From an uncultured Gemmatimonadales bacterium (lineage in GTDB: Bacteria > Gemmatimonadota > Gemmatimonadetes > Gemmatimonadales > GWC2-71-9), in NCBI GenBank assembly GCA_963793205.1, contig CAWBZM010000003.1, positions 218,193-282,192 on the forward strand: 64,000 nt of DNA. Direction: 5' to 3'. The number at the start of each line of letters is the position of its first letter. The first letter of the stretch is position 1. The translations under genes were made by a program, and so were the position numbers. The notes beneath the pieces are model-generated. The model saw nothing but the letters and a program-made list of their open reading frames with translations. It made no database searches and was not told the origin of the DNA. Positions 1 through 64,000 of this stretch are shown here, one piece after another.

Positions 1-38
1 AACTTCATTTACCGAGCCAGGAAGACGAATTGGGGCCA

Positions 39-67
39 ATTGTAAGGGGAGCAGTAAGATGTGGCAA
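39..67 (-). promoter_or_regulatory. putative sigma70-type promoter firing leftward out of the window
   Basis: Minus-strand TTGCCA (67-62), 17 nt spacer, TACAAT (44-39), in a locally AT-richer patch. The downstream gene lies outside the window. Confidence 0.45.
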
Positions 68-135
68 GACCAAGACTTAGCCCAGCCCCTGCCCCCCCTT
101 TCAGGGGTGTGAGCAGGGTCACCATTGGTCCGATT

Positions 136-219
136 GGGAACGGGGGACGGGGAACGGGAGTGAGGCCATCCCCACCGCCTCCCTCTTCCCCGTTCCCTCT
201 CCCCGTTCCCACTTCCCTG
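136..219. repeat. hairpin microsatellite element A (GGGGAAC-type arms plus conserved core)
   Basis: G-rich arm 136-159 (GGGAACG-like units), loop 160-180 carrying the reverse complement of GGAGGCGGTGGGGATGGCCTC, C-rich arm 181-219 (CCCGTTCCC-like units). It ends 2 nt from the dut stop codon. Confidence 0.8.
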
Positions 220-221
220 TC

Positions 222-659
222 TTATCGCCCGGTGCTCCCGAACCCACCCTCCCCTCGGCCGGTCGGAGGCAACTCGGTCACCTCCTGCCACGTGGCCTGC
301 TCCACCCTGGCGAAGACCAGCTGCGCGATCCGCATTCCGCGGGTGATCTCGAACGGCTCGGTGCCCAGGTTCACCAGCGCCACCATCAGTTCCCCACGGT
401 AGTCCGAATCGATCGTGGCCGGGCTGTTGGGGAGGGTGATCCCGTGCTTGAATGCCAACCCCGAGCGGGGCCGGATCTGACATTCGAACCCTGCGGGGAT
501 CGCGATGGCAAACCCGGTCCGGAAAATCCGGCGTTCCAGGGGCGCCAGGGTCCCGACGTCAGCACTGGCAATGTCGTAGCCGGCGGATCCGGCCGTGGCC
601 AGGGCCGGGACCGGCAGACCGTCCCCGTGGGGGAGGCGGGTGAAGGGCAGTGTCAGCAT
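222..659 (-). CDS. dut: dUTP diphosphatase
   Basis: 145 aa ORF with dUTPase motifs ([25 protein letters not shown]). ATG at 659. Confidence 0.93.
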
Positions 660-664
660 GGGTG

Positions 665-751
665 GAATCGGGAGGGAGGGGAGAAAACCAGGGCCGGGAA
701 TCGAGGGGCAAGGCGATCTCGCCTCGTCACCCTCGACCTCGACCCTCGACC
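665..751. repeat. small hairpin element F (TCGAGGG / CCCTCGA units)
   Basis: Left side carries GAATCGGGAGGGAGGGG and GGAATCGAGGGG. Central palindrome GGCGATCTCGCC at 712-723. Right side is CCCTCGA CCTCGA CCCTCGA (730-749). Lies between the ald stop and the dut start. Confidence 0.5.
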
Positions 752-761
752 GAAGACCAGA

Positions 762-1874
762 CTACAGCAGCGTATCGACGTCGACCAGCGGCAGATTGAA
801 CGCCTCCGCCACACCCGCGTAGCAGACCTTGCCGTCGACCACGTTGAGCCCAAGCTTGAGTGCCGGGTCGTCCTTGCAGGCCTTTTTCCAGCCGTCCCGG
901 GCCAGCCGGAGCCCATAGGACAGGGTCGCGTTGGTCAGTGCCAGCGTCGAGGTCCGGGGCACGCCGCCGGGCATATTCGCCACGGCATAGTGCAGGATCC
1001 CATCCACGAAGTAGGTGGGGTTCTCATGGGTGGTCGGCTTGATGGTCTCGACACAGCCGCCCTGGTCCACCGCCACGTCCACGATCACCGAGCCGGGCTT
1101 CATCACCTTCAGGTCTTCCCGCTTGACCAGATGTGGCGCCTTGGCCCCCGGCAGCAGCACCGCCCCGACCACCAGGTCGGCCCGGCGAATGGCATCGAGG
1201 ATGTTGTGCCGGTTGGAGTACAGGGTCGTCACATTCGCCGGCAGGACGTCGTCGAGATAGCGCAGGCGGTCCAGCGAGATGTCCAGGATGGTCACCCGGG
1301 CACCCAGCCCAGCCGCCATCTTGGCGGCATTGATCCCCACAACCCCACCGCCGATGATCGCCACCTCACCCGGGGCTACGCCTGGTACGCCACCCAACAG
1401 GACGCCACTGCCCCCGAAGACCTTCTCGAGGTACTTGGCGCCTTCCTGCACCGCCATCCGACCCGCGACCTCCGACATCGGGGTCAGCAGCGGCAGCTCG
1501 CCCGAGGGCAGCTGCACCGTCTCGTACACCACCGCGATCGCCTTCGACTTGATGACCGCCCTGGTCAGCTCTTCGGCGGCAGCGAAGTGGAAGTAGGTGT
1601 AGATGATCTGGCCGGCACGCATGCGGGGCCATTCGACGGCGATCGGCTCCTTGACCTTCATGATCATATCGGACTTGGCCCAGACCTCCTCGGCTGTGCC
1701 GAGGATGGTGGCGCCCGCCGCCACGAAGGCCTCGTCCGGAAAGCCGCTGCCCAAGCCGGCCCCCTTCTCGATGTATACGGTGTTGCCGCGGCTGACAAAC
1801 GCCTCCGCTCCTGCCGGGACCAGGGCCACGCGGTTCTCGTTGGTCTTGATCTCTTTGGGGACGCCGATGATCAT
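762..1874 (-). CDS. ald: alanine dehydrogenase
   Basis: [19 protein letters not shown]-terminus and GGGVVG Rossmann motif, full-length similarity to Ald. ATG at 1874 chosen over the upstream ORF start at 1922. Confidence 0.9.
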
Positions 1875-1973
1875 GGGATACTTCCTGTGTGAGTCAGGCT
1901 GTGTGTTGACTGGTTCAACCAAGCGTTGACCTGCTGCCCTTCGAATGCCCGCCCTGCCCCGTCCTCCCGCGCC

Positions 1974-3230
1974 CTACGACCCCGGTCCCAGCCGCACCAC
2001 GGTTTGCCGCTCCGGCGGGAAGAACTCAGCCGCCAGGGCGTTGACATCCTCCCGGGTGACGGCGGCAATTTCCGCGAGCGTTGCGTCGAGTGGCCGGTAA
2101 CTTTCCCCGTGCATCACCGCCGTCGCGAGCCGGTTCATCCGGCTGACCGGTGCTTCCAGGGAGAGCATCACCTGGCCGCGCAGCTGTTGCCGTCCTTCCC
2201 CCAGTTCCACTTCCGACAGTCCCTCGTTGGACAACCGGCGGTACTCGGCCCGGATGGCCTCAACGGCCTGGTCGGCTGTCCTGGGCTGGGTCCCGATATA
2301 GACGCCCGCCACCCCGGCGGCCTGCAGGAACTGCTGATAGGCGTAAATGCCGTAGGCCAGTCCCAGCTCTTCCCGGATGCGCTGGAACAACCGGCTCGAC
2401 ATTCCGCCGCCAAAGATATTGGTCAGGATCGACATCGCGAACCGGCGCCGGTCCCGGTAGGGAAAGGTGTCGGAGCCGAAGACGAGATGGACCTGGGCAC
2501 TGTCCCGTTCTGCCCGGAACTCCACCCCTCGGTGCGCCGGCCGGCTGAGCACCGGGGGGCGGGGCGGTGTCGCCTGGTCACCGGCAAACCACCCTTCCCG
2601 CTCCAGCATGGTGAGCAGAGCGGCATGATCGAGCCGTCCGGCCGCGGCAATCACGCAGTTCCCGGGGTAATAGCCCGCGCGATGCACGGCCTGGAGATCG
2701 GTCGCCTGCAGCGCGCCGACCGTGTCTGGCGTGCCGAGGATCGAGTAGCCGTAGGGATGATCGGGCCAGAGCTGGTCGCTGAACAGCTCGTGGACCATGT
2801 CGTCTGGGGTATCCTCGACCGTGGCGATCTCCTCGAGCACCACATTGCGCTCGAGCTGGAGATCCTGGTCGCGGAGGAGCGGCCGGCGAACCAGGTCGGT
2901 CAGGACATCGACCGCCCGGGACAGGTCCTCATCGAGGACATGGGCCTGATAATTGGTGTGATCCCGGCTGGTATAGGCGTCGAGGGACCCGCCACGGACT
3001 TCAAGCTCCAGCGCCAGTTGGCGGGCGCTGCGGCGTTCGGTCCCCTTGAACACCATGTGCTCGAGCAGATGGGACACCCCCATCTTGCCGCGGGCCTCAT
3101 GGGCACTGGCACTGCGTACCCATACGCCGACGGCCACCGACCGAACTCCGGGGAGGAGTTCGGTCAGGACCGTCAGGCCATTCGGCAGGACGGTCTGGTG
3201 GAGCCCTGTGTCGAGCTGCTGAGTCTCCAC
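1974..3230 (-). CDS. M16 family zinc peptidase (insulinase/PqqL-like)
   Basis: 418 aa ORF with the inverted zinc motif HLLEHMVFKGT. GTG start at 3230, 10 nt after the pnp stop. Confidence 0.85.
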   Translation of the reverse strand: METQQLDTGLHQTVLPNGLTVLTELLPGVRSVAVGVWVRSASAHEARGKMGVSHLLEHMVFKGTERRSARQLALELEVRGGSLDAYTSRDHTNYQAHVLDEDLSRAVDVLTDLVRRPLLRDQDLQLERNVVLEEIATVEDTPDDMVHELFSDQLWPDHPYGYSILGTPDTVGALQATDLQAVHRAGYYPGNCVIAAAGRLDHAALLTMLEREGWFAGDQATPPRPPVLSRPAHRGVEFRAERDSAQVHLVFGSDTFPYRDRRRFAMSILTNIFGGGMSSRLFQRIREELGLAYGIYAYQQFLQAAGVAGVYIGTQPRTADQAVEAIRAEYRRLSNEGLSEVELGEGRQQLRGQVMLSLEAPVSRMNRLATAVMHGESYRPLDATLAEIAAVTREDVNALAAEFFPPERQTVVRLGPGS

Positions 3231-3240
3231 AGGCGTGGAC

Positions 3241-5328
3241 CTACTCCTTCGGGATGAGCGCCTTCCGGGACAGCTTCATCCGGCCCTTCTCATCCACCTC
3301 GAGCAGCTTCACTTTCACGATGTCGCCCTTCTTGACGACATCCTCGGTCTTCTCGGTGCGGCCGTGCTGCAGTTCGCTGATGTGGAGCAGCCCCTCGACG
3401 CCGGGCATGATCTCGACGAAGGCGCCGAACGCGGTGGTGCTCTTGATCGGTCCCTCGTAGGTCTTACCGACTTCGGGCTCCTGCACCATCGCCAGAATCA
3501 TCTGGCGGGCCTTCTCGCCCGCCTCACCACCCACCGCGGCCACGGTCACCAGCCCCGAGTCCTCGATGCTGATCTTGGCGCCAGTGGCGTCCTGGATGCC
3601 ACGGATGGTCTTGCCCTTCGGGCCGATGATGTCGCCGATCTTGTCCGGCTTGACCATGAGCGTGATGATCCGCGGCGCGTAGGGCGACAGCTCGGCACGG
3701 GGCTTGGACAGCGCCTTTTCCATTTCCTTGAGGATGTGGAGCCGGCCCTTCCGGGCCTTCTCCAGCGCCTCTTCCATCAGCTTCAGATCGAGCCCTTCGA
3801 TCTTGATGTCCATCTGGATCGAGGTGATGCCGGCCGTGGTGCCCGCCACCTTGAAGTCCATGTCGCCCAGGTGATCCTCGGAGCCCAGGATGTCGGTCAG
3901 GATCGCGACCTTCTTCCCCTCCTTGATCAGGCCCATCGCCACACCGGCGCAGGCGGCCTTGATCGGCACACCGGCGTCCAGCAGCGCGAGGCTCGAGCCG
4001 CAGACCGTCGCCATCGAGGAGGAGCCGTTCGACTCGAGAATCTCCGACACCACCCGCAGGGTGTAGGGGAAGCCTTCGAAGTCCGGCAGCAGCGGCTGGA
4101 TGGCCCGCTCCGCCAGGGCGCCATGACCGATTTCGCGCCGGCTGGTGCCGCGGATCATCTTCACTTCCCCGGTCGAGTACGGCGGGAAGTTGTAGTGCAG
4201 CATGAACGACTTGGTGGTCTCGGTGGTGCTGTCGATACTGTCGATCCGCTGCTCGTCATCCGCAGTGCCCAGCGTGATGGCGACCAGAGCCTGGGTCTCG
4301 CCGCGCTGGAACAGCGCCGAGCCATGGACCCGCGGCAGCAGACCGGTGTCGATCATGATCGGACGGATGGTGTCGGGGTCCCGGCCATCCACCCGCTCGC
4401 CCTTGTCCAGCACCTGGGACCGCATCACCCGGTATTCGACGTCTTCGAGCAGGGAACCGAACTGCTTCACGTTGTCCGGGAATTCTGCGGTCAGCGTCTC
4501 GAGGGCCTTGCTGCGCACCAGCTTGCCTGCGGCGGCGCGACCGGCCTTGTCCTTGGCGTTGATCGCCTTGGCCAGGTCCTTCTCGGTCAGCTCCACCACC
4601 CGCTTCACCAGCTTCGGATCGGCTTCTTCCTTCTTCCAGTCCATCTTCTCCGACTTCATCTTGCTGGTAACCTTGTCCACCGTCCCCAGCAGCTCCTTGA
4701 TGCCCTTCTGGGCCACCTTGAGCGCCTCCAGCACCTCCGCCTCGGAGATCTGCAGCGCGCCACCCTCGACCATCAGGATCGAGTCGGCCGTGCCGCTGAC
4801 CGTAATGTCCAGGGAAGAGAACTCCAGCTGCTGGAAGGTCGGATTCAGAATCCAGTTGCCCTCGACCCGGCCCACCCGCACGGCGGCGATCGGACCGTTC
4901 CACGGAATCTTGGACATCGAGAGGGCGGCCGAGACCGCCGTCAGGCCCAGCACATCGGCGTCATTCTCCTGGTCCGCGGAGAGCACGGTCACGAAGACCT
5001 GCACTTCGTTCTTGAAGCCCTCGGGGAACAGCGGCCGGATCGACCGGTCGATGACCCGGCAGGCCAGAATCTCCTTGTCGCTCGGGCGCCCTTCGCGCTT
5101 CAGGAACCCACCCGGAATCTTGCCCGCGGCGTAGGTCTTCTCGCGATATTCAACCGTCAGCGGGAAGAACGGCAGCGACGACTGATTGGAGGAGACGGTG
5201 ACGGCGGCGAGGACCACGGTGTCACCGAACTGGAGCAGGGCGGACCCGGCGGCCTGCTTGGCGAGGCGGCCGGACTCGAGGATGAACTTGCGGCCGGCAA
5301 ACTGCGTTTCGTTGCGATGGACGGTCAC
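3241..5328 (-). CDS. pnp: polyribonucleotide nucleotidyltransferase (PNPase)
   Basis: Two RNase PH domains plus KH and S1 tail. GTG at 5328 is preceded by AGGAAG. The ORF-track start at 5364 is a TTG and less likely. Confidence 0.93.
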   Translation of the reverse strand: MTVHRNETQFAGRKFILESGRLAKQAAGSALLQFGDTVVLAAVTVSSNQSSLPFFPLTVEYREKTYAAGKIPGGFLKREGRPSDKEILACRVIDRSIRPLFPEGFKNEVQVFVTVLSADQENDADVLGLTAVSAALSMSKIPWNGPIAAVRVGRVEGNWILNPTFQQLEFSSLDITVSGTADSILMVEGGALQISEAEVLEALKVAQKGIKELLGTVDKVTSKMKSEKMDWKKEEADPKLVKRVVELTEKDLAKAINAKDKAGRAAAGKLVRSKALETLTAEFPDNVKQFGSLLEDVEYRVMRSQVLDKGERVDGRDPDTIRPIMIDTGLLPRVHGSALFQRGETQALVAITLGTADDEQRIDSIDSTTETTKSFMLHYNFPPYSTGEVKMIRGTSRREIGHGALAERAIQPLLPDFEGFPYTLRVVSEILESNGSSSMATVCGSSLALLDAGVPIKAACAGVAMGLIKEGKKVAILTDILGSEDHLGDMDFKVAGTTAGITSIQMDIKIEGLDLKLMEEALEKARKGRLHILKEMEKALSKPRAELSPYAPRIITLMVKPDKIGDIIGPKGKTIRGIQDATGAKISIEDSGLVTVAAVGGEAGEKARQMILAMVQEPEVGKTYEGPIKSTTAFGAFVEIMPGVEGLLHISELQHGRTEKTEDVVKKGDIVKVKLLEVDEKGRMKLSRKALIPKE

Positions 5329-5371
5329 GACGGCTTCCTGTCTTTCTGTCTTTGGTGGCCCCAATAGACTG

Positions 5372-5403
5372 AGGGCGTCCCGGCCACCTGGCTGGGACGC
5401 CCT
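5372..5403 (-). promoter_or_regulatory. rpsO-pnp intergenic stem-loop
   Basis: AGGGCGTCCC (5372-5381) pairs with GGGACGCCCT (5394-5403), a 10 bp stem with a 12 nt loop between the rpsO stop and the pnp start. Confidence 0.5.
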
Positions 5404-5419
5404 GGATCACACGTGGCGG

Positions 5420-5680
5420 TTAGTGACGGAGACCGAGCTGCTCGAGCAGCGAACGGTAGGTCCCGAGGTCGTTTCGCTTGAGGTAATTCAGCAGCCGCCG
5501 ACGGGTACCGACCATCTTGAGGAGGCCACGACGGCCATGATGGTCCTTCGGGTGGGTCCGGAAGTGATCCGTCAGCGAGTTGATGCGCTCGGTCAGGAGA
5601 GAGACCTGGACCTTGGCGGAGCCGGTGTCCGTTTCGTGGAGCTGCTGCTTCGCGATGACCGTCTGCTTGTCAAATGCCAT
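5420..5680 (-). CDS. rpsO: 30S ribosomal protein S15
   Basis: MAFDKQ...[25 protein letters not shown], typical S15. ATG at 5680. Confidence 0.93.
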
Positions 5681-5782
5681 GCTGCGTGTATCCTCTGGGC
5701 ACGATGTGGGCGAAGCCCACGCGGTTATTTTCGTCAGTAGCACACCAAAATAGCGCTAGACTCCCCGCGCGGGCAACCCCAC

Positions 5783-6745
5783 ATGGCCGGTTCCACCCCT
5801 GTTAATCCTGCCGCACCGGCTGCCGGTCAGCAGATCGGGCCCTATGTGCTCGATCAGTTGCTGGGCCAGGGGGGATTTGCCTGGGTCTGGGCGGCCACGA
5901 GGAACGACGATAAGTCCTTTGCTGTCAAGATCTTAAAGCCACGGTACGCCAACGACCCGCCGTTCGAGAGCCGATTCCGCAAGGAAGCCGGCTTCGCCGC
6001 GGGCCTGGAACATCCCAATGTGGTCCGGATCGAGGAAGTGGGGCCGGAGGGGGAGACACCGTACTTCTCCATGGACCTGTATCCCGACAGTCTGAACGAC
6101 CGGCTCAACCGGGAGACCGCGCTCACCGAGTCGGCAGCGGTCGCCATCGGCATCGGAATCAGCCAGGCCCTCGCCTTCGCGCACTCCCAGAACGTGGTGC
6201 ACCGCGACATCAAGCCGGACAACATCCTCCTCGCGGCGGACGAGCGCCCGGTGCTCACCGATTTCGGGATTGCCCGCGCCGTCAGCGGCTATGTCGCGGC
6301 GACGGGGTTCACGATGACCATCGGGACGCCGGCCTATCTCTCGCCGGAACAGGCCCAGGGTCGGACCCTCGATGGTCGGTCGGACCTCTATTCGCTCGGA
6401 ATCACACTCTACCGCACCGTGGTGGGCGAGGTCCCGTTCCGCTCCACCGACTGGTTTGAACTGGCCCGGATGCACGTCGAGGACCGCCCCGAGCCGCTCC
6501 GGGCCCGTCGTCCCGACCTCTCCAAGCGGTTCGAGCGCATCGTGCTCCGGCTGCTGGCCAAGCATCCCGATGATCGCTACCCCACCGCCACCGACCTGCT
6601 GGCGGACCTGCAGGACGTGGCCACCCGGACCCGGCCCACCGCCGACATCCCCCTCCCGGCCGACTACCTGCGGGACTCCCGGGCCGCCAACCGCCAGGCC
6701 AACCGCCCGTCCGCGACCCGGAAGCCGTGGTGGAAACCCTGGTGA
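5783..6745 (+). CDS. Ser/Thr protein kinase (kinase domain plus short basic tail)
   Basis: GQGGFAWV glycine loop, AVK, HRDIKPDNILL, DFGIA, APE-like SPE motifs. Confidence 0.88.
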   Translation: MAGSTPVNPAAPAAGQQIGPYVLDQLLGQGGFAWVWAATRNDDKSFAVKILKPRYANDPPFESRFRKEAGFAAGLEHPNVVRIEEVGPEGETPYFSMDLYPDSLNDRLNRETALTESAAVAIGIGISQALAFAHSQNVVHRDIKPDNILLAADERPVLTDFGIARAVSGYVAATGFTMTIGTPAYLSPEQAQGRTLDGRSDLYSLGITLYRTVVGEVPFRSTDWFELARMHVEDRPEPLRARRPDLSKRFERIVLRLLAKHPDDRYPTATDLLADLQDVATRTRPTADIPLPADYLRDSRAANRQANRPSATRKPWWKPW

Positions 6746-7651
6746 TCAGGGCGTGAGGCTGCCGGACTCCGGCGTCAGCTGCTCCACCGTGCGCTGGTCC
6801 AGCTTGTAGCGCCCCGGCCCATCCGTGGTGCGGACCATCCAGCCCCAGGGCATGGAGTCGAGGTCCATCCGACCCAGAACCGCGCCACCCCGCCCGAACA
6901 GCTGTACCCGGCGCTCGGCCGGGGCAAAGGGCGCGGAATCGACCTGGGCCGCCGTGGGGAATCCGGTGGCGGGCACCGAGACAAAGGTCGTGAGGTAGTG
7001 CCGTACCTTCACGCTGTCCGCCGCACCGGCGCCGGCGAGCCGCCATCCCGCCCCATCCCGTTCCACCCGCCAGTGGGTCCGGCCCCGGTCCACCTCGACC
7101 GCGCCGATGCTGTCCGCGGCGGCGGCGAGCATGACCTTGTCGCGCCATTCCTCCAGTGATTGCACCGTCAGATTGGCGAAGGTACCCCGGAGCAGGAACA
7201 CCCGCGGATCCTCGCCCTGCCGCACGTAGAATCCATCGAAGTCCGGCCCCCGGCTCCCGAAGGACAGGTCGAGCAGGGTCGCGCCGCCGCCCCGCACCGT
7301 GAGATGGGTGGCCTTGAGGCTGTCGACCCCGAGCCGGGCATGCGACGCGGCGCTCTCGGCCACCAGCTCACTCCGCGTTGAGCTGTCGGTTACGGCCCGG
7401 AAGAATGCGGTGACGACGGGCCGGGCAGCAGGGAACCCGTTCACCGTCCAGTTCGCCTCGTGGCGAGCGAGGACGATGGTATCCGCCGGACCCGCGTACC
7501 GGATCGTATCGGTCGCCCCCGGCGTCAGGGCCGGCAGCTGCACCCCGATGCTCCGGTCCGTCTGGCTCCGCCGCAGCCGGGCCAACCCGGCCCAGACCAC
7601 CAGCGCCACAATCAGGATCGCGGCGAGCCGCCGCAGCAGGACCGGGCTCAT
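6746..7651 (-). CDS. membrane-anchored hypothetical protein, last gene of the ABC/GldG operon (DUF4340-like position)
   Basis: N-terminal TM helix LRRLAAILIVALVVWAGL. Its ATG at 7651 overlaps the stop of the upstream permease (ATGA). Family assignment rests on context only. Confidence 0.6.
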   Translation of the reverse strand: MSPVLLRRLAAILIVALVVWAGLARLRRSQTDRSIGVQLPALTPGATDTIRYAGPADTIVLARHEANWTVNGFPAARPVVTAFFRAVTDSSTRSELVAESAASHARLGVDSLKATHLTVRGGGATLLDLSFGSRGPDFDGFYVRQGEDPRVFLLRGTFANLTVQSLEEWRDKVMLAAAADSIGAVEVDRGRTHWRVERDGAGWRLAGAGAADSVKVRHYLTTFVSVPATGFPTAAQVDSAPFAPAERRVQLFGRGGAVLGRMDLDSMPWGWMVRTTDGPGRYKLDQRTVEQLTPESGSLTP

Positions 7652-9897
7652 GCGGCCTCCGGCGCCGACGGAGTGGTGCCGTGCGGCTGCCACGGCTGCA
7701 TCGATCGCCGCCGCCGCCGGACCAGTCGCACCAGACCCCACAGGCCAATCAGCAGGGGCAGGAGGATCAGATTGGCGTACTTGACCCCCTCCTGCAGCGC
7801 CCGGTTGGTGAACAGCAGGCGCGGCGGTCGACGGTCCCGGCTGCGGATGGAGATCAGGGCCTCGTCCTGTGCCAGCCAGTCGATCGCGTTCAGCGTGAAG
7901 CTGACGTTATCCGGCGAGGCGGAGAGATAGCGGTCGGTGGCGAACTCCATATTCCCGACCACCACCAGTCGCCCCCCGGTGCCAGCCCCGGGCGCGGGCT
8001 GGACCTGCGCCCCGAGCAACTGGGTCTTCCCATCACCTCGGGGGAAGCTGCGCACCGGATCGAGGTTGATGTCCCCCTCGGCGACCCCGGCGGCCCGGCT
8101 CGACGTGAGCAGTGGCACAATCGTCCCCGGCTTGGCTCCGGTGGTGTCGAGCGAACTGACCCAGGGCAGGAAGATTTCTCCGATCCCATCCGTGATGATG
8201 CTGCCACCCACCGCGAGCGCCCGCACCCAGAACGGATAGGGCTGGTAGACTCCCTGCCCACCGCCGGCACCAGGCACGGGCACCATCTGGTTGGAGGACA
8301 GGTCATAGACGAGGTCGGGGCGGACTTTCACGCCGTAGGGCTTCAACAGGAAATTCCACACCGGCTCGCGGCCGGTCGCCTTGGGCGTCCGACCGTCGAT
8401 CGGCGCTCCAGTGGTCATAAGCAGCGCGCCACCACCCCGACGCATGAATGCCTGCAAGGCATCCCGGGCCGCGACCGACAGGGTATCCGGCTGCCCCGCA
8501 ATGATCACCGCGACCAGCGTCGTATCGGCCAGCGGAGTCGGGTCGGCCAGCGACACCGGCACCACCTCGTAGCTCTTGGCCAGCTGCTCCTGGATGATGC
8601 TGAGGCTGCGTCCTTCCCGGCCCCAATCCTCCATGGCCACGATCAGGCCCAGCCGGCGCTTGGCCGAGCGGGTCATCCCCCTGATGGACGAGGCGATACG
8701 ATACTCGAGGTCATCGGTGCGGCGCACAAACGGGATCGGCTCGCTGGCGTCGGCATACTGAACGACCAGCCCGAGGTAGCCCTCCTTCACCTGCAGGGAG
8801 GACTGACCGACGACGTTGAATTGCACCGGGACGATGCCGAGGTTGGCCGCTTCCCGCTTGACCGCCGGATCAGAGTCGGGATCTCGCTCGATGATCCGGA
8901 TCTTCCCCTTCCCCGCACTGCGCAGATCCCCCAGCAGGTCGTCCAGGTCCCGCTTCATGAGCCCGACCTCCGCCGGCAGTTCCGGGGAGGCAAACAGCTT
9001 GATCGTGACCAGGTCGCTGAGATTGCCGACCAGTTGCTTGCTCGCCGGCGACAGGGTGTAGGCGCGACCCGGGGTCAGGTCGAGCCGGCCACTGATGTAG
9101 CTGCCGAGCAGGTTCACCACCACGAGCGTGGCCACCACCAGGAGCACGCCGAGCCGGAGACGCCGCACCGGCCCGTGGCCGGCGGCCAGCTTGCGGGCCA
9201 TGAGCGACCCATAGGCCAGCGTCATGAAGATCGCGGCGAGCGAGACGAAGTAGACCACGTCACGCAGGTCGATCACGCCGCGCCCGATGCTGTCGAAATG
9301 AGCCAGGACGCCGAGGCGGGCCGCGATGATGCCCAGCTGGGCCGGGAGGCCGACCACCAGCGGATTCAGGCCGACGAGAATCAGCAGGAACATCACCGCC
9401 ACCGCCACGATGAAGGCGGTGATCTGGCTCCGCGCGACACCCGATGCCCATACCCCCACGCCGGCGAGTCCGGCGGCGAGCAGCATGGCGCCGACGTACT
9501 GCGCCGTCACCGCGCCCCACTGCATGTGGGCACCGAGGGTGAGCGAGGCGGGAATCACAAGCGTTGCCATCAGCGCGACCCAGAGGAACAGGGTGGCGCC
9601 GAGATACTTGCCGAGCAGCAGCTGCAGCTCGTTGATCGGCTGGGAGAGGAGCACTTCCAGCGTGCCGTGGCGCGTGTCTTCCGCCAGGGTGCGCATGGCG
9701 ACCGCAGGCACGAAGAACAGCAGCACCCAGGGCAGGATGTCCATCATCGGCCGCATGGTGGCCGAGTTGGTCAGGTACGCCTGTCGGAAGAAGAGAAAGG
9801 CGTTGATGACCAGAAACACGATCAGCAGCACATAGCCGGCGGGGCTGTCGAACAGCGACTTGAGTTCCCGGCGGGCAATCGTCCAGATCGCTTTCAT
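7648..9897 (-). CDS. ABC-2 type permease fused to a GldG-like periplasmic domain
   Basis: MKAIWTIARRELKSLFDSPAGYV N-terminus typical of ABC-2 permeases, about 6 TM helices, then a large extracytoplasmic region and a C-terminal TM helix. The start at 9897 overlaps the ATPase stop. Confidence 0.8.
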   Translation of the reverse strand: MKAIWTIARRELKSLFDSPAGYVLLIVFLVINAFLFFRQAYLTNSATMRPMMDILPWVLLFFVPAVAMRTLAEDTRHGTLEVLLSQPINELQLLLGKYLGATLFLWVALMATLVIPASLTLGAHMQWGAVTAQYVGAMLLAAGLAGVGVWASGVARSQITAFIVAVAVMFLLILVGLNPLVVGLPAQLGIIAARLGVLAHFDSIGRGVIDLRDVVYFVSLAAIFMTLAYGSLMARKLAAGHGPVRRLRLGVLLVVATLVVVNLLGSYISGRLDLTPGRAYTLSPASKQLVGNLSDLVTIKLFASPELPAEVGLMKRDLDDLLGDLRSAGKGKIRIIERDPDSDPAVKREAANLGIVPVQFNVVGQSSLQVKEGYLGLVVQYADASEPIPFVRRTDDLEYRIASSIRGMTRSAKRRLGLIVAMEDWGREGRSLSIIQEQLAKSYEVVPVSLADPTPLADTTLVAVIIAGQPDTLSVAARDALQAFMRRGGGALLMTTGAPIDGRTPKATGREPVWNFLLKPYGVKVRPDLVYDLSSNQMVPVPGAGGGQGVYQPYPFWVRALAVGGSIITDGIGEIFLPWVSSLDTTGAKPGTIVPLLTSSRAAGVAEGDINLDPVRSFPRGDGKTQLLGAQVQPAPGAGTGGRLVVVGNMEFATDRYLSASPDNVSFTLNAIDWLAQDEALISIRSRDRRPPRLLFTNRALQEGVKYANLILLPLLIGLWGLVRLVRRRRRSMQPWQPHGTTPSAPEAA

Positions 9898-10862
9898 GCG
9901 GCCCCCACGGGGGCAACGGTCAGGTCGCGGAACAGGTCTTCGAGACTCCCCGCCTCCTGATGCAGTTCGTACAGCGTCCAACCCGAGGCAGCCGCCAGCT
10001 GAAAGATCGCCGGCCGCAGATCGGTGGTCGCCAGCGCGGTGATCCGCACCCGGGTACGGGCCTCCCCCAACGGGGCCAGCTCCGATGCCGGACCCGGCGC
10101 CGGCTCGACGGCCGTTACCCCGGCCAGCGCCACGAGCCGCTCCATCACCTGCGCCCCCGCCGCCTCGACCAGGATGTGCACCTGGCCGCCGGCGCGGCTC
10201 ACCAGCTCATCCACCGGGCCATCCGCCGCCAGGTTGCCGCGATTGATGATGAGCAGCCGGGTGCAGACGTGCTGTACCTCGGACAGGATGTGGGTTGAGA
10301 GCAGCACCGTGCGCGCCTGCCCCAGCGCCCCGATCAGGCGCCGGATCTCCACCCGCTGATTGGGGTCGAGCCCTTCGGTGGGCTCGTCGAGCACCAGCAG
10401 ATCAGGTTCATGGAGAATGGCGGCGGCCAGTCCAACCCGCTGACGGTATCCCTTCGAGAGCTCACCAATCGGGCGGTTGTACACTCCTTCGATACCCGTG
10501 GCGAGCACCGCACTGTCAGTCCCGCGGGCGAGGGCAGCCTTGTCCATATCCCGCAGGCGGCCGATGAACGCCAGGTACTCCGTGACCAGCATTTCGGAGT
10601 ACAACGGGTTGTTCTCCGGGAGATAGCCCACCCGTCGTTTGGCCTCACTGCCCGCCTCGGTGAGTGGGACACCGTCGAACAGAATCCGGCCATCATCCGG
10701 CTCATGATACTGGGTGATCATGCGCATGGTGGTGGACTTGCCCGCCCCGTTCGGGCCGAGGAACCCCACGACCTGCCCCCGATCGACGGAGAACGAGACG
10801 CGATTCACGGCCGTCACGCTGCCGTATCGCTTGGTGACACCCTCGAGCGACAGAAGAGTCAT
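9894..10862 (-). CDS. ABC transporter ATP-binding protein
   Basis: Walker A GPNGAGKST, signature LSKGYRQR, Walker B LLVLDEP. Confidence 0.92.
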   Translation of the reverse strand: MTLLSLEGVTKRYGSVTAVNRVSFSVDRGQVVGFLGPNGAGKSTTMRMITQYHEPDDGRILFDGVPLTEAGSEAKRRVGYLPENNPLYSEMLVTEYLAFIGRLRDMDKAALARGTDSAVLATGIEGVYNRPIGELSKGYRQRVGLAAAILHEPDLLVLDEPTEGLDPNQRVEIRRLIGALGQARTVLLSTHILSEVQHVCTRLLIINRGNLAADGPVDELVSRAGGQVHILVEAAGAQVMERLVALAGVTAVEPAPGPASELAPLGEARTRVRITALATTDLRPAIFQLAAASGWTLYELHQEAGSLEDLFRDLTVAPVGAA

Positions 10863-10943
10863 GGGAACGCGTGTCTCGAATGGAGAGGTACGGTGCCGCA
10901 GGCGGTGCCAGTCGACCCGGCACCCGCTCCGCGTCCGCAGGTG

Positions 10944-10973
10944 GGACAGATTGTCACCCGGGACAGTCTGTCC
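10944..10973. promoter_or_regulatory. paired GGACAG-N-TGTC(C) palindromes upstream of the ABC operon
   Basis: GGACAGATTGTC at 10944-10955 and the perfect palindrome GGACAGTCTGTCC at 10961-10973, in the 204 nt spacer upstream of the ATPase start. Confidence 0.35.
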
Positions 10974-11066
10974 GTCCAGAGTTGTCCCCGGGGCCGATGG
11001 TCCGGGGGTACAGCCCGTTGGTCAGGGCCGAACGAAGCCCAGCCTACGCAAGATCCGGTGCATCGG

Positions 11067-12464
11067 TCACTTGAACGGCGCGGTCAGGAAGCCGATGATC
11101 GTCGACCAGTTCCGGACCAGGTCATTCTTGAAGGCCAGCACCATGAGACAGATGATCAGGAACAGTCCGACCATGGTCAACCGTTCGCGCAGCTTCAACG
11201 AGAGGGGACGACGCAACACCCCTTCGGCCAGCAGGAAGACGAACTGGCCGCCATCCAGCACCGGAATCGGCAGGAGGTTCAGCACCGCCAGATTGACCGA
11301 CACGAAGGCCATGAACCCGAGGAAGACATCGAGTCCGAGCCGGGCGCTCTGGGCCGCCATCTGACCGATGAGGATCGGGCCGCCCACCTCCTTGCTGGAG
11401 ATACGGGCGGTGAACAGCCCCTGCACCGTGCGATAGATCTGGGTGGAGAACACCAGGGTGCTGCGCCAGCCCGAGACCATCGCCTGGCCAAAGCCGAGCG
11501 GGCGGCTTTCCGACGGAATGAACGGCCCGACCCCGATCTTGCCGACCGAATGCTTCACGCCGTCGGGACCCGTTTCCTCGGTGCGACCCGGGGTAACCGT
11601 CAGCTCCACCCGTCCGCTGTCACGCCCCACCGTTACCGCCAGCGCCTGCTCGGGCGCCGCCCGGATCCGCTCCACCGCATCGTACCACTGCCGCACCGGC
11701 TCGCCGTTGATCGCCAGGAGGGTGTCCCCGGACTGGAGCCCGCCGCGTGCGCCGGGATCCCCGTTGACCACCTGGCCCAGAATCGCCTGACGGAAGGGGA
11801 GCAGGGCCTGCACCAGCTTGATCCGCTCGCCAAGCGCGGCGTGATGAATATGGGCTACCTCCACCCGGCCATCGGCCAGGGTGATCGCGACCGAATCCGG
11901 CTCGTTGGTGATGCCGTTGGTGACATCCTCCCACGACGTCACACTGGTGGCGCCGACCTTGACGATGCGATCCCCTTCGGCCAGCCGGGCAAATGCCTCG
12001 GCGCCCGGAGGCAAGCTGTCGGCGTATACCCGGCCGACGGTCGTGGTTGGTTCAAACTGCTGCCCGTTCTTTGCCGCCAGCGTCGTCAACAGGATCCAGG
12101 CGAACAGGATATTCATGGTCACCCCGGCCAGGATGACGATCATCCGTTTCCAGACCGGCTGCGCCTCGAACACTTCGTCGGGTGGGACCGGCTCGGTCAC
12201 GGCGGCGCCCTCCAGGGCACTGCTCGCGACCTCCTCCTCGCGGCTGGCCATCTTCACGTACCCGCCGAGCGGCAGCCAGCAGATGGCGTACTCGGTATGG
12301 CCGCGGGTGAATGAGAGTCCGGGAATCGGGTTGCCCATCCCGAGGGCGAACCGATGAACCCGGATGCCGGCCCACTTCGCGGCGAGGAAATGCCCCAGCT
12401 CGTGCACGAAGATGAGCACGCCCAGGACGACGATCAGCACCCCGACCCCATAGAGAAAGCTCAC
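11067..12464 (-). CDS. rseP: RIP metalloprotease RseP (site-2 protease, M50)
   Basis: HELGHFLAAK zinc motif, PDZ region, C-terminal NLLPIPVLDGG. GTG start overlaps the dxr stop (GTGA). Confidence 0.9.
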   Translation of the reverse strand: MSFLYGVGVLIVVLGVLIFVHELGHFLAAKWAGIRVHRFALGMGNPIPGLSFTRGHTEYAICWLPLGGYVKMASREEEVASSALEGAAVTEPVPPDEVFEAQPVWKRMIVILAGVTMNILFAWILLTTLAAKNGQQFEPTTTVGRVYADSLPPGAEAFARLAEGDRIVKVGATSVTSWEDVTNGITNEPDSVAITLADGRVEVAHIHHAALGERIKLVQALLPFRQAILGQVVNGDPGARGGLQSGDTLLAINGEPVRQWYDAVERIRAAPEQALAVTVGRDSGRVELTVTPGRTEETGPDGVKHSVGKIGVGPFIPSESRPLGFGQAMVSGWRSTLVFSTQIYRTVQGLFTARISSKEVGGPILIGQMAAQSARLGLDVFLGFMAFVSVNLAVLNLLPIPVLDGGQFVFLLAEGVLRRPLSLKLRERLTMVGLFLIICLMVLAFKNDLVRNWSTIIGFLTAPFK

Positions 12465-13555
12465 GCCAGCTCCTCACGGGCGCGTGCCCGGGACCACCGG
12501 TCCGCGTCACGCACCGTTTCGAGATCCCGCACCGGCTCACTCCGATGCTGGTCCAGCACCTGCTCGATGATCTCCGCGATCCGACCGAAGCGCACCCGCC
12601 CCGCCAGAAACGCAGCCACTGCTTCCTCATTGGCGGCATTGAACACTGCCGGCGATGTCCCACCCGCCCGTCCCGCCGCAATCCCGGCCCGGAAGGCACG
12701 GAACACCTCGGCCCGGACCGGCTCAAACGTCAACGCGCCCGCCGCCACCGGGTCGAACCGGCGCACCCCGGTATCAGGGAGCCGATCGGGGTAGGTCAGG
12801 GCGTACAGGATCGGCAGCTCCATCGAGGGGAACGCCAGCTGTGCGATCACGCTGCCATCACAGAACTCGGCGAAGGCATGCACGATGCTCTGCGGATGCA
12901 CCACCGCGTCGAGCGCGTCGTATCCTAACCCGAACAGATGGTGCGCCTCGATGATTTCCAGCGCCTTGTTGGCCAGCGAGGCGCTGTCGACGGTCACCTT
13001 GTTCCCCATCCGCCAGGTCGGATGATTCAGTGCCTCTTCGACCGTGGCGCCCGCAATCCGATCGGCTGGCCACTCCCGGAAGGGACCGCCGGACGCCGTG
13101 AGGATCAGCCGGGCCACCCCTTCCACCCGACCATCGATGCATTGCAGCACGGCGCTGTGCTCGGAATCGACCGGCACCAGCTCGCCACCGCCCTCCCGTT
13201 GCGCCGCGCGGACCAGGTCACCCGCCATCACCAGCGTTTCCTTGTTGGCGAGGGCCACCCGCTTGCCAGCCCGCAGCGCCGCCAGCGTCGCGTCGAGTCC
13301 GGCCGATCCCACCACGGCGTTCAGCACGATCGATGCGTCCGGATGGGTGGCGGCCTCGATCAACAGCTCCGGGCCGCGGTCCGATACGAGACCGCTCACC
13401 GCCGGATGCCATTCGGCCGTCTGCCGCTCGAGCGCGCTCCGATTCTGCAGCGCCGTCAGCCCGACCACCCGAAAGGTGTCCCGCTGCCGACGAAGGACCG
13501 CGAGGGCGCTCTTCCCGATCGAACCGGTCGAGCCGAGGATCACGACCCCCTGCAC
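12461..13555 (-). CDS. dxr: 1-deoxy-D-xylulose 5-phosphate reductoisomerase
   Basis: ILGSTGSIG N-terminus, LANKE and NAANE motifs. Confidence 0.93.
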   Translation of the reverse strand: MQGVVILGSTGSIGKSALAVLRRQRDTFRVVGLTALQNRSALERQTAEWHPAVSGLVSDRGPELLIEAATHPDASIVLNAVVGSAGLDATLAALRAGKRVALANKETLVMAGDLVRAAQREGGGELVPVDSEHSAVLQCIDGRVEGVARLILTASGGPFREWPADRIAGATVEEALNHPTWRMGNKVTVDSASLANKALEIIEAHHLFGLGYDALDAVVHPQSIVHAFAEFCDGSVIAQLAFPSMELPILYALTYPDRLPDTGVRRFDPVAAGALTFEPVRAEVFRAFRAGIAAGRAGGTSPAVFNAANEEAVAAFLAGRVRFGRIAEIIEQVLDQHRSEPVRDLETVRDADRWSRARAREELA

Positions 13556-14412
13556 TACAACACCCCGAAGAGACGGTACAGCGCCGCGGAGACCGGGAGC
13601 ACAAAGTAGAGCGAATCAAACCGGTCCAGCACGCCACCATGCCCCGGGATCAGGGCCGACGAATCCTTGAGACCGGCTTCCCGCTTGAAGAGCGACTCAA
13701 CGAGGTCCCCGACCTGTCCAATGATGCCGAGCACCAATCCGAACAGGAGCCCCTGCCAGAGCGGAAGAGCGATCCCGAGCCGGGTCAACAGCAACACATT
13801 CAGGAGCGGCACTGTCGCTACTGCGGCGATCACTCCTGCGATGCTGCCTGACCAGGTCTTGCCGGGACTCACCGCCGGCCAGAGCTTCGCCCCGCCGAAT
13901 CCGCGCCCGGCAAACATCGCCGCGCTATCACACACCCACGTCACCACCAGTGGGGTAAACACCATCCAGGCGCCGGCCCAGGACTGCTGGGGATAGGTCA
14001 GGTGCCGCAACCCGATCAGGAAGGTCGCGAGTCCGGCAGGATAGGCGACGGCAAACACCGTGATGGCGGCGGCCTGTAGCGGCTGCTGGTCGGTCGACCG
14101 ACGAAAGAGGGCGAGGCTCAGGACGGCGATCAGCCACAGGCCCGCCACGATCCACCCCAGGCCGACCAGGGCGGGCTCGGTGGTGAGGGCGAGGTACACC
14201 AGGATGGGCAGGGCCGCCGCGGAGAGCTGCGCGGTACGACCCAGAGGAAGCCCCCCACGCTGTCGGGAGAAATTCAGCAGCTCGCGCGCGCCGAGGACCG
14301 CGGCGGTGACGGTGACGGCGACCAGGGCCCAGCCACCCCAATACACGATCCCCAACGCCACCGGGATGGCGATCACGGCAAAGCCGATGCGCTGGGTCAG
14401 GTTGCTGGCCAT
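13555..14412 (-). CDS. cdsA: phosphatidate cytidylyltransferase
   Basis: Polytopic membrane protein with the CDS signature SLFKREAGLKDSSALIPGHGGVLDRFDS. ATG at 14412 preferred over the ORF start at 14523. Confidence 0.88.
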   Translation of the reverse strand: MASNLTQRIGFAVIAIPVALGIVYWGGWALVAVTVTAAVLGARELLNFSRQRGGLPLGRTAQLSAAALPILVYLALTTEPALVGLGWIVAGLWLIAVLSLALFRRSTDQQPLQAAAITVFAVAYPAGLATFLIGLRHLTYPQQSWAGAWMVFTPLVVTWVCDSAAMFAGRGFGGAKLWPAVSPGKTWSGSIAGVIAAVATVPLLNVLLLTRLGIALPLWQGLLFGLVLGIIGQVGDLVESLFKREAGLKDSSALIPGHGGVLDRFDSLYFVLPVSAALYRLFGVL

Positions 14413-14476
14413 GGGGTCGGGAACGGGAGGACGGTCGGGGCGGGCTGGCGAGGAGTGCGGGGCCGGCCCTCCCGCG

Positions 14477-15217
14477 TCACACGGAGACTTTGCCGAAGCG
14501 CCGGTCGCGGCGCTGATATTCAAGGATCGCCTCCCACAGCTGCTGTCGCCCGAAATCGGGCCACAACACCGGCGTCACGTGCAACTCGGCGTAGGCCAGC
14601 TGCCAGAGCAGGAAGTTGGAGAGGCGCAGTTCGCCGGACGTCCGGATGAGGAGGTCGGGGTCGGGCCAGGCCGAGGTATAGAGGCGGCGGGCAATGGCGT
14701 CCTCATCGATGTCGGCCGGTGTCAGCCGGCCGGCGGCAACCTCCTCGGCCAGCAGGCGGGCCGCCCGGGTCAGCTCTGCGCGGGACCCATAGGAGATGCA
14801 GATGTTCAGGGCGAGCCGGGTCCCGCGGGCGGTGGTGCTTTCGAGTCGCCGGACAGCGGCGCGCGCGGCGGGCGTCAGGCGATCGAGATCGCCGAGGAAG
14901 TGGACCGTCACCCCCTGGGACTCAAGCTCGGCCATTTCGCGGGCAATGTACTCCTGCAACAGTTCCATCAGGGCGCCGATTTCCTCGGCGGGCCGCTGCC
15001 AGTTCTCCTGGCTGAAGGCGAACAGGGTCAGGACCTCGACTCCGGCGGCGAGTGCTCCTTCGACCACGTCCCGCACGGCCTGCATCCCGGCCTTGTGCCC
15101 CAGCGGACGGGGCAGCCCGCGGGCCTGGGCCCAGCGCCCGTTCCCATCCATGATGATGGCGATGTGAGCCGGCAGGGCCCCCTGCACCTTCACCTGCTGG
15201 AGCAGCTCGTCGGACAT
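14477..15217 (-). CDS. uppS: di-trans,poly-cis-undecaprenyl-diphosphate synthase
   Basis: HIAIIMDGNGRWA, and ELRLSNFLLWQLAYAEL near the C-terminus. Confidence 0.93.
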   Translation of the reverse strand: MSDELLQQVKVQGALPAHIAIIMDGNGRWAQARGLPRPLGHKAGMQAVRDVVEGALAAGVEVLTLFAFSQENWQRPAEEIGALMELLQEYIAREMAELESQGVTVHFLGDLDRLTPAARAAVRRLESTTARGTRLALNICISYGSRAELTRAARLLAEEVAAGRLTPADIDEDAIARRLYTSAWPDPDLLIRTSGELRLSNFLLWQLAYAELHVTPVLWPDFGRQQLWEAILEYQRRDRRFGKVSV

Positions 15218-15218
15218 C

Positions 15219-15773
15219 TCAGACTTCCATGATCTCCGCCTCTTTGGCGGTGATCAGTTGGTCAATCTGCTTGGTGTGTTCGTCCGTGACCTTCTGCAGT
15301 TCCTTCTCCCCGCGGGACTTCTCGTCTTCCGAGACCTTTTCGACCTTCTTGATCTTGGTGTGGGCGTCACCCCGGGCGTGCCGTACCGCGACCCGACCTT
15401 CCTCGCCCAGCTTGTGCAGCAGCTTCACCATGTCCTTCCGCCGCTCTTCAGTGAGCGAGGGAATCGGCACCCGGATCAGGTTGCCCTGCGTGGCGGGATT
15501 GAGCCCCAGGGAGGCGTCACGAATCGCCTTCTCGATGGCCTGGGTGGTGCCCTTGTCGAAGGGCTGGACGGTGAGCATCCGCGGCTCCGGCGCGGCGACC
15601 ATCGCCACCTGGTTCAGCGGCACGAGATTGCCATACGCTTCGACCCGGACCAGATCGAGAAGCTGGGTGGTCGCCTTGCCGGTGCGAATACTGGAGAACT
15701 CCTTGCGGGTGCTTTCCACCGCCTTGCCCATCAGCTCCCGGGCCTTCTTGATCGCGTCGGGGATCGTGCTCAC
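15219..15773 (-). CDS. frr: ribosome recycling factor
   Basis: RRF-like sequence from [10 protein letters not shown] onward. The GTG at 15773 overlaps the pyrH stop (GTGA). The ORF-track N-terminal extension is implausible. Confidence 0.88.
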
Positions 15774-16480
15774 TGGACAATGGTCCCCACCGGCTCGCCC
15801 CGAACCACTCGATCCAGGTTGCCAGCGGTGTTCATGTTGAAAACGATGATCGGCAGGCTGTTGGTCTGGCACAGACCGAACGCGCTGCGATCCATGACCT
15901 CATACCCCTGCACCAGCGCTTCCTGGAACGACAACTCGGGAATCAGCGTCGCGTCGGGCTTTTTTCGCGGATCGGCAGTGTAGATGCCGTCCACATTGGT
16001 GCCCTTGAGGATGACCTCGGCCTCGATTTCCAGCGCCCGCAACACCGCGGCGGTATCGGTGGAAAAATACGGATTGCCGGTCCCACCCGCGAAGATAACC
16101 AGCCGACCCTTCTCCATGTGGCGCAGCGCCCGGCGCCGGATGTACGGTTCCGCCAGCGATTCCATCCGGATGGCGGTCATCACCCGGGTCTGTACACCCT
16201 TCCGCTCCAGCACATCCTGGACAGCCAGTGCGTTGATGACGGTGGCCAGCATGCCCATGTAGTCGGCCGAGACCCGATCGAGCCCCTGCTGGCTGGCGGT
16301 GGTGCCCCGCAGGATATTGCCTCCACCCACGACCATCGACAACTGGACCCCGGTCTTGTGCACCCGGAGCACTTCGTCCGCGAAGCTGTCCACCACGGGA
16401 TAGTCCAGGCCATACCCCCGCTGTCCGGCGAGCGCCTCGCCGGACAGTTTCAGCAGGGCCCGGCGGTACGGCTTCCGCAT
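15770..16480 (-). CDS. pyrH: UMP kinase
   Basis: [21 protein letters not shown]-like STDTAA motifs. Confidence 0.93.
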
Positions 16481-17349
16481 CAGCCTTCACCTACCTTGAA
16501 GCGGGCCACCCGCACGACCTTGAGCGGCCCGCCCGCCTGCTTGGCGGTCTCGTCCACCAGGGCGCCGGCGGTCTTGCTGTCGTCCTTCACGAACGGCTGT
16601 CCCAGCAGGGTACGCTCCGCGACAAACTTCTTCAGCTTTCCGTCGACGATCTTGGCCCGGATGTTCTCCGGCTTGCCCTCGGCGGCCACCTGCTCCTCGG
16701 CAATGCGGCGCTCACTGGCCAGCAGTGCGGGCGGGATGTCCGCCTCACTCACTCCGATGGGGGCGGTGGAGGTGACATGCAGCGCCAGTTCCCGCGCGAG
16801 CGCGGTGACCTGATCGCCACGCACGCCCTCAAGCTCCACCAGCGAGCCGCTCTGGGCATTGTGGTGCAGGTAGTGTCCGACGGTGCCTTCCGGGTTGTGG
16901 AACCGGGCCACCCGCTTGAGCGCCATCGCTTCGCCGGTCTTGCCGGACTGCAGCTTGATGGCCTCGGCCACCGTCGAGTCGCGGAATTTCTGGTCGCCGA
17001 TCGCGCTGCCGGCATGCACGCCCAGCGGCGCGTGCTGCAGGGCATGCTTGGCCAGGTCGTGTGCCAGCGCCACGAAGTCGGCGTTCTTGGCGACGAAGTC
17101 GGTCTCGGCATTCAGTTCGATCATCGCCGAGTCGCGCCCGCTGGGCGAGCTCTCGATGACCACCAGGCCCTGTGAGGCGCTGCGGTCGCCGCGGGTATCG
17201 GCCTTGGCCATGCCCTTCTTCCGCAGGATCTCGATGGCGCGATCCATGTCACCCTCGGCCTCGGTGAGCGCGGCTTTGCAATCCATCATGCCCGCGCCAG
17301 TGCGGGCCCGGAGATCGGCTACCATTTTCGCTGTGATCGGCTGACTCAT
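16480..17349 (-). CDS. tsf: translation elongation factor Ts
   Basis: [16 protein letters not shown]-type UBA N-terminus, full-length EF-Ts. Confidence 0.93.
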
Positions 17350-17378
17350 CGTCCTGTCCTTGCTCGGTTCGGTCGGTC

Positions 17379-17441
17379 GGCGGGGAACACCCCCGCCCTC
17401 ATAACGAGCCGCCGTCCAGCCCAGGGGGCCAGGACGGCGGC
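17379..17441 (-). promoter_or_regulatory. two stem-loops in the rpsB-tsf spacer
   Basis: GGCGGGG/CCCCGCC at 17379-17397, and GCCGCCGTCC/GGACGGCGGC at 17408-17441. Confidence 0.4.
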
Positions 17442-17469
17442 GTACTGCTGGGTCCCGACACTGCGGGAG

Positions 17470-18360
17470 TTACGCGCCGGGATCGGCTGCCGCGTCGGTG
17501 CCCGCTGCGCCGGCGCCATCCTCATGATCCTTGAGCCGGGCCGCGATCGCTTCCGGCTTCGGCCGCCGCTTGCGCCGGGCCCGCTTCTTCCGCCGATCGG
17601 CGTCGGGGTCGCCCTCACTGCCACCGTCGGTGCTGTAGGTCTCACCATCGGAGTCATCGGTGACTTCGCGCAGCGGGGTCTGGGCCCGCGCCTCGCGGAT
17701 CACCTCGGCCAGCGAGGCGGTAATCAGCGACACCGACCGGATCGCATCGTCGTTGCCGGGGATCGGCACCGTGATGACATCGGGGTCGGCATTGGTGTCC
17801 ACGATCGCCACCACCGGAATGCCCAGCTTGTTCGCTTCCTGGACCGCGATCTTTTCCTTCTTCGCGTCCACCACGAACAGCGCGCCCGGCAGGCGGTTCA
17901 TGTTCTTGATGCCTTCCAGGTTCCGCAACAGCTTGAGCTTCTCCCGCTCGAACAGGAGCTTTTCCTTCTTGGTGTAGTTCTCGAAATCGCCCTCGGCCGA
18001 ACCCTGCTCCAGATCCTTCAGGCGACGGATCTGCTTCTTGATAGTCTGGAAGTTGGTGAGCATGCCGCCCAGCCACCGCTCCGTGACCCAGAACGACCCC
18101 GAGTTGGCGGATTCCGCCTGCACGGTGCCCTTGAGCTGCTTCTTGGTGCAGACGAAGAGCACGCCCTCGCCCTTGAGCACGACATTCTTCAGCAGCTCCT
18201 GAGCGGTCAGGATCTGCTTGAGGGTCTTCTGGAGGTCGATGATGTAGATCCCGGACCGCTCGGCGAAAATGAACCGGCGCATCTTGGGATTCCAACGGCG
18301 GGTCTGGTGGCCGAAGTGAACGCCGGCCTCGAGCAGATCCTGAATCTGGGGCTGAGCCAT
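17470..18360 (-). CDS. rpsB: 30S ribosomal protein S2 with a basic/acidic C-terminal extension
   Basis: LLEAGVHFGHQTRRWNPKM N-terminus. ATG at 18360. Confidence 0.93.
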   Translation of the reverse strand: MAQPQIQDLLEAGVHFGHQTRRWNPKMRRFIFAERSGIYIIDLQKTLKQILTAQELLKNVVLKGEGVLFVCTKKQLKGTVQAESANSGSFWVTERWLGGMLTNFQTIKKQIRRLKDLEQGSAEGDFENYTKKEKLLFEREKLKLLRNLEGIKNMNRLPGALFVVDAKKEKIAVQEANKLGIPVVAIVDTNADPDVITVPIPGNDDAIRSVSLITASLAEVIREARAQTPLREVTDDSDGETYSTDGGSEGDPDADRRKKRARRKRRPKPEAIAARLKDHEDGAGAAGTDAAADPGA

Positions 18361-18534
18361 CGTGGAAACGTCATCCTTGCATAGGGCAGACACCGCGGTG
18401 CCTGCGTGGGGTTGGGATGTCCGCCGGCTTCATCTCGAGGGCCAACCCTGTTGCCAGGGCACCCGGACCTCGATCCAACGGCGTACAGGATTAGAGCGGC
18501 GGCCGCAGATCCTCCGCGACCGCCGCCCGACCGG

Positions 18535-18936
18535 CTACCGCTTGCTGAACTGGAACCGCTTCCGGGCGCCGGCGCGACCCGGCTTCTTGCGCTCGACCGC
18601 GCGGGGATCGCGGGTCAGGAGCCCGGCGCTGCGCAGCTTGGGGCGATGCAGGCTGTCCGCCTCGACCAGGGCCCGGGCGATCGCCAGGCGCATGGCGCCG
18701 GCCTGACCGGTCTGGCCGCCACCGTTCACATGGGCCCGCACGTCAAAGGCGCCCAGGGTGTCGGTCGACGAGAACGACTGCTGAATGTGCTGGACCAGCG
18801 ACGGGCGGGGGAAATAATCGCCCAGAGTCCGGCCGTTCACATCCCACTTGCCGGTGCCGGGGGTCAGGTACACCCGCGCCACGCTGGTCTTGCGGCGGCC
18901 GACGGCCTGCCAACGGAATTCAGGCTTTCCGCTCAT
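18535..18936 (-). CDS. rpsI: 30S ribosomal protein S9
   Basis: C-terminal GLLTRDPRAVERKKPGRAGARKRFQFSKR. Confidence 0.93.
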   Translation of the reverse strand: MSGKPEFRWQAVGRRKTSVARVYLTPGTGKWDVNGRTLGDYFPRPSLVQHIQQSFSSTDTLGAFDVRAHVNGGGQTGQAGAMRLAIARALVEADSLHRPKLRSAGLLTRDPRAVERKKPGRAGARKRFQFSKR

Positions 18937-18937
18937 G

Positions 18938-19387
18938 TTACTTGGCCTTCGGGGTTACAGAGTGAGCCACCGGCTGCTGCGCCGCGTGGGGATGTTCGGC
19001 ACCGGCGTAGACCTTGAGCTTGTTGCGCAGCTTCTGGCGCGACAGCGTGTTCTTGGGCAGCATGCCGAACACTGCGTGCTCGATGACCCGCTCCGGATGC
19101 GCACCCTCCAGCAGGTTCTTGACCGGGGTGTAGCGCTCGTGACCCATGAAGCCGGTGTGATGGAAGTGGCGCTTCTGCTCCAGCTTGCGGCCCGTCAGCT
19201 TGACCTTCTCCGCGTTGATGACAACCACGAAGTCTCCCCCATCCATATGGGGAGTAAAGGTGGGCTTATGCTTGCCCCGAATGAGCTGCGCGACGCGGCT
19301 CGCGAGGCGCCCCAGGGGGACCTCGGTCGCATCCACGAGCAGCCAGTCGTGGGTGATGTCGCTCGGCTTAGCGGAAAACGTGGTCAT
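18938..19387 (-). CDS. rplM: 50S ribosomal protein L13
   Basis: [17 protein letters not shown]...[12 protein letters not shown]. Confidence 0.93.
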
Positions 19388-19577
19388 CGAACCCGGCGCT
19401 CCAGAGTGAGTCCCAAAAATACACAGACAGCAAACCTAGCCGGGAGAAAGGGGTTAGGTCAAGAGAGGCAGGCTGGCCGGTACCCTCGCCCCGCACCGCC
19501 GTCCAGGCCCCGACCACGAAACCGGTGGGCCCCGTCCCCCGTCTGTTTCTCTGACTTTGTCTAATAAATGAGGATTC

Positions 19578-19904
19578 ATGCCCTCCCACCTCGGGGAATT
19601 TGAACAACTTCTGCTCCTGGCCCTCCTGCGGCTGGAGGGCGCCGGCTATGGGGCGACCCTCCAGAACCACCTGCGGGATCAGGGGGGCAGGACGGCAAGC
19701 CTGGGAACCATCTACAAGACCCTGTTCCGGTTGGAGGCGAAAGGGCTGGTCACCGGCCAGTTGGGCGACCCGACCCCGGAGCGTGGCGGCCGCCGGAAGA
19801 AGCATTACCGGGTGACCGCCTCGGGGCACCAGGCCCTCCAGCGCTCACTGCTGGCGCTCCGACGGCTGAGTCAGGGGCTTGATCCCGCCCTGGAGCTGCC
19901 GTGA
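19578..19904 (+). CDS. PadR family transcriptional regulator
   Basis: 108 aa winged-helix protein (GYGATLQ...LGTIYKTLFRLEAKGLV). Confidence 0.85.
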   Translation: MPSHLGEFEQLLLLALLRLEGAGYGATLQNHLRDQGGRTASLGTIYKTLFRLEAKGLVTGQLGDPTPERGGRRKKHYRVTASGHQALQRSLLALRRLSQGLDPALELP

Positions 19905-22510
19905 ACCCGGCCCGCTGGCTCGGCTGGCTGATTCCGCCTTCGCAGCGGGAAATGGTGCTGGGCGACCTGCAGCAGAACTGCGGTGACCGCCCCGCGCGCT
20001 ATCTGCTGGAACTGTTCTACTCGGCCTGGGTCTGCCACCGACATGGTCCCAGGGCGTCCCACCTGCCCGCCACCTTTCAGGGAGAACCGGTGATGTCGAC
20101 CTCGTGGAACGACCTCCGTCACGCAGTTCGGCAGCTGCGGGCCCGCCCCACCTCCACCGCGCTCATGGTCCTCACCCTGGCCCTCGGCATCGGGGCGACG
20201 ACCGCCACCTTCTCGGTGGTGAATCCGATCCTCTTCCAGGCGCTGCCCTACCCTCACCCCGACCGCATCGTGGCGGTGGCAGAACGGGGCAAGGACGGGG
20301 AGGATCTGGGCACCGGATACGCCACCTTTCTCGATGTCCAGTCGATGACGACCTCCTTCGACGCGCTGGCGGTCACCACCCTGTGGCTCCCGACGCTGCA
20401 GCGCGATGGCGAGCCGGAACGGCTCGATGGCCAGCATGTGACCGGACAGTTCTTCTCCGTCCTGGGGGTGCGGCCGGCGCTGGGTCGCGACTTCTCCGCC
20501 GACGAGAACGTCCGTGGCAACCATCGGGTGATCATTCTGTCCCACGGCTTGTGGCAGCGGCGATTCAACGGTGACCCTGCCATCATCGGTACATCCACCA
20601 CCCTGGATGGCATTCCCTATGTGATCGTCGGGGTGATGCCGCAGGGCTTCGAGAACCTGGTGTCGCCGGGTGCTCAGCTCTGGTCACCGCTGGGGTACGA
20701 CCTCTCCCTCCCCTGGGCCTGCCGCACCTGTCATCACCTGCGGGAATACGGCCGGCTCAAGCCGGGCGTCTCACCCGCAACCGCCCGACGCGAACTCGAC
20801 GTGATCGCCGCCAGGCTGGCCGCGCAGTACCCCACCGAATATGCCGGCAGCGGCATGCTGCTCACGCCGCTGCAGGAGTTGCTCACCGGCGACATCCGGC
20901 CGGCTCTGCTGGCCGTGCTGGGCGCCGTCGGCTTCGTGCTGCTCATTGCCTGCGCCAATGTTTCGAGTCTGCTGCTGGGGCGGGCCATCCAGCGGGAGGA
21001 GGAATTTGCCATTCGGATTGCGCTGGGCGCGCGACGGGGCCGTGTCGTCCGGCAGCTCCTCACGGAGAGTGTGCTGCTGGGTGTGATCGGCGGGCTCGCC
21101 GGGATCGCCCTGGCGTGGCTGGGCGTGCGGGGCCTGACGGCACTGGCGCCGGCCAACCTGCCGCGGCTGCACTACATCGGGATCGACGGTCAGGTCCTGG
21201 GGTTTACCCTGGTGGTGTCGCTGGTGACTGGGGTGCTCTTCGGTCTGGTGCCGGCCATCGCGACCGCTCGGCCGGAACGATTCGCGGGGCTCGCCGCCGG
21301 CGCGCGCCACACCAGTAACCGCGGCCGGCGGACCGCCCGTGCGGTGCTGGTTGGCGGCGAGATTGCCCTGGCCGTGATGCTGCTGGTGGGGGCCGGTCTC
21401 CTCATGCGCAGCCTGGATCACCTGCTGGCGGTCGATCCCGGCTTTGTCACTGATCATCTGTTGACGATGGAAGTCCAGACCACTGGTGCGCACTACGCGG
21501 AGGACGCCCCCACCTGGGCGTTCTGGGACCAGTCGCTCCAGGCGGTCCAGGCGGTGCCCGGCGTCGAGCTGGCGGCATGGACCAGCCAGCTTCCGCTGGG
21601 CGGGAATCATGATCGCTGGGGCGTGCAGATCGAGGGTCGGCCGCTGGCCAATCCCGAGGAAGCGCCGTCGGCCGACCGCTTCTCGGTGACCGCCGACTAT
21701 CTGCGGACCATGGCCATTCCGCTCCGTCGGGGACGAGCCTTTACCTCCGCCGATGACAGCGCCGGTCCCCCGGTCGTGCTGATCAACGAAACCCTGGCAA
21801 CCCTCGGATGGAACGGGGAGGATCCGATCGGGCGGCGGGTGCAGATCGGCGGACCCGACCGTCCGTGGCGGACGGTCGTCGGCATCGTGGGCGATGTGCA
21901 TCACACCGGGCTGGACGAGGTGCAGGCGCCCCAACTGTACCTCCCGGAGTCGCAGGGAAACTTTGCCGACAGCTACATGGCCCTCGCGGTCCGGACGCGG
22001 GGCGATCCCGCCGCGCTGGCGCCCGCCATCCGCCAGGCCATCCGGTCGGTGGATCCGACCCAGCCGATCCTGCACGTCGCTCCCATGGACGCGGTGCTCG
22101 CCTCCACCGCGACCCAGCGGCGTTTCACCTTCGTCCTGTTTCAGGCGTTCGCTGTCGTGGCGCTGATCCTGGCCGCGGCGGGCATCTACGGGGTGCTGAC
22201 CGGCGCTGTCACCGAACGCACCCGGGAAATCGGCATCCGTTCGGCGCTGGGGGCCTCACGGGGCGGGCTGTTGTCCCTGGTCATGGGGCAGGGATTGCGG
22301 TTGACTCTGGCGGGAATGGCGGCGGGCACGGCCGGGGCGATGATCCTCACCCGGTTCCTGCGGAGCATGCTGTTCGGGGTGGGCACGCACGATCCACTGA
22401 CGTTTGCGGGGGTGCTTCTGGTGCTGCTGGCGGTCGCCGTCGTGGCCTGTCTGGCGCCGGCGCTTCGCGCCACGCAGGTCAGTCCGCTGGAAGCATTGAA
22501 ATCCGAGTAG
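19901..22510 (+). CDS. duplicated FtsX/MacB-type ABC permease (ADOP-like) with N-terminal prefix
   Basis: 869 aa with two FtsX modules of 4 TM helices each plus MacB-type periplasmic domains. GTG start overlaps the PadR stop (GTGA). No cognate ATPase gene is adjacent. Confidence 0.85.
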   Translation: MNPARWLGWLIPPSQREMVLGDLQQNCGDRPARYLLELFYSAWVCHRHGPRASHLPATFQGEPVMSTSWNDLRHAVRQLRARPTSTALMVLTLALGIGATTATFSVVNPILFQALPYPHPDRIVAVAERGKDGEDLGTGYATFLDVQSMTTSFDALAVTTLWLPTLQRDGEPERLDGQHVTGQFFSVLGVRPALGRDFSADENVRGNHRVIILSHGLWQRRFNGDPAIIGTSTTLDGIPYVIVGVMPQGFENLVSPGAQLWSPLGYDLSLPWACRTCHHLREYGRLKPGVSPATARRELDVIAARLAAQYPTEYAGSGMLLTPLQELLTGDIRPALLAVLGAVGFVLLIACANVSSLLLGRAIQREEEFAIRIALGARRGRVVRQLLTESVLLGVIGGLAGIALAWLGVRGLTALAPANLPRLHYIGIDGQVLGFTLVVSLVTGVLFGLVPAIATARPERFAGLAAGARHTSNRGRRTARAVLVGGEIALAVMLLVGAGLLMRSLDHLLAVDPGFVTDHLLTMEVQTTGAHYAEDAPTWAFWDQSLQAVQAVPGVELAAWTSQLPLGGNHDRWGVQIEGRPLANPEEAPSADRFSVTADYLRTMAIPLRRGRAFTSADDSAGPPVVLINETLATLGWNGEDPIGRRVQIGGPDRPWRTVVGIVGDVHHTGLDEVQAPQLYLPESQGNFADSYMALAVRTRGDPAALAPAIRQAIRSVDPTQPILHVAPMDAVLASTATQRRFTFVLFQAFAVVALILAAAGIYGVLTGAVTERTREIGIRSALGASRGGLLSLVMGQGLRLTLAGMAAGTAGAMILTRFLRSMLFGVGTHDPLTFAGVLLVLLAVAVVACLAPALRATQVSPLEALKSE

Positions 22511-22527
22511 GGCGCCGGCCCGCGGGG

Positions 22528-23028
22528 TCAGGCGCTGAATTCCAGCAGCACCTTGCCCTTATCAACCGCGGCGCCGGGTTCGACCAGCACCGCTTTGATG
22601 CGCCCACCGACGGTGGCCCGCAATTCGTTCTCCATTTTCATGGCTTCCAGGACGACCAGACCCTGACCGGGCTGCACCTCCTGGCCCGGTGTGACCAGGA
22701 CACGGAGCACCAGTCCAGGCATGGGGGCTTTCAAGCTGACGGGGCCGGTCCGCGCCCCGGAACTGCCCGTCAGGCTGCGGATGTGGGCCGTCCGCTCGTC
22801 CATGACCCCGGCCTCGACCGCGATCCCGTCGTGCAGCAACCGCCAGACGCCGGCTTCACCCGGCTGCAGGACCATGGTCACCGACTGATCCCCCAGGAGT
22901 AACTGCCGGACCGGCGTCCCGGGAACGCGCGACAGTCGCGCTGGCATCGCCCGGCCATCCACCCGGACCACCTCCCCATCGACCTCGACCACGCGATCGT
23001 GTCCGTCGATGGTCACGGTGTACTTCAC
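22528..23028 (-). CDS. biotin carboxyl carrier (biotinyl domain) protein
   Basis: C-terminal [11 protein letters not shown] biotinylation motif. GTG start overlaps the stop of the upstream methyltransferase. Confidence 0.88.
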
Positions 23029-24344
23029 ACAGCCTCCAGTACGGCGACGGTTTCCAGGTGAGCGGTCTGGGGGAAGAGGTCGAAGGGCTGGACCTCGGTC
23101 AGCCGATACGTCGCCCCACTTGATGACCCGGCGCCGCCGCAGAGCCGGCCCAGGTCACGGGAAAGGGTGGCTGGATCGCAGGAGATGTAGACCAGTCGGC
23201 GAGGCGGACGGGCCAGCAGGCCGCTCACCACAGCGGGGGCCATGCCGGTCCTCGGCGGGTTGGTGATCGCAAAGGTCGCCGGGTCGAGCGATCCGACCAC
23301 CCGTTCGACCAGGCCGGTGTGCAGTCGCGCCGGCCGAGTCGGCTGCCGCAGCAGGTCGTCCCCGGAGGCGGCGGCATCGCCGATGGCGGCAGCGGCCCAC
23401 TCCACGGCGCGACGATCGAGTTCAACACTCTCGACGGTCGCCCCCAGCGCCAGCAGTGCGCGGGTGGTGTCGCCGATCCCGCTATAGAGATCCCAGCCGT
23501 GGATGCCCGCGACCGGGCCCAGCCGACCGATCGCATACTCCCGGATCTGGTCACCGAAGGCGGGAAACACCTGCTCAAAGACGGTCGCCGGAGTCGTCTC
23601 CCGCCGTCCCGCCATGATGCGCGGGACACCGTCATCCGGATGCCACCAGATCGTGAGATTCGGCCGATCACACCGGGTCGCCAGCACCTTCGCCTCGGTC
23701 CAGGCAGCGGTCCCGGCCGCCTTGACCGTCAGGTGTTCGCCACCGGCGCGATCGACCCGCAGGATGATCTGCGTACGTATCGGAGGGCAGCAGGGTGAGG
23801 TGGGGGCGGACCGCGTCCCAGAGGTCGCGCACCTGCGGATCGGCGATCTCACAGCGTTCGAGCGGGAAGACTGCATCGGCTGGTCGACCGGGTGAAAGCC
23901 GGCGAAGCGCATCCCCGGTCCCGGGGCGAGCGTGATCCGGCTGCGGTAGTCCCACATCATCGGCGCGGCCACCAGTTCGGGCACCACCACATCCAGTTTG
24001 CCGATCCGCCGCAGGGTGTCGGCCAGCATGGAGCGCTTGGCGTCGCGTTGCACCGCGGGGTCGAGGTGCTGCAACTGACAGCCGCCGCAGTCGTGGCCGA
24101 CGTAGTGCCGGCAGCGCGGCGGCACGCGACTCGGGCCGCTCTCCTGCAGCATCCCGACCCGGCCGCGGGCGAAGCGGGCGTGCACGGCAACCTGGGCCAG
24201 CTCCACCAGGTCTCCCGGCGCCGTGCGTGGCACGAAGACGGTCCGGCCATCCGGCATCCGCCCGACGCCGTCCCCTCCGGTGGCGAGTCGCTCGATCCGA
24301 ACCGTAATTCCCGTTGAGCTGGCGGAGCGGGCGGGCACCGTCAT
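23025..24344 (-). pseudogene. TRAM/RumA-type 23S rRNA (uracil-C5)-methyltransferase, out of frame for about 110 nt as sequenced
   Basis: TRAM-like N-terminus, CGGCQLQH cluster, SAM-MTase C-terminus with [11 protein letters not shown]. The conserved stretch ADAVFPLERCEIADPQVRDLWDAVRPHLTLLPS is encoded in another frame between about 23885 and 23770. The ATG at 24344 overlaps the accC stop. Confidence 0.75.
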
Positions 24345-25843
24345 CGCAGCCCCTCGCGCCGACCGGTGTCCAGCCAACGCGACCGGGCCTCCGCGGCGTC
24401 GCTCACCACCGGACGCCGGGCCTGCCGGGCCTCGTCCTCGGCCAGTGCCGCGGCGACGGAGAGGGCGAGTCGAGCGGAGTCGGGCACGTCGGCCGTAAGC
24501 AGGTCGGGGCGGCGGTCGAGGAACTGGCTGTCGATCTCGGATCGCAGGAAGGCGTCGTCCGCGAGCAGACGCAGGTGGAACGCGATATTGGTCGCGACGC
24601 CCGCCACGACTAATTCCCGTAGCGCGCGGCGCATGCGCCCCACCGCCGCGTCCCTATCCACCCCCCAGGTGATGACCTTGCCGAGCAGGGAGTCGTAGTA
24701 GAGCGTGACGTCGTTCCCCGCCTCGAAGCCGCCATCCCAGCGCACCCCTGGTCCGGCCGGTGGGCGGAGATACTCGATGCGGCCGGTCGAGGGGAGAAAG
24801 CCGTTGCCGGGGTCCTCGCTCGTGATGCGGCATTCGAGCGCCCACCCGCGCGGAGTCAGCGGTCCCGCCGGCACCCGCATCGGCAGGCCCTGCGCAATCC
24901 GCAACTGTTCCCGCACCAGGTCGATCCCGTACACCAGTTCGGTCACGGGGTGCTCCACCTGGATCCGGGTGTTCATTTCGAGGAAGTAGAACGAGCCATC
25001 GGCCGCCAGCAGGAACTCGCAGGTGCCGGCGCCGCGATACTCGACCGCCGCCGCCGCCGCGACGGCCGCGGCGCCCATCCGCTCGCGCAGGTCGGCAGAT
25101 ACCGCGGCGGAGGGCGCTTCCTCGACCAGTTTCTGGTGCCGCCGCTGCACCGAGCATTCGCGCTCGCCGAGATGCACCGTCCGCTGGTGGTCCGCCAGGA
25201 CCTGGATCTCCACGTGCCGGGGCCGTTCGACGTACTTCTCGAGGTAGACGCTGGGATCACCGAAGGCCTTCTGGGCCTCGGACGCCGCCGTCTGCAGCGC
25301 CCCCGTCAGCTCTGCCTCGGCCCGGACCACCCGCATGCCCTTCCCGCCACCACCGGCCGCCGCCTTCACCAGGATGGGGTAGCCGATCTCCCGCGCCGCG
25401 ATCACGGCGGCAGCGGCATCGGTAATCGGCAGGATCAGGCCCGGGACGATCGGCACACCGGCCGCCTGCATCCGCCGGCGGGCTTCGGTCTTGTCGCCCA
25501 TGGCGGTGATCGCGGATGCCGGTGGACCAACGAAGACCAGCCCGGCGTCGACCACCGCCTGGGCGAAATGGGCCCGCTCGGCCAGGAAGCCATACCCGGG
25601 ATGGACCGCCCCGGCCCCGGTGGCACGCGCCGCCGCGAGCAGTTTATCCACCCGGAGATAGCTCTCGCCGGGAGGCGCGGCGCCGAGGTTCACCGCGTAG
25701 TCGGCCGCCCGCACATGGGGCGAGAGGCGATCGACCTCGGAATAGACCGCGACCGCCTCGAGCCCTTCCTCGTGGCAGGCGCGAATGATCCGCAGGGCGA
25801 TTTCACCCCGGTTGGCGACGAGGACTCTGGAAAACCGGGTCAT
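24341..25843 (-). CDS. accC: biotin carboxylase subunit of an acyl-CoA carboxylase
   Basis: ATP-grasp biotin carboxylase (VLVANRGEIALRI, GGGGKGMR, EMNTRIQVEHPVTE), about 50 aa longer than typical AccC. Confidence 0.92.
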   Translation of the reverse strand: MTRFSRVLVANRGEIALRIIRACHEEGLEAVAVYSEVDRLSPHVRAADYAVNLGAAPPGESYLRVDKLLAAARATGAGAVHPGYGFLAERAHFAQAVVDAGLVFVGPPASAITAMGDKTEARRRMQAAGVPIVPGLILPITDAAAAVIAAREIGYPILVKAAAGGGGKGMRVVRAEAELTGALQTAASEAQKAFGDPSVYLEKYVERPRHVEIQVLADHQRTVHLGERECSVQRRHQKLVEEAPSAAVSADLRERMGAAAVAAAAAVEYRGAGTCEFLLAADGSFYFLEMNTRIQVEHPVTELVYGIDLVREQLRIAQGLPMRVPAGPLTPRGWALECRITSEDPGNGFLPSTGRIEYLRPPAGPGVRWDGGFEAGNDVTLYYDSLLGKVITWGVDRDAAVGRMRRALRELVVAGVATNIAFHLRLLADDAFLRSEIDSQFLDRRPDLLTADVPDSARLALSVAAALAEDEARQARRPVVSDAAEARSRWLDTGRREGLR

Positions 25844-25861
25844 GCGAACCTGCGCGAAACG

Positions 25862-26839
25862 CTAGTTGCCGCAGGCGCCGCGGTTGCGGGCACCGAGGGG
25901 AAGGAGCAGCGAGGTGCAGAGTTGCGGATTGTAGCGGGCGGCCTGGACATAGAGGTCGGTGACTTCGCGGGCCACACCGCTGGGCTGGGTGCGCCAGGCA
26001 GTCGTCAGCTCGATGATGCTGAGCGGTTCGCTGGCATCGGTCGCGGCCGGCCCGCCCACCCGCACCAGCCGGATCGGTCGGAGGGTGATGTGCGGCGTGG
26101 TGGCGGAGTCGGTGCCGGGGCTGAGGCAGACGGGGCGGCGCGAGGCGGTGCGGGCGAGGGCCTCCGGCACCGTGCTGTTTGCGTCTACCTGGAGCGAGGT
26201 GGCCATCCGGGTGCGATATATCGAGTCCTGCCGATACAGGCCGGGGAGCAGCAGGAGCAGGTCACCCCGGTCGCGCCGTATGGTGAGCACACCCCAGACC
26301 CCAGCCGCCTCCAGGTCCGTACCCAGCACCAGCACCCCGCCGATAGGGCAGGAGTTGATCAGGTTGCCGCCCGCTTCCAGCAGGTGTGACGGGGGCAGCG
26401 CGCCGGGGGACCGCTGGTACTCGGCGGACCCGACCACCCAACCCGAGGTCTCCACCAGAAGTGAGAGGCGATCTACTTCGACCAGGGCTCGCAGCAGCTG
26501 TCCCGAATCGGTGGGAAGCCGGAGCGACTCATCCAGGGCGGTGGCGGAGAGGTCCAGGAAGAGCTGGCCGCCGGGATCGCCCCGATGCCCATTGCGATGC
26601 CAGGCGCGGCTGTCGAGCAGGTAGAAGTAACCCAACTGCATCCAGGCGGCGGCGTCATCGGGCGCCGTCGCGAGATACTGCCCAAGCAACTCGGTGGCCT
26701 CGGTGCGCGCGCCTTGCCGAGCCATCGCAGCGGCACGCGGCGCGACGGACGGATCGACGGCGGCTTGAGCAGCAAGAGCGCAGGGGAGCAGCGCGGCGCC
26801 GACGAACGCGAGGAGGGAGCGAGTGTGTGAAGTCACCAT
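25862..26839 (-). CDS. secreted hypothetical protein inside the carboxylase operon
   Basis: Signal-peptide-like LLAFVGAALLPCALAAQA after the ATG at 26839. I recognise no family. Confidence 0.6.
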   Translation of the reverse strand: MVTSHTRSLLAFVGAALLPCALAAQAAVDPSVAPRAAAMARQGARTEATELLGQYLATAPDDAAAWMQLGYFYLLDSRAWHRNGHRGDPGGQLFLDLSATALDESLRLPTDSGQLLRALVEVDRLSLLVETSGWVVGSAEYQRSPGALPPSHLLEAGGNLINSCPIGGVLVLGTDLEAAGVWGVLTIRRDRGDLLLLLPGLYRQDSIYRTRMATSLQVDANSTVPEALARTASRRPVCLSPGTDSATTPHITLRPIRLVRVGGPAATDASEPLSIIELTTAWRTQPSGVAREVTDLYVQAARYNPQLCTSLLLPLGARNRGACGN

Positions 26840-26992
26840 CGAGGCGGAAGTTATGGTTTGGGACGGGGTTGCGCTAGGGCGGCTCACCGGCCCGAAGATA
26901 TCGCCTGGGCGATTGGGCTGTTGGCCGAGAGGGGGTTTGAGCCCCGGGAACGTTGCGGCTTGGGCACCTAGAACGATGTGCCGCCGAGCCGC

Positions 26993-28546
26993 CTAGAGCG
27001 GAAGATTCCCGTGCTTCCGTGGCGGATTCCGGTCCCGCTTGGTCGCCAGGGTCCGCAGCCCCTCGATCAGCCGCAGCCGGGTATCGCGCGGGTCAATCAC
27101 GTCGTCCACGTACCCCCGCCCCGCCGCCATATAGGGATTGGCGAAGGTTTCGGTGTACTGGTCAATGCGGCGTGCCGCCTCTGCCTCATGATCCGGCGCC
27201 TGGTCAATTTCCTTTTTGAACAGGATCTCCACCGCTCCCTTGGGGCCCATGACCGCGATTTCGGCCGAGGGCCACGCCAGGTTGAGGTCCCCGCGAATGT
27301 GCTTCGAACTCATCACGTCATACGCCCCGCCGTATGCTTTGCGTGTGATCACGGTCAGCTTCGGGACTGTCGCCTCGCAATAGGCATAGAGCAGTTTTGC
27401 CCCGTGCTTGATGATTCCACCGTGCTCCTGGGCGACCCCCGGCAGGAAGCCGGGTACATCTACAAAGGTGACGACCGGAATATTGAAACAGTCACAGAAC
27501 CGGATGAACCGGGCGGCCTTGAGTGAGGCATTGATGTCGAGGACGCCGGCCAGTACCGCCGGCTGATTCGCCACGATCCCGACCGGGCGACCGCCCAGTC
27601 GCCCGAAGGTGGTGATGATGTTCCCGGCGTACTCGGTGTGGACTTCGAGGAGCGAATCGCGATCCATCACGAGGCGGATGACCTCGTGCATGTCATACGG
27701 TTTGCTGGGTGTGTCGGGCAGCAGGTCGAGCAGGCGTTCCTCCCGCCGATCCACCGGATCGTCCCCCTGGAGGATCGGGGGTTCCTCCAGATTGTTCGGC
27801 GGCAGATAGGCCATGAGGGCGCGAACCGCCGCGAGGCTCGCGGGCTCCGAGTCATGCACGAAATGCGAGACGCCACTGACGCCCGAGTGGGTATCGGCGC
27901 CACCCAGCTGGTCGAAGCTGACTTCCTCGTGAGTGACCGTCTTAACCACGTTGGGGCCGGTCACGAACATGTAGCTGACGCCCCGGACCATGAAGATGAA
28001 GTCGGTGATGGCCGGGCTGTACACCGCCCCACCGGCACAGGGGCCCAGGATGACGGAGATCTGCGGGACCACCCCGGAGGCCAGCGTGTTGCGGAGAAAG
28101 ATCTCGGCGTACCCGCCCAGCGAGGCCACCCCTTCCTGGATGCGGGCGCCGCCGGAGTCGTTGAGTCCGATGACCGGCGCGCCGTTTCGCAGGGCGAGAT
28201 CCATGACCTTACAGATCTTCTCCGCAAAGGTCTCCGACAAACTCCCGCCAAAGACGGTGAAGTCCTGCGAGAAGACGTAGACCAGCCGGCCGTCGATCCG
28301 GCCGTGACCGGTGACCACCCCATCGCCCAGATACTGCTGGTCCTGCAGACCGAAGTCGGTGCATCGGTGGGTCACAAAGCGATCGAGCTCGACGAAGCTG
28401 CCCGGGTCGAGCAGCAGATCGAGCCGCTCCCGGGCCGACAGCTTGCCCTTCTTGTGCTGCTGGGCAATCCGGTCAGGTCCCCCGCCCTGTTCGGCGAGTG
28501 CCTGCTTGTGGTGGAGCTGGTCGAGAAGTTCGCGAGGGGTTGGCAT
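26993..28546 (-). CDS. pccB: acyl-CoA carboxylase carboxyltransferase (propionyl-CoA carboxylase beta / methylmalonyl-CoA carboxyltransferase type)
   Basis: 517 aa, full-length PccB-like protein ([24 protein letters not shown], and others). Confidence 0.92.
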
Positions 28547-28563
28547 GGTTGGAGAAAATAGGC

Positions 28564-28745
28564 GGGTACGCGGGTACGCGGGTAGGCGGGTACGTGGGTA
28601 CGCGGGTACGTGGGTACGTGGGTACGTGGGTACGTGGGTACGCGGGTACGTGGGTACGTGGGTAGACTAAAAGCGAAGGGAGAGATCCGTGAGGACCTCC
28701 CCCTTCCTGCGTAGCTACCCGCGTACCAACCTACCCCCGTACCGC
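28564..28745. repeat. hairpin microsatellite element B (8-mer GGGTACGY)
   Basis: About 13 tandem GGGTACGY units at 28564-28665. The loop has its own stem GAAGGGAGAG/CTCCCCCTTC. Degenerate reverse-complement units at 28709-28745 run directly into the rpsA stop codon. Confidence 0.85.
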
Positions 28746-30452
28746 CTACTCCTCCGCCGGGCTCTCGTCGATCACGGGACGCACAGGCGGGATGATCGGC
28801 TCGTCGGGATATCCGATCACGGCCAGTACGATCCGGTGATGGATCGGGTCGACCTCGAGCACCTTGAGATCCACCGCCTGGCCTTCCTTCACGGCGTCGC
28901 CGGGGTTCTCGATGTTGGCGATCCCGAGCTGGGACATCGGCACGAAGCCTTCGATGTCGTTGCCCATGTCGACCACCACGCCCTTGTCCATCAGGCGGGC
29001 GACGCGGCCCTTCATCTCGGTGCCGATCGGGAAGGTCTCGCCGATCTTGAGCCACGGATCCTCTTCCGCCTGCTTGAGGCCGAGGGAGATCCGCTTGTTG
29101 TCGCCGTCGATGTTGAGGATGACGACGTTCACGCCGTCGCCCTTCTTCACCACTTCCGACGGATGCTGCACCCGCTTGGTCCACGACATGTCGGAGATGT
29201 GGATCAGGCCGTCGATGCCCGGCTCGATCTCCACGAAGGCGCCGAAGCTGGTCAGGTTGCGCACCTTGCCGCTGATGCGGGTGCCGACCGGGTACTTGAG
29301 CGGCAGCACGGTCCACGGATCCTGCTCGGTCTGCTTCATGCCGAGCGAGATCTTCTCTTCGCTCTCGTCGACCTTGAGGACCACCGCCTCGATGGTCTCG
29401 CCGATGGAGACGATCTTGGACGGATGGCGGACGTTGCGGGTCCAGCTCATCTCGCTGATGTGCACCAGGCCTTCGATCCCCGGCTCCAGCTCCACAAAGG
29501 CGCCGTAGTTGGTGATCGAGACGACCTTGCCCTGCACCCGGGTGCCGACCGGATACCGCTCGGCGACCTTCTGCCACGGGTACGGCTGCAGCTGCTTCAT
29601 GCCCAGGCTGATGCGCTCACGCTGCCAGTCGATGTCGAGGATCTTGACCTCGACCTCGCGGCCGATGCCGACCATCTCGGTCGGGTGCGACACGCGGCCG
29701 TACGACATGTCGGTGATGTGCAGCAGGCCGTCGACACCGCCGAGGTCGATGAACGCCCCGAAGTCGGTGATGTTCTTGACGATGCCCTTCCGCACCTGGC
29801 CCACCGCCAGCTCCTTCATCAGGTGCTCGCGCTTGTGGGCCCGCTCGTTCTCCAGGATCACGCGACGGCTGACGACAATGTTCCGCCGGCGCTTGTTCAG
29901 CTTGATGATCTTGAAGTCGTAGCTCTGGCCCAGCAGCTCGTCGATATTCGGCACCCGCCGCAGGGCGATCTGGCTGCCCGGCAGGAACGCGTCGACGCCC
30001 ATCAGGTTCACCACCACGCCACCCTTGATCTTCTTGACCAGGGTGCCCATGACCGGCTGGTCGCTCTCGTGCGCCAGCTTGATCTTCTCCCACACCCGCA
30101 TGAAGTCGGCCTTCTTCTTGGAGAGCACAACGGCGCCCTCCTGGTCCTCGAGATGCTCGAGGAACACTTCGACTTCATCGCCCGGCTGGGGCGGATCCTT
30201 GAACTCGTCCAGCGGAACCGATCCCTCGGACTTGAAACCGACGTCGAGGATGACGGCGCTCTCGGTGACGCGCAGTACCTTCGACTTGACGATCTCGCCC
30301 TCGACGATCTGGGACATCGTCCCTTCGTACATCGAGAGCATCTGCTCGTATTCGGCTTCGGAATAGTCCTCGTCATACAGATCCGCGCGGACCCGGAGGC
30401 CGGCGGACAGGGCGGGACGTTGCTCGATGGCGGTGGAGGTCTCAGCAGGCAC
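28746..30452 (-). CDS. rpsA: 30S ribosomal protein S1
   Basis: Six S1 domains. GTG at 30452 is preceded by AAGGA and preferred over the ORF-track start at 30716. Confidence 0.9.
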   Translation of the reverse strand: MPAETSTAIEQRPALSAGLRVRADLYDEDYSEAEYEQMLSMYEGTMSQIVEGEIVKSKVLRVTESAVILDVGFKSEGSVPLDEFKDPPQPGDEVEVFLEHLEDQEGAVVLSKKKADFMRVWEKIKLAHESDQPVMGTLVKKIKGGVVVNLMGVDAFLPGSQIALRRVPNIDELLGQSYDFKIIKLNKRRRNIVVSRRVILENERAHKREHLMKELAVGQVRKGIVKNITDFGAFIDLGGVDGLLHITDMSYGRVSHPTEMVGIGREVEVKILDIDWQRERISLGMKQLQPYPWQKVAERYPVGTRVQGKVVSITNYGAFVELEPGIEGLVHISEMSWTRNVRHPSKIVSIGETIEAVVLKVDESEEKISLGMKQTEQDPWTVLPLKYPVGTRISGKVRNLTSFGAFVEIEPGIDGLIHISDMSWTKRVQHPSEVVKKGDGVNVVILNIDGDNKRISLGLKQAEEDPWLKIGETFPIGTEMKGRVARLMDKGVVVDMGNDIEGFVPMSQLGIANIENPGDAVKEGQAVDLKVLEVDPIHHRIVLAVIGYPDEPIIPPVRPVIDESPAEE

Positions 30453-30567
30453 GTGGGAATCCTTCGTGGACCGCGCCGGCTCGGCCGCGGGCTGGGGTGA
30501 AATGGAACGGCTCCCGCGCCAGCCGAAGTGCCGGTGGGGAGCCTGAAAGAATAGCGCTGACAACGCC

Positions 30568-31251
30568 CTAGGACAAGCGGAGCCGGGGCACCCGTTCCCG
30601 CGCCAGGCGGACGATTTCGGCGACCTGGGCCTCAAAACTGAGCCCGGTGCCGTCCAGCGGGAGGGCATCGTCCGCGATCCGGAGGGGGGCCACGGCACGG
30701 CGGGAGTCGGCCTCATCCCGGAGGGCCAGCGCCGCCGCCTCCCGGTCCAGTACGGCCGGAGTCTCCCCCTCCCCCCGCTGAGCCAGCCGGCGTGACGCCC
30801 GGGTCCTGGGCGATGCAGTTAGAAACACCTTCAGGTCCGCCGCCGGGAAGACCACGGTCCCGATGTCCCGCCCATCCACCACCAGAGAATGGCCCGCCTC
30901 CGCCATGCCCCGGAGGCGCTGGTTCACCCAGTCCCTGACTGGCGGGAGGGCCGAAACGGCCGAGACCCGGGCGGTGACTTCGGGGGCGCGAATCTCCTGC
31001 TCCACCGGGGCGCCGTTGAGCCACACCGTGAAGCGGGTACCGTCGTGGTGCAGCGTCAGCCGATGGCTGTCGAGGGCGGGCAGCAGTGCGAGGGGATCGT
31101 CTGTCCCGGTCCGCAATGCCACGAGGGTGGCGCCGCGATACAGCGCCCCGGAGTCCAGATGGGTGAATCCCAGCGCGTCCGCCACCGCCTGGGCGGTGGA
31201 GGACTTGCCGCTTGCGGCCGGCCCGTCGATGGCGATGACATGTCCCGACAC
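30568..31251 (-). CDS. cmk: cytidylate kinase
   Basis: IAIDGPAASGKSS P-loop. GTG start. Confidence 0.9.
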   Translation of the reverse strand: MSGHVIAIDGPAASGKSSTAQAVADALGFTHLDSGALYRGATLVALRTGTDDPLALLPALDSHRLTLHHDGTRFTVWLNGAPVEQEIRAPEVTARVSAVSALPPVRDWVNQRLRGMAEAGHSLVVDGRDIGTVVFPAADLKVFLTASPRTRASRRLAQRGEGETPAVLDREAAALALRDEADSRRAVAPLRIADDALPLDGTGLSFEAQVAEIVRLARERVPRLRLS

Positions 31252-31253
31252 GA

Positions 31254-32555
31254 CTACCGGACCCGCAGCGATTTGAGGAGGTGGGGGAAGCCGGGGAAGC
31301 TCACCGCCGCGCAGGCCAGATTGTCGATCGAGACTTTCGCCCCTGGCACCGTCCCGAGGACGCTGAACGCCATCGCGATCCGGTGATCGTCCTCGGTGAT
31401 CACCCGGCCTCGCGGAGGCGCCGTGGTGCCGGTGACATGGAGGTCATCCCCTCGAATCTCGGCCCGGCCGCCGAGCGTCTGGATATTGGCCGCAATCAGG
31501 GCGAGTCGATCGCTCTCCTTGACCCGCAGCTCGCCGACATCACGAAAAATCGTCGTGCCGGCGGCGCGGGTGGCGAGTGCGGCCAGCATCGGGATCTCGT
31601 CGATCAGCGCCGGGATCTCCGACGCGCGGACCTCGGTGGCAACGAGGGAGGCAGGCCGCGCCAGCAGATCGGCCACCGGTTCGTCGAACTGCACCGTTTC
31701 GTTCTCCAGCTCCACTGTCGCCCCCATCCGCCGCAAGACCGCGAGATACCCCACACGCGTCGGGTTGACGCAGACTCCGGTGATCTGAAGGCTCCCGCCC
31801 TCCGCGAGGACCGCGGCAGCGACCGGAAAGGCTGAGGAGGAGGGATCCCCCGGAATCTGCATGTCGAACGGTTCTACCCGGCCGGTCGGAGCGAAGTGAA
31901 TCCAGCCATCGCGCTCCTCCACCGTGAAGCCGAACGCGCGCAGCAGCCGCTCCGTATGATCGCGCGACTGCCCATGTGGTTCGCGCAGCGAGACTTCCAC
32001 CTTTCCCGCCATACCGGCGAGGAGGAGCGCGCTCTTGATCTGGGCGCTGGAGACGGGCAACTCATGGGTGAGCGCGCGGAGGGCACCACCGCGGATGGTG
32101 AGTGGCAGCGTCCCGCGGTCGTTTTCCTCCGTGACCCGGGCTCCCATCGCCTGCAGGGGGACGGTCACCCGTCGCATCGGGCGACGGCGGAGCGAGCGAT
32201 CACCAGTCAGGGTGGTCGCGAAGGAATGGGCGGCCAGCAACCCGAGCAGCAGTCGGGTCGTTGTCCCACTGTTGCCGCAATTGAGGGTCTCCGCCGGCCG
32301 CCGCAGACGACCGCGACCCCGTACGGTGACCACCCGTTCGGCCGTCAGGGGGGAAATCTCCACGCCCATCTGTCGCAGCACCCGGGCAGACGACCGGGCA
32401 TCGAGGGAGGTCAGCATGCCGCCGATGTGGCTGGTGCCGCGCGCCATAGCGGCGAACAGGAGGGCGCGATGCGACAGGCTCTTGTCGCCGGGAACGCGGA
32501 TGGTACCACCGACCTGCATAACGCCTCCGGGAGCACCTGCTCCCTCATCCGGCAC
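31254..32555 (-). CDS. aroA: 3-phosphoshikimate 1-carboxyvinyltransferase (EPSP synthase)
   Basis: VPGDKSLSHRALL motif. Start is either GTG at 32555 or ATG at 32519. Confidence 0.9.
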   Translation of the reverse strand: MPDEGAGAPGGVMQVGGTIRVPGDKSLSHRALLFAAMARGTSHIGGMLTSLDARSSARVLRQMGVEISPLTAERVVTVRGRGRLRRPAETLNCGNSGTTTRLLLGLLAAHSFATTLTGDRSLRRRPMRRVTVPLQAMGARVTEENDRGTLPLTIRGGALRALTHELPVSSAQIKSALLLAGMAGKVEVSLREPHGQSRDHTERLLRAFGFTVEERDGWIHFAPTGRVEPFDMQIPGDPSSSAFPVAAAVLAEGGSLQITGVCVNPTRVGYLAVLRRMGATVELENETVQFDEPVADLLARPASLVATEVRASEIPALIDEIPMLAALATRAAGTTIFRDVGELRVKESDRLALIAANIQTLGGRAEIRGDDLHVTGTTAPPRGRVITEDDHRIAMAFSVLGTVPGAKVSIDNLACAAVSFPGFPHLLKSLRVR

Positions 32556-32612
32556 GAGGATCGCTGACGTAGTAATTGAGACGGCGAAGACTATCGGACC
32601 CTGCGGGGTTCC

Positions 32613-33467
32613 TCAACCAGTGGTGTCCCACTGCCGGCGAAATTCGGCCGCCTGCTCCAGAAAGTGCTGCAGTCCGGCGCGATCACCCGCCGCGATCAGA
32701 CGCTGCAGCATTGCGAGCTGCTCGCTGGTCCGGCCGAGGGCCTCGAGGACCGGGGGCGCGTTGAGGAGGAGGATCTCGACCCAGAGGTCGGTGGGACTGG
32801 CGGCGAGGCGGGTGGTATCGCGCGCGCCGGTGCCGAAGGAGGCACCGCGCAGGGTGGCCTCAGTGCTGAGCGTGTGCGCGAGCAGGGTCGACAGCGCCTG
32901 TGGCAGATGGCTGGTCCAGGCGAGTTGCCGGTCGTGTTCGGCGGCGTCGATGCGGACCGGATGCGCATCGTAGACACCGCGCCAGAAGTCGAGGACCTCT
33001 CGCGCCGCGGTTTCCCCCTCGTCGCCGGTCGCGCAGACGTAGACGATGGCGTGCGTCAGCCGGTCCGGGCGGGCGCCATTCCATCCTGCGACGTGGGTGC
33101 CGGCAAAGGGATGGCTGCCGGCGAAACGGGCGCCGAGGCCCACCGCAGTCGCGCGCGCGATGATGGGCGCCTTGATGCTCGCGACATCCGTCATGAGCGC
33201 GCCATCGGCGAGGCGAGGTCCGAGTTCGCCGAGCAGATCCAGCACCGCTGCGGGGGGGGCTGCCAGGACCACCAGGTCGGCGTTGCGAATCGCCTTGACG
33301 GCGGAGTCGGCAATGTCGTCCACTGCGTCCGCCTTCAGGGCCTGTACCCGGTCGGTGCGATCCGGAGCATAGCCCACGACCCGACGGACACCTGCCTTCC
33401 GTGCCTGCCAGGCGACACTGCCCCCGATGGCCCCGAGGCCAATGACAGCGAGGGACTCTGGGCGCAT
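32613..33467 (-). CDS. tyrA: prephenate dehydrogenase
   Basis: LAVIGLGAIGGS Rossmann N-terminus from the ATG at 33467, and SHPFAG motif. Confidence 0.85.
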   Translation of the reverse strand: MRPESLAVIGLGAIGGSVAWQARKAGVRRVVGYAPDRTDRVQALKADAVDDIADSAVKAIRNADLVVLAAPPAAVLDLLGELGPRLADGALMTDVASIKAPIIARATAVGLGARFAGSHPFAGTHVAGWNGARPDRLTHAIVYVCATGDEGETAAREVLDFWRGVYDAHPVRIDAAEHDRQLAWTSHLPQALSTLLAHTLSTEATLRGASFGTGARDTTRLAASPTDLWVEILLLNAPPVLEALGRTSEQLAMLQRLIAAGDRAGLQHFLEQAAEFRRQWDTTG

Positions 33468-33500
33468 GGTGTGGACGGGGTGAGGGATGGCCGGGAACGG

Positions 33501-33529
33501 TTGCGAAGTTGTTCGCCGAATTGTAGTTA
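33501..33529 (+). promoter_or_regulatory. putative sigma70-type promoter of the receiver/pilin-like operon
   Basis: TTGCGA (33501-33506), 17 nt spacer, TAGTTA (33524-33529). Confidence 0.4.
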
Positions 33530-33561
33530 TCGGCTGGTCCCCTGTCAGCCCTGCCGGGTTA

Positions 33562-33586
33562 TTGCGCGGCCCGTTTGCGCGGCCCG
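33562..33586 (+). promoter_or_regulatory. tandem 12 nt direct repeat TTGCGCGGCCCG x2 (13 nt period) in the 5' leader
   Basis: 33562-33573 and 33575-33586 are identical. They lie 18 nt upstream of the receiver gene ATG. Confidence 0.4.
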
Positions 33587-33603
33587 GACACTCAAGGATA
33601 CTC

Positions 33604-33981
33604 ATGGCCACTATTCTGATCGTCGAAGACAGCCCGGACAACATGAAGCTGTTTCGGACTCTTCTCACACTGCGCAAGCACGAGGTGGTCGGCCTGACGA
33701 GTGGGGAGGGACTGCTGGCCACCATCGAGCAATCCCAACCGGGCCTGGTCCTGATGGACATCCAGCTGCCTGGCAAGGATGGATTTGCGCTGCTGGAGGA
33801 GATCCGGCAATCGCCCCACCGGGCGTTGCGGGTCGTCGCCCTGACGGCGCATGCCATGGCGGGCGATGAGGCGAGGGCTCTCGCGGCAGGATTTGACGGC
33901 TATATTACCAAACCGATCGATATCCGGAATTTCCCTGAGCAGGTGACCCGCGCGCTTGAAGGGGAACGCGTGACCAACTGA
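33604..33981 (+). CDS. single-domain response regulator (CheY/DivK-like receiver)
   Basis: ILIVEDSPDN, LVLMDIQLPGKDG, TAHAMAGD, ITKP motifs. ATG at 33604. Confidence 0.88.
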   Translation: MATILIVEDSPDNMKLFRTLLTLRKHEVVGLTSGEGLLATIEQSQPGLVLMDIQLPGKDGFALLEEIRQSPHRALRVVALTAHAMAGDEARALAAGFDGYITKPIDIRNFPEQVTRALEGERVTN

Positions 33982-34475
33982 TGGCGGCGCCCAGAAAATC
34001 CTCGTCGAAGTCCAGCGGCCGGCCTGACCCCCGTCAGGCTCTGCTCGAGGCATACCAGGATGTGGTCCGCACCGCCGGCCAGAAGCCGACGCCGGCGCCA
34101 CCGGATCCTCCGTCGCGGCTGCCGTTCTGGATCGGTTCGCTCACCCTGATCGTGGCGCTGTCATTGATCGGCATCTGGCAGCCCAGCTGGCTGTTCACGC
34201 CCCAGGCCAAGGAGTCGCCGGCCCTGGTCGAGGCGAGCCTCCGGGTCCGGATTTACAGCGAAATCCAGCGGATCGAGCGATTCCAGGCGGTGAATCATCA
34301 TCTCCCTGCGACGCTGGCCGAGGCACTGGGCGACAGCACGGGGGTGGTCTACCAGCCCACCGGTGAGCAGTACACCCTGACGGGGCGCAACGGCGCGCTC
34401 ACCATTGTCTACAAGTCCGAGACGCCGGCGAAGCAGTTCGTCGGCAACAGCTACGCCATCATCCGTGCCCGCTGA
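33981..34475 (+). CDS. single-pass membrane hypothetical protein
   Basis: Its start overlaps the receiver stop (TGATG). One TM helix (FWIGSLTLIVALSLIGIW). No recognised domain. Confidence 0.6.
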   Translation: MAAPRKSSSKSSGRPDPRQALLEAYQDVVRTAGQKPTPAPPDPPSRLPFWIGSLTLIVALSLIGIWQPSWLFTPQAKESPALVEASLRVRIYSEIQRIERFQAVNHHLPATLAEALGDSTGVVYQPTGEQYTLTGRNGALTIVYKSETPAKQFVGNSYAIIRAR

Positions 34476-34481
34476 GGCCTC

Positions 34482-34946
34482 ATGAGCTCCCTGCGCAGTA
34501 CCCGTGGCTGGACGCTGATCGAGCTGATCGTCGTGATGCTGATCCTCGGTCTGCTCGCGAATATCGCCGTCCTCAAATATCACGATATGACGCGGTCGGC
34601 GTACAGCGCCAAGATCGCGAGTGAGTTCGTCGTGGTCCGGCTGGCGGCCTACAACTACGAGGCCGACCACTCCAACAGCTGGCCGGCCGATGTGGGGCCC
34701 GGCATCGTGCCACCGGAAATGGTGAACTACCTGCCGCGGGGGTTCAGCTTCATCAACCCGACGTACACCCTGGACTGGGACAACAACAGCCCGGGCCTCA
34801 CGCCGTACCAGCTGGCGATCTCGATGACCACCGACGACGACCGGCTCATCCGGGTGCTGGAGAACAGCCTGGGGCACAATGCGCCGTACTACTTCGCGGG
34901 GAATCGGCTGACGTTCGTGCTGATCGACGAGTTCGGGAATTACTGA
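34482..34946 (+). CDS. prepilin-type N-terminal cleavage/methylation domain protein (pilin/pseudopilin-like)
   Basis: N-terminus RGWTLIELIVVMLILGLLANIAV is the class III signal plus hydrophobic helix. Confidence 0.8.
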   Translation: MSSLRSTRGWTLIELIVVMLILGLLANIAVLKYHDMTRSAYSAKIASEFVVVRLAAYNYEADHSNSWPADVGPGIVPPEMVNYLPRGFSFINPTYTLDWDNNSPGLTPYQLAISMTTDDDRLIRVLENSLGHNAPYYFAGNRLTFVLIDEFGNY

Positions 34947-34958
34947 GGACTGCAGTCC

Positions 34959-35768
34959 TCACCCTTCCTTTTGCCATTCCCGCGCCTTCCGCAGCATCTC
35001 GGGGTCGACTCGCGGAAACTTCGGGGCCATGCGCTCCAGCGTCTTCACGATTACCTCGGCCACGAGGAGGTTGCGGGTCGACTTGCGGTCGGCCGGCACC
35101 ACGTACCAGGGGGCCCACGGGGTACTGCAGCGGGCCAGCACGTCGCGATAGGCGTCGGTGTAGTTGTCCCACCGCTTGCGCTCCTCCAGATCCCCGACCT
35201 GGAACTTCCAGTTCTTCAGCGGATCGTCGATGCGCGCGAGCAGCCGCTGTTTCTGTTCATCGCGTGAGATGTGCAGCATGAACTTGACGATTGTGACACC
35301 GTTCTCGGTCAGCATCCGCTCGAAGTCATTGATCTGATCAAAGCGTTTGGACCAGACCTTCCTGGGCACCAGGTCGTGGACCCGAACCACCAGCACATCC
35401 TCGTAGTGCGACCGGTTGAAGATGCCGATCGTGCCCTTGGGCGGCACCTGCTGGTGTACCCGCCAGAGATAGTCGCGCGCGAGTTCGTATTCCGACGGCT
35501 TCTTGAAACTGGTGACGGTGCAGCCCTGCACATTCAGCGGGCCGAACACCACCCGGGTGAGGCCATCCTTGCCGGCGGCATCGCGCCCCTGTAACACCAC
35601 GAGGAGCGCCTGCTTCCCCTCGGCGTAGAGGGCGTTCTGCAGCGTGTTCAGCCGGTCGAGCAGCGGCGCCAGTTTTTCCTCGGCGTCGTCGCCGTGGGGC
35701 TCGCTGCGGGTCACGGCATCGCGGTCCTTGAGCTTGACCTTGCTGCCGGGTTTGACGGGTTTAAGCAT
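34959..35768 (-). CDS. polyphosphate kinase 2 family phosphotransferase
   Basis: LLVVLQGRDAAGKDG Walker A, and PPK2 lid region FNRSHYEDVLVVRVH. ATG at 35768. Confidence 0.88.
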   Translation of the reverse strand: MLKPVKPGSKVKLKDRDAVTRSEPHGDDAEEKLAPLLDRLNTLQNALYAEGKQALLVVLQGRDAAGKDGLTRVVFGPLNVQGCTVTSFKKPSEYELARDYLWRVHQQVPPKGTIGIFNRSHYEDVLVVRVHDLVPRKVWSKRFDQINDFERMLTENGVTIVKFMLHISRDEQKQRLLARIDDPLKNWKFQVGDLEERKRWDNYTDAYRDVLARCSTPWAPWYVVPADRKSTRNLLVAEVIVKTLERMAPKFPRVDPEMLRKAREWQKEG

Positions 35769-35968
35769 CGGGCTCGGATGGTAAGGGGAACGCCAAAGCT
35801 GGAGCGCTCCCACCCTTCCCGCAAGCGACGGGCGGGACCGACCCAGGCGAGCGGGCCGGGTCGGCGGCAATCCGGCCGGTGCTTGCCTCGGGCCCCACGC
35901 GGAGTATATTTACCTTTCCGATTTGTTAGCCAATCCGTCAGCTAGATCATTATTATTGTGAGGCAGAG

Positions 35969-36340
35969 ATGCCCCCGCTCGCCCGCCTCCTCCGGCTCCT
36001 GCTCCCGGTGGCCCTTCTGGTGCCCTCCACCGGCTGCGTTCGCTGGCAGGAGATCCCGGTGACCGTGGCACCCGCCCGGGCAGACACCGTGGACCGAGCC
36101 CGCATCCAGGTGGGCGCCCAACCGCTGGTCCTGGTGGACAACCTAGTCCGCACCACCGACAGCCTCACGGGACTCCTGCCGAATTCGAGTCCGCCCGGCC
36201 ATCCGCCCCAGCGATTTGCCGTTGCCAGTGGCAGTGTGACGCACGTCTATGAGCGGCAACCCAGCCTCACCCGGACGATTGCCGCGGTCGCCTTTCCCGT
36301 GATCGCCGCTGCAGGCGCCCTCTTCCTCCTCGGATTGTGA
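35969..36340 (+). CDS. hypothetical lipoprotein with C-terminal TM segment
   Basis: Lipobox LLVPSTGC. C-terminal hydrophobic AAVAFPVIAAAGALFLLGL. Confidence 0.55.
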   Translation: MPPLARLLRLLLPVALLVPSTGCVRWQEIPVTVAPARADTVDRARIQVGAQPLVLVDNLVRTTDSLTGLLPNSSPPGHPPQRFAVASGSVTHVYERQPSLTRTIAAVAFPVIAAAGALFLLGL

Positions 36341-36341
36341 G

Positions 36342-37388
36342 ATGCGAATGCCACGCTCATTCGCGGTGCTCCTCCTCCTGGCGATGGGATGCAGTGATGC
36401 GATCGCCGGCTACGACCTTGCCGATCTCGACCAGATAGCGGCAGGTACTGGACCATTCGTGCGCCACGACGACTGCCGGGGGCGTGACCTGCTGGGGTTC
36501 CAATAGCGAACAGCAACTGGGCAGTCCTGGTGGCTCCGCCGATCGCCCTGTCAGGGTTGGCTTGCGCCCGCTGCGTATCCACCAGTCGCGGCCGGCAGTT
36601 TGGCGACCTGCGCACTCGTCCCGTCGGGACAGAGCCTGTGCTGGGGACGCGAGTCGGCACCGCGGGAGCCCGGTGGAGTTCCGGCGTTTCGGGTGATCAG
36701 CGTCGGGGAGGAGGGGTGCGGGCTGACGGAGGGGGGCGAGGCCTGGTGCTGGCCGCTCCCGGGTGGCCAGGGCGTCCGGATAGACGGGGGACCGTACCTG
36801 CGGCTCGCCAGCGGAGATGAGCAGAATTGCGCGCTGCAGGCCGACAGCACCGCCACCTGCTGGGCAGTGGGCAGCACGAGCCCGACCGCGGTGCCCGGCT
36901 CCCACCATTTCTCCCATCTGGCCCTTGGTCACCAGCATGCCTGCGCACTGGAGCCACCCGGAACGATCTGGTGCTGGGGAAGCAATGGTCGTGGACAATT
37001 GGGTGATGGCACCACCGCCCCCAAGACCATTCCGGTCACGGCAGTCCTGAGCGGTCTCCCGTCCAACCCGACCTTCAGCGCCATCACGGCCGGTGGTGAT
37101 CATTCATGCGCGCTTCTCACCACGGGCAATGCGTACTGCTGGGGGCGAGACGACTACGGCGAGGTGGGCACTGGCGAGGACACCCCAAGTCCCGGCAACT
37201 ACTGGACCCTTCCGATCGCGGTGGTGGGTAGGCATCAGTGGCGCGCACTTTCCGCGGGTGGCGCGCATACCTGCGGTGTGACGACGTCGGGTCAGCCGTT
37301 TTGCTGGGGGCTCAATGCCACCGGCCAGCTCGGTACCGGGAGTGTGGAGCCGGCATCAACACCAATGGAGGTCGTGTGGAAACCCTGA
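36342..37388 (+). pseudogene. RCC1-repeat lipoprotein, two compensating frameshifts as sequenced
   Basis: Lipobox LLLAMGC at the N-terminus. Repeated CWG-x-N/D-x-x-GQLG motifs. Reading frame goes 0, then +1 at about 36450, then back to 0 at about 36560. The repeat HSCATTTAGGVTCWGSNSEQQLG is only in the shifted frame. Confidence 0.75.
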
Positions 37389-38008
37389 GGCGACTCCTGC
37401 TGCGCCCCGCAGCGGTGGGCATGCTCCTGCTTCCGCTTGTCGTCAGCAGGATGCCTGCTCAATCGGACCCCTCGCCACCCAGGGGAGCATGGGTCGCAGG
37501 CGGGTTCGGAGCCGGTTCGGCGAAATTGACGTGTGACGACTGCATCCGCGGCGACCCGCAGGCCGGCCCCATCGGGATGCTGGGGCTGGGCTATGCTTTC
37601 TCGCACCGGGCGCAGGTGGCCCTGGAAATCAGCGGATGGACCCGGCCACTTACCGGAAGCAGGACCAGCGTTGGATATGCCGACGCGGTGGTCTATCTCT
37701 ACCCGCTGTCGCACACCCCCTTCTCGCTCGGCGTGGGCGTCGGATTCGCGCGATATGCCACCCGGTTGTCACGCGGCGGGGAGAAGGCCCAGAATAGGCT
37801 GCAGGGGGCCGGCGGGAAACTTGTTGCACGCTACGACCTGCCCCTGGGCGCCGGCATCTTTCTCTCCCCGGGTGTCGCCTATCACCGTTCTTTCGGCGGC
37901 AGCCTGCAGTTCGATGGGGAGAAGAGCAGCCTGACCGCGCGGAGTTCGTTGATTGAGCTTGGCGCGGTGCTCCGTTGGCACTGGGCGACGCCGATCACAG
38001 GGCGATAG
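37376..38008 (+). CDS. hypothetical secreted protein, possibly a small outer-membrane beta-barrel
   Basis: GTG at 37376, signal-like LLLRPAAVGMLLLPLVVSRMPAQS, alternating Gly/aromatic-rich strands. Function unknown. Confidence 0.5.
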   Translation: METLRRLLLRPAAVGMLLLPLVVSRMPAQSDPSPPRGAWVAGGFGAGSAKLTCDDCIRGDPQAGPIGMLGLGYAFSHRAQVALEISGWTRPLTGSRTSVGYADAVVYLYPLSHTPFSLGVGVGFARYATRLSRGGEKAQNRLQGAGGKLVARYDLPLGAGIFLSPGVAYHRSFGGSLQFDGEKSSLTARSSLIELGAVLRWHWATPITGR

Positions 38009-38059
38009 GAGCGGACCGGCTTCCCGCCCGCCAACGGCGCTTGATGCATCCTCTCTGAG

Positions 38060-38145
38060 TGCCCGGGGTGGGGATCGAACCCACATGGGGATTGCTCCCC
38101 TTGGGATTTTAAGTCCCATGCGTCTGCCAGTTTCGCCACCCGGGC
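38060..38145 (-). tRNA. tRNA-Leu, anticodon UAA
   Basis: Minus strand reads GCCCGGG...CUUAAAA...long variable arm GGGGAGCAAUCCCC...GUGGGUUCGAUCCCCAC CCCGGGC A. 7 bp acceptor stem, T-loop UUCGAUC, class II variable arm. Confidence 0.9.
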
Positions 38146-38190
38146 CGGTGTCGCTCTAACCTACACGGCGATCGCCCCGGCGGAACTGCA

Positions 38191-39333
38191 CTACCGTTCG
38201 CTGCGGGCACCGCCCTCCGCACCCGTCGACCAGACCGCGGGAAGCCGGTCGTACTGCTTCCGGAAATCCTCCTGGGTTTCGGCCAGGATCCGGGCCTCGC
38301 GATCCGGCGGGAGCAACCCGATCACCGCCCCGCCCCACCCCGCACCGGTCAGGCGCGCACCGAGCGCCCCATGGCGCATGAGGCTGGCGACCAGGGTATC
38401 GGCCTCCGCGACACCCGCCTGATAATCGTCCCGCAGGGAGTTGTGGCTCTCCACCATCAGGGCGCCGAACCGGGCATAGTCCTTCGCGGCCAGTGCTGCG
38501 AGGCCAGCGCGGGTCCGGTGTGTCTCGCTCACCACATGGCGCAGACGGGCATTCCACGGCGGCGGCAGGGTACGCGTGAGCCGCGGCAGCTCCGCCTCCG
38601 GGATCTCGGCCAGCGCGGTCACCTCGAGTCCAGCCTCGCGCACCTGCACCAGCGCCTGCTCGCACTCCCGGCGCCGCTGGTTGTAGTGCCCCTCGGTCAG
38701 CTGATGCGTCACCCCGGTCTCGAACACCCAGATCCGTTCGGTGAACGGAACATGGGTCACGGCGCGGGTCGCGCTCTCGAACAGCATCGCCGACCCGCTG
38801 CGGGCCTGGGCCGACACCGTCTGATCCATCCGGCCGCACTGGACGCCGACTTCATCATGCTCCGCCTGCCAGGCGATGTCGGCGAGGTCCTCGGCGCTGG
38901 TCCGGATCCCGCCCAGACCGGTGAGGGCCCGGGCGATCGAGACACTGAGTGCCGCCGACGACGAGAGACCGGCCCCCACCGGCACGTCACTGATGACCGC
39001 GAGCCGGGCGCCGCGCATCCCCATCCCCCCGCGCTTGAGCACCTGGATGACGCCACCCACGAAGGCGGTCCAATGCCCCGCTACGGGCTTCTCGGGATCG
39101 ACGGTCACGACCTGGCCGTCGAGTGCCGAGACCACTTCCCACTTGTCGGCGTAGCCTGCGGCAATCAGCGTGCGGCGTTCGACCGCCATCGGGAAGCAGG
39201 GGCCACCGTTGTAATCGGTATGTTCCCCCAGCAGGTTGACCCGGCCCGGGGCAGAGACGAGAACGATCGGGCGACTACCAAACCGTTCCTGAAAGAGCGA
39301 AGTTGCCTGCCGGGCTGGCGCTGCGTGTGTCAC
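38191..39333 (-). CDS. galK: galactokinase
   Basis: APGRVNLLGEHTDYNGG and GAGLSSSAA GHMP kinase motifs. GTG start. Confidence 0.9.
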   Translation of the reverse strand: MTHAAPARQATSLFQERFGSRPIVLVSAPGRVNLLGEHTDYNGGPCFPMAVERRTLIAAGYADKWEVVSALDGQVVTVDPEKPVAGHWTAFVGGVIQVLKRGGMGMRGARLAVISDVPVGAGLSSSAALSVSIARALTGLGGIRTSAEDLADIAWQAEHDEVGVQCGRMDQTVSAQARSGSAMLFESATRAVTHVPFTERIWVFETGVTHQLTEGHYNQRRRECEQALVQVREAGLEVTALAEIPEAELPRLTRTLPPPWNARLRHVVSETHRTRAGLAALAAKDYARFGALMVESHNSLRDDYQAGVAEADTLVASLMRHGALGARLTGAGWGGAVIGLLPPDREARILAETQEDFRKQYDRLPAVWSTGAEGGARSER

Positions 39334-39356
39334 AGACGGTTACTCCTGGAGGTTTC

Positions 39357-40934
39357 GTGCGACGGTTTCTGCGGCGGCTCCTGCCGCTGCTGCTGCTGGC
39401 CTCGCCGGTCGCGGCGCAGTTGGCCCCGATCGGTGCGCCCAAGGGAACGTTCCGCTTCGATATTGGCGGGAAGTTCGAGAGCGCCGACCATCGCCTGTTC
39501 GATGGCCGCACCGAGGACTACCTCGCCAGCTTTGGCTCGTCCACCCTCGGTGCTGACCGGATCCCGTTCCTGCGCACGGTTGACTCGACCCTGGGCGCGG
39601 TGACCGGACAACCGAATATCCGGGTGAACCTCGGCGCCCAGCAGGCCAATGGCCAGCTCACGATCGGTACCGGTATCCTGGGCGCCGCCCTGGGACTGAC
39701 GCGCAAGCTAACGTTGTTCGGCCGGATCCCGCTGGTGACCACCCGGATCCAGGCGCATCTCGCGCTCGACTCGAGTGGCAACGCCGGCATCAATCTGGCC
39801 CACCCCACGCTGGGCGACGGCTCGGTCCAGGGTCAGGCCAACCAGTTCTTCAATGACTTCGGCGCCGCGCTCGACGACCTGAGCGCCCGGATTGCCAACG
39901 GCACCTACGACGGGAATCCCGGCCTGAAGAGCGTGGCCCAGGCGGTCCTGACCGAGGCGCTGTCGATTCGCGACGGATTAGCCGCGATCACCAGTGGGAG
40001 TACGGCCTCCGCAGTGCTCCCGATCTCCACCAGTGCCGCCGGCATCGCGTTGATCAATCGCATCCGCGGGCTCCAGGACACGCTGGCCACCACGCTGGGC
40101 GTGAGCAGCGGCTTCGTCAACCAGGACCCGGTGTTGCCGATCAACCAGGTGGCCAGCGCCGACTTCACCACGCTGCTCTCCAACCCGTCCGGACCGATTG
40201 GCGCGGTGCCCTTCGGGGAGACCAAGATCTCCCGCATGGGTGACATGGACATCGGTGCGATCTACACCCTGGTCGATCGTTTCGACCGGCCGGGCAAGAC
40301 GGGCGGCTTTCGCCTCGCGATAGAAGGATTGATGCGGCTGCCGACCGGTCAGCTGCCCAACCCCCTCAGCCTGCTCGATGTCGGTACAGGAAACGGACGC
40401 TACGAAGCAGGCGCAAGCGGAACGCTGGATGTCGGCGCGGGACGCTGGGGCAGCCGATTCACCGGCGGCTATCTGGTGCGCTTCCCGTCCAACCGGGTGC
40501 TGCACGTGGCGCCTCCATCGGCCGGCTACGCCGAGTACGGCACTCTGACCAACATCCGGCTGGACGCCGGCGACGTCCTGAGCCTCGGCGCGCGTCCCTT
40601 CTTCCGCCTCGCTCGGAATTTCGCCATCCACGGCACCGCGGAGTACTGGCGTGAGAGTGAAGCCAGCGCGCGCTATCCGAGTCCACTCGATTCCATCCCC
40701 GGACTCTCCGCCTCGGTCATCACCGACGGCTCCGCCCGCAGCGCCTGGACCATTGGTGGCGGCGTGACCTATGTCGGTCGGGCGCTGCGGGAATGCGAGG
40801 AGGGCCACAAGTGCGGCTTCCCGATCGATGCATCGTGGAGTTTCGGGACGGTGGTGGCGGGGTCGGGCGGGATTGTGCCCAAGTGGCGGGTGACGCAGGT
40901 CGAGATCCGCTGGTATCAGCGCATCTGGCGTTAG
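39357..40934 (+). CDS. hypothetical secreted/outer-membrane protein
   Basis: GTG at 39357 followed by signal-like RRLLPLLLLASPVAAQ. Long Gly/Ser/Thr-rich sequence with beta-strand character. No recognised family. Confidence 0.55.
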   Translation: MRRFLRRLLPLLLLASPVAAQLAPIGAPKGTFRFDIGGKFESADHRLFDGRTEDYLASFGSSTLGADRIPFLRTVDSTLGAVTGQPNIRVNLGAQQANGQLTIGTGILGAALGLTRKLTLFGRIPLVTTRIQAHLALDSSGNAGINLAHPTLGDGSVQGQANQFFNDFGAALDDLSARIANGTYDGNPGLKSVAQAVLTEALSIRDGLAAITSGSTASAVLPISTSAAGIALINRIRGLQDTLATTLGVSSGFVNQDPVLPINQVASADFTTLLSNPSGPIGAVPFGETKISRMGDMDIGAIYTLVDRFDRPGKTGGFRLAIEGLMRLPTGQLPNPLSLLDVGTGNGRYEAGASGTLDVGAGRWGSRFTGGYLVRFPSNRVLHVAPPSAGYAEYGTLTNIRLDAGDVLSLGARPFFRLARNFAIHGTAEYWRESEASARYPSPLDSIPGLSASVITDGSARSAWTIGGGVTYVGRALRECEEGHKCGFPIDASWSFGTVVAGSGGIVPKWRVTQVEIRWYQRIWR

Positions 40935-42585
40935 CTAACGCGCCAGCATGGCGGCTGCATGTTGCCGAGCCGTGGCGGCGTCGGCGTCGCCCAGCATACG
41001 GGCCAGCTCGGTGACCCGGTCCTCCCCATGAATCCGCTGGACATCGCTGGTCGCAACGCCGCCGCGGGCGACCTTGGACACCACGAGGTGCTGCTCCGCC
41101 CGCGCGGCGATCTGCGGCAGGTGGGTGATGACGAGCACCTGGCGGCGCTCCGCCACCTGGGCCAGGGCATCGCCCACTTTCGCGCCGATTTCCCCGCCGA
41201 TCCCCTGATCCACCTCATCGAAGACGAGGACGGGCACGGCATCATGTCGAGCCAGGACGACCTTGAGCGCCAGCATCAGGCGGGAGAGTTCGCCGCCCGA
41301 GGCGGCACGGGCCAGCGGCCGCGGGTCGAGACCGGCGTTGAGCCGGACGATGAAGCTGATCGACTCCTGCCCTGAGGCTCCGACCTGCGGAAGCGGAGCC
41401 AGTTCCACGTCGAACTTGCCTCCAGGCAGCCCGAGCGACGGAAGGAGCCGGCTCACGGCACGGGCCAGCCGCCCTGCCCCATCCCGCCGACGGGCGGAGA
41501 GCGCCTCGGCCGCAGCCGCGGTCGCGGCGTCGGCGGCGACCCGACGAGCGGCGAGCTGACGGAGGTCGAGGTCGGCGGTGTCGAGCAGGTCGAGATCCCG
41601 GGCCGCCTGGTCCCGGACGGCGGTGATCTCCTCCAGCGTGGCGCCATGCTTCTGCTTCAGCCGGTAGATCAGGTCCCGACGACGCTCGACATCGGCCAGC
41701 CGGGCGGGGTCCTCCTGCACCCCGTCGGCGTATCCGCCCGCGAGGCGGGCCAGCTCACCCGCCTGGGCGTAGGCGCTGTCGAGCAGGTCACGCCACCCCG
41801 TCAGCTCGGTGTCGATCTTCTCGAGGGCGGAGAGCAGTCGGTCAGCCTGGCCTAGGCGGGGGACGATCCCATCACCATCACCATCCAGCAGTTCCGCGAG
41901 GCGGCGGGCCTGCTCCCCCAGCGTCGTGGCATGGCCCAGGCGGCGGGCTTCGGCGTCGAGCGCCTCCTCCTCACCTGACTGGAGCCGGACGGCGTCGATC
42001 TCCTTGACCACATGCCGCAGGTAGTCGGCCCGCTTCCGGGTTTCGTCCCGCTGTGCCATCAACGCCGCTTCCTCCTCCTTGAGGGCCTGCAGGGCGGCGT
42101 GCGCCTCAAACAGGGCGGCCCGCTCGCCCTGCGCCCCGGCGAAGGCGTCGAGGATTTCCCGCTGGGCGTCGGCATGGAGCAGCGATTCGGTCTCGTGCTG
42201 GCCATGGAGGTCGACCAGCATCCGACCCAGACGGCCGAGTACCCCCATGGTCGTCGGGCTGCCGTTGACCCAGGCGCGCGAGCGACCATCCACGCCGATC
42301 TCGCGGCGAATGACCAGCCGATCGTCGGCGTCGAGGCCTTCCGCTTCCAGCCGACGGCGGAGGGTGGCATCCTCAACGTCGAACGCGCCCTCGACGATCG
42401 CGCGGTTGCGCACCGGGACGGACGAGGCCGCTGTCTGCGCGGGCGCCGAGCAGCAGGGAGAGGGCGTCGACGACCATCGATTTGCCGGCGCCGGTTTCAC
42501 CGGTGAGCACGTTGAGGCCAGGCCCGGGCTGCAGGGTGACCTCGGCGATCGTCACCAGGTCCCGCACGCGGAGCTCGGTGATCAT
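40935..42585 (-). pseudogene. recN: DNA repair protein RecN, one frameshift as sequenced
   Basis: N-terminal 60 aa (MITELRVRDLVTIAEV...LTGETGAGKSMVVDAL) is in one frame and the rest in another. The junction ...LVRPGAQ|RAIVEGAFDV needs removal of one C near 42403-42408. Confidence 0.85.
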
Positions 42586-43452
42586 GCCCGTCCCTCGCGC
42601 CCCGCCAGGTCGCCCCAACTGAGCTTCTGCCGCATCCGGGTGAAGTAGCCCTCTTCACCGATCCGCACCAGCAGCACCGACGAGGGCGATCGCCGGATGA
42701 AGACCCGGTCGCCCGCCGCCAGGGTGGTTCCAAGCTGCCCATCGTAGGAGACCAGCAGGTCGTCGTGCGCCGGCGACATCGGCTCGGCGCAGATCGTCAT
42801 CGTCGCGGGGACCACGAGAGGCCGCACCGCCAGGGTGTGGGCGCACACCGGTGTGACGATCATGGCCTGGACGCCGGGTGCAACGATCGGCCCACCGGCG
42901 GACAGCGAATAGGCGGTCGACCCGGTGGGACTCGCGACCACCAGGCCATCGGAGCTGTAGGGGCCGAGGTCGTCGCCATCGATGGTGAGGCGGATGCGGA
43001 TGATGCGGGCGACGCCGGACTTGTGGATGACGACGTCGTTGAGCGCCTGCTGCTCGGAGCGGACGGCCCCGGTGTCGCTCACGATGGTCGCGTGGAGCAC
43101 CAGTCGGCGCTCCAGCACGTAGCTCCCGGAGGTCAGCGCCTCGAGGGCGGTCCGCAGCTGATCGCGGGTGGCCGTGGTGAGGAAGCCGACGCGCCCGAGG
43201 TTGACCCCCAGGATCGGCACCTCGCGGCCGCGAAGCAGGCGGGCGCCCCGGAGCAGGGTCCCATCGCCGCCGCAGGTGATGAGCGCGTCCGGCACGTCCT
43301 CGTCCAGCAGCGGCAAGCGGCCGCTCCCAGAGCGGAACGAGGCTCGGTTCGGTGAGCAGCTCCACGCCGCAGGTCGGCGCCAGTTCCGCCAGCTCCCACA
43401 GGACGGTGCGGAGATCGGCGTATCGTGGATTTCCGACAACGCCGACCTTCAT
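42582..43452 (-). pseudogene. nadK: NAD kinase, one frameshift as sequenced
   Basis: MKVGVVGNPRYADL...WERPL is in one frame and PLLDEDVPDALITCGGDGTLL onward in another. One extra G near 43313-43316. The ATG at 43452 overlaps the dxs stop. Confidence 0.85.
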
Positions 43453-45348
43453 CGTGCCTCGATGCTCTCCTCGCTGTGCAGCGCGCGCAGACGCCGGGCG
43501 ATCCCACCGGCGGACAATCCGCAATTCTCCAGCTGGTCATTGCGCGGCGCCTGCTCGATCAGCCGATCGGGCAGACCGAGCGCGACGGTGCGCACTTCGG
43601 GGTGGGTGGTCTGCAGCGTCTCGGCGAGGTAGGCGCCGAACCCGTTCACGATGGTGCCTTCCTCGACCGTCACCAGCGTCGAATGCTGCGCGGCGAGCAC
43701 CTCGAGCAACGCACTGTCCAGCGGCTTGAGGAACCGGCAATTGACCACGGTGCAGTCGATCCCCTCGGCCGCCAGCTGGTTGGCCGCTTCGAGGCTGGGA
43801 CCGACCATCGTGCCCACCGCCAGCAGGGCCACGTCCTTCCCCTGCCGCAACGTCTCCCAGGTGCCGTATGGCACCGCAGGGACCTCGGCCACCGGACGCG
43901 GCTCGCTGGGTGTCTTGTCCCGGGGATAGCGGGTGCAGAACGGCCCGCCCTTGTGGACCAGGGCGGTCTTCAACAGGCCGATGAGTTCGTCCGCATCGCG
44001 CGGGGCGGTCACGGTCATGCCCGGCACCGCCAGCATATAGGCGATATCGTACAGCCCCATGTGGGTCTGGCCATCTTCACCCACGAGGCCGGCCCGGTCC
44101 ATCGCGAAAATCACGGGCAGATACTGCACCGCGATATCGTGGATGACGTTATCGTAGGCCCGCTGCAGGAAGGTGCTGTAGATCGCGCAGACTGGGCCGG
44201 ATGCCCTGGGTGGCGAGGCCGCCGGCGAAGGTCACCGCGTGACCCTCGGCGATGCCAACATCGAAGAAGCGCTCGGGAAACTTCTTCTGGAAGATGTTGG
44301 TGCCGGTCCCGCTGGGCATGGCGGCGGTGATCACCACCATCTCGGGATGCTCGGCGGCCAGGGCGGTGAGCGTGTCCCCGAATACCTGAGTCCAGGTCGG
44401 CGGACCGCTGGCCTTCTTGCGCGGCTCGCCGGTTTCGGGATCGTAGGCGGCGAGGCCGTGCCACTTCTCCTTGTTGGCCTCGGCGAGGGGGAAGCCCTTG
44501 CCCTTCTGGGTCATCACATGGATGACCCGCGGGCCGGTCATCGGCTTCACGAAGCGGAAGGTGTCCACCAGCTTCTTGAGATCGTGGCCGTCGATCGGGC
44601 CGAAATAGCGGAATCCCAGTTCCTCGAAGAACATCCCGTCCGAGAAGAGATTCTTGGCGCTCTCCTCCAGGTTCTTGGCGAATTCGACCAGCTCCGGACC
44701 CAGCACCTTGCCGAGCTTGAGGGTCCAGTGCTTGATGTGCTCGCGCATCCGGTTGGTCACCGGACTCGCCGCGATGCCGCCCAGGGTCTTGCTGATGGCG
44801 CCGACGTTGGGCGAGATGGACATCCCGTTGTCGTTGACGATCAGGATGATGTCGCGGTTGGAATGCCCGGCGTTGTTCATCCCCTCATAGGAGAGGCCAC
44901 AGGTCAGTGCGCCGTCGCCCACGATCGCCACGACCTTGTTGCGTTCGCCCTTGAGGTCCCGGGCGGTCGCCATGCCCAGCGCGGCCGACATCGCGGTGCC
45001 CGCGTGTCCCGCGCCGAAATGGTCGTGCTCGCTTTCCTCAATCTTGAGAAAGCCGGAGATCCCGCCCGTCTGGCGCAGGGTGGGAAATCGATCGTTGCGG
45101 CCGGTGAGGAGCTTCCAGGCATAGGCCTGGTGGCCGACATCCCACACCACCTTGTCGCGCGGCGAGTCGAATTCATACAGCAGCGCAATCGACAGCTCCA
45201 CGACGCCGAGGCTGGCGCCGATGTGCCCGCCGGTCTGCGACACGCAATCGATCAGGCGATCCCGGACTTCCTGGGCGAGCTGGGGCAGCTGCTCGCGCGG
45301 GATCCGCTTCAGGTCGTCGGGCGACTGGATGGACGAGAGGAGGGTCAT
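43449..45348 (-). pseudogene. dxs: 1-deoxy-D-xylulose-5-phosphate synthase, one frameshift as sequenced
   Basis: N-terminal 380 aa and the C-terminal 226 aa ORF join as ...GLATQGIRP|VCAIYSTFLQRAYDNVIHDIA if one base near 44190-44195 is removed. Confidence 0.88.
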
Positions 45349-45412
45349 GGGACTCCAGCAACGGAGGTGAAGCGCCAGGCGTCAGGCGAGCGCAAAACGT
45401 TGTACACCAGGG

Positions 45413-46318
45413 TCACGAGGCCCGATTCACAATATAGTGGGCCAGCGAGGCCAGAGCCGCCGATGGCACCCCCGCCTCATCGAGATGCCGCACCGCGTGG
45501 GCGGAAAGCGCCGTCGCTTCGGCGCGGGCCCGGTCGATACCCAGGACACTGACGTAGGTCGACTTCTCGGCGGCGGCATCCTTGCCCGCGCTCTTGCCAA
45601 GTTGCGCCGTGGTTGCGGTTACGTCCAGCACGTCGTCCGCAATCTGGAAGGCAAGTCCGATTTCCTGCCCGTACTCCGCCAGCGCGGCGATCGTGGCGGC
45701 CGGCGCCTCGGCGGCGAGACCGCCCAGCACGCACGAGCCACGGATCAGGGCACCGGTCTTCCCCCGGTGTACCGCCATCAGACCATCCAGGTCGAGCAGC
45801 CGGCCCTCGGCCTCGAGATCGAGCCACTGTCCCCCCACCATGCCCTCGATGCCGCCAGAACGGAAGAGTTCGGCGGCCATGCGGCCCAACGTTCCGGGGG
45901 ACAGTACCAGGTCGCGCGCGGCCTGGGAGAGCACCAGGGCGGCCACCGGCACCAGCAGAAACCCCACCCGGGTGGCGGTCGGCACGTCGTACGCTCGATG
46001 AGTCGTGGGGCGCCCGCGCCGCATGCCGTCATCGTCCATGCAGGGCAGATCGTCGTGCACCAGCGAGTAGGTGTGCACCGTCTCGACGGCCGCCGCGACG
46101 GCCGCGATCGCGGGCGAGTGACCACCGGCGGCGCGATAGGCCGCCATGAGCAGGGCCGGCCGCACCCGTTTGCCCGGGGTGTTGAGCGCGTAGGCGAGTG
46201 CCTCCCCGGTCCGACCCGGGACAATCGTCTGGACCCGCTCGGCCCACGCGGCCAGCAGCCCGTCGACCCGCTCCCGCGCCTCGGCCAGCAGGGAGGCCAC
46301 GTCGGTGGGCTCACTCAT
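45413..46318 (-). CDS. ispA: polyprenyl (farnesyl/geranylgeranyl) diphosphate synthase
   Basis: LVHDDLPCMDDD and FQIADDVLD aspartate-rich motifs. The ATG at 46318 overlaps the xseB 3' end by 8 nt. Confidence 0.88.
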   Translation of the reverse strand: MSEPTDVASLLAEARERVDGLLAAWAERVQTIVPGRTGEALAYALNTPGKRVRPALLMAAYRAAGGHSPAIAAVAAAVETVHTYSLVHDDLPCMDDDGMRRGRPTTHRAYDVPTATRVGFLLVPVAALVLSQAARDLVLSPGTLGRMAAELFRSGGIEGMVGGQWLDLEAEGRLLDLDGLMAVHRGKTGALIRGSCVLGGLAAEAPAATIAALAEYGQEIGLAFQIADDVLDVTATTAQLGKSAGKDAAAEKSTYVSVLGIDRARAEATALSAHAVRHLDEAGVPSAALASLAHYIVNRAS

Positions 46319-46544
46319 CGGGGTCCACCTCCTCGAGCCGGAGCGTCCCCTGCGCATCTTCGAGCACCTTCCGGACCCGCACTTCGGCGGCCCCGAGCCG
46401 TTCGCGCGCCGCGCGCAGCCGGCCCACCCCTTCCTCAAACAGGGCCAGGGCCTGGTCGAGATCGGCATCTTCCCGCTCGAGTTTGCGGACAATCTCCTCG
46501 AGCCGACGAAGCTCATCGGCGAGCGAGGGGGCTGGATCAGTCAT
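46311..46544 (-). CDS. xseB: exodeoxyribonuclease VII small subunit
   Basis: 77 aa helical protein with LEEIVRKLEREDADLDQALALFEEG. Confidence 0.88.
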   Translation of the reverse strand: MTDPAPSLADELRRLEEIVRKLEREDADLDQALALFEEGVGRLRAARERLGAAEVRVRKVLEDAQGTLRLEEVDPDE

Positions 46545-47683
46545 TCGGGCTCCACCCGGGCAGGGACGGTGCCATCAGCGAGACGCAGGCGAAAGGGTCT
46601 GCCAACGGGGAAATCTGGGCGGCGGCGCAGCACCCCGCCATCCTCGCCCAGTGCCACACTATAGCCGCGCTCCAGCACCCGCAGGGGCGACAACGCGTCC
46701 AGTTGGGCCGCATAGCGTTCGAGGTCGCGCCGGTGCCGCTCCAGTCGCTGGTCGAGCGCACCCTGCAACCGATCCCCGGTCCGGGCCAGTCGTTCGCGCG
46801 CCAGGCGGGTGCCGCGTCCGAGTGCGTTGCCGAGACGAAGTCCCAGCGAGGCCACCTGGCGACGGAAATCGGCGGCGTCGGGCACCGCCAGCTCCATCGC
46901 GGCGGAGGGCGTGGCGGCCCGGATATCGGCAATCAGGTCGGTGAGCAGGAGATCGGTCTCGTGTCCCACGGCGGAAATGGTCGGAATGCGGAGGGCAGCG
47001 AGCGCCCGGCACACTCCTTCGTGGTTGAAAACGGCCAGATCTTCGCGGGCACCACCGCCCCGGGCCAGCACGCAGAGGTCGAGCCCCTCATAGCGGTTGA
47101 CGCGTCCAAGGGCCCGGATCATCTCCTGCGGCGCCTCGGCACCCTGGACGCGGGTGCCGAAGACCAGGAGCTCGACCGAAGACCACCGGCGGCGCGCCAC
47201 GGTCATGATATCCCGCAGTGCCGCGCCATCGAGGCTGGTGACGATCGCGATCCGGTTGGGGACCTGGGGCAGCGGGCGCTTGCGGTCGATGTCGAACAGG
47301 CCATCCTTGGCGAGCGCCTCCCGGATCCGCCGCAGCGCGAGTTCCGCGGCGCCGGTTTTATCGGTGACCAGCAGCTCCGAGACCGTCAGCCGAAACTCGC
47401 CCCGTTCCTCCCAGAGCGTCGGCGTGCCGTAAATGAAAACCTGGCTGCCCTCCTCTGGCGGAGTCTTGTAGCGCTGGGCCTGAGTGCGCCACATCACGCA
47501 GCGTATCTGGGCCCCCGCGTCGCCCAGAGTGAAGTACCAGTGGCCACTGCGATACACCTTGAGACCGCTCATCTCTCCGCGGATCCAGAGCGGGCCGATG
47601 CCCTGCTCCACCGCGCGCCGAGCCGCCCGGGCAAGTTGCGTCGGGGTCCACGGATTCTGGGAGAAGAGATCGGGCTCGGGCAT
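46541..47683 (-). CDS. xseA: exodeoxyribonuclease VII large subunit
   Basis: OB-fold N-terminus, then VTSLDGAALRD, ARGGG, ISAVGHETD motifs. Confidence 0.9.
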   Translation of the reverse strand: MPEPDLFSQNPWTPTQLARAARRAVEQGIGPLWIRGEMSGLKVYRSGHWYFTLGDAGAQIRCVMWRTQAQRYKTPPEEGSQVFIYGTPTLWEERGEFRLTVSELLVTDKTGAAELALRRIREALAKDGLFDIDRKRPLPQVPNRIAIVTSLDGAALRDIMTVARRRWSSVELLVFGTRVQGAEAPQEMIRALGRVNRYEGLDLCVLARGGGAREDLAVFNHEGVCRALAALRIPTISAVGHETDLLLTDLIADIRAATPSAAMELAVPDAADFRRQVASLGLRLGNALGRGTRLARERLARTGDRLQGALDQRLERHRRDLERYAAQLDALSPLRVLERGYSVALGEDGGVLRRRPDFPVGRPFRLRLADGTVPARVEPE

Positions 47684-47817
47684 GGAGACGGGGGACGGGA
47701 ACGGGGAACAGGGAACAGGGAACGGGGAACGGGGAACGGGGAACGGGGAACGGCTCGGAGGTTGGGGGATTGCCGAGTCGCCACCCTGTCCCCGTTCCCC
47801 CTTCCCTGTTCCCCGCA
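47684..47817. repeat. hairpin microsatellite element C (GGGGAAC-type arms plus conserved core)
   Basis: About 10 G-rich heptamer units at 47684-47753 start directly after the xseA ATG complement. Loop stem CTCGG/CCGAG encloses AGGTTGGGGGATTG. C-rich arm at 47787-47817 ends 2 nt from the folD stop. Confidence 0.85.
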
Positions 47818-47819
47818 GT

Positions 47820-48701
47820 TCACATCTTCTGTTTCAGGGCCTGCAGCGTGTTGGCGAGCAGCATCGCGATGGTCATCGGACCGACGCCGCCCGGGACTGG
47901 AGTGATGGCAGAGGCAATCGCGGCCACCGGTTCGTACGCGACATCGCCGGTGAGGCGATAGCCGCGCGGCCGTGAGGCATCGTCCACGCGATTGATGCCA
48001 ACATCGATAACCACCGCGCCGGGACGGACCATGTCGGCGGTGACAAACTCCGCCTTGCCGATCGCGGCGATGAGGATGTCGGCGGTGCGGGCGACTGCAG
48101 GGAGGTCGCGGGTGCGGGAATGGCAGACCGTCACCGTGGCATCGCCGCCAGCGCCGGTCTGAATCAGCAGATTGGCCATCGGCTTGCCGACGATGGTGCT
48201 GCGCCCGATGACGACGGCGTGTGCTCCCCTGGTCTCGATCCCGTTCCGGATCAGCATCTGCTGGACGCCATAGGGCGTGCAGGGCCGGAGGGCGGTCGGG
48301 TCACCAATGACGAGCTTGCCGACGTTCACCGGATGGAACCCGTCGACATCCTTCGCGGGGTCGACCCGCAGCAGCACCTTCTCGGTGTTGATGTGCTTGG
48401 GCAGCGGCAACTGCACCAGGATACCGTGAATCGCCGGATCGTGATTCAGGCCATCGATGATGGCGAGGAGATCGGCTTCATTGATCTCGGCCGGACGCTC
48501 GATCTTGACCGAGTGCATCCCGGCCTCGAGGCAGGCCTTCTCCTTACTGCCGACATACGCCTTGGATGCAGGGTTTTCCCCCACCAGGACGACAGCGAGG
48601 CCGGGCCGGACCCCTTTCGCCGCGAGCACGCGGCACTCCGCGGTGACTTCCTCCCGAATGGTCTTGCCGAGGGCGACGCCATCGATGATCCGAGCACTCA
48701 T
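47820..48701 (-). CDS. folD: bifunctional methylenetetrahydrofolate dehydrogenase/cyclohydrolase
   Basis: Full-length FolD ([32 protein letters not shown]). Confidence 0.93.
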
Positions 48702-50275
48702 TTCGCGATATCCACGGCCCGGGTCTCGCGAATGACCACCACCCGGATCTGGCCGGGGTATTGGAGCTCATTCTCGATGCGCCGGGCAATCTGGTCCGAC
48801 AGCGCCGCAGCGGCGTTGTCGTCGATCTGATCGGGCGTGACAATGACCCGCACCTCGCGGCCGGCCTGGATCACGTTCGACTTTTCCACTCCGCTGAAGC
48901 TGTTGGCGATCTCTTCCAGCTTGGTCAACCGCTTCACGTAGCTCTCGAAGGCCTCGCGTCTGGCGCCGGGCCGGGAGCCACTGATCGCGTCGGCGGCCTG
49001 GACCAGCACCGACTCCGCGGTTTCGTGCGGCACATCGTCGTGATGGGCCTGGATGCAATTGATGACCAGCGCGGTTTCCCCATATTTGCGCGCCATCTCC
49101 ACGCCGAGTTCGACGTGGGTCCCCTCATGCTCGTGGGTCAGCACCTTGCCGACATCGTGCAGCAGGGCGCCCCGCTTGGCCAACTGGACATCGAGGTGGA
49201 GTTCGGCGGCCATGATCCCGGCCAGCCACGCCACTTCCTTCGAATGCTCGTAGATGTTCTGGCCGTAGGAGGTCCGGTAACGCATCCGGCCGATGAGGCG
49301 GATCATTTCGGGGTGGAGGCCGTGCACCCCGGTATCGAAGGCGGCCTTCTCGCCCAGCTCCTGCATCTCGGTGTTGAGTTCCTTCTGTGCCTTCGCGACC
49401 AGTTCCTCGATCCGGCCCGGATGAATCCTGCCATCGGTGATCAGGGCATCGAGTGCGCGACGGGCCACCTCCCGGCGCACCGGATCGTAGCAGCTGATAA
49501 TGACGGTGTCCGGGGTGTCGTCGATGATGACGTCGACACCGGTCGCCTGCTCGAAGGCGCGGATATTCCGGCCCTCGCGGCCGATGATCCGGCCCTTCAT
49601 CTCATCGCTCGGGAGCGCCACCGCCGCCACGGTGCTCTCGGCGGTCTGCTCGGCCGAGATCCGCTGGACGGCAAGCGCCACGATCTTCCGGGCATCCTTC
49701 TCGGCGGACTTCTTGGCCTGCTCCCGGATATCCCGGCCCAGAGCCTGGGCCTGGCTGCGGGCCTCATCCTCCACCCGCTGCAGGACCTCGCGCCGGGCCT
49801 CTTCGCCCGTCAGCCCCGCAATCCGCTCCAGTTTCTGGCGCTGCTCGGCGAGCAGCCGTTCGGACTCCTGCTCCCGGCTGCCGAGGGCCGCTTCCCGCTG
49901 CTTGAGGGTGCCCTCGCGCGCGACGAACGCCGACTCCTGCTTCCGCACCGTTTCCATCTGGCGTTCGACCGCCTTGTCGCGCTCCTCGGCCCGGCGCTCA
50001 AACCGCTCCCATTCCTCCCGGCGGCGCTGGGCCTCCTTGTCCAGATCCTCCCGCAACCGGAGGATTTCCATCTTTCCCTCCAGCACAATCTGGGTCCGGG
50101 CCTCGGCCGCCTTGCCGGAGGCATCGGAAATGAGCGTCTCCGCCTGCAGCCGTGCGGCCGACAGGGTATGGCTGGCGCTCTTGCGCTGGGTGCGATTGTA
50201 GATCAGGAAGAGGGCCGTGGCCACCAGCACGCCGGCGGCAAGCCCCTCGATAAGGGCGATGACAATCGATGACAT
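48698..50275 (-). CDS. rny: ribonuclease Y
   Basis: N-terminal TM helix, coiled coil, KH ([12 protein letters not shown]) and HD (HSKEVA...LLHDVGK) domains. Confidence 0.92.
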
Positions 50276-50344
50276 GCGATCTATCTCCAGGAGCGCCTGA
50301 CCTGCCGCTCCGTCATGGCGTACCGGCCCGAATGCGGACCGGCG

Positions 50345-50674
50345 TCAGCTGCTGATGATGCTGTGTGGCGCCGTGGCGCGGCGGCCGCGCTTGGCCGGCG
50401 GAAGCAGCCGGGCCAGGTCATCCGCCATCGCGTTCAGCCGCGCGGCATGGTCCCGATCGCCGCGCCGGGCCTGGAACAGTTCATCGGTAATCGCCAGTGC
50501 GGCGAGGATCGCCGCCTTGTGCGTCTCCACCTGCGGCAACATGTCCCGGATCCGCTTCAGGGCGGCATCCACGTACGCGGCCACTTCGCGGGTGTATTCC
50601 GGCGGCAGCTCGGAGCGGACGGTGTAGTCCTCGCCCCCGATCGTCACCCGGACCGCATGCTTGGCCGTGGTCAT
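50345..50674 (-). CDS. zapA: cell division protein ZapA
   Basis: 109 aa, VRVTIGGEDYTVRSE N-terminus. Its start overlaps the upstream stop. Confidence 0.8.
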   Translation of the reverse strand: MTTAKHAVRVTIGGEDYTVRSELPPEYTREVAAYVDAALKRIRDMLPQVETHKAAILAALAITDELFQARRGDRDHAARLNAMADDLARLLPPAKRGRRATAPHSIISS

Positions 50675-50946
50675 GCCGCCCCCTCGTCTGCGTCGGTCTC
50701 CAGGAAGCCCAGGCGATGGGCCAGCATCTGCAACCGCTCGCGGGCGGCCTGGATCCGCTGGTGCAGCGCCTGGTTTTCCATGTCGAGATCCAGCGACCGC
50801 TGGCGGGAGAGAATCAGCTCCGGTCCCGCCACCACCCCGCCCTTGGCGCGGGCCTCGGCCAGCTCCGCCTCCGCCTTGAGCGATCGCCGGCGCCAGGCCG
50901 CCAGCTCTTCCCCCACGTGCTGGAGCAGGTCGCCCAGCTCGTGCAT
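50671..50946 (-). CDS. small coiled-coil protein (ZapB-like position)
   Basis: Heptad-rich 91 aa from the ATG at 50946. The TTG at 50982 would overlap pheT. Function inferred from position only. Confidence 0.5.
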   Translation of the reverse strand: MHELGDLLQHVGEELAAWRRRSLKAEAELAEARAKGGVVAGPELILSRQRSLDLDMENQALHQRIQAARERLQMLAHRLGFLETDADEGAA

Positions 50947-50956
50947 CGCCTGGACA

Positions 50957-53329
50957 TCAGGCCGTTCGTAGCTTTGCGTCAAGGTTCCGCTCCAGCGTCG
51001 TGAGGATGCGCTTCAGTGAGGCATCCACTTCCTCGTCCCGCACCGTCCGGTCCGGTGCCCGGAAGGTCAGCCGGAACTGCACCGCCCGGTGGTCCGGGCC
51101 CAGCTGCGGCGACCGGAATTCGCTCTGGACCGTGACGGACTCCAGCAGCGCGCCACCGGCCACACTCACCGCCGACTCCACTGCGGCCGCGGACACCCCC
51201 GGCCCCAGCACCAGGTTCAGGTCCCGCCAGGCGGCCGGAGTCACCGGCAGCGGCCGGTACCGGACCGGCGCGGCGGCCTCCCGGGCAAGCTCCAGCTCGA
51301 ATCCGAATATCGGGGCGGCCCAAGCCGGCGGTGAGACCTGGAGGCGGCGGGCGTGGCCTACCGTCCTGCCGTCAGGTGTGCGCGCAACCCAGCCTTGAGT
51401 ATCAACTTGCACCTGCGCCCCCGGATATGCCAGACCCGCAGCGGCCTGAAAAATGGCGGCGATGTCCCACAGTGCGAAGTCGCCCGGCGGGTCCCCGGCC
51501 CAGTGGCTGGGGCCGCGTGCGCCCGAGATGATGCCGGCCACCCACAGCGTCTCTTCCGGGCGCAATTCGGTGGGTGACATCAGGAAGCCGGTCCCGATTT
51601 CGAACAGGCGGATATCGCGGACCTGGTGCGACCAGTTGGTCTCCGCCGCACGGACCAGCAGGGGCAGCAACGTCTGCCGGAGATAGGCATCCTCGGCGGA
51701 CAGCGGATTGAGCAGCCGTACGGCCCGGTCGCCCTCCGCCGGCCCAAACGGCAGCGAGACGGTCTCCAGCAACCCCTGCCCTGACAATTGCTCCCGCAGC
51801 CGCTGCATGGTGCGGTCGAGCGGCTCCACTTCCAGGCGGCCCACCCGATAGGGATGCAGATCGGTCGGGAAGTTGTCGTACCCGTGCAGCCGGGCGATCT
51901 CCTCAATGAGATCGATTTCCTGCAGCAGGTCGGGACGCCAGCCAGGGACATCCACGGCCAGCCGGTCGTCGTCCGGCTTGTTGAGCACCGTGGCCCCGAT
52001 GGCCACCAGATATTTCTCGAGCGTGGCGAGTTCCAGGCGGGCCCCCAGGATCTGCTCGACTCGGCGGATCCGCAGGAAAATGCGGGTGGGATTGGACGGG
52101 CGCGGGAACAGATCCACCGCATCTTCGACGGTGCCACCAGCGGTGGCGAGGATCAGCTCGACGCAGCGGCGCTGCGCTTCGGGCAGTCCCCAGAGATCGA
52201 CACCGCGCTCGAAGCGATAGCTGGCATCGGTCGAATGATTGAGGGTCCGGCGGGTCCGCCGCAGGCGCTTCGGCTCAAACCAGGCGGCTTCCAGGACCAA
52301 GTCGGTGGTCGCGGCATCGACCTCGGTCGCCTGACCACCCATGACGCCGCCGATCCCGATAGGACCAGCCGCGTCGGCGATGGCCACCATCTCCACCGTG
52401 AGGCTCCGTTCGACACCATCCAGCGTAACCACCTTCTCACCCTCTCTGGCCCGCCGGGCCACGATCTCTGGCCCGCGAATCTTGGCCAGGTCGTAGGCAT
52501 GCATCGGCTGGTTGAGTTCGAGAAGGACGTAGTTGGTGGCGTCCACGACATTGTTGATGCTTCGACTCCCCACCGCCGCCAGCCGGTCCCGCAGCCAGGC
52601 AGGAGAAGGGCCCACCTTCACCCCGCGAATGACCACCGCGGTAAACCGCGCACAGCCCTCGGGATCTTCGATACCGACGCCGAGTGCGCCAATCGTCGCC
52701 CGCTCAGCGTCAACCCGGCGGAGTGTGCCGAGCCCTTCCGCCGGTGCCCCGGGGATCTCGGGCAGCCGGAAGGGCACGCCGTAGCTGAACGCCAGTTCGC
52801 GGGCCGCGCCCTTGTGACCGAGGAGATCGGGGCGATTCGGCGTGACATCAACCAGCAGGCGATCGTCGTCGACCGGGAGCACCTGGAGCAGCGGGGTACC
52901 GGGCGGGAGTTCCGTGTCCAGTTCCAGGATGCCGTCATGCTCCTGACCGAGCCCGAGTTCGCGGGCCGAGCAGAGCATCCCTTCCGAGACTTCCCCACGG
53001 ATCTTCCGGCGATCGAGGGTGATCCCGCCCGGGATCGTGACTCCAACCCGCGCGAAGGGGTACTTCTTCCCCTCGGTGACGTTCGGGGCGCCGCAGACCA
53101 CGTGGAGTGGCTCGGCGCTGCCGTCGTTGACCAGGCAGACCCGCAGCCGATCGGCGTTAGGGTGGGGCTTGGCCGAGAGCACCTGGCCTACCACGATGGC
53201 GGCGAGGCCGCCGTTGATCGGCTCGATGCCATCGACCCCCGCACCGAGCATCACCAGGCGCCTGGCCACATCGCCCGCAGTGAGGGGGCGGCGCAGAAAC
53301 GCTTCCAGCCAGCGGCGTGACAGATTCAT
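50957..53329 (-). CDS. pheT: phenylalanine--tRNA ligase beta subunit
   Basis: 790 aa with tRNA-binding, B3/4, B5 and FDX-ACB domains. ATGA overlap with pheS. Confidence 0.93.
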   Translation of the reverse strand: MNLSRRWLEAFLRRPLTAGDVARRLVMLGAGVDGIEPINGGLAAIVVGQVLSAKPHPNADRLRVCLVNDGSAEPLHVVCGAPNVTEGKKYPFARVGVTIPGGITLDRRKIRGEVSEGMLCSARELGLGQEHDGILELDTELPPGTPLLQVLPVDDDRLLVDVTPNRPDLLGHKGAARELAFSYGVPFRLPEIPGAPAEGLGTLRRVDAERATIGALGVGIEDPEGCARFTAVVIRGVKVGPSPAWLRDRLAAVGSRSINNVVDATNYVLLELNQPMHAYDLAKIRGPEIVARRAREGEKVVTLDGVERSLTVEMVAIADAAGPIGIGGVMGGQATEVDAATTDLVLEAAWFEPKRLRRTRRTLNHSTDASYRFERGVDLWGLPEAQRRCVELILATAGGTVEDAVDLFPRPSNPTRIFLRIRRVEQILGARLELATLEKYLVAIGATVLNKPDDDRLAVDVPGWRPDLLQEIDLIEEIARLHGYDNFPTDLHPYRVGRLEVEPLDRTMQRLREQLSGQGLLETVSLPFGPAEGDRAVRLLNPLSAEDAYLRQTLLPLLVRAAETNWSHQVRDIRLFEIGTGFLMSPTELRPEETLWVAGIISGARGPSHWAGDPPGDFALWDIAAIFQAAAGLAYPGAQVQVDTQGWVARTPDGRTVGHARRLQVSPPAWAAPIFGFELELAREAAAPVRYRPLPVTPAAWRDLNLVLGPGVSAAAVESAVSVAGGALLESVTVQSEFRSPQLGPDHRAVQFRLTFRAPDRTVRDEEVDASLKRILTTLERNLDAKLRTA

Positions 53330-54480
53330 GGGCGGGCGACCTGTCCGGTCGAGAACTGGGAAAGGAATCGCATGTCGCCCTCGTAGAGCAGGCGAATGTC
53401 AGGAATGCCGTAGCGGTTCAGGGCGATCCGACCCGGCCCCATTCCGAACGCGAAGCCGCTGTAGCGCTCGGGATCGAGGTTGGCACTCGCCAGGACCCGG
53501 GGATGCACCATGCCAGCCCCGAGAATTTCCATCCAGCCGGTGCCCTTGCAGGCAGCGCACCCGCTGCCGCCACACACCCCGCACGTCACGTCCATCTCGG
53601 CCGAGGGCTCGGTGAACGGAAAGAACGAGGGCCGGAACCGGACGGCGGTGGCGGAGCCAAAGAACTGGCGCGCAAAATGGCCGAGCGTGGCCTTGAGATC
53701 CACGAAGGTGATCCCTTCGTCCACCACCAGTCCTTCGATCTGCGCGAAGGCGGGGGCGTGCGATGCGTCGAAGGTGTCCTTGCGGTAGACCACGCCAGGC
53801 ATGAGGGCCCGGATGGGCGGCTCTTCCTTGAGCATGAGGCGAATCTGCACCGGCGACGTGTGCGTCCGCAGCAGCAGGCGACCCTCGTTCCGCTGGCGGC
53901 GGTCCACCAGCACCCGGCGCTCCAGGTTGGCGGCCGACACCGGTTGACCCGCGCGTCGGTCCACCCCGGTCCGGCGATCGGGGATGTCGAGGTACAGGGT
54001 ATCGTGCATATCCATCGCCGGATGATCCGGCGGGAAATTCAGCGACCCGAAGTTGTACCACTCTGACTCCACCTCCGGCCCGGTGGCGCGGGCGAAGCCG
54101 AGGCCACGGAAGATGTCGGCGATCTCCTCGACCACCTGAGTGACGGGATGCAGCCCCCCGGTCCAGCGGGGGCGGGCCGGCATCGTCAGGTCGATGGCGG
54201 CGGCGGCGCGCTGCTCGGCGACCGCCGCCAGCTCCGTGCGGCGCGCGGCGACCGCGGCCTCCAGCTCCTGCTTGAGCCGGTTCGCCGCGCCCCCAATGGC
54301 GCGCTTCTCCTCGGCCGGCAGGGCCGGCAGCTGCTTGAGCAACTCGGTGAGGGCCCCCTGCTTGCGGCCGAGCAGCCGAATCTCAGCGGCTTCCAGCCCG
54401 GCGGCATCCAGGGCAGCGAGCGCACCGGCTTCGGCCCGGAGGGCCTCGAGCTGGGCGTGCAGATCGGCAGCGGTGGTCAT
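53326..54480 (-). CDS. pheS: phenylalanine--tRNA ligase alpha subunit
   Basis: Class II core motifs (FPPDHPAMDMHDT, FRPSFFPFTEPS, GFAFGMG). ATG at 54480. Confidence 0.92.
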   Translation of the reverse strand: MTTAADLHAQLEALRAEAGALAALDAAGLEAAEIRLLGRKQGALTELLKQLPALPAEEKRAIGGAANRLKQELEAAVAARRTELAAVAEQRAAAAIDLTMPARPRWTGGLHPVTQVVEEIADIFRGLGFARATGPEVESEWYNFGSLNFPPDHPAMDMHDTLYLDIPDRRTGVDRRAGQPVSAANLERRVLVDRRQRNEGRLLLRTHTSPVQIRLMLKEEPPIRALMPGVVYRKDTFDASHAPAFAQIEGLVVDEGITFVDLKATLGHFARQFFGSATAVRFRPSFFPFTEPSAEMDVTCGVCGGSGCAACKGTGWMEILGAGMVHPRVLASANLDPERYSGFAFGMGPGRIALNRYGIPDIRLLYEGDMRFLSQFSTGQVARP

Positions 54481-54674
54481 AGTGACAGGGAGACGGGCGG
54501 GCCGGCGGTCAGGTGCCTCGCCGGATGCGCCACCTTGAGATGTGACATTCAGGACCTCGACAGGTGCAACGAGTGATCGCCCCTCCAAGCGCCTCCCGGC
54601 AACAACGCGGGGTCGAGGGCGGCACTCCCGTGCGCTCCCGACCCCTGCTGACCCGCGCGCGGGAGCTGGCCGAA

Positions 54675-55028
54675 CTAGATCGCGGCCCGGGCCACTTCGG
54701 CGATCTTGGCAAAGGCATCCATATCCTTCACCGCGAGATCCGCCAGCACCTTCCGGTCGATCTCGACGCCGGCCTTCTTGAGGGCGGCGATAAAGACGCT
54801 ATAGCTGAACCCGTGCATGCGGCACGCCGCGTTGATGCGGGTGATCCAGAGCGCGCGGAACTCGCCCTTCTTCTTGCGACGATCGCGATAGGCGTACTGC
54901 ATCGCCCGCTCGACGGTTTCCTTGGCTGGCCGGTACAGCTTGCTCCGGGCGCCCCGGGCGCCCTTGGCCGCCCGCATGATCTTCTTCTTGCGCGCGTGGT
55001 GCGCGACGTTGCTCTTGACGCGTGGCAT
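54675..55028 (-). CDS. rplT: 50S ribosomal protein L20
   Basis: [17 protein letters not shown]... Confidence 0.93.
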
Positions 55029-55037
55029 GGTATCCCT

Positions 55038-55235
55038 CTAGGCCAAAAGGAGACGGTTGACACGCGGGAAATCGGCGGATGAGACCAGAGCGGGCTTCTT
55101 GAGCCGGTTCTTCCGCTTGCGGGTCTTCTTGGTCAGGATGTGGCTGTGATTGGCGCTCCACCGCTTCAGCTTCCCGGTGCCGGTCCGCTTGAAGCGCTTC
55201 ATGGCCGCCCGCTTGGTCTTCTGCTTTGGCATCAT
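55038..55235 (-). CDS. rpmI: 50S ribosomal protein L35
   Basis: [24 protein letters not shown]. Tandem ATGs at 55235 and 55232. Confidence 0.9.
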
Positions 55236-55294
55236 GCTCTCCGTGTTGGAGCGACTCGACCGCGCCGCCCTCCGTGTCGTGCCAGTCACCCACC

Positions 55295-55331
55295 GGGCGA
55301 CCCGCTGGGTCGCCCTTACCTCAGGCTGAGG
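55295..55331 (-). promoter_or_regulatory. two adjacent stem-loops in the infC-rpmI spacer
   Basis: GGGCGACCC-GCT-GGGTCGCCC at 55295-55315, and CCTCAG-G-CTGAGG at 55319-55331. Confidence 0.35.
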
Positions 55332-55344
55332 TGTGCTACCCCAG

Positions 55345-55866
55345 CTACTTGGGCCCCATCACCATCACCATGTTGCGGCCTTCGAGCTTGGCTTCCTGCT
55401 CGATCTTGCCGATATCCGCGAGTCCGGTCGCGAAGCGGTCCAGGACCGCCTTGCCCAACTCGATGTGGGCGATCTGCCGCCCACGGAACATCATCGTCAC
55501 CTTGATCTTGTTGCCTTCCGACAGGAACTCGCGACCGTGCCGGGCCTTGAACTCGAAGTCGTGCTCTTCGATGCCGGGTCGGACCTTGATCTCCTTCAGG
55601 TGGATCACGTGCTGCTTCTTCTTCGCCGCCCGTGCCGCCTTCGCCTCCTCGAACTTGAACTTGCCGTAGTCCATGATCTTGACCACGGGCGGACGCGCCA
55701 TCGGCGCCACTTCCACCAGGTCAAGTCCGCGCTCGACCGCGGCCGCCAGCGCCTCGTCGACCGCAAGCACGCCCAACTGCTCGCCTCCTGGACCAATCAC
55801 CCGTACCGGGCTGATTCGGATCTGCCGATTGATGCGGACCCGACGTTCACGCTCGTTGGTGGACAG
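55345..55866 (-). CDS. infC: translation initiation factor IF-3 (start codon uncertain, apparently non-canonical)
   Basis: [15 protein letters not shown]...[12 protein letters not shown], typical IF3. No in-frame ATG or GTG upstream of the conserved N-terminus. Candidates are CTG at 55866 (GGGAGAG 6 nt upstream), TTG at 55884, or ATC. Confidence 0.85.
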
Positions 55867-55882
55867 TGCGACTCTCCCGCGC

Positions 55883-55920
55883 AAAAGAAAACCGGACACC
55901 CTGATTCCCCTGGGGTGTCC
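55883..55920 (-). terminator. intrinsic terminator/attenuator immediately upstream of infC
   Basis: Minus strand reads GGACACCC-CAGGGGAATCA-GGGTGTCC followed by GGTTTTCTTTT. This is the only canonical hairpin-plus-U-tract I found in the window. Confidence 0.7.
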
Positions 55921-56049
55921 GGCAACAGAGGTGCGACGCTGCGGCGCCACACCAGACCAACTCTCTGTCTGCAGGACCCGGTGGCACCGGCGGAGACTGC
56001 CCGGGCGCTGGGGTGGGGGCCATCGGCCCCACTTCATTGAACGGGGGCA

Positions 56050-56078
56050 AAGCTAGCCACAGGCAGGGGTTTAGACAA
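56050..56078 (-). promoter_or_regulatory. putative sigma70-type promoter of the infC-rpmI-rplT leader
   Basis: Minus-strand TTGTCT (56078-56073), 17 nt spacer, TAGCTT (56055-56050). Confidence 0.4.
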
Positions 56079-56087
56079 GCCTGAGGT

Positions 56088-56324
56088 GGGGAACGGGGAA
56101 CGGGGGAGCCGCCCGGAGGTCAGGGGATTGCTTCGTCGGCCGCAAGCGGCCTCCTCGCAATGACAGCAGAACCGCCAGCCCGTTCCCTTTTCCCCGTTCC
56201 CCGTTCCCCGTTCCCCGTTCCCCGTTCCCTCTTCCCCGTTCCCCGTTCCCTTTTTCCCGTTCCCCGTTCCCTCTTCCCCGTCCCGTTCCCTTCCCGTTCC
56301 CCGTTCCCCGTTCCCTCTTCCCCG
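56088..56324. repeat. hairpin microsatellite element D (GGGGAAC-type, strongly asymmetric arms, conserved core)
   Basis: About 3 GGGGAAC units at 56088-56106. A 72 nt structured loop contains CCGGAGGTCAGGGGATTGC. About 21 CCCGTTC-type units at 56179-56324 run directly into the MBL hydrolase stop codon. Confidence 0.88.
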
Positions 56325-57235
56325 TTACCCGGCCTTGGCCACCACCTCGGCCAGCCCGATCCCCTTCCCCTCCGCCACCACCCGCCCCATCGCGACCTCG
56401 GGGTCATGCTCGAAAATGAACCGCCAGCCCCCGCGAACCGCCTCGGCCAGCAGTGTCCGCTTCGTTTCCAGGGTCCGGAGCGGCTCCAGGTCGTAGCCCA
56501 TGATGTAGGGCAGCGGCAGGTGGGCCGAGGTTGGGATGATGTCGCCCAGAAACACCGCGGTCTCGCCGCCACTGCGGACGACGATGCTCTGGTGCCAGGG
56601 CACGTGCCCCGGGGTCATCATCGCCGAGATGCCCGGCAGAATTTCGCCCGGCCCATCAAGCAGCTTCCACTTCCCGGCGGCCGCGATCGGCTCGAAGTTG
56701 GGCGGCAGATAGCTGGCCCGGGTCCGCTCATTGGTATGGCGGGCGAACTCGAGCTCGTTCTGCTGCACGACGTAGGTGGCGTTGGCAAACGCCGGCGAGG
56801 GTCCAGGGTCGAGTCAGCGGCTGCGCGTCGGCTCGGCGGCTCGGCGGCCACCGTGTTCCCCCCGGCATGATCAAAGTGCAGGTGGGTGTTGATCACCTAT
56901 CGGACGTCATCGGGCTGATGCCCCGCCTCCCGAATGGCGTCCTCCAGCTGGGTCGGCCCGGGAGCGCCGCCATTCCTGACGCCGTAGATCTGGAGGAACT
57001 TCTCGTCCTCCTTGTTGCCCAGACCGGTATCGACCAGGACCAGCCCATCCGGATGCTCGATCAGCAGGCAGCGCATCGCGAGCGGAATGCGGTTCTTCTC
57101 ATCCGGCGCCATCCGCCTGGACCAGAGCGGCTTGGGGACGACGCCGAACATGGCGCCGCCATCGAGCCGCTGAGCGCCTCCTTCCAGGAGGTGGCAGCGG
57201 AGTGCGCCGAGCTGAAAGGTCCGAATCAGAGCCAT
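56325..57235 (-). pseudogene. MBL-fold metallo-hydrolase, in-frame TAG plus frameshift as sequenced
   Basis: N-terminal 112 aa ORF ends DDVR-TAG and continues in the same frame as VINTHLHFDHAGGNT. A frameshift between about 56770 and 56850 leads to the C-terminal ORF (FANATYVVQQNELEF...TPGHVPWHQ). Confidence 0.8.
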
Positions 57236-57280
57236 GAGGCAGGAAGGGAGAGGGAGAAGGAAGGGCGAGGCCGACGGAGA

Positions 57281-58123
57281 TCACCCCGGGCCGACGACCC
57301 GCTTGGAACGTTTCTTCATCCGCGGCCGAGGGCGGCACATCGCCTCGAGGTCCGCCAGCGTGCGGGCGCCCCGCTCCCGGGCCAGGAGGATGAGCCGCTC
57401 CAGCAGTTCGGCGGTGGCCATCGCATCACCGGCGGCGCGGTGACGAGCCGGGTTCTCCAGCCCGAAGTGGTAGCTCAGGCTGTCGAGGCTCGCGGACTCG
57501 AGCTGCGGCAGCAGCCGGCGCGCCAGGCGGACGGTGCAGATGTGCGAGCCGGCGAGCGCCAGACCGCGGGCCCGACGCACCTCGGCGGTCAGAAGCCCCA
57601 GTCGAAGCGGGCGTTGTGCGCCACGAAGATCCGGCCGGCGAGTGCGGCCAGCAGCTGGTCGGCGACCGCCTCGAAGATGGGCGCGCGCCGCACCATGGCG
57701 TCGGTGATCCCGGTCAGATGGGCGATCCGATGGCGGGATGCGGACGCCCGGGATTCACCAGCGAGTCGAACACCAGCTCCCGCGGGCACCGTGCAGCACC
57801 ACCACGGCCACCTCGGTGACCCGGTCGGGGCCGGTGGCCCGCATCCCCGTGGTCTCCACGTCCACCACCGCGAAGGCGCAGTCCTCCAGCAGCGGCGAGC
57901 CCTGTGCCTCCGCGACCAGCGCCCAGCGACCGTCCTCCAGCTGCCGCACGCGCGGGTCGGCGCCGAGCAGGGCGACGGCGAGCCGCTCCGACACTGCCCG
58001 CGGGGCGCTGGCGCAGACCCAGGACCTCGCGGGCCAGCCGGTCGGCGTCGCACGGCCGCCGCCCATGCAGCGTCCAGGCGCGGTCGGCCAGCGTGCGTCG
58101 GGATAGGCTGTCAGCCCGGTCAC
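57281..58123 (-). pseudogene. DnaQ/PolIII-epsilon-type 3'-5' exonuclease, multiple frameshifts as sequenced
   Basis: Exo motifs are spread over three frames: FAVVDVETTG, ELVFDSLVNPGRP, FVAHNARFDWGF, HRAAGDAMATAEL. The GTG at 58123 overlaps the arcA stop. Confidence 0.7.
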
Positions 58124-59348
58124 AGGGCCTCTCGCCGGAGCGGCAGCGACATGCAGCGGGGGCCGCCGCCGCCCCGCACCAGCTCGTCCCCTCGATGGTG
58201 ATCACGGTGCGGTGCTTGGTATCGGCCAGTCATCGAACGCCGACGAAATCGACGCTGGACACCACCCGGAACCCGGCGGCCTTCAGAGCTTCGAGGGTCG
58301 CCTCGTTGCGCCGATAGCTCAGGATCATGCCCGGCGCGAGCGCCAGGAAATTGCAGGCGGAGGTCCACTGCTCCCGCTCCTGCGTGGTCCGGTGCGCGCC
58401 GCCCACGAAGACGGCTCCAGCGGCAGACCCGACGTCCTGCAGCGCGGCGAAGAAGTTCGGCATCTCCCGCACCCCTTCGCCGCCCTTTCCGCCGGTGCAG
58501 CACGGCCAGCCGCTCCGGCCCGATGAAGTAGGGCGGATAGACCACGCAGAGCTCCCGGTCCACCTGGGTGAAGAGCATGTCCAGGTGGATGGCGGTCGGC
58601 TCCTTGGGCATCACGACGATGATCACATCGGTCACTTGCCGCCGCTCGAACAGCACCTCGCACAGCTGGTCGAGCGCGGCGGGCGAGGACCGCTCGCTGA
58701 AGCCCACGAGCAGCAGGTCGTCCCGCAGAAGATGGACGTCGCCGCCCTCCAGGGTGTAGTTGCTCCGCCGCTCCTCCGACCCGTCGTACAGGAGCCCGGC
58801 GTTGGCCAGCTCCGGGATGGAAGCGGAACAGCGTCTTGATCAGCAGTTCTTCGGTCCAGCGCACCCCGTGGCGCATCGAGCCGACCACCGCGTGCTCGCC
58901 GATCACCACGCCGATGTCCCGGGGAAGAAGAGATTGGGCAGCGGCGGAAGGATGTAGCCCGACCTCGTTGAGCGCCTGCGCGATCGGCCCGGCCTCCTCC
59001 TCCGCCCCCTCGATGATGCACCCGGCTGAGTGCCGCCGGTCAGGTCGTTCAGCGCCGGCCGAGAGCGTCGGAGGGGACCACGTCCATGGTCTTGGGGATG
59101 AAGAATTCCCGCGCCTCGGGCTGCTCCAGGACCTCGGCCAGCAGGTCGCCGACCTGAGTGCACCCGCGCGAAGCGCTCCAGCACCGCGACGAACGGCGGT
59201 GCTCCCGCTGGGCGATCTCCAGCTCGATGATGTCGTCGTAGAGGTAGTCGTCCCGGTTCCCCGGCGTGACCGCCTGCAGCTCGGGGCCGGGCGTGTGGAC
59301 CAGGACGGACTGGAGCGCGCCGATTTCGGAGGTGATGTGGACGGGCAT
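58120..59348 (-). pseudogene. arcA: arginine deiminase, multiple frameshifts as sequenced
   Basis: ADI-like segments are found in all three frames, from the N-terminal MPVHITSEIGALQSVLVHTPG to the C-terminal GGGGPRCMSLPLRREAL. Confidence 0.75.
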
Positions 59349-59383
59349 GCGGGAAAGTAGGGGGACGGAAGCGGGAGGTGGCC

Positions 59384-59577
59384 CGCAGATTACACATCGT
59401 CCGCAGATGGCGCAGATGACGCAGATGAGCGCAGATGAGCGATCAGATGAGCGCAGATGACGCAGATGACGCAGATGACGCAGATGACACAGATGGCGCA
59501 GATGACGCAGATGGCGCAGATCGCGCAGACTGAAGCTAGATGGCGCAGATTAGTCTGCGCCATCTGCGTCATCTGTG
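59384..59577. repeat. hairpin microsatellite element E (9-mer CGCAGATGR)
   Basis: About 15 tandem CGCAGATGR units. Perfect 12 bp terminal hairpin AGATGGCGCAGA-TTAG-TCTGCGCCATCT at 59538-59565, plus a further inverted unit. Ends 4 nt from the rex stop. Confidence 0.85.
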
Positions 59578-59581
59578 GACC

Positions 59582-60207
59582 CTAGCGGTTGGTCAGCGCG
59601 TAGCTCAGCGTCTCCAGCTCCAGGGCCAGGTTCACGTTCTTCACCGACGACATCGTCGGGCACATCGAGCTGCACCGGGGCAAAATTGAGAATCGCCTTG
59701 ACCCCGGCGTGCACCAGCCGTGTCGGCCAGGGCCTGCGCCGCCTCGGCCGGGGTCACCAGCACGGCGATATCCACCGGGTGTGCCGCTGAGCTCGCCTTC
59801 CAGGTCCCTCACGTCGCGGACGGTGAGGCCATTCCAGTGCTTGCCCGATCTTCCCGCGGTCGGCGTCGAAGATCGCGACGATCTCGAATCCCCGCTGCTT
59901 GAACCCGCGGTACTGGACCAGGGCGCTGCCGATCTTCCCCGCCCCGATCATCGCCACCCGGTAACTGCCGTCGCAGGCCGAGGATTTCCCGCAGTCGACG
60001 CACCAGCTCGGGCACCGCGTAGCCCAATCCCCGTTTGCCGAACGAGCCGAAGAAGGACAGATCCTTCCGGACCTGGGCGGAGGTCGTCCCGCCGCGAGCG
60101 GCGAGCGCCTCGGAGCTGACCGTTTCCCGCCCCTCCTCTTCGAATTCTTCGAGGAAGCGCAGGTAGAGGGACAGACGGCGGACGGTGGACTCGGCGATCT
60201 TGCGCAT
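59582..60207 (-). pseudogene. rex: redox-sensing transcriptional repressor Rex, multiple frameshifts as sequenced
   Basis: N-terminal winged helix (STVRRLSLYLRFL...AQVRKDLSFFGSFGKRGLGY), Rossmann segment MIGAGKIGSALV and C-terminal VKNVNLALELETLSYAL lie in different frames. Confidence 0.75.
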
Positions 60208-60212
60208 CGGTT

Positions 60213-60230
60213 TTGTGAAAGATTTCACAA
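60213..60230 (-). promoter_or_regulatory. Rex operator (ROP box)
   Basis: TTGTGAA-ATCT-TTCACAA on the minus strand matches the TTGTGAAnnnnTTCACAA consensus exactly. It ends 5 nt upstream of the rex ATG. Confidence 0.8.
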
Positions 60231-60272
60231 ATCTAGCCGCAAGCCGACGCGCCGGAGGTCAGGGGAAGGGAT

Positions 60273-61053
60273 TCAGCCGCGGGGTGTCGAGGCCTGAAAC
60301 AGGCGGACGAATCTGGGGTGGTGCGAGCTCTTCGGCCGGGTGGCGGGGAGAGTCTCCGCCTGGGCGAGCCACCCGCCGACCGTCGCCGGCTCGGCCCGGT
60401 CAGTTCCCGGAGTCCCCGCATCAGCTGCTTGCGCCGGAAGCCGAAGAGTCCCACCACCAAGCGCCGGAAGGGGAGCACTTCGCGTCCGGCGATGAGGGGC
60501 TCCGCCAGCGGCGTCAGCCGTAGCACCGCCGAGTCCACCCTGGGCGGCGGGCGGAAGGCGCCGGCCGGGACCGTGAAGAGCCGCTCCACCCGGGCCACGG
60601 CCTGGACGCCGACGGTCAGGGCGCCGTAGTCGCTGCCGCCGGGAGCGCGCCGCAACCCGGTCCGCCACTTCCTTCTGCACCAGGAAGACGATGCGGCGCG
60701 GCCGCGGCGGCCGGAGCGCCTGGTCGAGCAGCGGCGACGTGATGTTGTAGGGGATGTTGCCGGCGACCGCGACCGGCCCCGGCCCCGCCAGCGCGTGCCA
60801 GTCCACCTCGAGCGCATCGCCCTCGACGAGTTCCAGCCGGGGGAACCGGCGCCGCAGCTCCGGCACCAGGTCGCGGTCCTTCTCGATCGCGATGAGCCGA
60901 CCCGCGCCCTGCGTACAGCTGGGCGGTAGGCCGCCCGGTCCCGGCCCGATTTCCAGCACGGTGTCGCCCGGTGCGGGCTCCAGCGCGCCCGCGATCCGGC
61001 GCAGGAGGTTGGGATCGCGCAAGAAAATGCTGGCCGAGGGATTTCTTGGGCAT
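60273..61053 (-). pseudogene. rsmA: 16S rRNA (adenine1518/1519-N6)-dimethyltransferase, multiple frameshifts as sequenced
   Basis: MPKKSLGQHFL, then RDPNLLRRIAGAL...VLEIGPGPGGL, NIPYNITSPLL, FLVQKEVADR and PPPRVDSAVLRL are spread over three frames. Confidence 0.75.
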
Positions 61054-61125
61054 GGAACCAATGTATCAGGGGCGGCTCGGCGGCTCGGCGAGCAGAGTAG
61101 CCTGCCTGCTTCCCTACTGGCGGAG

Positions 61126-62695
61126 TCACCGATCCGCAATCACCAGCAGCGTCCGGTCGTCCATCGGCTTGATCTCGGCCGCATCGGCTTCGGCGAAGAC
61201 CGCCCCGACGATCGCCTCCGGGCGTCAGATGGCGGCGGCAGGCGATTTCGCGCAGGAGCCGCTCCTCGGTAAAGGCACCGCCGCGTTCCCTGCTCCACCA
61301 GGCCGTCGGTCCAGAGACAGAGCAGGTCGTGCTCGGCGTTCCACGGCGACCTGCTGCAAGCCGATACTCTCCGCCGTGGCCAGTCCGAGGGGTGGGGCGG
61401 TGACGGCCAGCCGCTCCGGCGTCCCCACTCTGCGGAATCCGGAAGGCGTGCGGGTGGCCGGCGCTGGCGTAGGTCAGCCGCTCGTTGCGGGGATCCAGGA
61501 CGCCGTAGAACACGCGACAGGAACATCTCGGTGGAGGCCAGTTCGTCGCCGAGGCTGTCGAGCAGCGACGACCAGCGTCTCATCGGGGGTGTTCGAGCTG
61601 CCGGCGTGAATCCCGCCGGCGGACATGACCAGCGCCATGACCAGCGCGGCGGAGAAGCCGTGGGATGAGACGTCGCCCAGCATGACCCCCACCCGGCCGT
61701 CCCGAGCCGAGTGAAGGTGTAGAAGTCGCCGCCGACGCTGTCCGCCGGTCGGCAGATCGCGCGCCACGTCGGCATCGCCCTGCAGGACGACCGGCGAGGG
61801 CAGGAGGTTGAGCTGGAGGTCGTGGGCCAGTTCCAGCTCGCGCTGCAGCCGCTGCGGCGCACATCGCGCGCGACCAGCCGGGCGTTCTCGATGGCGGCGC
61901 CGATCTGGTTGGCCACGGCGGTGACCAGCTTGGCCTGCGAGGGGGTGAAGCTGTCGCCCCCCAGGCGGTCGGTGAGGTTGATGACGCCGACGCAGCGGGA
62001 CCCGGCGCCCGGGCGCGGCGTACTGGATCGGGATGCTGAGGAAGGCCTGGCCGCGGTAGCCGCGCTCGGTGGTCGTGCCGGGGTTCTGGGCCAGCCGGTC
62101 GGCGGGATCGTTGACGATGATGCGCCGCTCGCGGAACACCCGGGCCGCCACCGAGGCCCGATCGTCCACCGGCACCGGGAGCATGCCGCCGTGCGAGAAT
62201 CCGCGGGCGGCGACGGTCCGCAGCAGGCCCGGTCTCCTCGTCGTGCACCATGATCGAGGCCCGCCGCGCGCCGACCACATCGGCCACTTCCCGCACGATG
62301 GTCTGGGCCGCTTCCTCCAGCCGGACGGTGTGGCCCAGGATCTCGCTGATGGCGTAGAGGAGGTCGATCTCCTCGTAGCGGCCGGTCAGCTCGTCGGTGA
62401 TCTCCGCCGTTTCCCGCTCGGCGGTGAAGAAGGCAGCGAGAATACCCAGCAGCTGGGGCGACAGTTCGGCGGCGCGGGACTCGGTGACGGCGCCGATCTC
62501 GAGCCAGAAGCCCTGGGCATCGGGCACCGGGGCGAGCCAGGCCGACCCGGTCGGGGTCGGTACCAGGCCGGGCGCGAGAGGAATGGGGGAGAGAAGCCGG
62601 GGTCGATCCCGGCGCCAAAGGCGCGGAGGCCGCGACCGTCGTAGCGCCACAGGCGGACCCGGGCCCCCACCAGGGCGCCGAGGGCATCCGCCACT
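61126..62695 (-). pseudogene. GAF-domain PP2C (SpoIIE/RsbU-type) serine phosphatase, many frameshifts as sequenced
   Basis: GAF-like segment (EEIDLLYAISEILG...), then LELAHDLQLNLLP, SVGGDFY, VMLGDVSSHG, DGLVE and the C-terminal DDRTLLVIADR stop at 61126. The start is approximate. Confidence 0.65.
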
Positions 62696-62708
62696 GACTC
62701 GAGACCGG

Positions 62709-63183
62709 TCAGCGGCGCCGAAGTGTCATGCAGATGGAGTTCCCCGAGGCATTGAACTGGACGTCGTCCACCAGCTTCCGGATCAGGAAGAGGCCGCGTC
62801 CGCTGGCCCGGTCGAGCTCCTCGGGCATCAGCGGATCGACGATCTGGCGGGATCGAAGCCGGGCCCTGATCGGTCACCTCGACCTTCAGCAGATCACCCC
62901 CGAGTTCCGCCTGGACTTCCACCCACTTGGAGCGGTCCTCCTGGTTGCCGGCAATGATCGCGTTGGCGAGCGCCTCGGCGAGCGCGACCCGGAGGTTGAA
63001 CCGGAGCCGGCGGCAGAGCCAGCTGTCGGTGCAGAGGTGACGCATCAGGAGGTCAATGACTTCCTCAATGCACCCCACATCGCTCGGAACGCGGAGCGAC
63101 ACAGCGACCACGCTGCCGGTGCTGGAGGGCACCCGGCGGCGGCGGAGGCAGAGCCGCAGTTCGGCGGGGAGCGGTGCGGTCAT
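62709..63183 (-). pseudogene. anti-sigma-factor-type serine kinase (RsbW/SpoIIAB-like HATPase), frameshifted near the C-terminus as sequenced
   Basis: ALAEALANAIIAGN N-box and VEVTDQGPGF are followed in other frames by GRGLFLIRKLVDDVQFNASGNSICMTLRRR and the stop at 62709. Its start overlaps the STAS gene stop. Confidence 0.7.
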
Positions 63184-63521
63184 CCGGCGAACCCGCCGGC
63201 GGCACGCTCGGCGGTATCGCTGATGGCGAAGAGGGTATCCAGCTTGGTCAGCTCGAACAGGGAACGGAGGTCCTCGTTGAGTCCGGACAAGCGGAGCTCG
63301 CCACCCTGTTCACGCATCTTCTTGGAGATCGACACCAGGGCGCCGAGGCCGGACGAGTCGATGTACCCGGTACGGGAGAAGTCGATCACGAAGCGACGGT
63401 CTCCCTGGTCCAGGGCTTCCTGCACCGCGGCCTTGAGTTCCTGCCGGTTGCCCACGATGAGCTGGCCCTCGACCCGGATCAGGTAGACGCCGGTGGTATC
63501 CTTTGCGGCGCTGAACGCCAT
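63180..63521 (-). CDS. STAS-domain anti-sigma-factor antagonist (RsbV/SpoIIAA-like)
   Basis: 113 aa from the ATG at 63521, with the phosphorylatable-serine context DFSRTGYIDSSGLGALV. Confidence 0.85.
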   Translation of the reverse strand: MAFSAAKDTTGVYLIRVEGQLIVGNRQELKAAVQEALDQGDRRFVIDFSRTGYIDSSGLGALVSISKKMREQGGELRLSGLNEDLRSLFELTKLDTLFAISDTAERAAGGFAG

Positions 63522-63582
63522 GCGACTCCTCCAGGGGCCAGGGCCCGTTGACGACCGCCACTCTCCGGGGTGGCTCCCGGTG

Positions 63583-64000
63583 CTAGCGCAGCGGGCGAGA
63601 ATCGAGCGCTTCCGGGGCCTCGGCCCCCTGCAGCGCGACCATCGCCGCCACCTCCACAATATCCTCCGTACTCGCCCCGCGCGAGAGGTCGCTCATGGGT
63701 CGGGCGAGCCCCTGCAGCAGTGGGCCCAGGGCCGCAGCCTTGGCCAGCTGGTGCACCAGTTTATACCCAATATTGCCGCTGTCGAGGTCGGGAAAGACCA
63801 GGATGTTGGCTGCGCCAGCCAGCGGGGAGTCTGGCGCCTTCCGCTGGGCAATGTCGGGATCGAGGGCGGCATCGACCTGCAGTTCGCCGTCCACCACGAT
63901 ATCGGGCGCCAGTTCGCGGAACAGGGCGACCGCCTCCCGCACCCGGGCGATCCGTTCGCCGGCGGCGCTCCCCCGTGAGCTGTACGACAGGAACGCCACC
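63583..64000 (-). CDS. phosphate acetyl/butyryl-transferase family protein, C-terminal part (gene runs off the window)
   Basis: PTA_PTB-type C-terminus ([11 protein letters not shown]...[17 protein letters not shown]...[10 protein letters not shown]). It could be Pta or the C-terminal domain of a MaeB-type malic enzyme. Confidence 0.7.

Follow-up and report, generated by a model that had tools for sequence, protein, structure and literature searches.

An octamer-repeat hairpin between rpsA and a carboxylase operon, one of about 180 repeat hairpins in a Gemmatimonadales genome

What is a hairpin built from short tandem repeats doing in the gap between the gene for ribosomal protein S1 and a carboxylase operon? 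We have addressed this question for one such gap in a 64,000-nt stretch of DNA, referred to as the window in what follows, and all coordinates below are window positions. The original prediction held that the spacer is entirely repeat DNA, which could act as an insulator, a processing site or a copy-number-tunable attenuator. Closer inspection reveals that two functional-looking elements in it are not repeat at all, namely a terminator-like hairpin with a U-tract and a −10-like hexamer.

Layout and fold of the gap

Both genes flanking the 199-nt gap lie on the minus strand. On the upstream side is rpsA (28746-30716, minus strand), one of the listed open reading frames, whose 656-aa product, ribosomal protein S1, has six S1 domains (PF00575, E = 7.8e-95) and whose TAG stop codon is at 28748-28746. 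Downstream is a pccB-like carboxyltransferase gene (26993-28546, minus strand; 517 aa; PF01039, E = 1e-195), with a start codon and an MPTP N-terminus that are kept in relatives. It is the first gene of a carboxylase operon that further includes a 341-aa open reading frame without a Pfam match (25862-26887, minus strand) and a gene for biotin carboxylase (24341-25843, minus strand). Along the transcribed strand the order of elements is the rpsA stop, a G-rich arm, a hairpin, the tail GCUUUUAGUC, a long C-rich arm, 17 nt and the ATG of the carboxyltransferase.

The long, distal arm (28564-28664) reads RCGTACCC on the minus strand and GGGTACGY on the plus strand, and as sense RNA it is 51% C and 16% G. 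TRF returns it as a single array of period 8 with 12.6 copies, 92% matches and a score of 160, that is, near-perfect tandem units in the 6-9-nt range present in several copies. The units run GGGTACGC, GGGTACGC, GGGTAGGC, GGGTACGT, GGGTACGC, four of GGGTACGT, GGGTACGC, two of GGGTACGT and lastly GGGTAGAC. The array of about 13 near-perfect units that had been proposed is real, the exact tally being 12 full GGGTACGY units (one of which is GGGTAGGC) plus a degenerate thirteenth; the regular alternation of C and T said to occur at position 8 is not found, either base being present there in no regular order.

The proximal, G-rich arm (28707-28745, minus strand), defined by sequence and predicted fold, consists of about four degenerate octamer units. 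In minus-strand reading these are GCGGTACG GGGGTAGG TTGGTACG CGGGTAGC, followed by TACGCAG, and the first base comes directly after the rpsA TAG, so that the claim of degenerate inverted units reaching this stop codon, and forming a hairpin with units of the array, is borne out. Between the arms are the core hairpin GAAGGGGGAGGUCC-UCAC-GGAUCUCUCCCUUC (28675-28706, minus strand) and, on its 3' side, the tail GCUUUUAGUC with a short U-tract (28665-28674, minus strand). The stem in this loop had been put at 10 bp; in the minus-strand RNA, from 28706 to 28675, it comprises 14 pairs, two of them G.U, closed by a 4-nt loop. In the predicted fold, pairing between the distal and proximal arms is limited to the first ~4 distal units, and the C-rich tail beyond them extends for ~84 nt up to the ATG (51% C, 14% G). 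The region as a whole has a folding energy of −107.9 kcal/mol, compared with −74.7 ± 4.6 kcal/mol in shuffled sequences (z = −7.2).

Several trivial or familiar identities can be set aside. A unit of 8 nt rules out a coding repeat, decayed or otherwise, in keeping with the earlier argument, and the array is intergenic; the absence of unique spacers rules out a CRISPR; and an assembly artefact would not be expected to produce ~180 loci with a polarity relative to genes, as described below. A search of Rfam 15 gave no match at or above the gathering score, just sub-threshold, hairpin-like matches to eukaryotic miRNA precursors.

The core hairpin and the start of the carboxyltransferase gene

In a pattern and consensus scan a terminator-like site is found on the minus strand only, with a 14-bp stem, a 4-nt loop and the tail GCTTTTAGTC, which takes the form GCUUUUAG at the 14-bp hairpin. 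The stem, 8 of whose 14 pairs are G-C, begins 39 nt past the rpsA stop, and the sense RNA (−26.5 kcal/mol, z = −4.95) is more stable than the antisense RNA (−19.6 kcal/mol) by 6.9 kcal/mol because of the two G.U pairs. All 11 relatives from the genus in which the site could be aligned have a strong hairpin (−30 to −44 kcal/mol) 15-80 nt 3' of the rpsA stop. Five of them (G006, G009, G010, G011 and G014) have 5-7 T within the 10 nt that follow it. The U-tract here is short, with 4 U. Given a stem-loop and U-tract shortly after the stop codon, as well as a hairpin at the orthologous position in relatives, the core hairpin is likely to be the intrinsic terminator of rpsA. It shares with known intrinsic terminators a GC-rich stem-loop and U-tract tens of bases past a highly expressed gene, a strand specificity that arises from G.U pairs and a same-position hairpin in relatives; it differs from them in the modest run of 4 U, in being nested within a repeat-built stem of ~30 bp and in the ~80 nt of C-rich repeat that follow.

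The second non-repeat element is found in the 17-nt spacer between the distal array and the carboxyltransferase ATG (28547-28563, minus strand; GCCTATTTTCTCCAACC). There is no GGAGG-like sequence in this spacer, confirming that a Shine-Dalgarno sequence is missing. The −10-like hexamer TATTTT (28560-28555, minus strand) ends 8 nt 5' of the ATG, as in a leaderless-type promoter, and the array ends 3 nt upstream of this box. Almost every Gemmatimonadales ortholog inspected has a hexamer of the TAnnTT type 5-9 nt 5' of its ATG (TATCTT, TACATT, TAGCTT, TACTTT, TATTTT, TTACCT, TACCTT and TATTTG are the forms seen), with upstream genes that differ, and the distance is 6-8 nt in seven relatives from the genus. 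The genome contains two classes of start, one with GGAG-type motifs 9-11 nt upstream and one with TAnnnT 11-15 nt upstream. The latter is seen at 131 of 1982 starts over a background of ~5 per position, and starts of this class have in addition a TT(G/A)(A/C)C signal (TTGAC/TTACC) 17 nt further up. Judged by these motifs and their spacing, the TAnnnT class would be an ordinary −35/−10 promoter positioned such that transcription starts at the ATG.

A sigma-70 consensus scan of the locus called no promoter, and the assignment of the −10 box rests on comparative data: a TAnnnT hexamer within 5-9 nt of a start that has no Shine-Dalgarno sequence, and conservation of this element at a fixed distance in orthologs. 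The inference drawn from these is a leaderless-type promoter belonging to the carboxylase operon itself, with the lack of a Shine-Dalgarno sequence reflecting the leaderless-type start and not the array. Relatives G006, G014 and G018 have the hexamer TTACCC/TTACCG 17-18 nt above the −10 box. Here the −35 position is filled by repeat units, and the best −35-like hexamer is CTACCC, 19 nt upstream of the −10 box, in the variant unit GCCTACCC (28580-28587, minus strand). Its resemblance to the TTACCC/TTACCG of relatives suggests a possible remnant of an ancestral −35 element, a region that the array would seem to have covered as it grew. The strength of the promoter is uncertain because repeat units occupy the −35 position and the best −35-like hexamer is 19 nt away. 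The succession of array, −10 box and ATG seen at the carboxyltransferase recurs in the genome, since 24 arrays, in C-rich strand reading, are followed within 70 nt by TAnnnT-N5-9-ATG/GTG, as against 9 when the G-rich strand is read; in roughly half of the 24, no more than 15 nt separate the array from the −10 box.

A genome-wide class of arrays and its turnover among relatives

The genome is an 83%-complete MAG (4.0 Mb, 67% GC, 8 contigs), in which exact unit counts may carry assembly error. The host is described as a soil bacterium. Genome-wide statistics were computed with our own codon-usage gene caller (83-86% coding, six large contigs), not with a curated annotation. TRF detects 455 arrays, 237 of which are intergenic with a period of 7, 8, 9, 13, 14 or 26 nt and fall into 179 loci; the arrays take up ~1% of the genome. 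The fraction that is intergenic amounts to 77/81 for heptamers, 49/60 for octamers and 87/93 for 13-mers in a genome that is ~85% coding. The main families are GGGGAAC/GGGAACA, GGGTACGY (33 arrays), GCGGGTGAGAACR (~90 arrays, of up to 40 units), ACGAGTC and CGGTCRGG. Arm length is highly variable, from 2 to 40 units, and so is what lies between the arms: many of the 13-mer loci have loops of 2-14 nt, loci of the GGGGAAC type have a common core of ~60 nt at 6 or more sites, and the cores of octamer loci are unrelated to one another, several having the classic form of a bidirectional terminator. The flanking genes are unrelated and mostly housekeeping.

Array loci concentrate at the 3' ends of genes, and arrays are present in 73 of 258 convergent gaps (28%), 9% of same-direction gaps and 19 of 431 divergent gaps (4%). 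They are also polar. G-first order prevails over C-first by 47:0 at loci with two arms and by 59:5 where a single array has a degenerate partner, giving 106:5 in total, on both strands. Sense-strand GC skew at array loci is +0.36 after stops and reaches −0.37 before starts; the corresponding values for gaps without arrays are ~0 after stops and weakly negative before starts. A general G-to-C skew switch at all gene ends is absent from the non-array gaps, and the polarity therefore belongs to the arrays. We are dealing with a class of many copies that is in excess in non-coding DNA and scarce between divergent genes, G-rich after the stop and C-rich in the sense strand before the ATG, and the array downstream of rpsA is one of ~180 repeat hairpins of this genome, of a kind already described in Xanthomonas and Nostoc. 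A fold-energy test of selection at the RNA level, in which the antisense strand was the more stable at 69 of 111 same-direction loci, is confounded because long G-rich arms self-fold through G.U pairs, and nothing is drawn from it.

The GGGTACGY unit is private to one species. Two tandem copies occur 99 times in this genome and are not found in any of 38 congeners, a control pattern read backwards does not occur in the genome, and of 200 genomes from the family just 1 contains three tandem copies. Repeats may be under-reported in short-read MAGs; well-assembled congeners are likewise without the GGGTACGY octamer. Other units are more widely, if very unevenly, distributed, with three tandem copies of GGGGAAC in 16 and of CGGTCRGG in 15 of the 38 congeners, and the long-read congener G018 has octamers of its own, a 400-kb sample of it containing 16 arrays with periods of 7-8 nt and units different from those here. 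An exact-protein look-up for other assemblies of the species gave no match, as did a comparison of the core-hairpin pattern with metagenome contigs; the triplicate (GGGTACGT)x3 is carried by 22 metagenome contigs, none of which matches this genome.

The closest relative, G011 (92% DNA identity in rpsA), provides a view of the same site after replacement of the repeat. Its rpsA stop is followed by a short G arm, a core hairpin and an array of ten YCYGACCG units, the core hairpin resembling the one here in sequence and looking homologous to it. No array is present at the rpsA site of 10 other congeners. With a hairpin at this position in all 11 relatives, and in G011 a similar core next to a different octamer, the hairpin is old and the arms are young and replaceable. 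Terminator and promoter are on this reading the old, conserved signals of the gap.

What the arms may do

The explanation that we favor, and which we hold to be probable though far from assured, is that of a conserved terminator and a conserved promoter with young arms around them, the arms maybe strengthening insulation. Transcription of rpsA would mostly end at the core hairpin, and the carboxylase operon would be transcribed from its own promoter, starting at or within 1-2 bases of the ATG. The octamer arms would be young, species-specific simple-sequence DNA grown by slippage around and between both signals, with template switching across the hairpin probably having copied one arm to the opposite side. 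If the arms have an effect it is most likely one of stronger insulation. In RNA from polymerases that read through, the first C-rich units would pair with the G-rich arm to produce a ~30-bp stem around the terminator that could serve as a pause site or as an RNase III-type substrate, and the remaining ~80 nt, predicted to be unpaired and both C-rich and G-poor, would have a composition suited to Rho loading. The genome does encode a Rho RNA-binding domain. The arm-length asymmetry in same-direction gaps, where the sense-C arm is the longer one in 65 cases vs 47 (p = 0.11, not significant), lends weak support to a role for the C-rich arm as a Rho tail. The suggestion of an insulator finds support solely in the everyday meaning of the word, that of a terminator with an independent promoter behind it.

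A serious rival is that the arms are neutral or selfish simple-sequence DNA, without function and accumulating wherever dozens of bases are unconstrained, as between terminator and promoter or at convergent ends, with polarity and symmetry generated by slippage and template switching at hairpins. Units that turn over quickly between species (a different octamer at the G011 site), arms that vary from 2 to 40 units, the lack of a link to gene function, here or in Rehm et al. (PMC4692102), and the avoidance of divergent promoter gaps are all as expected for such DNA. However, a polarity of 106:5 over unrelated units is hard to explain unless selection or some directional mechanism is at work, arrays take up ~1% of what is a compact genome, and the arms adjoin conserved signals yet leave them intact. 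We regard functionless arms as possible but unlikely. A proposal with a specific structure in mind is that the (GGGN5)n strand folds into a G-quadruplex or i-motif, either in DNA, where it is antisense to both genes, or in an antisense RNA, and that it blocks polymerases or recruits proteins, as has been proposed for GGGAATC and GGGGAYT repeats. The array has 13 G3 tracts with 5-nt loops, the sequence pattern usually taken to indicate quadruplex potential, and related repeats form G-quadruplexes in vitro, with an excess of transcript ends at repeats capable of doing so (Rehm et al., PMC4692102). On the sense RNA of rpsA and pccB, however, the long arm is C-rich and unable to form a quadruplex, hairpin pairing competes with quadruplex formation, and the same placement and polarity are observed for families that are not quadruplex-capable (CGCAGATGR, ACGAGTC and the 13-mer, which has one GGG per 13 nt). 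A quadruplex role is considered highly improbable.

Even less credence is given to the copy-number-tunable attenuator of the original prediction, a switch of the carboxylase operon in which gain or loss of units would alter promoter geometry or read-through and create heritable variants. The array does adjoin the −10 box and fill the −35 region, tandem octamers are prone to slippage, and the 27 same-direction octamer loci, with the G arm longer in 8 and the C arm longer in 19, point to an arm length that is free to vary. Against this, the array is not confined to the interval between −35 and −10, as it would be in a phase-variable contingency locus if it were not within an ORF, but starts upstream of the −10 box, passes through the −35 region and runs 100 nt further up. 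A switch is very unlikely because changes by whole units should preserve the 8-nt phase, and with it the sequence facing the −10 box, and because the array is outside both ORFs. The neighbours, moreover, are housekeeping genes, such arrays flank ~180 unrelated gene boundaries, most of them housekeeping, and phase variation was judged unlikely by Rehm et al. for their repeats (PMC4692102). An insertion resembling a MITE or REPIN, spread by a transposase and with the octamer arrays as terminal inverted repeats, has just as slim a chance of being correct. In its favor are the presence of GGGTACGY at ~30 loci of a single species, the patchy, burst-like occurrence of other unit families, the ~60-nt core common to at least 6 GGGGAAC-type loci and the existence of one Y1 (RAYT-like) transposase gene in the genome. 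Nevertheless, octamer loci have unrelated, locus-specific cores, and the core here corresponds in position to the post-rpsA hairpin of relatives and looks homologous to the G011 core; no target-site duplication is evident at the array ends, and the arms are unequal in length, none of which fits a MITE. Nor do the tandem octamers fit a REP or REPIN, the REP-like copies beside the sole Y1_Tnp gene having a different sequence, GTCTGTAGGCCGAGAGGGGGCTTCAGCCCCCGG.

Returning to the favored explanation of old signals with young arms, two further observations count against it. Local slippage alone is insufficient to place one octamer at ~30 loci with unrelated cores, and the G-first rule is without a demonstrated cause. 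It is conceivable, if quite unlikely, that the genus keeps up a limited set of rapidly changing units, placed at the borders of genes by an active, directional process, each G-first hairpin then serving both of its neighbours. Candidates for such a process would be strand switching templated by the hairpins of terminators, or an enzyme as yet unrecognised. The upstream gene would gain an extended terminator and a C-rich, Rho-loading tail, and the downstream gene a C-rich upstream/−35 region for a leaderless promoter. Compatible with this possibility, though not a demonstration of it, are the G-first ratio of 106:5, the G011 site rebuilt with the same layout from another octamer, and the ~12 arrays that end no more than 15 nt from a −10 box.

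Relation to known repeats and significance

Short-unit tandem arrays in intergenic DNA are known from the STRR heptamers of cyanobacteria. REP, BIME and REPIN elements are abundant extragenic hairpin repeats, with a preference for the 3' ends of genes and for convergent gaps, for which roles in termination and mRNA stability have been proposed. The present arrays are like the latter, with their RAYT genes, in being extragenic, hairpin-forming and located at gene 3' ends and in convergent gaps, but REPs are single imperfect palindromes of 20-40 nt with a GTAG head, in contrast to the tandem 8-nt units found here, and the sole RAYT-like gene of this genome has its own, different REP-like copies.

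The closest precedent is the work of Rehm et al. (2015, PLoS One; PMC4692102) on heptamer SSRs, GGGAATC in Xanthomonas and GGGGAYT in Nostoc. These number in the hundreds per genome, are ~90% intergenic and scarce between divergent genes, and their G-rich strand coincides with the coding strand up to 50 bp past stops and with the non-coding strand immediately in front of ORFs; some arrays are 'tandemly inverted', close relatives differ in copy number and sequence, and neither a function nor a link to gene function was found (PMC4692102). Units that are not a multiple of three, intergenic location, polarity, depletion from divergent gaps and inverted arrays are common to both systems. Unlike those repeats, ours include an octamer that is private to one Gemmatimonadales species, arrays of up to 40 units and several unrelated families with 7-, 8-, 9- and 13-nt units that share the same placement, and the arms flank a conserved terminator hairpin and adjoin a leaderless-type −10 box, features not analysed in PMC4692102. 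Long SSRs with 5-11-nt units in large, GC-rich genomes of non-pathogens were surveyed by Mrazek and co-workers, as cited in PMC4692102. Those too are short-unit intergenic arrays of free-living bacteria, thought to be born by slippage and not tied to phase variation; as represented there, the surveys concern abundance and do not describe the hairpin architecture, the G-first order or the placement relative to terminators and promoters seen here. Finally, TAACTGA heptamers form intergenic direct repeats in Beggiatoaceae, Cyanobacteria and Bacteroidetes with a patchy phylogenetic distribution (MacGregor 2015, PMC4679880). They are AT-rich and almost all direct, with one inverted set, and have been proposed as binding sites for a translational regulator (PMC4679880). 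The patchy distribution is alike in the two cases, whereas the arrays described here are rich in GC, have inverted units and are associated with the 3' ends of genes.

For annotation, rpsA and the carboxylase operon would be separate transcription units joined by filler repeat, and a missing Shine-Dalgarno sequence in this lineage can signal a leaderless start. The arrays also matter for the quality of MAGs because they break short-read assemblies. Polar, hairpin-forming arrays of short units are now known from Gemmatimonadales as well as from Xanthomonas and Nostoc. With several unit families per genome, one of them species-private, and one site rebuilt in a sister species, the genus is a good system in which to ask why such repeats are always rich in G past a stop and rich in C ahead of a start, and whether they have any effect on termination or insulation.

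Array hairpins and REP-like copies in the source genome

Besides the octamer array at the rpsA-carboxyltransferase locus, the window carries four further array hairpins (136-217, 47688-47814, 56088-56331 and 59402-59575), three of the GGGGAAC type and one of CGCAGATGR units, and in all four the G-rich arm comes first. A core of ∼60 nt, CTCGGAGGTCGGGGGATTGCTTCGTCGGCCGCAAGCGGCCTCCTCGCAATGAC, is common to the GGGGAAC-type hairpins, both in the window (47754-47783 and 56106-56178) and at no fewer than six further loci of the source genome, G000 (e.g. C4:9976-10137 and C4:185479-185787). The octamer loci have no such common core, and the GGGGAAC-type family resembles a copied element more than they do. 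Outside the window, 13-mer arrays GCGGGTGAGAACR (G000:C2:707811-708439 and G000:C4:523907-524539) reach 36-40 units in each arm, and loops of 2-26 nt connect the two arms, giving potential hairpins of several hundred bp between convergent genes.

G000 has a single Y1_Tnp (IS200/RAYT-like) gene, also outside the window, and three REP-like copies of GTCTGTAGGCCGAGAGGGGGCTTCAGCCCCCGG come after it (L143:1492-1866 and about L143:2140-2360; G000:C4:994008-994900). Gene and copies form a classical RAYT-REP pair, which has no sequence relationship with the tandem arrays.

The rho gene

Two Rho_RNA_bind matches lie side by side in differing reading frames (sequence piece L099; G000:C1:40964-41186). 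A long-read indel error within rho may explain the frame change, and would fit the 83% completeness of the eight-contig assembly.

The rpsA-carboxyltransferase gap in relatives

In the genus relative G015, where the carboxyltransferase ATG is at L087:3533, the gene upstream of the carboxyltransferase has an octamer hairpin as its terminator; it lies about 120-70 nt before that ATG and is ordered as (ATCRGGCG)x4, loop, inverted units and T-tract; this is the build of the main locus, formed from yet another unit. In most congeners (L083-L091) about 1.45 kb separates the carboxyltransferase from the rpsA terminator and contains a gene that starts with a prepilin-type motif (GMTxIELL). This segment is absent from G000 and the genus relative G004, and rpsA thus adjoins the carboxylase operon in some species only.

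Follow-up and report, generated by a model that had tools for sequence, protein, structure and literature searches.

In a 64-kb stretch of the genome of a Gemmatimonadales bacterium (67% GC), hereafter the window, six spacers were found in which a tandem array of a 7-9 nt unit is opposed by an array of the reverse-complement unit, as called by Tandem Repeats Finder (TRF). All six elements (e1 to e6) are flanked by same-strand genes and lie next to the stop codon of the upstream gene, at distances read off the sequence of 4, 10, 0, 2-3, 0 and 0-4 nt, respectively. The number of units is polymorphic among relatives, and at orthologous sites a hairpin is retained despite sequence change. We see an even chance that the window elements are stem-loops marking gene ends, serving as terminators or RNA stabilisers, with stems that grow by slippage. 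Paired inverted heptamer arrays located after stop codons between co-oriented genes are already known from Xanthomonas and Nostoc (PMC4692102). New are the Gemmatimonadales lineage and the unit GGGGAAC, which occurs in many phyla; the 8- and 9-nt units, one of them without a G-tract; a strict polarity, the 5' arm being the G-rich one in 49 of 49 pairs; and the turnover at orthologous spacers, including a difference of a single 8-nt unit between two MAG loci that otherwise agree.

Detection and general features of the elements

Tandem arrays were called with TRF, and local inverted repeats were ranked over the whole window; elements e1 and e3-e6 account for 21 of the 25 longest. The kinship of the window is indicated by PccB homologues of 88-90% identity, which belong to Gemmatimonadales, and by synteny with a Gemmatimonadales MAG. 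The six-spacer architecture had been described in a preceding sequence-only reading, and every array listed there was called by TRF. Pfam confirmed the flanking genes that it had named (dut, ald, pccB, rpsA, xseA, folD, an MBL-fold hydrolase gene and rex), while infC is located downstream of e5. The distances that it gave, 0-10 nt to the upstream stops and 0 and 17 nt to the next start codons of xseA (e4) and pccB (e3), agree with the sequence. The coordinates are collected in Table 1.

Table 1. Elements, flanking genes and related features of the window.
Feature	Position	Strand	Remarks
e1 hairpin	136..217	-	4 nt downstream of dut stop codon (222-224); TRF, inverted repeats I21, I23
e1 arms, mRNA sense	5' ~5.6 GGGGAAC-like units 180-217; 3' ~3.3 GTTCCCC-like 136-158	-	
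e2 weak element	665..751	-	ald stop codon 762-764, dut start codon 657-659; TRF
e3	28564..28745	-	0 nt past rpsA stop codon (28746-28748); 17 nt before pccB start codon (28546)
e4	47684..47817	-	fills folD-xseA spacer; folD stop codon 47820-47822, xseA start codon 47681-47683
promoter-like site (TTGTCT, 17 nt, TAGCTT) and infC leader	55870..56075	-	conserved versus L208, L209, L210
e5	56088..56331	-	inverted repeats I22, I24, I25; TRF
nested small palindromic element in e5 loop	56126..56167	-	GTCATTGCGAGGAGGCCGC...GCGGCCGACGAAGCAATC
MBL-fold hydrolase gene	56325..57235	-	upstream of e5; disrupted
e6	59399..59580	-	0-4 nt past rex stop codon (59582-59584); I7, I9, I14-I20
rex gene	59582..60228	-	upstream of e6; split by several frameshifts
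ordinary stop-proximal hairpin spacers	50276-50344, 55290-55344, 17350-17469, 18394-18534, 26888-26992, 54589-54674		

The unit differs by site, being of the GGGGAAC type in e1, e4 and e5, TCGAGGG in e2, the 8-nt GGGTACGY in e3 and the 9-nt CGCAGATGR, which contains no G-tract, in e6. The GGGGAAC double unit (with at most two mismatches) has 31 matches in the window against 1.07 expected, and all of them fall within e1, e4 and e5. The pairs are convergent, with the G-rich strands directed inward, in six of six elements, and the 5' arm is always G-rich or purine-rich. The strong asymmetry of the arms claimed earlier was confirmed by the TRF unit counts, and TRF also detected super-periods of three units in e5 (21 nt) and e6 (27 nt).

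At the gathering score the sole Rfam match in the window was a tRNA-Leu, with none of the elements matched, and at E-values of up to 0.5 only sub-threshold eukaryotic or viral miRNA precursor hairpins appeared, which are generic hairpin look-alikes. CRISPR was rejected, as the units are 7-9 nt long and there are no spacers, and coding repeats were rejected because the arrays lie outside the ORFs having coding-type GC3.

Structure of the individual elements

RNA folds were computed in mRNA sense, with z-scores relative to shuffled sequences. In e1, TRF called GGGAACG x3.3 at 136-158 opposite x5.6 at 180-217, and the fold reaches -55.8 kcal/mol (z -4.2); an apparent GGAGG...GGGGAT motif in this element failed in alignment. 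In e2, ACCCTCG x3.4 (729-751) faces one partner unit, GGGAATCGAGGGG, and a small hairpin occupies the centre; with one unit against three, and a fold of -45.8 kcal/mol (z -2.1), the element is weak. The long array of e3 was called by TRF as GGGTACGT (GGGTACGY) x12.6 at 28564-28664, and the inverted-repeat search placed its partner arm of about 3.5 units at 28715-28743. The arrays stand on both sides of a near-perfect 14-bp hairpin of the ordinary type (about 28674-28707), and the whole element, which comprises inverted repeats I5, I6 and I13, folds with -91.8 kcal/mol (z -5.7).

Element e4 reads in mRNA sense as about four GGGGAAC units (47784-47814), a loop and about ten GTTCCCC units (47688-47753), with TRF calls of ACGGGGA x9.6 opposite x4.3, inverted repeats I1-I4 and a fold of -73.7 kcal/mol (z -5.9). 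It marks the folD/xseA boundary; the tightly coupled neighbours rny-folD and pheS-pheT overlap instead. In e6 a stem of 22-27 bp (59554-59580 with the nearest units) is followed in mRNA sense by surplus CAUCUGCGY units; the long array, CGCAGATGG (CGCAGATGR), was called x15.8 at 59402-59550 and the short arm x2.4 at 59554-59575, and the fold reaches -91.5 kcal/mol (z -5.0).

The long arm of e5 contains about 22 GGGGAAC-like units at 56179-56331 (TRF CCCGTTC x22.6), and the short arm, beyond a 73-nt loop, 2.6 GTTCCCC units at 56088-56105. The array overlaps the TAA (56325-56327) that terminates the MBL-fold hydrolase gene; this stop codon is embedded in the degenerate unit GGGTAAC. What had been taken for a self-pairing loop is a palindromic element nested in the e5 loop, and elements resembling it were found at the comparison loci L122/L123 and in the loops of L107 and L118. 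Leaving aside a 36-nt nested insertion in e5, the loops of e5 and e4 are homologous in alignment, at 22 of 29 positions. Just about three units pair, and the whole e5 spacer folds no better than shuffles (z -1.4). The earlier proposal that the spacers can fold into long imperfect hairpins with microsatellite arms is supported, the weak e2 and the e5 spacer being corrections to it. Element e5 precedes the infC-rpmI-rplT operon. The promoter-like site and infC leader directly downstream, a region for which Rfam gave no match, imply that the MBL transcription unit has e5 at its 3' end.

The window contains many frameshifts between 56.8 and 64 kb. The MBL-fold hydrolase gene carries a TGG>TAG change at 56897-56899 and a frameshift adjoining an in-gene 8-nt tandem repeat (56818-56848), and the Pfam domains of rex, Put_DNA-bind_N and CoA_binding, are on separate fragments. 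The in-frame TAG and the frameshifts together mean that the MBL gene is disrupted rather than recoded, and a recoded TAG was rejected for this reason; a recoded TGA was rejected since folD terminates in TGA. As both genes are broken, the exact unit counts of e5 and e6 rest on a doubtful consensus stretch.

Terminator features and strand

The folds contain the GC-rich stem-loop of a canonical intrinsic terminator, but a U-tract is lacking, no T-run following the stem in any of the six elements. A terminator scan of the region 46-60.5 kb returned five sites against 5.4 expected, which is the chance level, and none of them lies at the elements. Other co-directional spacers of the window (Table 1) have ordinary stop-proximal GC-rich hairpins, likewise without a U-tract. 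These two results support the earlier observation that the elements occupy terminator-type positions without U-tracts. The ordinary hairpins of the window exhibit no arm-polarity bias. When the stability of sense and antisense RNA was compared, the sense fold was stronger in 7 of 15 cases and the two were equal overall, so that the folds give no strand signal for a role at the RNA level.

Turnover at orthologous spacers

Close relatives were gathered by protein search and contig look-ups; the metagenome FolD matches listed, of at most 63% identity, were used solely for the TRF survey. In relatives with a FolD identity of 87-91% the folD-xseA element is kept at one site and its unit changes gradually, from GGGGAAC in the window to GGGAACC in L121 and GGGAARC in L206 and L207. 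Further relatives have a GAGAGTC-type unit (L208), CGGCGGCT (L124 and L125) or a different palindrome (L122), and each of these spacers, that of the window and those with GGGAACC or GGGAARC included, folds as a hairpin. The CGGCGGCT and GAGAGTC-type units contain no G-tract, yet the architecture and position are those of the window elements. The close relatives have 3-5 GGGAARC units per arm, compared with about 4 and about 10 in e4. Loci L124 and L125 are identical across 261 flanking nt but for exactly one 8-nt unit, and this difference, along with the varying arm counts of the relatives, supports the slippage that had been proposed for such sites.

In the spacer between the MBL gene and infC, L210 carries (GCGGTAGG)4 opposite (CGTCCCGT)5. 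These arms pair only via G.U wobbles (9 of 34 pairs), and the match is therefore valid in RNA and not in DNA. At the 3' end of rpsA, L211 and L212 lack the e3 array and have ordinary hairpins instead. The folD-xseA spacer of L210 is 14 nt long without any element and L209 has no element upstream of infC; the hairpin is thus dispensable. The units of e3 and e6 found no match among the comparison loci (at most 213), among which e2 is also unique, and no target-site duplications were seen in the 64 kb of genome. A like architecture is present in relatives that were assembled independently (NCBI, ENA and JGI), namely L121/L209, L206, L207, L208, L210, L124 and L125.

GGGGAAC arrays in other phyla

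Arrays of GGGGAAC were found in many phyla, several cyanobacterial genomes among them, and the isolate genomes of Dyella, Rhodanobacter and Fulvimonas also carry the architecture. Among loci L001-L120, all 49 paired arrays have the G-rich arm at the 5' side. Of 44 paired elements, 22 have the stop codon of a long ORF at most 30 nt away, where 2.9 would be expected by chance, and across phyla stop-codon adjacency exceeds the random level about 7-fold. Exactly four units make up many of the paired arms in other genomes. Unpaired GGGGAAC arrays after stop codons have no sense-strand preference (8 G-rich versus 11 C-rich), which weakens a simple model of a G-rich RNA after the stop. No loop motif is common to all paired elements; the exceptions are e4 and e5 of the window and the copies in Dyella tabacisoli (L012, L081, L086 and L087), which share an A-rich loop, some 88 nt long, between their arrays. 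Locus L118 has four elements within 8 kb.

Comparison with known systems

A search of an open-access literature library for such elements in Gemmatimonadota found none. Heptamer arrays adjoining bacterial genes have reportedly been noted since 1990, when the STRR arrays of heterocystous cyanobacteria are said to have been described by Mazel et al. The STRR comprise three unit consensi, CCCCA(A/G)T, TT(G/T)GTCA and CAACAGT, in one cyanobacterial group, and inverted pairs are not part of their definition. Like the window arrays, they are tandem heptamers in non-coding DNA, and STRR1 (CCCCA(A/G)T), taken on the other strand and rotated, gives GGGGACT, which is one base off GGGGAAC. However, the window unit is no STRR consensus, and its host is a member of Gemmatimonadales and not a cyanobacterium.

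The REP/BIME elements of enterobacteria, reportedly described by Higgins et al. in 1982 and Stern et al. in 1984, are extragenic hairpins concentrated at gene 3' ends, inside operons or at the operon end, where they protect the upstream mRNA from 3' exonucleases. In 2015 Liang, Rudd and Deutscher reportedly treated REPs that lie no more than 15 nt from a stop codon, and those very near the stop codon disturb terminating ribosomes. Each genome has one conserved imperfect palindrome, which is mobilised by RAYT transposases. Judged by analogy, REP/BIME would be the best functional analogue of the window elements, although the arms of the latter are tandem microsatellites and both arms and loops vary by site, the loops of e4 and e5 alone being alike.

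The 'I-shaped' terminators of Mycobacterium already provided a U-tract-less example. More recently, high-GC bacteria have been reported to possess terminators with long stems and short U-tracts, as well as hairpins marking Rho-dependent 3' ends (PMC13613805, 2026). With the window elements these 3'-end hairpins share GC-rich stems near the stop codon and the missing U-run, and the roles proposed for them are termination or the protection of Rho-terminated 3' ends; in contrast, their stems have no tandem units and no arm polarity is reported (PMC13613805). Intergenic arrays of the heptamer TAACTGA are abundant in marine Beggiatoaceae, occur also in distant lineages and have been interpreted as post-transcriptional signals (MacGregor 2015, PMC4679880). 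They resemble the window arrays as intergenic heptamer arrays and differ from them in the AT-rich unit, in having 2-6 copies per set and in being almost all direct, with 169 direct-repeat sets versus one indirect repeat.

The sequence-only reading had named STRR as the nearest analogue and knew of no described equivalent with paired inverted arrays in a GC-rich lineage. The novelty claimed in this way is wrong, for inverted heptamer pairs of Xanthomonas were described by Rehm et al. 2015 (PLoS One, PMC4692102), and that description is closer than STRR alone. The G-rich heptamer arrays of Rehm et al., GGGAATC in Xanthomonas (65% GC) and GGGGA(C/T)T in Nostoc, have 2 to 26 tandem copies, are 89-93% intergenic and mostly between co-oriented ORFs, and have an average distance of about 28 nt to the upstream ORF, whose stop codon some of them overlap. 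There are 70-75 convergent inverted pairs per genome, capable of forming a stem-loop or cruciform; close relatives differ in length and sequence but keep the single or paired type, and the gene context of repeat-bearing spacers is more conserved than that of control spacers. The heptamers formed G4 in vitro, with four units as the preferred length, and no regulatory effect was detected (PMC4692102).

The likeness to these arrays extends to the tandem 7-nt units with a G3-4 tract in e1, e4 and e5, to the intergenic location between co-oriented genes at most about 50 nt from the upstream stop, and to convergent pairs in which unit number and sequence vary between relatives and the site and paired type are kept. 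The differences are the unit GGGGAAC and the phylum Gemmatimonadota, the much greater asymmetry of the window arms (3 versus 22) and the lack of a single heptamer consensus, since the window lineage also has 8- and 9-nt units, some without a G-tract (CGCAGATGR, CGGCGGCT), relatives have GAGAGTC-type and GCGGTAGG units, and one genome uses different units at different sites. The window elements thus match a described repeat family in kind, but not in the exact unit.

Proposed mechanism and alternative explanations

The GC-rich stem-loops without U-tracts set directly after stop codons would represent the usual gene-end hairpin of this genome. Such hairpins probably work at the RNA level where transcription units meet, either by terminating or attenuating transcription or by blocking 3' exonucleases; it is from sequence that we infer this RNA-level action and the termination or stabilisation of transcripts. 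Their stems may be built or lengthened by short tandem units, each arm being a microsatellite to which replication slippage would add, or from which it would remove, units of 7-9 nt. Slippage of both arms would lead to fast turnover of the stem and to unequal arm lengths, the surplus units being mostly neutral baggage, and elements sharing GGGGAAC probably also swap sequence or spread within the genome. The plain version of this hairpin model leaves the absolute polarity (49/49) unexplained, the ordinary hairpins of the window being unbiased. Moreover, the two longest arrays follow broken genes, which fits runaway neutral expansion rather than function.

The polarity suggests that the G-rich strand itself matters, and the G-rich arrays (GGGGAAC, GGGTACGY, TCGAGGG) could act near gene ends as G-quadruplexes, with i-motifs on the C strand and the inverted partner being secondary or competing with the quadruplex, which is what Rehm et al. 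suggested for GGGAATC and GGGGA(C/T)T. By inspection, arrays of four or more GGGGAAC units would match the quadruplex motif G3+N1-7, kindred heptamers made G4 in vitro with a preference for four units (PMC4692102), and precisely this number is found in many paired arms elsewhere. We nevertheless consider this unlikely, because elements without G-tracts (CGCAGATGR in e6, CGGCGGCT, GAGAGTC-type) share the architecture and position, an intramolecular G4 needs longer arms than those with 2.6 to 3.3 units, unpaired arrays have no preferred strand after stops, and the kindred arrays showed no regulatory effect (PMC4692102). The homologous e4 and e5 loops with their nested insertion, the loop common to four Dyella tabacisoli loci, the density of elements in L118, the spread of one heptamer across many phyla and the presence of other small palindromic elements in loops would fit a mobile or gene-converting family of the MITE or REP type, in which a core with inverted heptamer arrays spreads to gene-end sites and the position bias reflects where insertions are tolerated or targeted. 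This, too, is rather doubtful: loops are otherwise unrelated, both between elements and between genomes, the units vary by site (7, 8 and 9 nt) with those of e3 and e6 unmatched, neither target-site duplications nor a transposase were seen, and relatives have inherited the folD-xseA element in place, its unit changing gradually. The arrays also appear to arise from local sequence, since a stop codon lies inside a degenerate unit.

The fast turnover, with presence or absence differing among close relatives, the extreme arm asymmetry, the broken genes next to the longest arrays, the coincidence of the in-gene 8-nt repeat with the MBL frameshift and the lack of a strand signal in RNA stability are all expected if slippage arrays merely accumulate where selection is weak, in 3' untranslated spacers and decaying genes, and become paired through template switching without any function. 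That the elements are such neutral debris appears improbable given that most relatives have some hairpin at these gene ends, non-repeat ones included, that pairing in L210 is retained only through G.U wobbles, that stop adjacency is well above random across phyla, and that the repeat-bearing spacers of Rehm et al. exceed control spacers in the conservation of gene context (PMC4692102). Mis-assembly or inflation of errors in a long-read consensus was also considered, as e5 and e6, with their irregular units, lie in or beside the stretch rich in frameshifts that forms the last 7 kb of the window, and as the window proteins are singletons in 90% clusters. Because the independent assemblies of relatives have matching architecture at the corresponding gene ends, an artefact is excluded for the class, whereas the exact unit counts may still be affected; with the isolate genomes of three genera carrying the architecture, and with e1, e3 and e4 surrounded by intact genes, this explanation is extremely improbable.

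In a more speculative reading, which we would not expect to hold but take seriously, the elements would belong to a class, spread across phyla, that renews itself at gene ends and has an obligatory polarity, the polarity resulting from a mechanism undescribed in bacteria. They would originate de novo from the sequence around the stop codon, which in two lineages is embedded in a degenerate unit. The G- or purine-rich arm would be 5' on either strand, and microsatellite dynamics would continuously make and tune terminators or insulators. Candidate sources of the polarity are a nascent G-rich strand that primes fold-back or template-switch synthesis, and transcription blocked in both directions with the help of G-rich RNA, R-loops or G4.

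Significance

Paired inverted arrays at gene ends are tied neither to one unit nor to G-quadruplex potential, and the phenomenon extends to an uncultured soil phylum, with an identical heptamer spanning many phyla. If the hairpins are neutral, they let slippage and template-switch mutation be followed cleanly, in a natural setting, in high-GC genomes. If they end or protect transcripts, gene-end signals in these bacteria would evolve via microsatellite slippage; read-through between neighbouring genes would then be rapidly tunable, and the unit number would be a practical marker for strain typing in lineages represented by MAGs only.

Repeat arrays and their gene context

Tandem Repeats Finder (TRF) recovered every array that the sequence-only reading had listed for the six spacers e1-e6 (table below). 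In an inverted-repeat search of the whole window, 21 of the top 25 inverted repeats fell in e1 and e3-e6, and all 31 sites of a double GGGGAAC unit (at most two mismatches; 1.07 expected) lie within e1, e4 and e5. The long arrays of e5 and e6 both have a three-unit super-period, which points to probable duplication steps of several units at once. After removal of a 36-nt nested palindrome from e5, its loop matches that of e4 at 22 of 29 positions. A small palindromic element is nested in the loops of repeat-built hairpins or, in one relative, fills the spacer itself, which suggests that a second small element may land in such hairpins.

Repeat arrays and associated features in the window and in loci from other genomes (L numbers)
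Feature	Location	Content
e1, after dut	window 136-158 facing 180-217	GGGGAAC-type
e2, after ald	window 729-751	ACCCTCG x3.4
e3, rpsA-pccB	window 28564-28664	GGGTACGY x12.6
e4, folD-xseA	window 47688-47753 facing 47784-47814	x9.6 facing x4.3; GGGGAAC, ~4 and ~10 units
e5, MBL-infC	window 56088-56105 facing 56179-56331	x2.6 facing x22.6; 21-nt super-period (56179-56331)
e6, after rex	window 59402-59550 facing 59554-59575	CGCAGATGR x15.8 facing x2.4; 27-nt super-period (59402-59550)
folD-xseA	L121 (FolD 90%)	GGGAACC, 3.4 and 3.9 units
folD-xseA	L206 (FolD 90%)	GGGAARC, 4.6 and 4.6 units
folD-xseA	L207 (FolD 89%)	4.4 and 4.4 units
folD-xseA	L208 (FolD 88%)	hairpin from GAGAGTC-type units
folD-xseA	L124, L125 (FolD 84%)	CGGCGGCT/GAGCCGCC hairpin
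folD-xseA	L122	another palindromic element
MBL-infC	L210	(GCGGTAGG)4 facing (CGTCCCGT)5; stop codon inside unit
MBL-infC	L208	rearranged; (CGCAGAGGS)3 inverted pair
Palindromic element	window 56126-56167; L122:4945-5010; loops of L107, L118	GTCATTSCGAGG...CGAAGSAATC
infC promoter-like site and leader	window 55870-56075 (minus strand); L208:2755-2915; L209:2716-2870; L210:2750-2940	TTGnCn, 17 nt, TAGnTT; ~150-nt leader; TGAAGCGGGG...CCCCCACC...GCCGGTGCGACCGGGTCC
Dyella tabacisoli loop	L012:6749-6836; L081:1435-1523; L086:798-887; L087:2256-2344	A-rich, ~88 nt
Unpaired array, rny-folD	L065:3073-3106	(GGGGAAC)3
Unpaired array, RNase T-MBL	L210:1697-1775	(CCCGTTCT)3(CCCCGTTT)4

Pfam assignments agree with the names given earlier to the neighbouring genes (dut, ald, pccB, rpsA, xseA, folD, an MBL-fold hydrolase gene and rex), and all six elements start 0-10 nt past the upstream stop codon. 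The gene after e5, infC, is the first in a long series of same-strand genes (infC-rpmI-rplT-pheS-pheT-x-zapA-rny-folD / xseA-xseB-ispA-dxs), in which the folD-xseA junction holding e4 is the sole non-overlapping one. The xseA start codon directly adjoins the C-rich arm of e4. The 15-30 nt before the dut, pccB and xseA start codons (660-690, 28547-28563 and 47684-47700; minus-strand sense) are C/U-rich and contain no Shine-Dalgarno-like purine run.

The e5 array spans the MBL stop codon, GGG-TAA-C being a degenerate GGGGAAC unit (56321-56331). In the relative L210 the stop-bearing unit is GGGG-TAG-G against GCGGTAGG (2655-2690), an 8-nt unit whose array has TAG in all three frames. The stop codon thus placed within a degenerate unit occurs in two lineages with differing units, and the arrays look as if they grew out of the gene end. 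On its other side, e5 is bordered by a promoter-like site and the infC leader, both kept in relatives. The leader matches no Rfam family, the L20 leader included, and may regulate the infC-rpmI-rplT operon as a leader of a type not yet described.

The source genome has a GC content of ~67%. Clustered at 90% identity, the window proteins stand alone as singletons; PccB homologues sharing 88-90% identity carry the NCBI name 'Gemmatimonadales bacterium'. A Gemmatimonadales MAG contig (L065) has its pheT, rny, folD and xseA genes in the same order, with identities of 45-64%. The source is accordingly an uncultured member of the Gemmatimonadales. No gene breaks occur at 0-56 kb; between 56800 and 64000 the coding phase changes every few hundred bases, and breaks affect the genes for ADI, RNase T, MBL hydrolase, rex and the RrnaAD domain, of which the first four are intact in relatives L208 and L210. 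Within the MBL gene there is a TGG>TAG change (56897-56899), and a frameshift adjoins an internal tandem repeat of 8-nt units, CGGCGGCT x3.9 (56818-56848). These breaks reflect either poor consensus or real decay; in both cases the unit counts given for e5 and e6 are best taken as approximate.

Orthologous spacers and distribution in other genomes

Comparison of orthologous spacers, proposed in the sequence-only reading, revealed that unit number varies at folD-xseA. Two assemblies with identical FolD, L124 and L125, differ over 261 nt solely by one extra 8-nt unit, a direct slippage polymorphism. In L210 (FolD 87%) this spacer is 14 nt long and has no element, and nothing occurs at the MBL-infC site of L209. 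The facing arrays at the latter site in L210 are inexact complements, forming 6-bp helices via G.U wobbles (9 of 34 pairs). The rpsA 3' end has ordinary hairpins in L211 and L212.

An exact scan for (GGGGAAC)3, with one genome per species, yielded at least 120 loci; the matches listed include Gemmatimonadota, cyanobacteria, Chloroflexota, Planctomycetota, Kiritimatiellia, Rhodanobacteraceae and other Lysobacterales (Dyella, Rhodanobacter, Frateuria, Fulvimonas), and others. Among these listed matches (L001-L120), all 49 pairs of arrays up to 200 nt apart have the polarity 5'-(GGGGAAC)n-loop-(GTTCCCC)m-3', and the reverse, C-rich-first order occurs in none of the 49, on both strands and in several phyla. 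The G-rich or purine-rich arm also comes first in all six window elements and in the relatives' paired gene-end elements; ordinary window hairpins are without this bias. A long-ORF stop codon lies within 30 nt of a flank in 22 of 44 paired elements among the listed matches, compared with 2.9 for elements placed at random (never more than 9 in 200 trials). Unpaired GGGGAAC arrays after stop codons have no strand preference (8 versus 11).

Loops are unrelated between genomes, the exceptions being the window's e4/e5 and Dyella tabacisoli. Four D. tabacisoli loci share a homologous loop, with GGGGAAC arrays of 10-16 units versus 2-4 units, and constitute a dispersed family in which the core is conserved and the arms vary in length. 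Unpaired arrays take up whole short spacers: one spans exactly from the rny stop codon to the folD start codon in L065, and in L210 C-rich 8-mers occupy the spacer from the stop codon of RNase T to the MBL start codon.

Folding and possible origin of the elements

The proposal that each spacer can fold as one long hairpin is supported for e1, e3, e4 and e6, whose predicted folds in mRNA sense are far more stable than dinucleotide shuffles (z -4.2 to -5.9); e2 is marginal (z -2.1), and the whole e5 spacer, with only ~3 pairing units, is not stabler than shuffles (z -1.4). The core of e3 is an ordinary 14-bp hairpin flanked on both sides by arrays. Other co-directional spacers of the window have ordinary GC-rich hairpins 0-6 nt past the stop codon without a U-run, and a terminator scan found canonical hairpin-plus-U terminators at chance frequency only. 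In high-GC bacteria, terminators with long stems and short U-tracts have been reported, and processed Rho-dependent 3' ends are likewise marked by hairpins (PMC13613805).

We give about even odds to the reading that the elements are the usual gene-end stem-loops of this genome, with stems created or extended by short tandem units. At the RNA level they would terminate or attenuate transcription, or block exonucleases. Each arm would independently win or drop units through slippage, leading to arm asymmetry and fast turnover. Direct observation covers the architecture, the position, the unit polymorphism and the persistence of structure; the role in RNA is inferred. Against this reading stand the sense-strand folds, stabler than the antisense in only 7 of 15 cases and so without advantage, the missing element in some relatives, the position of the two longest arrays after broken genes, and the absolute arm polarity, for which a plain hairpin model does not account. 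That the arrays are purely neutral debris is improbable, because some hairpin persists at the same gene ends and pairing in L210 is G.U-only.

A mobile or gene-converting family would explain the likeness of the e4 and e5 loops and the common Dyella loops, but is unlikely given site-specific units, loops that are otherwise unique, and the vertical inheritance of the folD-xseA element. A G-quadruplex function, with which GGGGAAC is compatible, is rather improbable too, as CGCAGATGR, CGGCGGCT and arms of three or fewer units are not. An assembly artefact, raised in the sequence-only reading, is very hard to credit, since independent assemblies of relatives have like architecture at the same gene ends. 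Overall, the earlier observation is confirmed and its interpretation partly supported.

Relation to known repeat arrays

The search of Rfam suggested earlier returned no family matching the elements, and no description of them in Gemmatimonadota was found in the open-access papers searched. The earlier statement that paired inverted arrays had no described equivalent in a GC-rich lineage fails because of convergent pairs in Xanthomonas. Rehm et al. 2015 (PMC4692102) described arrays of GGGAATC from two Xanthomonas genomes and of GGGGA(C/T)T from Nostoc PCC 7120, each of 2-26 units, 89-93% intergenic, mostly with co-oriented ORFs on both sides, and at a mean distance of 28 nt from the upstream ORF, some overlapping its stop codon. 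Each Xanthomonas genome has 70-75 cases of two arrays in 'convergent orientation', which can form stem-loops or cruciforms; Xcc and Xac agree in where arrays lie and in whether they are single or paired, and differ in array length (PMC4692102). G4 formation by these arrays was seen in vitro, and the study identified no function (PMC4692102). The window elements are of a known kind whose function is unexplained, to which they add variant features: another phylum, another unit (GGGGAAC), non-heptamer and non-G-tract units, units that are site-specific, and an arm polarity that is strict and recurs across phyla.

Follow-up and report, generated by a model that had tools for sequence, protein, structure and literature searches.

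Does the short sequence that recurs in the loops of GGGGAAC tandem-array elements of an uncultured Gemmatimonadales bacterium represent a conserved signal, or does it trace back to copying between the elements of a single genome? The original prediction had described four copies of such a core in the window (the whole stretch of 64,000 nucleotides analyzed here), one of them without arrays, and had favored a DNA-level element or protein-binding site over an mRNA signal.

The window has a G+C content of 64–72% (mean approximately 68%) and carries housekeeping genes, mainly on the minus strand (dut, pnp, rpsB-tsf, rpsA, folD, xseA, dxs, pheST, infC, rex, and rsmA). Several frame changes are required to read rex (59583–60207), rsmA (60273–61139), and dxs (43449–45348). 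Broken frames of this kind are usual for indel errors in long-read MAG assemblies that have not been corrected, or for pseudogenes; a relative (L174, ENA contig_1963) shows the same fragmentation.

Architecture and placement of the array elements

Three elements, designated E1, E2, and E3, consist of convergent tandem GGGGAAC array pairs around a spacer, and the same architecture is present with units of 8 and 9 nt at two other positions in the window (Table 1). The arms of the GGGGAAC elements comprise 2.6, 3.3, 4.3, 5.6, 9.6, or 22.6 units, as determined with TRF. All five array elements fold into long hairpins (z = -4 to -6.7), begin at most 8 nt from the stop codon of the upstream minus-strand gene, and have the G- or purine-rich arm on the 5' side (5:0, 8-mer and 9-mer elements included).

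Table 1. Array elements, core copies and related features of the window (positions counted from its first nucleotide).
Feature	Position	Strand	Unit or sequence	Basis or context
E1, whole element	136–217		GGGGAAC	G-rich arm 136–158, spacer, C-rich arm 180–217
E1, doubtful core-like sequence	165–182	-	GGAGGCGGTGGGGATGGC	
8-mer element	28564–28745		GGGTACGY	same architecture; rpsA stop to pccB start; core absent
E2 (47688–47815), G-rich arm	47688–47753		x 9.6	TRF
E2, core copy	47756–47773	+	CGGAGGTTGGGGGATTGC	spacer of E2
E2, C-rich arm	47784–47815		x 4.3	TRF
E3 (56088–56331), G-rich arm	56088–56105		(GGGGAAC) x 2.6	TRF; inverted repeats
E3, spacer	56106–56178			holds the core and an inner hairpin, GGCCGCAAGCGGCC (56138–56151)
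E3, core copy	56113–56131	+	CCGGAGGTCAGGGGATTGC	spacer of E3
E3, C-rich arm	56179–56331		(CCCGTTC) x 22.6, higher-order period 21 nt	TRF
9-mer element	59402–59575		CGCAGATGR	same architecture; downstream of rex stop (59583–59585); core absent
Solo (array-less) core copy	60248–60266	+	CGCGCCGGAGGTCAGGGGA	alignment to E3

E1 is located between the dut stop codon (222–224) and the conserved promoter of mreB, a strong sigma-70-like promoter (TTGCCA-17-TACAAT at 67 to 39, minus strand). The G-rich arm of E2 reaches to within 4 nt of the xseA start codon (47681–47683, minus strand), with its C-rich arm ending 5 nt from the folD stop codon (47820–47822), and the C-rich arm of E3 overlaps the TAA stop codon (56325–56327) of a gene for a metallo-beta-lactamase-fold protein. 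A T-tract or terminator-like site was not found at any array element of the window. The hairpins occupy the positions expected of a terminator or of a stem protecting the 3' end, and a putative role in termination or RNA stability may be assigned to them. Complete termination is impossible at E2 and the 8-mer element, both of which border directly on the next start codon; for E2, an intra-operon hairpin fits its distance to xseA better than a terminator does.

Units of 7, 8, and 9 nt coexist in the window, and the 9-mer unit is devoid of G-runs. G-quadruplex (G4) formation can therefore not be the common denominator of the elements, which argues that the stem-loop, and not the G4, is the selected feature. 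A search of the window against Rfam identified tRNA-Leu as the sole family at or above the gathering threshold, with only sub-threshold miRNA-hairpin noise for E2 and E3. The infC leader (55900–56075, minus strand) is conserved in a by-eye alignment with L123 (2720–2860) and L120 (2740–2950) and may correspond to a putative structured IF3/L35/L20 leader; it gave no Rfam match at the gathering threshold.

G4-capable heptameric SSRs have been described for Xanthomonas (GGGAATC) and Nostoc (GGGGAYT) (Rehm et al., 2015, PLoS One 10:e0144275, PMC4692102). They are intergenic, mostly between co-directional ORFs, with a G-rich sense-strand array that overlaps the stop codon or lies no more than 50 bp from it; each genome holds 70–75 convergent pairs with one array per strand. 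The same slot is used in related species with variable length and sequence, and the function was still open in 2015. The window elements resemble these pairs in a G-rich unit of 7 nt containing three or more consecutive Gs, in the close spacing of convergent arrays, in their intergenic position between aligned ORFs with the G-rich sense-strand array at most 8 nt from a stop codon, and in a slot that is kept in relatives while length and sequence vary. They differ from them in unit (GGGGAAC), in phylum (Gemmatimonadota), in the occurrence of 8-mer and 9-mer versions, the latter without G-runs, and in a spacer sequence common to several elements, which is not described there. Neither is there a preference for four units, the G4 minimum, as arms range from 2.6 to 22.6 units in a sample too small for a distribution. 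A literature search on GGGGAAC repeats found nothing relevant, and for GGGAATC the 2015 paper and VNTR-typing uses were the sole results; functional work after 2015 was not among them. The GGGGAAC elements of Gemmatimonadales, with the 8-mer and 9-mer variants, add a new member to a class that had been described before.

Other repeat systems share part of these features. REP and BIME sequences are short extragenic palindromes, enriched directly behind stop codons in co-directional or convergent gene pairs, and are considered to act on mRNA 3' ends; REPs are single imperfect palindromes of 20–40 nt with a conserved 5' GTAG-type head. The window elements are likewise palindromic, extragenic and located just after stop codons, but the arms of E1–E3 are tandem arrays lacking a GTAG-like head, and no RAYT, transposase or integrase was identified among the 40 Pfam-scanned ORFs of the window. 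Intrinsic terminators without a U-tract ('I-shaped') exist in high-GC bacteria. The window elements are similar to these in being GC-rich stem-loops right after a stop codon without a T run, with E1 between a gene end and the next promoter, yet their stems are built of tandem repeats and can exceed 30 bp. Cyanobacterial STRR heptamers are abundant intergenic tandem repeats with a possible post-transcriptional role. The same is reported for the TAACTGA direct repeats of Beggiatoaceae (PMC4679880). Unlike in the window elements, the repeats in both groups mostly form direct arrays that lack a complementary partner arm; cyanobacterial loci such as L006, L011, and L029 carry GGGGAAC on one strand only.

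Copies of the core in the window

All four sequences of the original prediction are present where it had placed them, and the layout of G-rich arm, core, and C-rich arm that it proposed is right for E1–E3. The consensus given for the core, CGGAGGYNRGGGGAT, occurs exactly only in E2 (47756–47770) and E3 (56114–56128). The array-less copy (60253–60267) deviates from it by one mismatch, and the copy at 165–182 on the minus strand requires a 1-nt indel and is unmatched even when two mismatches are allowed.

To model chance occurrence, 300 third-order Markov simulations of 64 kb were used. The exact consensus is observed twice against an expectation of 0.01. The pattern GGAGGN3-4GGGGATKGC was found three times (0.003 expected), but is post hoc, as it derives from the same copies. 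By itself, GGGGATKGC shows no enrichment (4 observed, 2.0 expected), and a relaxed match of the core is also present within coding sequence (56359–56373). In local alignments evaluated against shuffled sequences, the cores of E2 and E3 match at 18/21 positions and those of E3 and the solo copy at 18/19 (p < 0.003 for both), whereas the core-like sequence of E1 showed no significant similarity to E2 or E3. The 15 identical nucleotides reported for the solo copy and E3 were confirmed (BLAST E = 0.005); an exact identity of this length was never reached in the 300 simulations, in which the longest run of the E3 19-mer was 13.

The GGAGG of E1 is the tail of an array variant, GGGAAGAGGGA(GG), which within the window is found only in E1 and E3. 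Because GGAGG belongs to this variant, and the remaining GGGGATKGC is not enriched, the E1 copy is doubtful; it is probably a mere compositional look-alike inside an E3-related array. Weak look-alikes of this kind can arise since spacers are G-rich beside the G arm and C-rich beside the C arm. Three copies are therefore robust (E2, E3, and solo) and one is doubtful (E1). The loop of the 8-mer element (28685–28702) had been suggested as a diverged relative of the core; it matches E1 at 11/14 positions with p = 0.01 before correction for approximately 60 tests, and matches neither E2 nor E3, and this relationship is not upheld.

Closing stems had been proposed for three copies. Those of E1 (GAGGC/GCCTC) and E2 (CGGCTCGG/CCGAGTCG, 47751–47758/47773–47780) are used in the predicted fold, and the latter encloses the centre of the E2 core as a 14-nt apical loop. 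In E3 the stem GGAGG/CCTCC exists as sequence, but the spacer as a whole folds no better than its shuffles. In E1 and E2, GGT(T)GGGG(G)AT(T)G forms an apical loop of 10–14 nt on closing stems that differ in sequence, which could hint at selection on the loop. The solo copy, for which no closing stem had been found, is indeed unstructured and folds no better than shuffles. It is located 6 nt downstream of the rsmA stop codon (60273–60275, minus strand) and 18 nt before a Rex operator (60213–60230).

The claim that orientation is independent of transcription depends wholly on the doubtful copy at 165–182. The three robust copies are all on the plus strand, antisense to the minus-strand genes next to them, and orientation thus provides no argument against a role at the RNA level. 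Inside the window, the view of the core as a non-random repeat linked to GGGGAAC array elements and to gene 3' ends is borne out, and the core behaves as a DNA-level repeat family.

Orthologous slots and other genomes

As a conserved loop motif of GGGGAAC elements, the core does not hold up at orthologous sites, where the array hairpins carry unrelated spacers. In the folD-xseA slot, which holds GGGGAAC units in the window (E2), L123 (FolD identity 90%) has GGGAACC units with an unrelated spacer of 15 nt, and L124 and L125 (90–91%) have GGGAAGC/GGGAAAC units with unrelated spacers of 35–45 nt. No array but a different palindromic repeat is present in L120 and L121 (88%). This palindrome, CTGTCATTCCGAGG...CCTCGGGATGACAG, is dispersed after stop codons (L120, 1668–1760 and 10936–11020; same slot in L121).

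The dut-mreB slot, with GGGGAAC units in the window (E1), is occupied in the closest relative, L181, by GGGTACGY, the unit of the 28.6-kb element of the window; the 8-mer spacers of the two are unrelated. The identity of L181 to the window is 87% in the aligned coding stretch and 96% in the mreB promoter region. Arms of the GGGCGGGAA type are found in L179 and L180, and GGTCGCCA 8-mers in L178. The mreB promoter region is conserved in L178–L181, with variant hexamers in L178–L180 (TTGTCC; TAGCTT or TACCTT). None of the spacers in these slots (folD-xseA in L123–L125; dut-mreB in L178–L181) shows significant similarity to the core. As the orthologous slots keep hairpins with other units, architecture and position persist and both arms change together, while the spacer varies freely. 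The slots of the relatives show element replacement, not empty sites, and no target-site duplication was seen on inspection of the borders of E1–E3, the arms of which are themselves inverted. In the more distant L174 (74% at the nucleotide level), E3, the 9-mer element and the solo copy are all absent and the Rex operator is kept. This operator is perfect in the window (TTGTGAAAGATTTCACAA, immediately upstream of rex) and reads TTGTGAAACATTTCACAA in L174 (approximately 9973–9990).

A scan of a genome collection for GGGGAACGGGGAACGGGG yielded at least 119 loci. Among the matches listed, GGGGAAC arrays were found in Gemmatimonadales, Longimicrobium, Rhodanobacteraceae/Xanthomonadales, Kiritimatiellae, Chloroflexota, cyanobacteria, Streptomyces, and others, and the core was present in the spacers of 0/119 of these loci from other genomes. 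A metagenome scan anchored on the array (GGGAACGG N0-20 GGAGG N3-4 GGGGATKGC) gave 48 matches, none of which is flanked by arrays; most look coding when their flanks are inspected. The association of the core with arrays or gene ends elsewhere, as anticipated by the original prediction, therefore fails outside this genome.

The architecture itself recurs. Among the matches listed, pairs with at least three units per arm have the G arm before the C arm in 38 cases and the reverse order in one, where two neighboring elements adjoin. In 25 of the 38 (among the matches listed), an ORF of 100 aa or more ends -9 to 30 nt before a G arm, compared to 17% of random positions. The spacers of 32 elements of other genomes are G-rich beside the G arm and C-rich beside the C arm; GGAGG is present in 5 and GGGGAT in 2 of their 64 strand-views. 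In Dyella tabacisoli (L019, L110, L116, and L117), a whole GGGGAAC element is dispersed on four scaffolds with 90–96% identity, and its copies have a common A-rich spacer of approximately 90 nt and dissimilar flanks. The same architecture, with 8-mer units GGGATTGA/GGGACGGA, is found in a Planctomycetales MAG (L056, 4960–5110), where the start of the spacer, GGGGGGATTGC, is a chance partial look-alike of the core.

Origin of the core and meaning of the hairpins

We consider the core, rather than a conserved signal, to be the inner spacer of a single subfamily of convergent tandem-array hairpins that is specific to this genome and has spread within it through copying or gene conversion (probability roughly 0.6). 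The core is real yet confined to this genome, and for this reason seems to record a recent transfer of sequence from element to element; the family has two to three members, counted within 64 kb of the source genome. A purine- or G-rich array of short units at most 8 nt from a stop codon, a spacer, and a complementary C-rich array would form a long stem-loop in the transcript or in extruded DNA. Slippage would resize the arms, and the stem, rather than its sequence, would be the feature that is maintained. Elements in their slots may turn over fast, being replaced or homogenized from other elements of the same genome, with the repeated arrays as possible substrates for ectopic conversion, since they are perfectly homologous over tens of bases. 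The spacer segment of approximately 20 nt in E2 and E3 may thus have been copied from one to the other, or into both from a common progenitor, and the solo copy may be a short patch or remnant of core sequence. Replacement of the unit type at orthologous sites is observed (folD-xseA and dut-mreB), and the dispersed elements of Dyella tabacisoli can serve, by analogy, as a precedent for the copying of whole elements. The 38:1 chirality with the G-rich arm 5', among the matches listed, is not accounted for by this copying model.

A purely compositional origin, in which spacers decay from G-rich units and look-alikes arise independently, is quite improbable for the core as a whole. The composition of the 32 spacers from other genomes is as this explanation predicts, and so are the array-variant end that supplies the GGAGG of E1, the lack of enrichment of GGGGATKGC, and the relaxed match in coding sequence. 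It cannot, however, explain the 18/21 and 18/19 identities or the exact 15-nt match, and GGAGG and GGGGAT are present in few of the spacer strand-views elsewhere. This rules out chance or composition for E2, E3, and the solo copy; only for E1 is it the likely explanation. The core might instead be a putative sequence-specific DNA site, through which a recombinase, transposase or nucleoid protein recognizes or mobilizes array elements. Its copies are non-random and lie at the apex of potential cruciforms, one is found outside any array, and elements at orthologous sites have given way to other unit types, which is how a mobile element would behave. We nevertheless judge such a site unlikely, given that the core is absent from the orthologous and non-orthologous array elements of the other genomes sampled (among the matches listed), that candidate enzymes are missing from the 40 window ORFs, that target-site duplications were not seen, that the orientation argument relies on the doubtful E1 copy, and that three unit types in one genome argue against a single sequence-specific partner.

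An RNA-level motif has its own points in favor. Read as sense RNA, the core of E2, E3, and the solo copy is GCAAUCCCC(NN)ACCUCCG, a C-rich, anti-Shine-Dalgarno-like apical segment that could pair with GGAGG sequences or serve as a putative recognition loop; the robust copies share one orientation relative to the genes, and the centre of the core is an apical loop with different closing stems in E1 and E2. Against this stand the unstructured E3 spacer and solo copy, which make structure inconsistent between copies, the lack of conservation in relatives, the absence of any Rfam family beyond generic hairpin noise, and a set of three sequences, too few for covariation. We regard this possibility as very improbable. 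Also doubtful, to much the same degree as a compositional origin, is that the core is the recognition or processing site of a putative trans-acting enzyme that copies whole array hairpins to just after stop codons. If true, this would explain why orthologous slots hold different unit types that are present elsewhere in the same genome, as well as the whole-element dispersal in Dyella, and the solo copy beside rsmA would be the footprint of an aborted or excised insertion.

Other candidate origins of the core were rejected. For a tRNA or att site, there is a weak T-arm/acceptor likeness on either strand, without a convincing match among the six tRNAs in the loci and without a tRNA-like Rfam match. 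The tRNA-Leu of the window likewise has GGGGATTGC in its variable arm. For a viral origin, a scan of IMG/VR for CGGAGGTYRGGGGATTGC returned three chance coding matches only. GGGGAAC is a helix-45 loop segment of 16S rRNA, the substrate of RsmA/KsgA, and the solo copy lies right beside rsmA; ACCUCC, part of the core when read as sense RNA, matches the anti-SD of the 16S rRNA 3' end. Mimicry of the 16S rRNA 3' end is probably a coincidence, as the remaining unit types do not agree with it.

The core itself gives no evidence for a new signal and is a genome-specific shared spacer. The convergent array hairpins close to stop codons are found in many phyla, including Gemmatimonadota, Xanthomonadales, and Kiritimatiellae among the matches listed, and they stay in their intergenic slots even as one unit sequence gives way to another. 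Shared spacers such as the core are possible lineage markers, with which the copying of elements could be traced.
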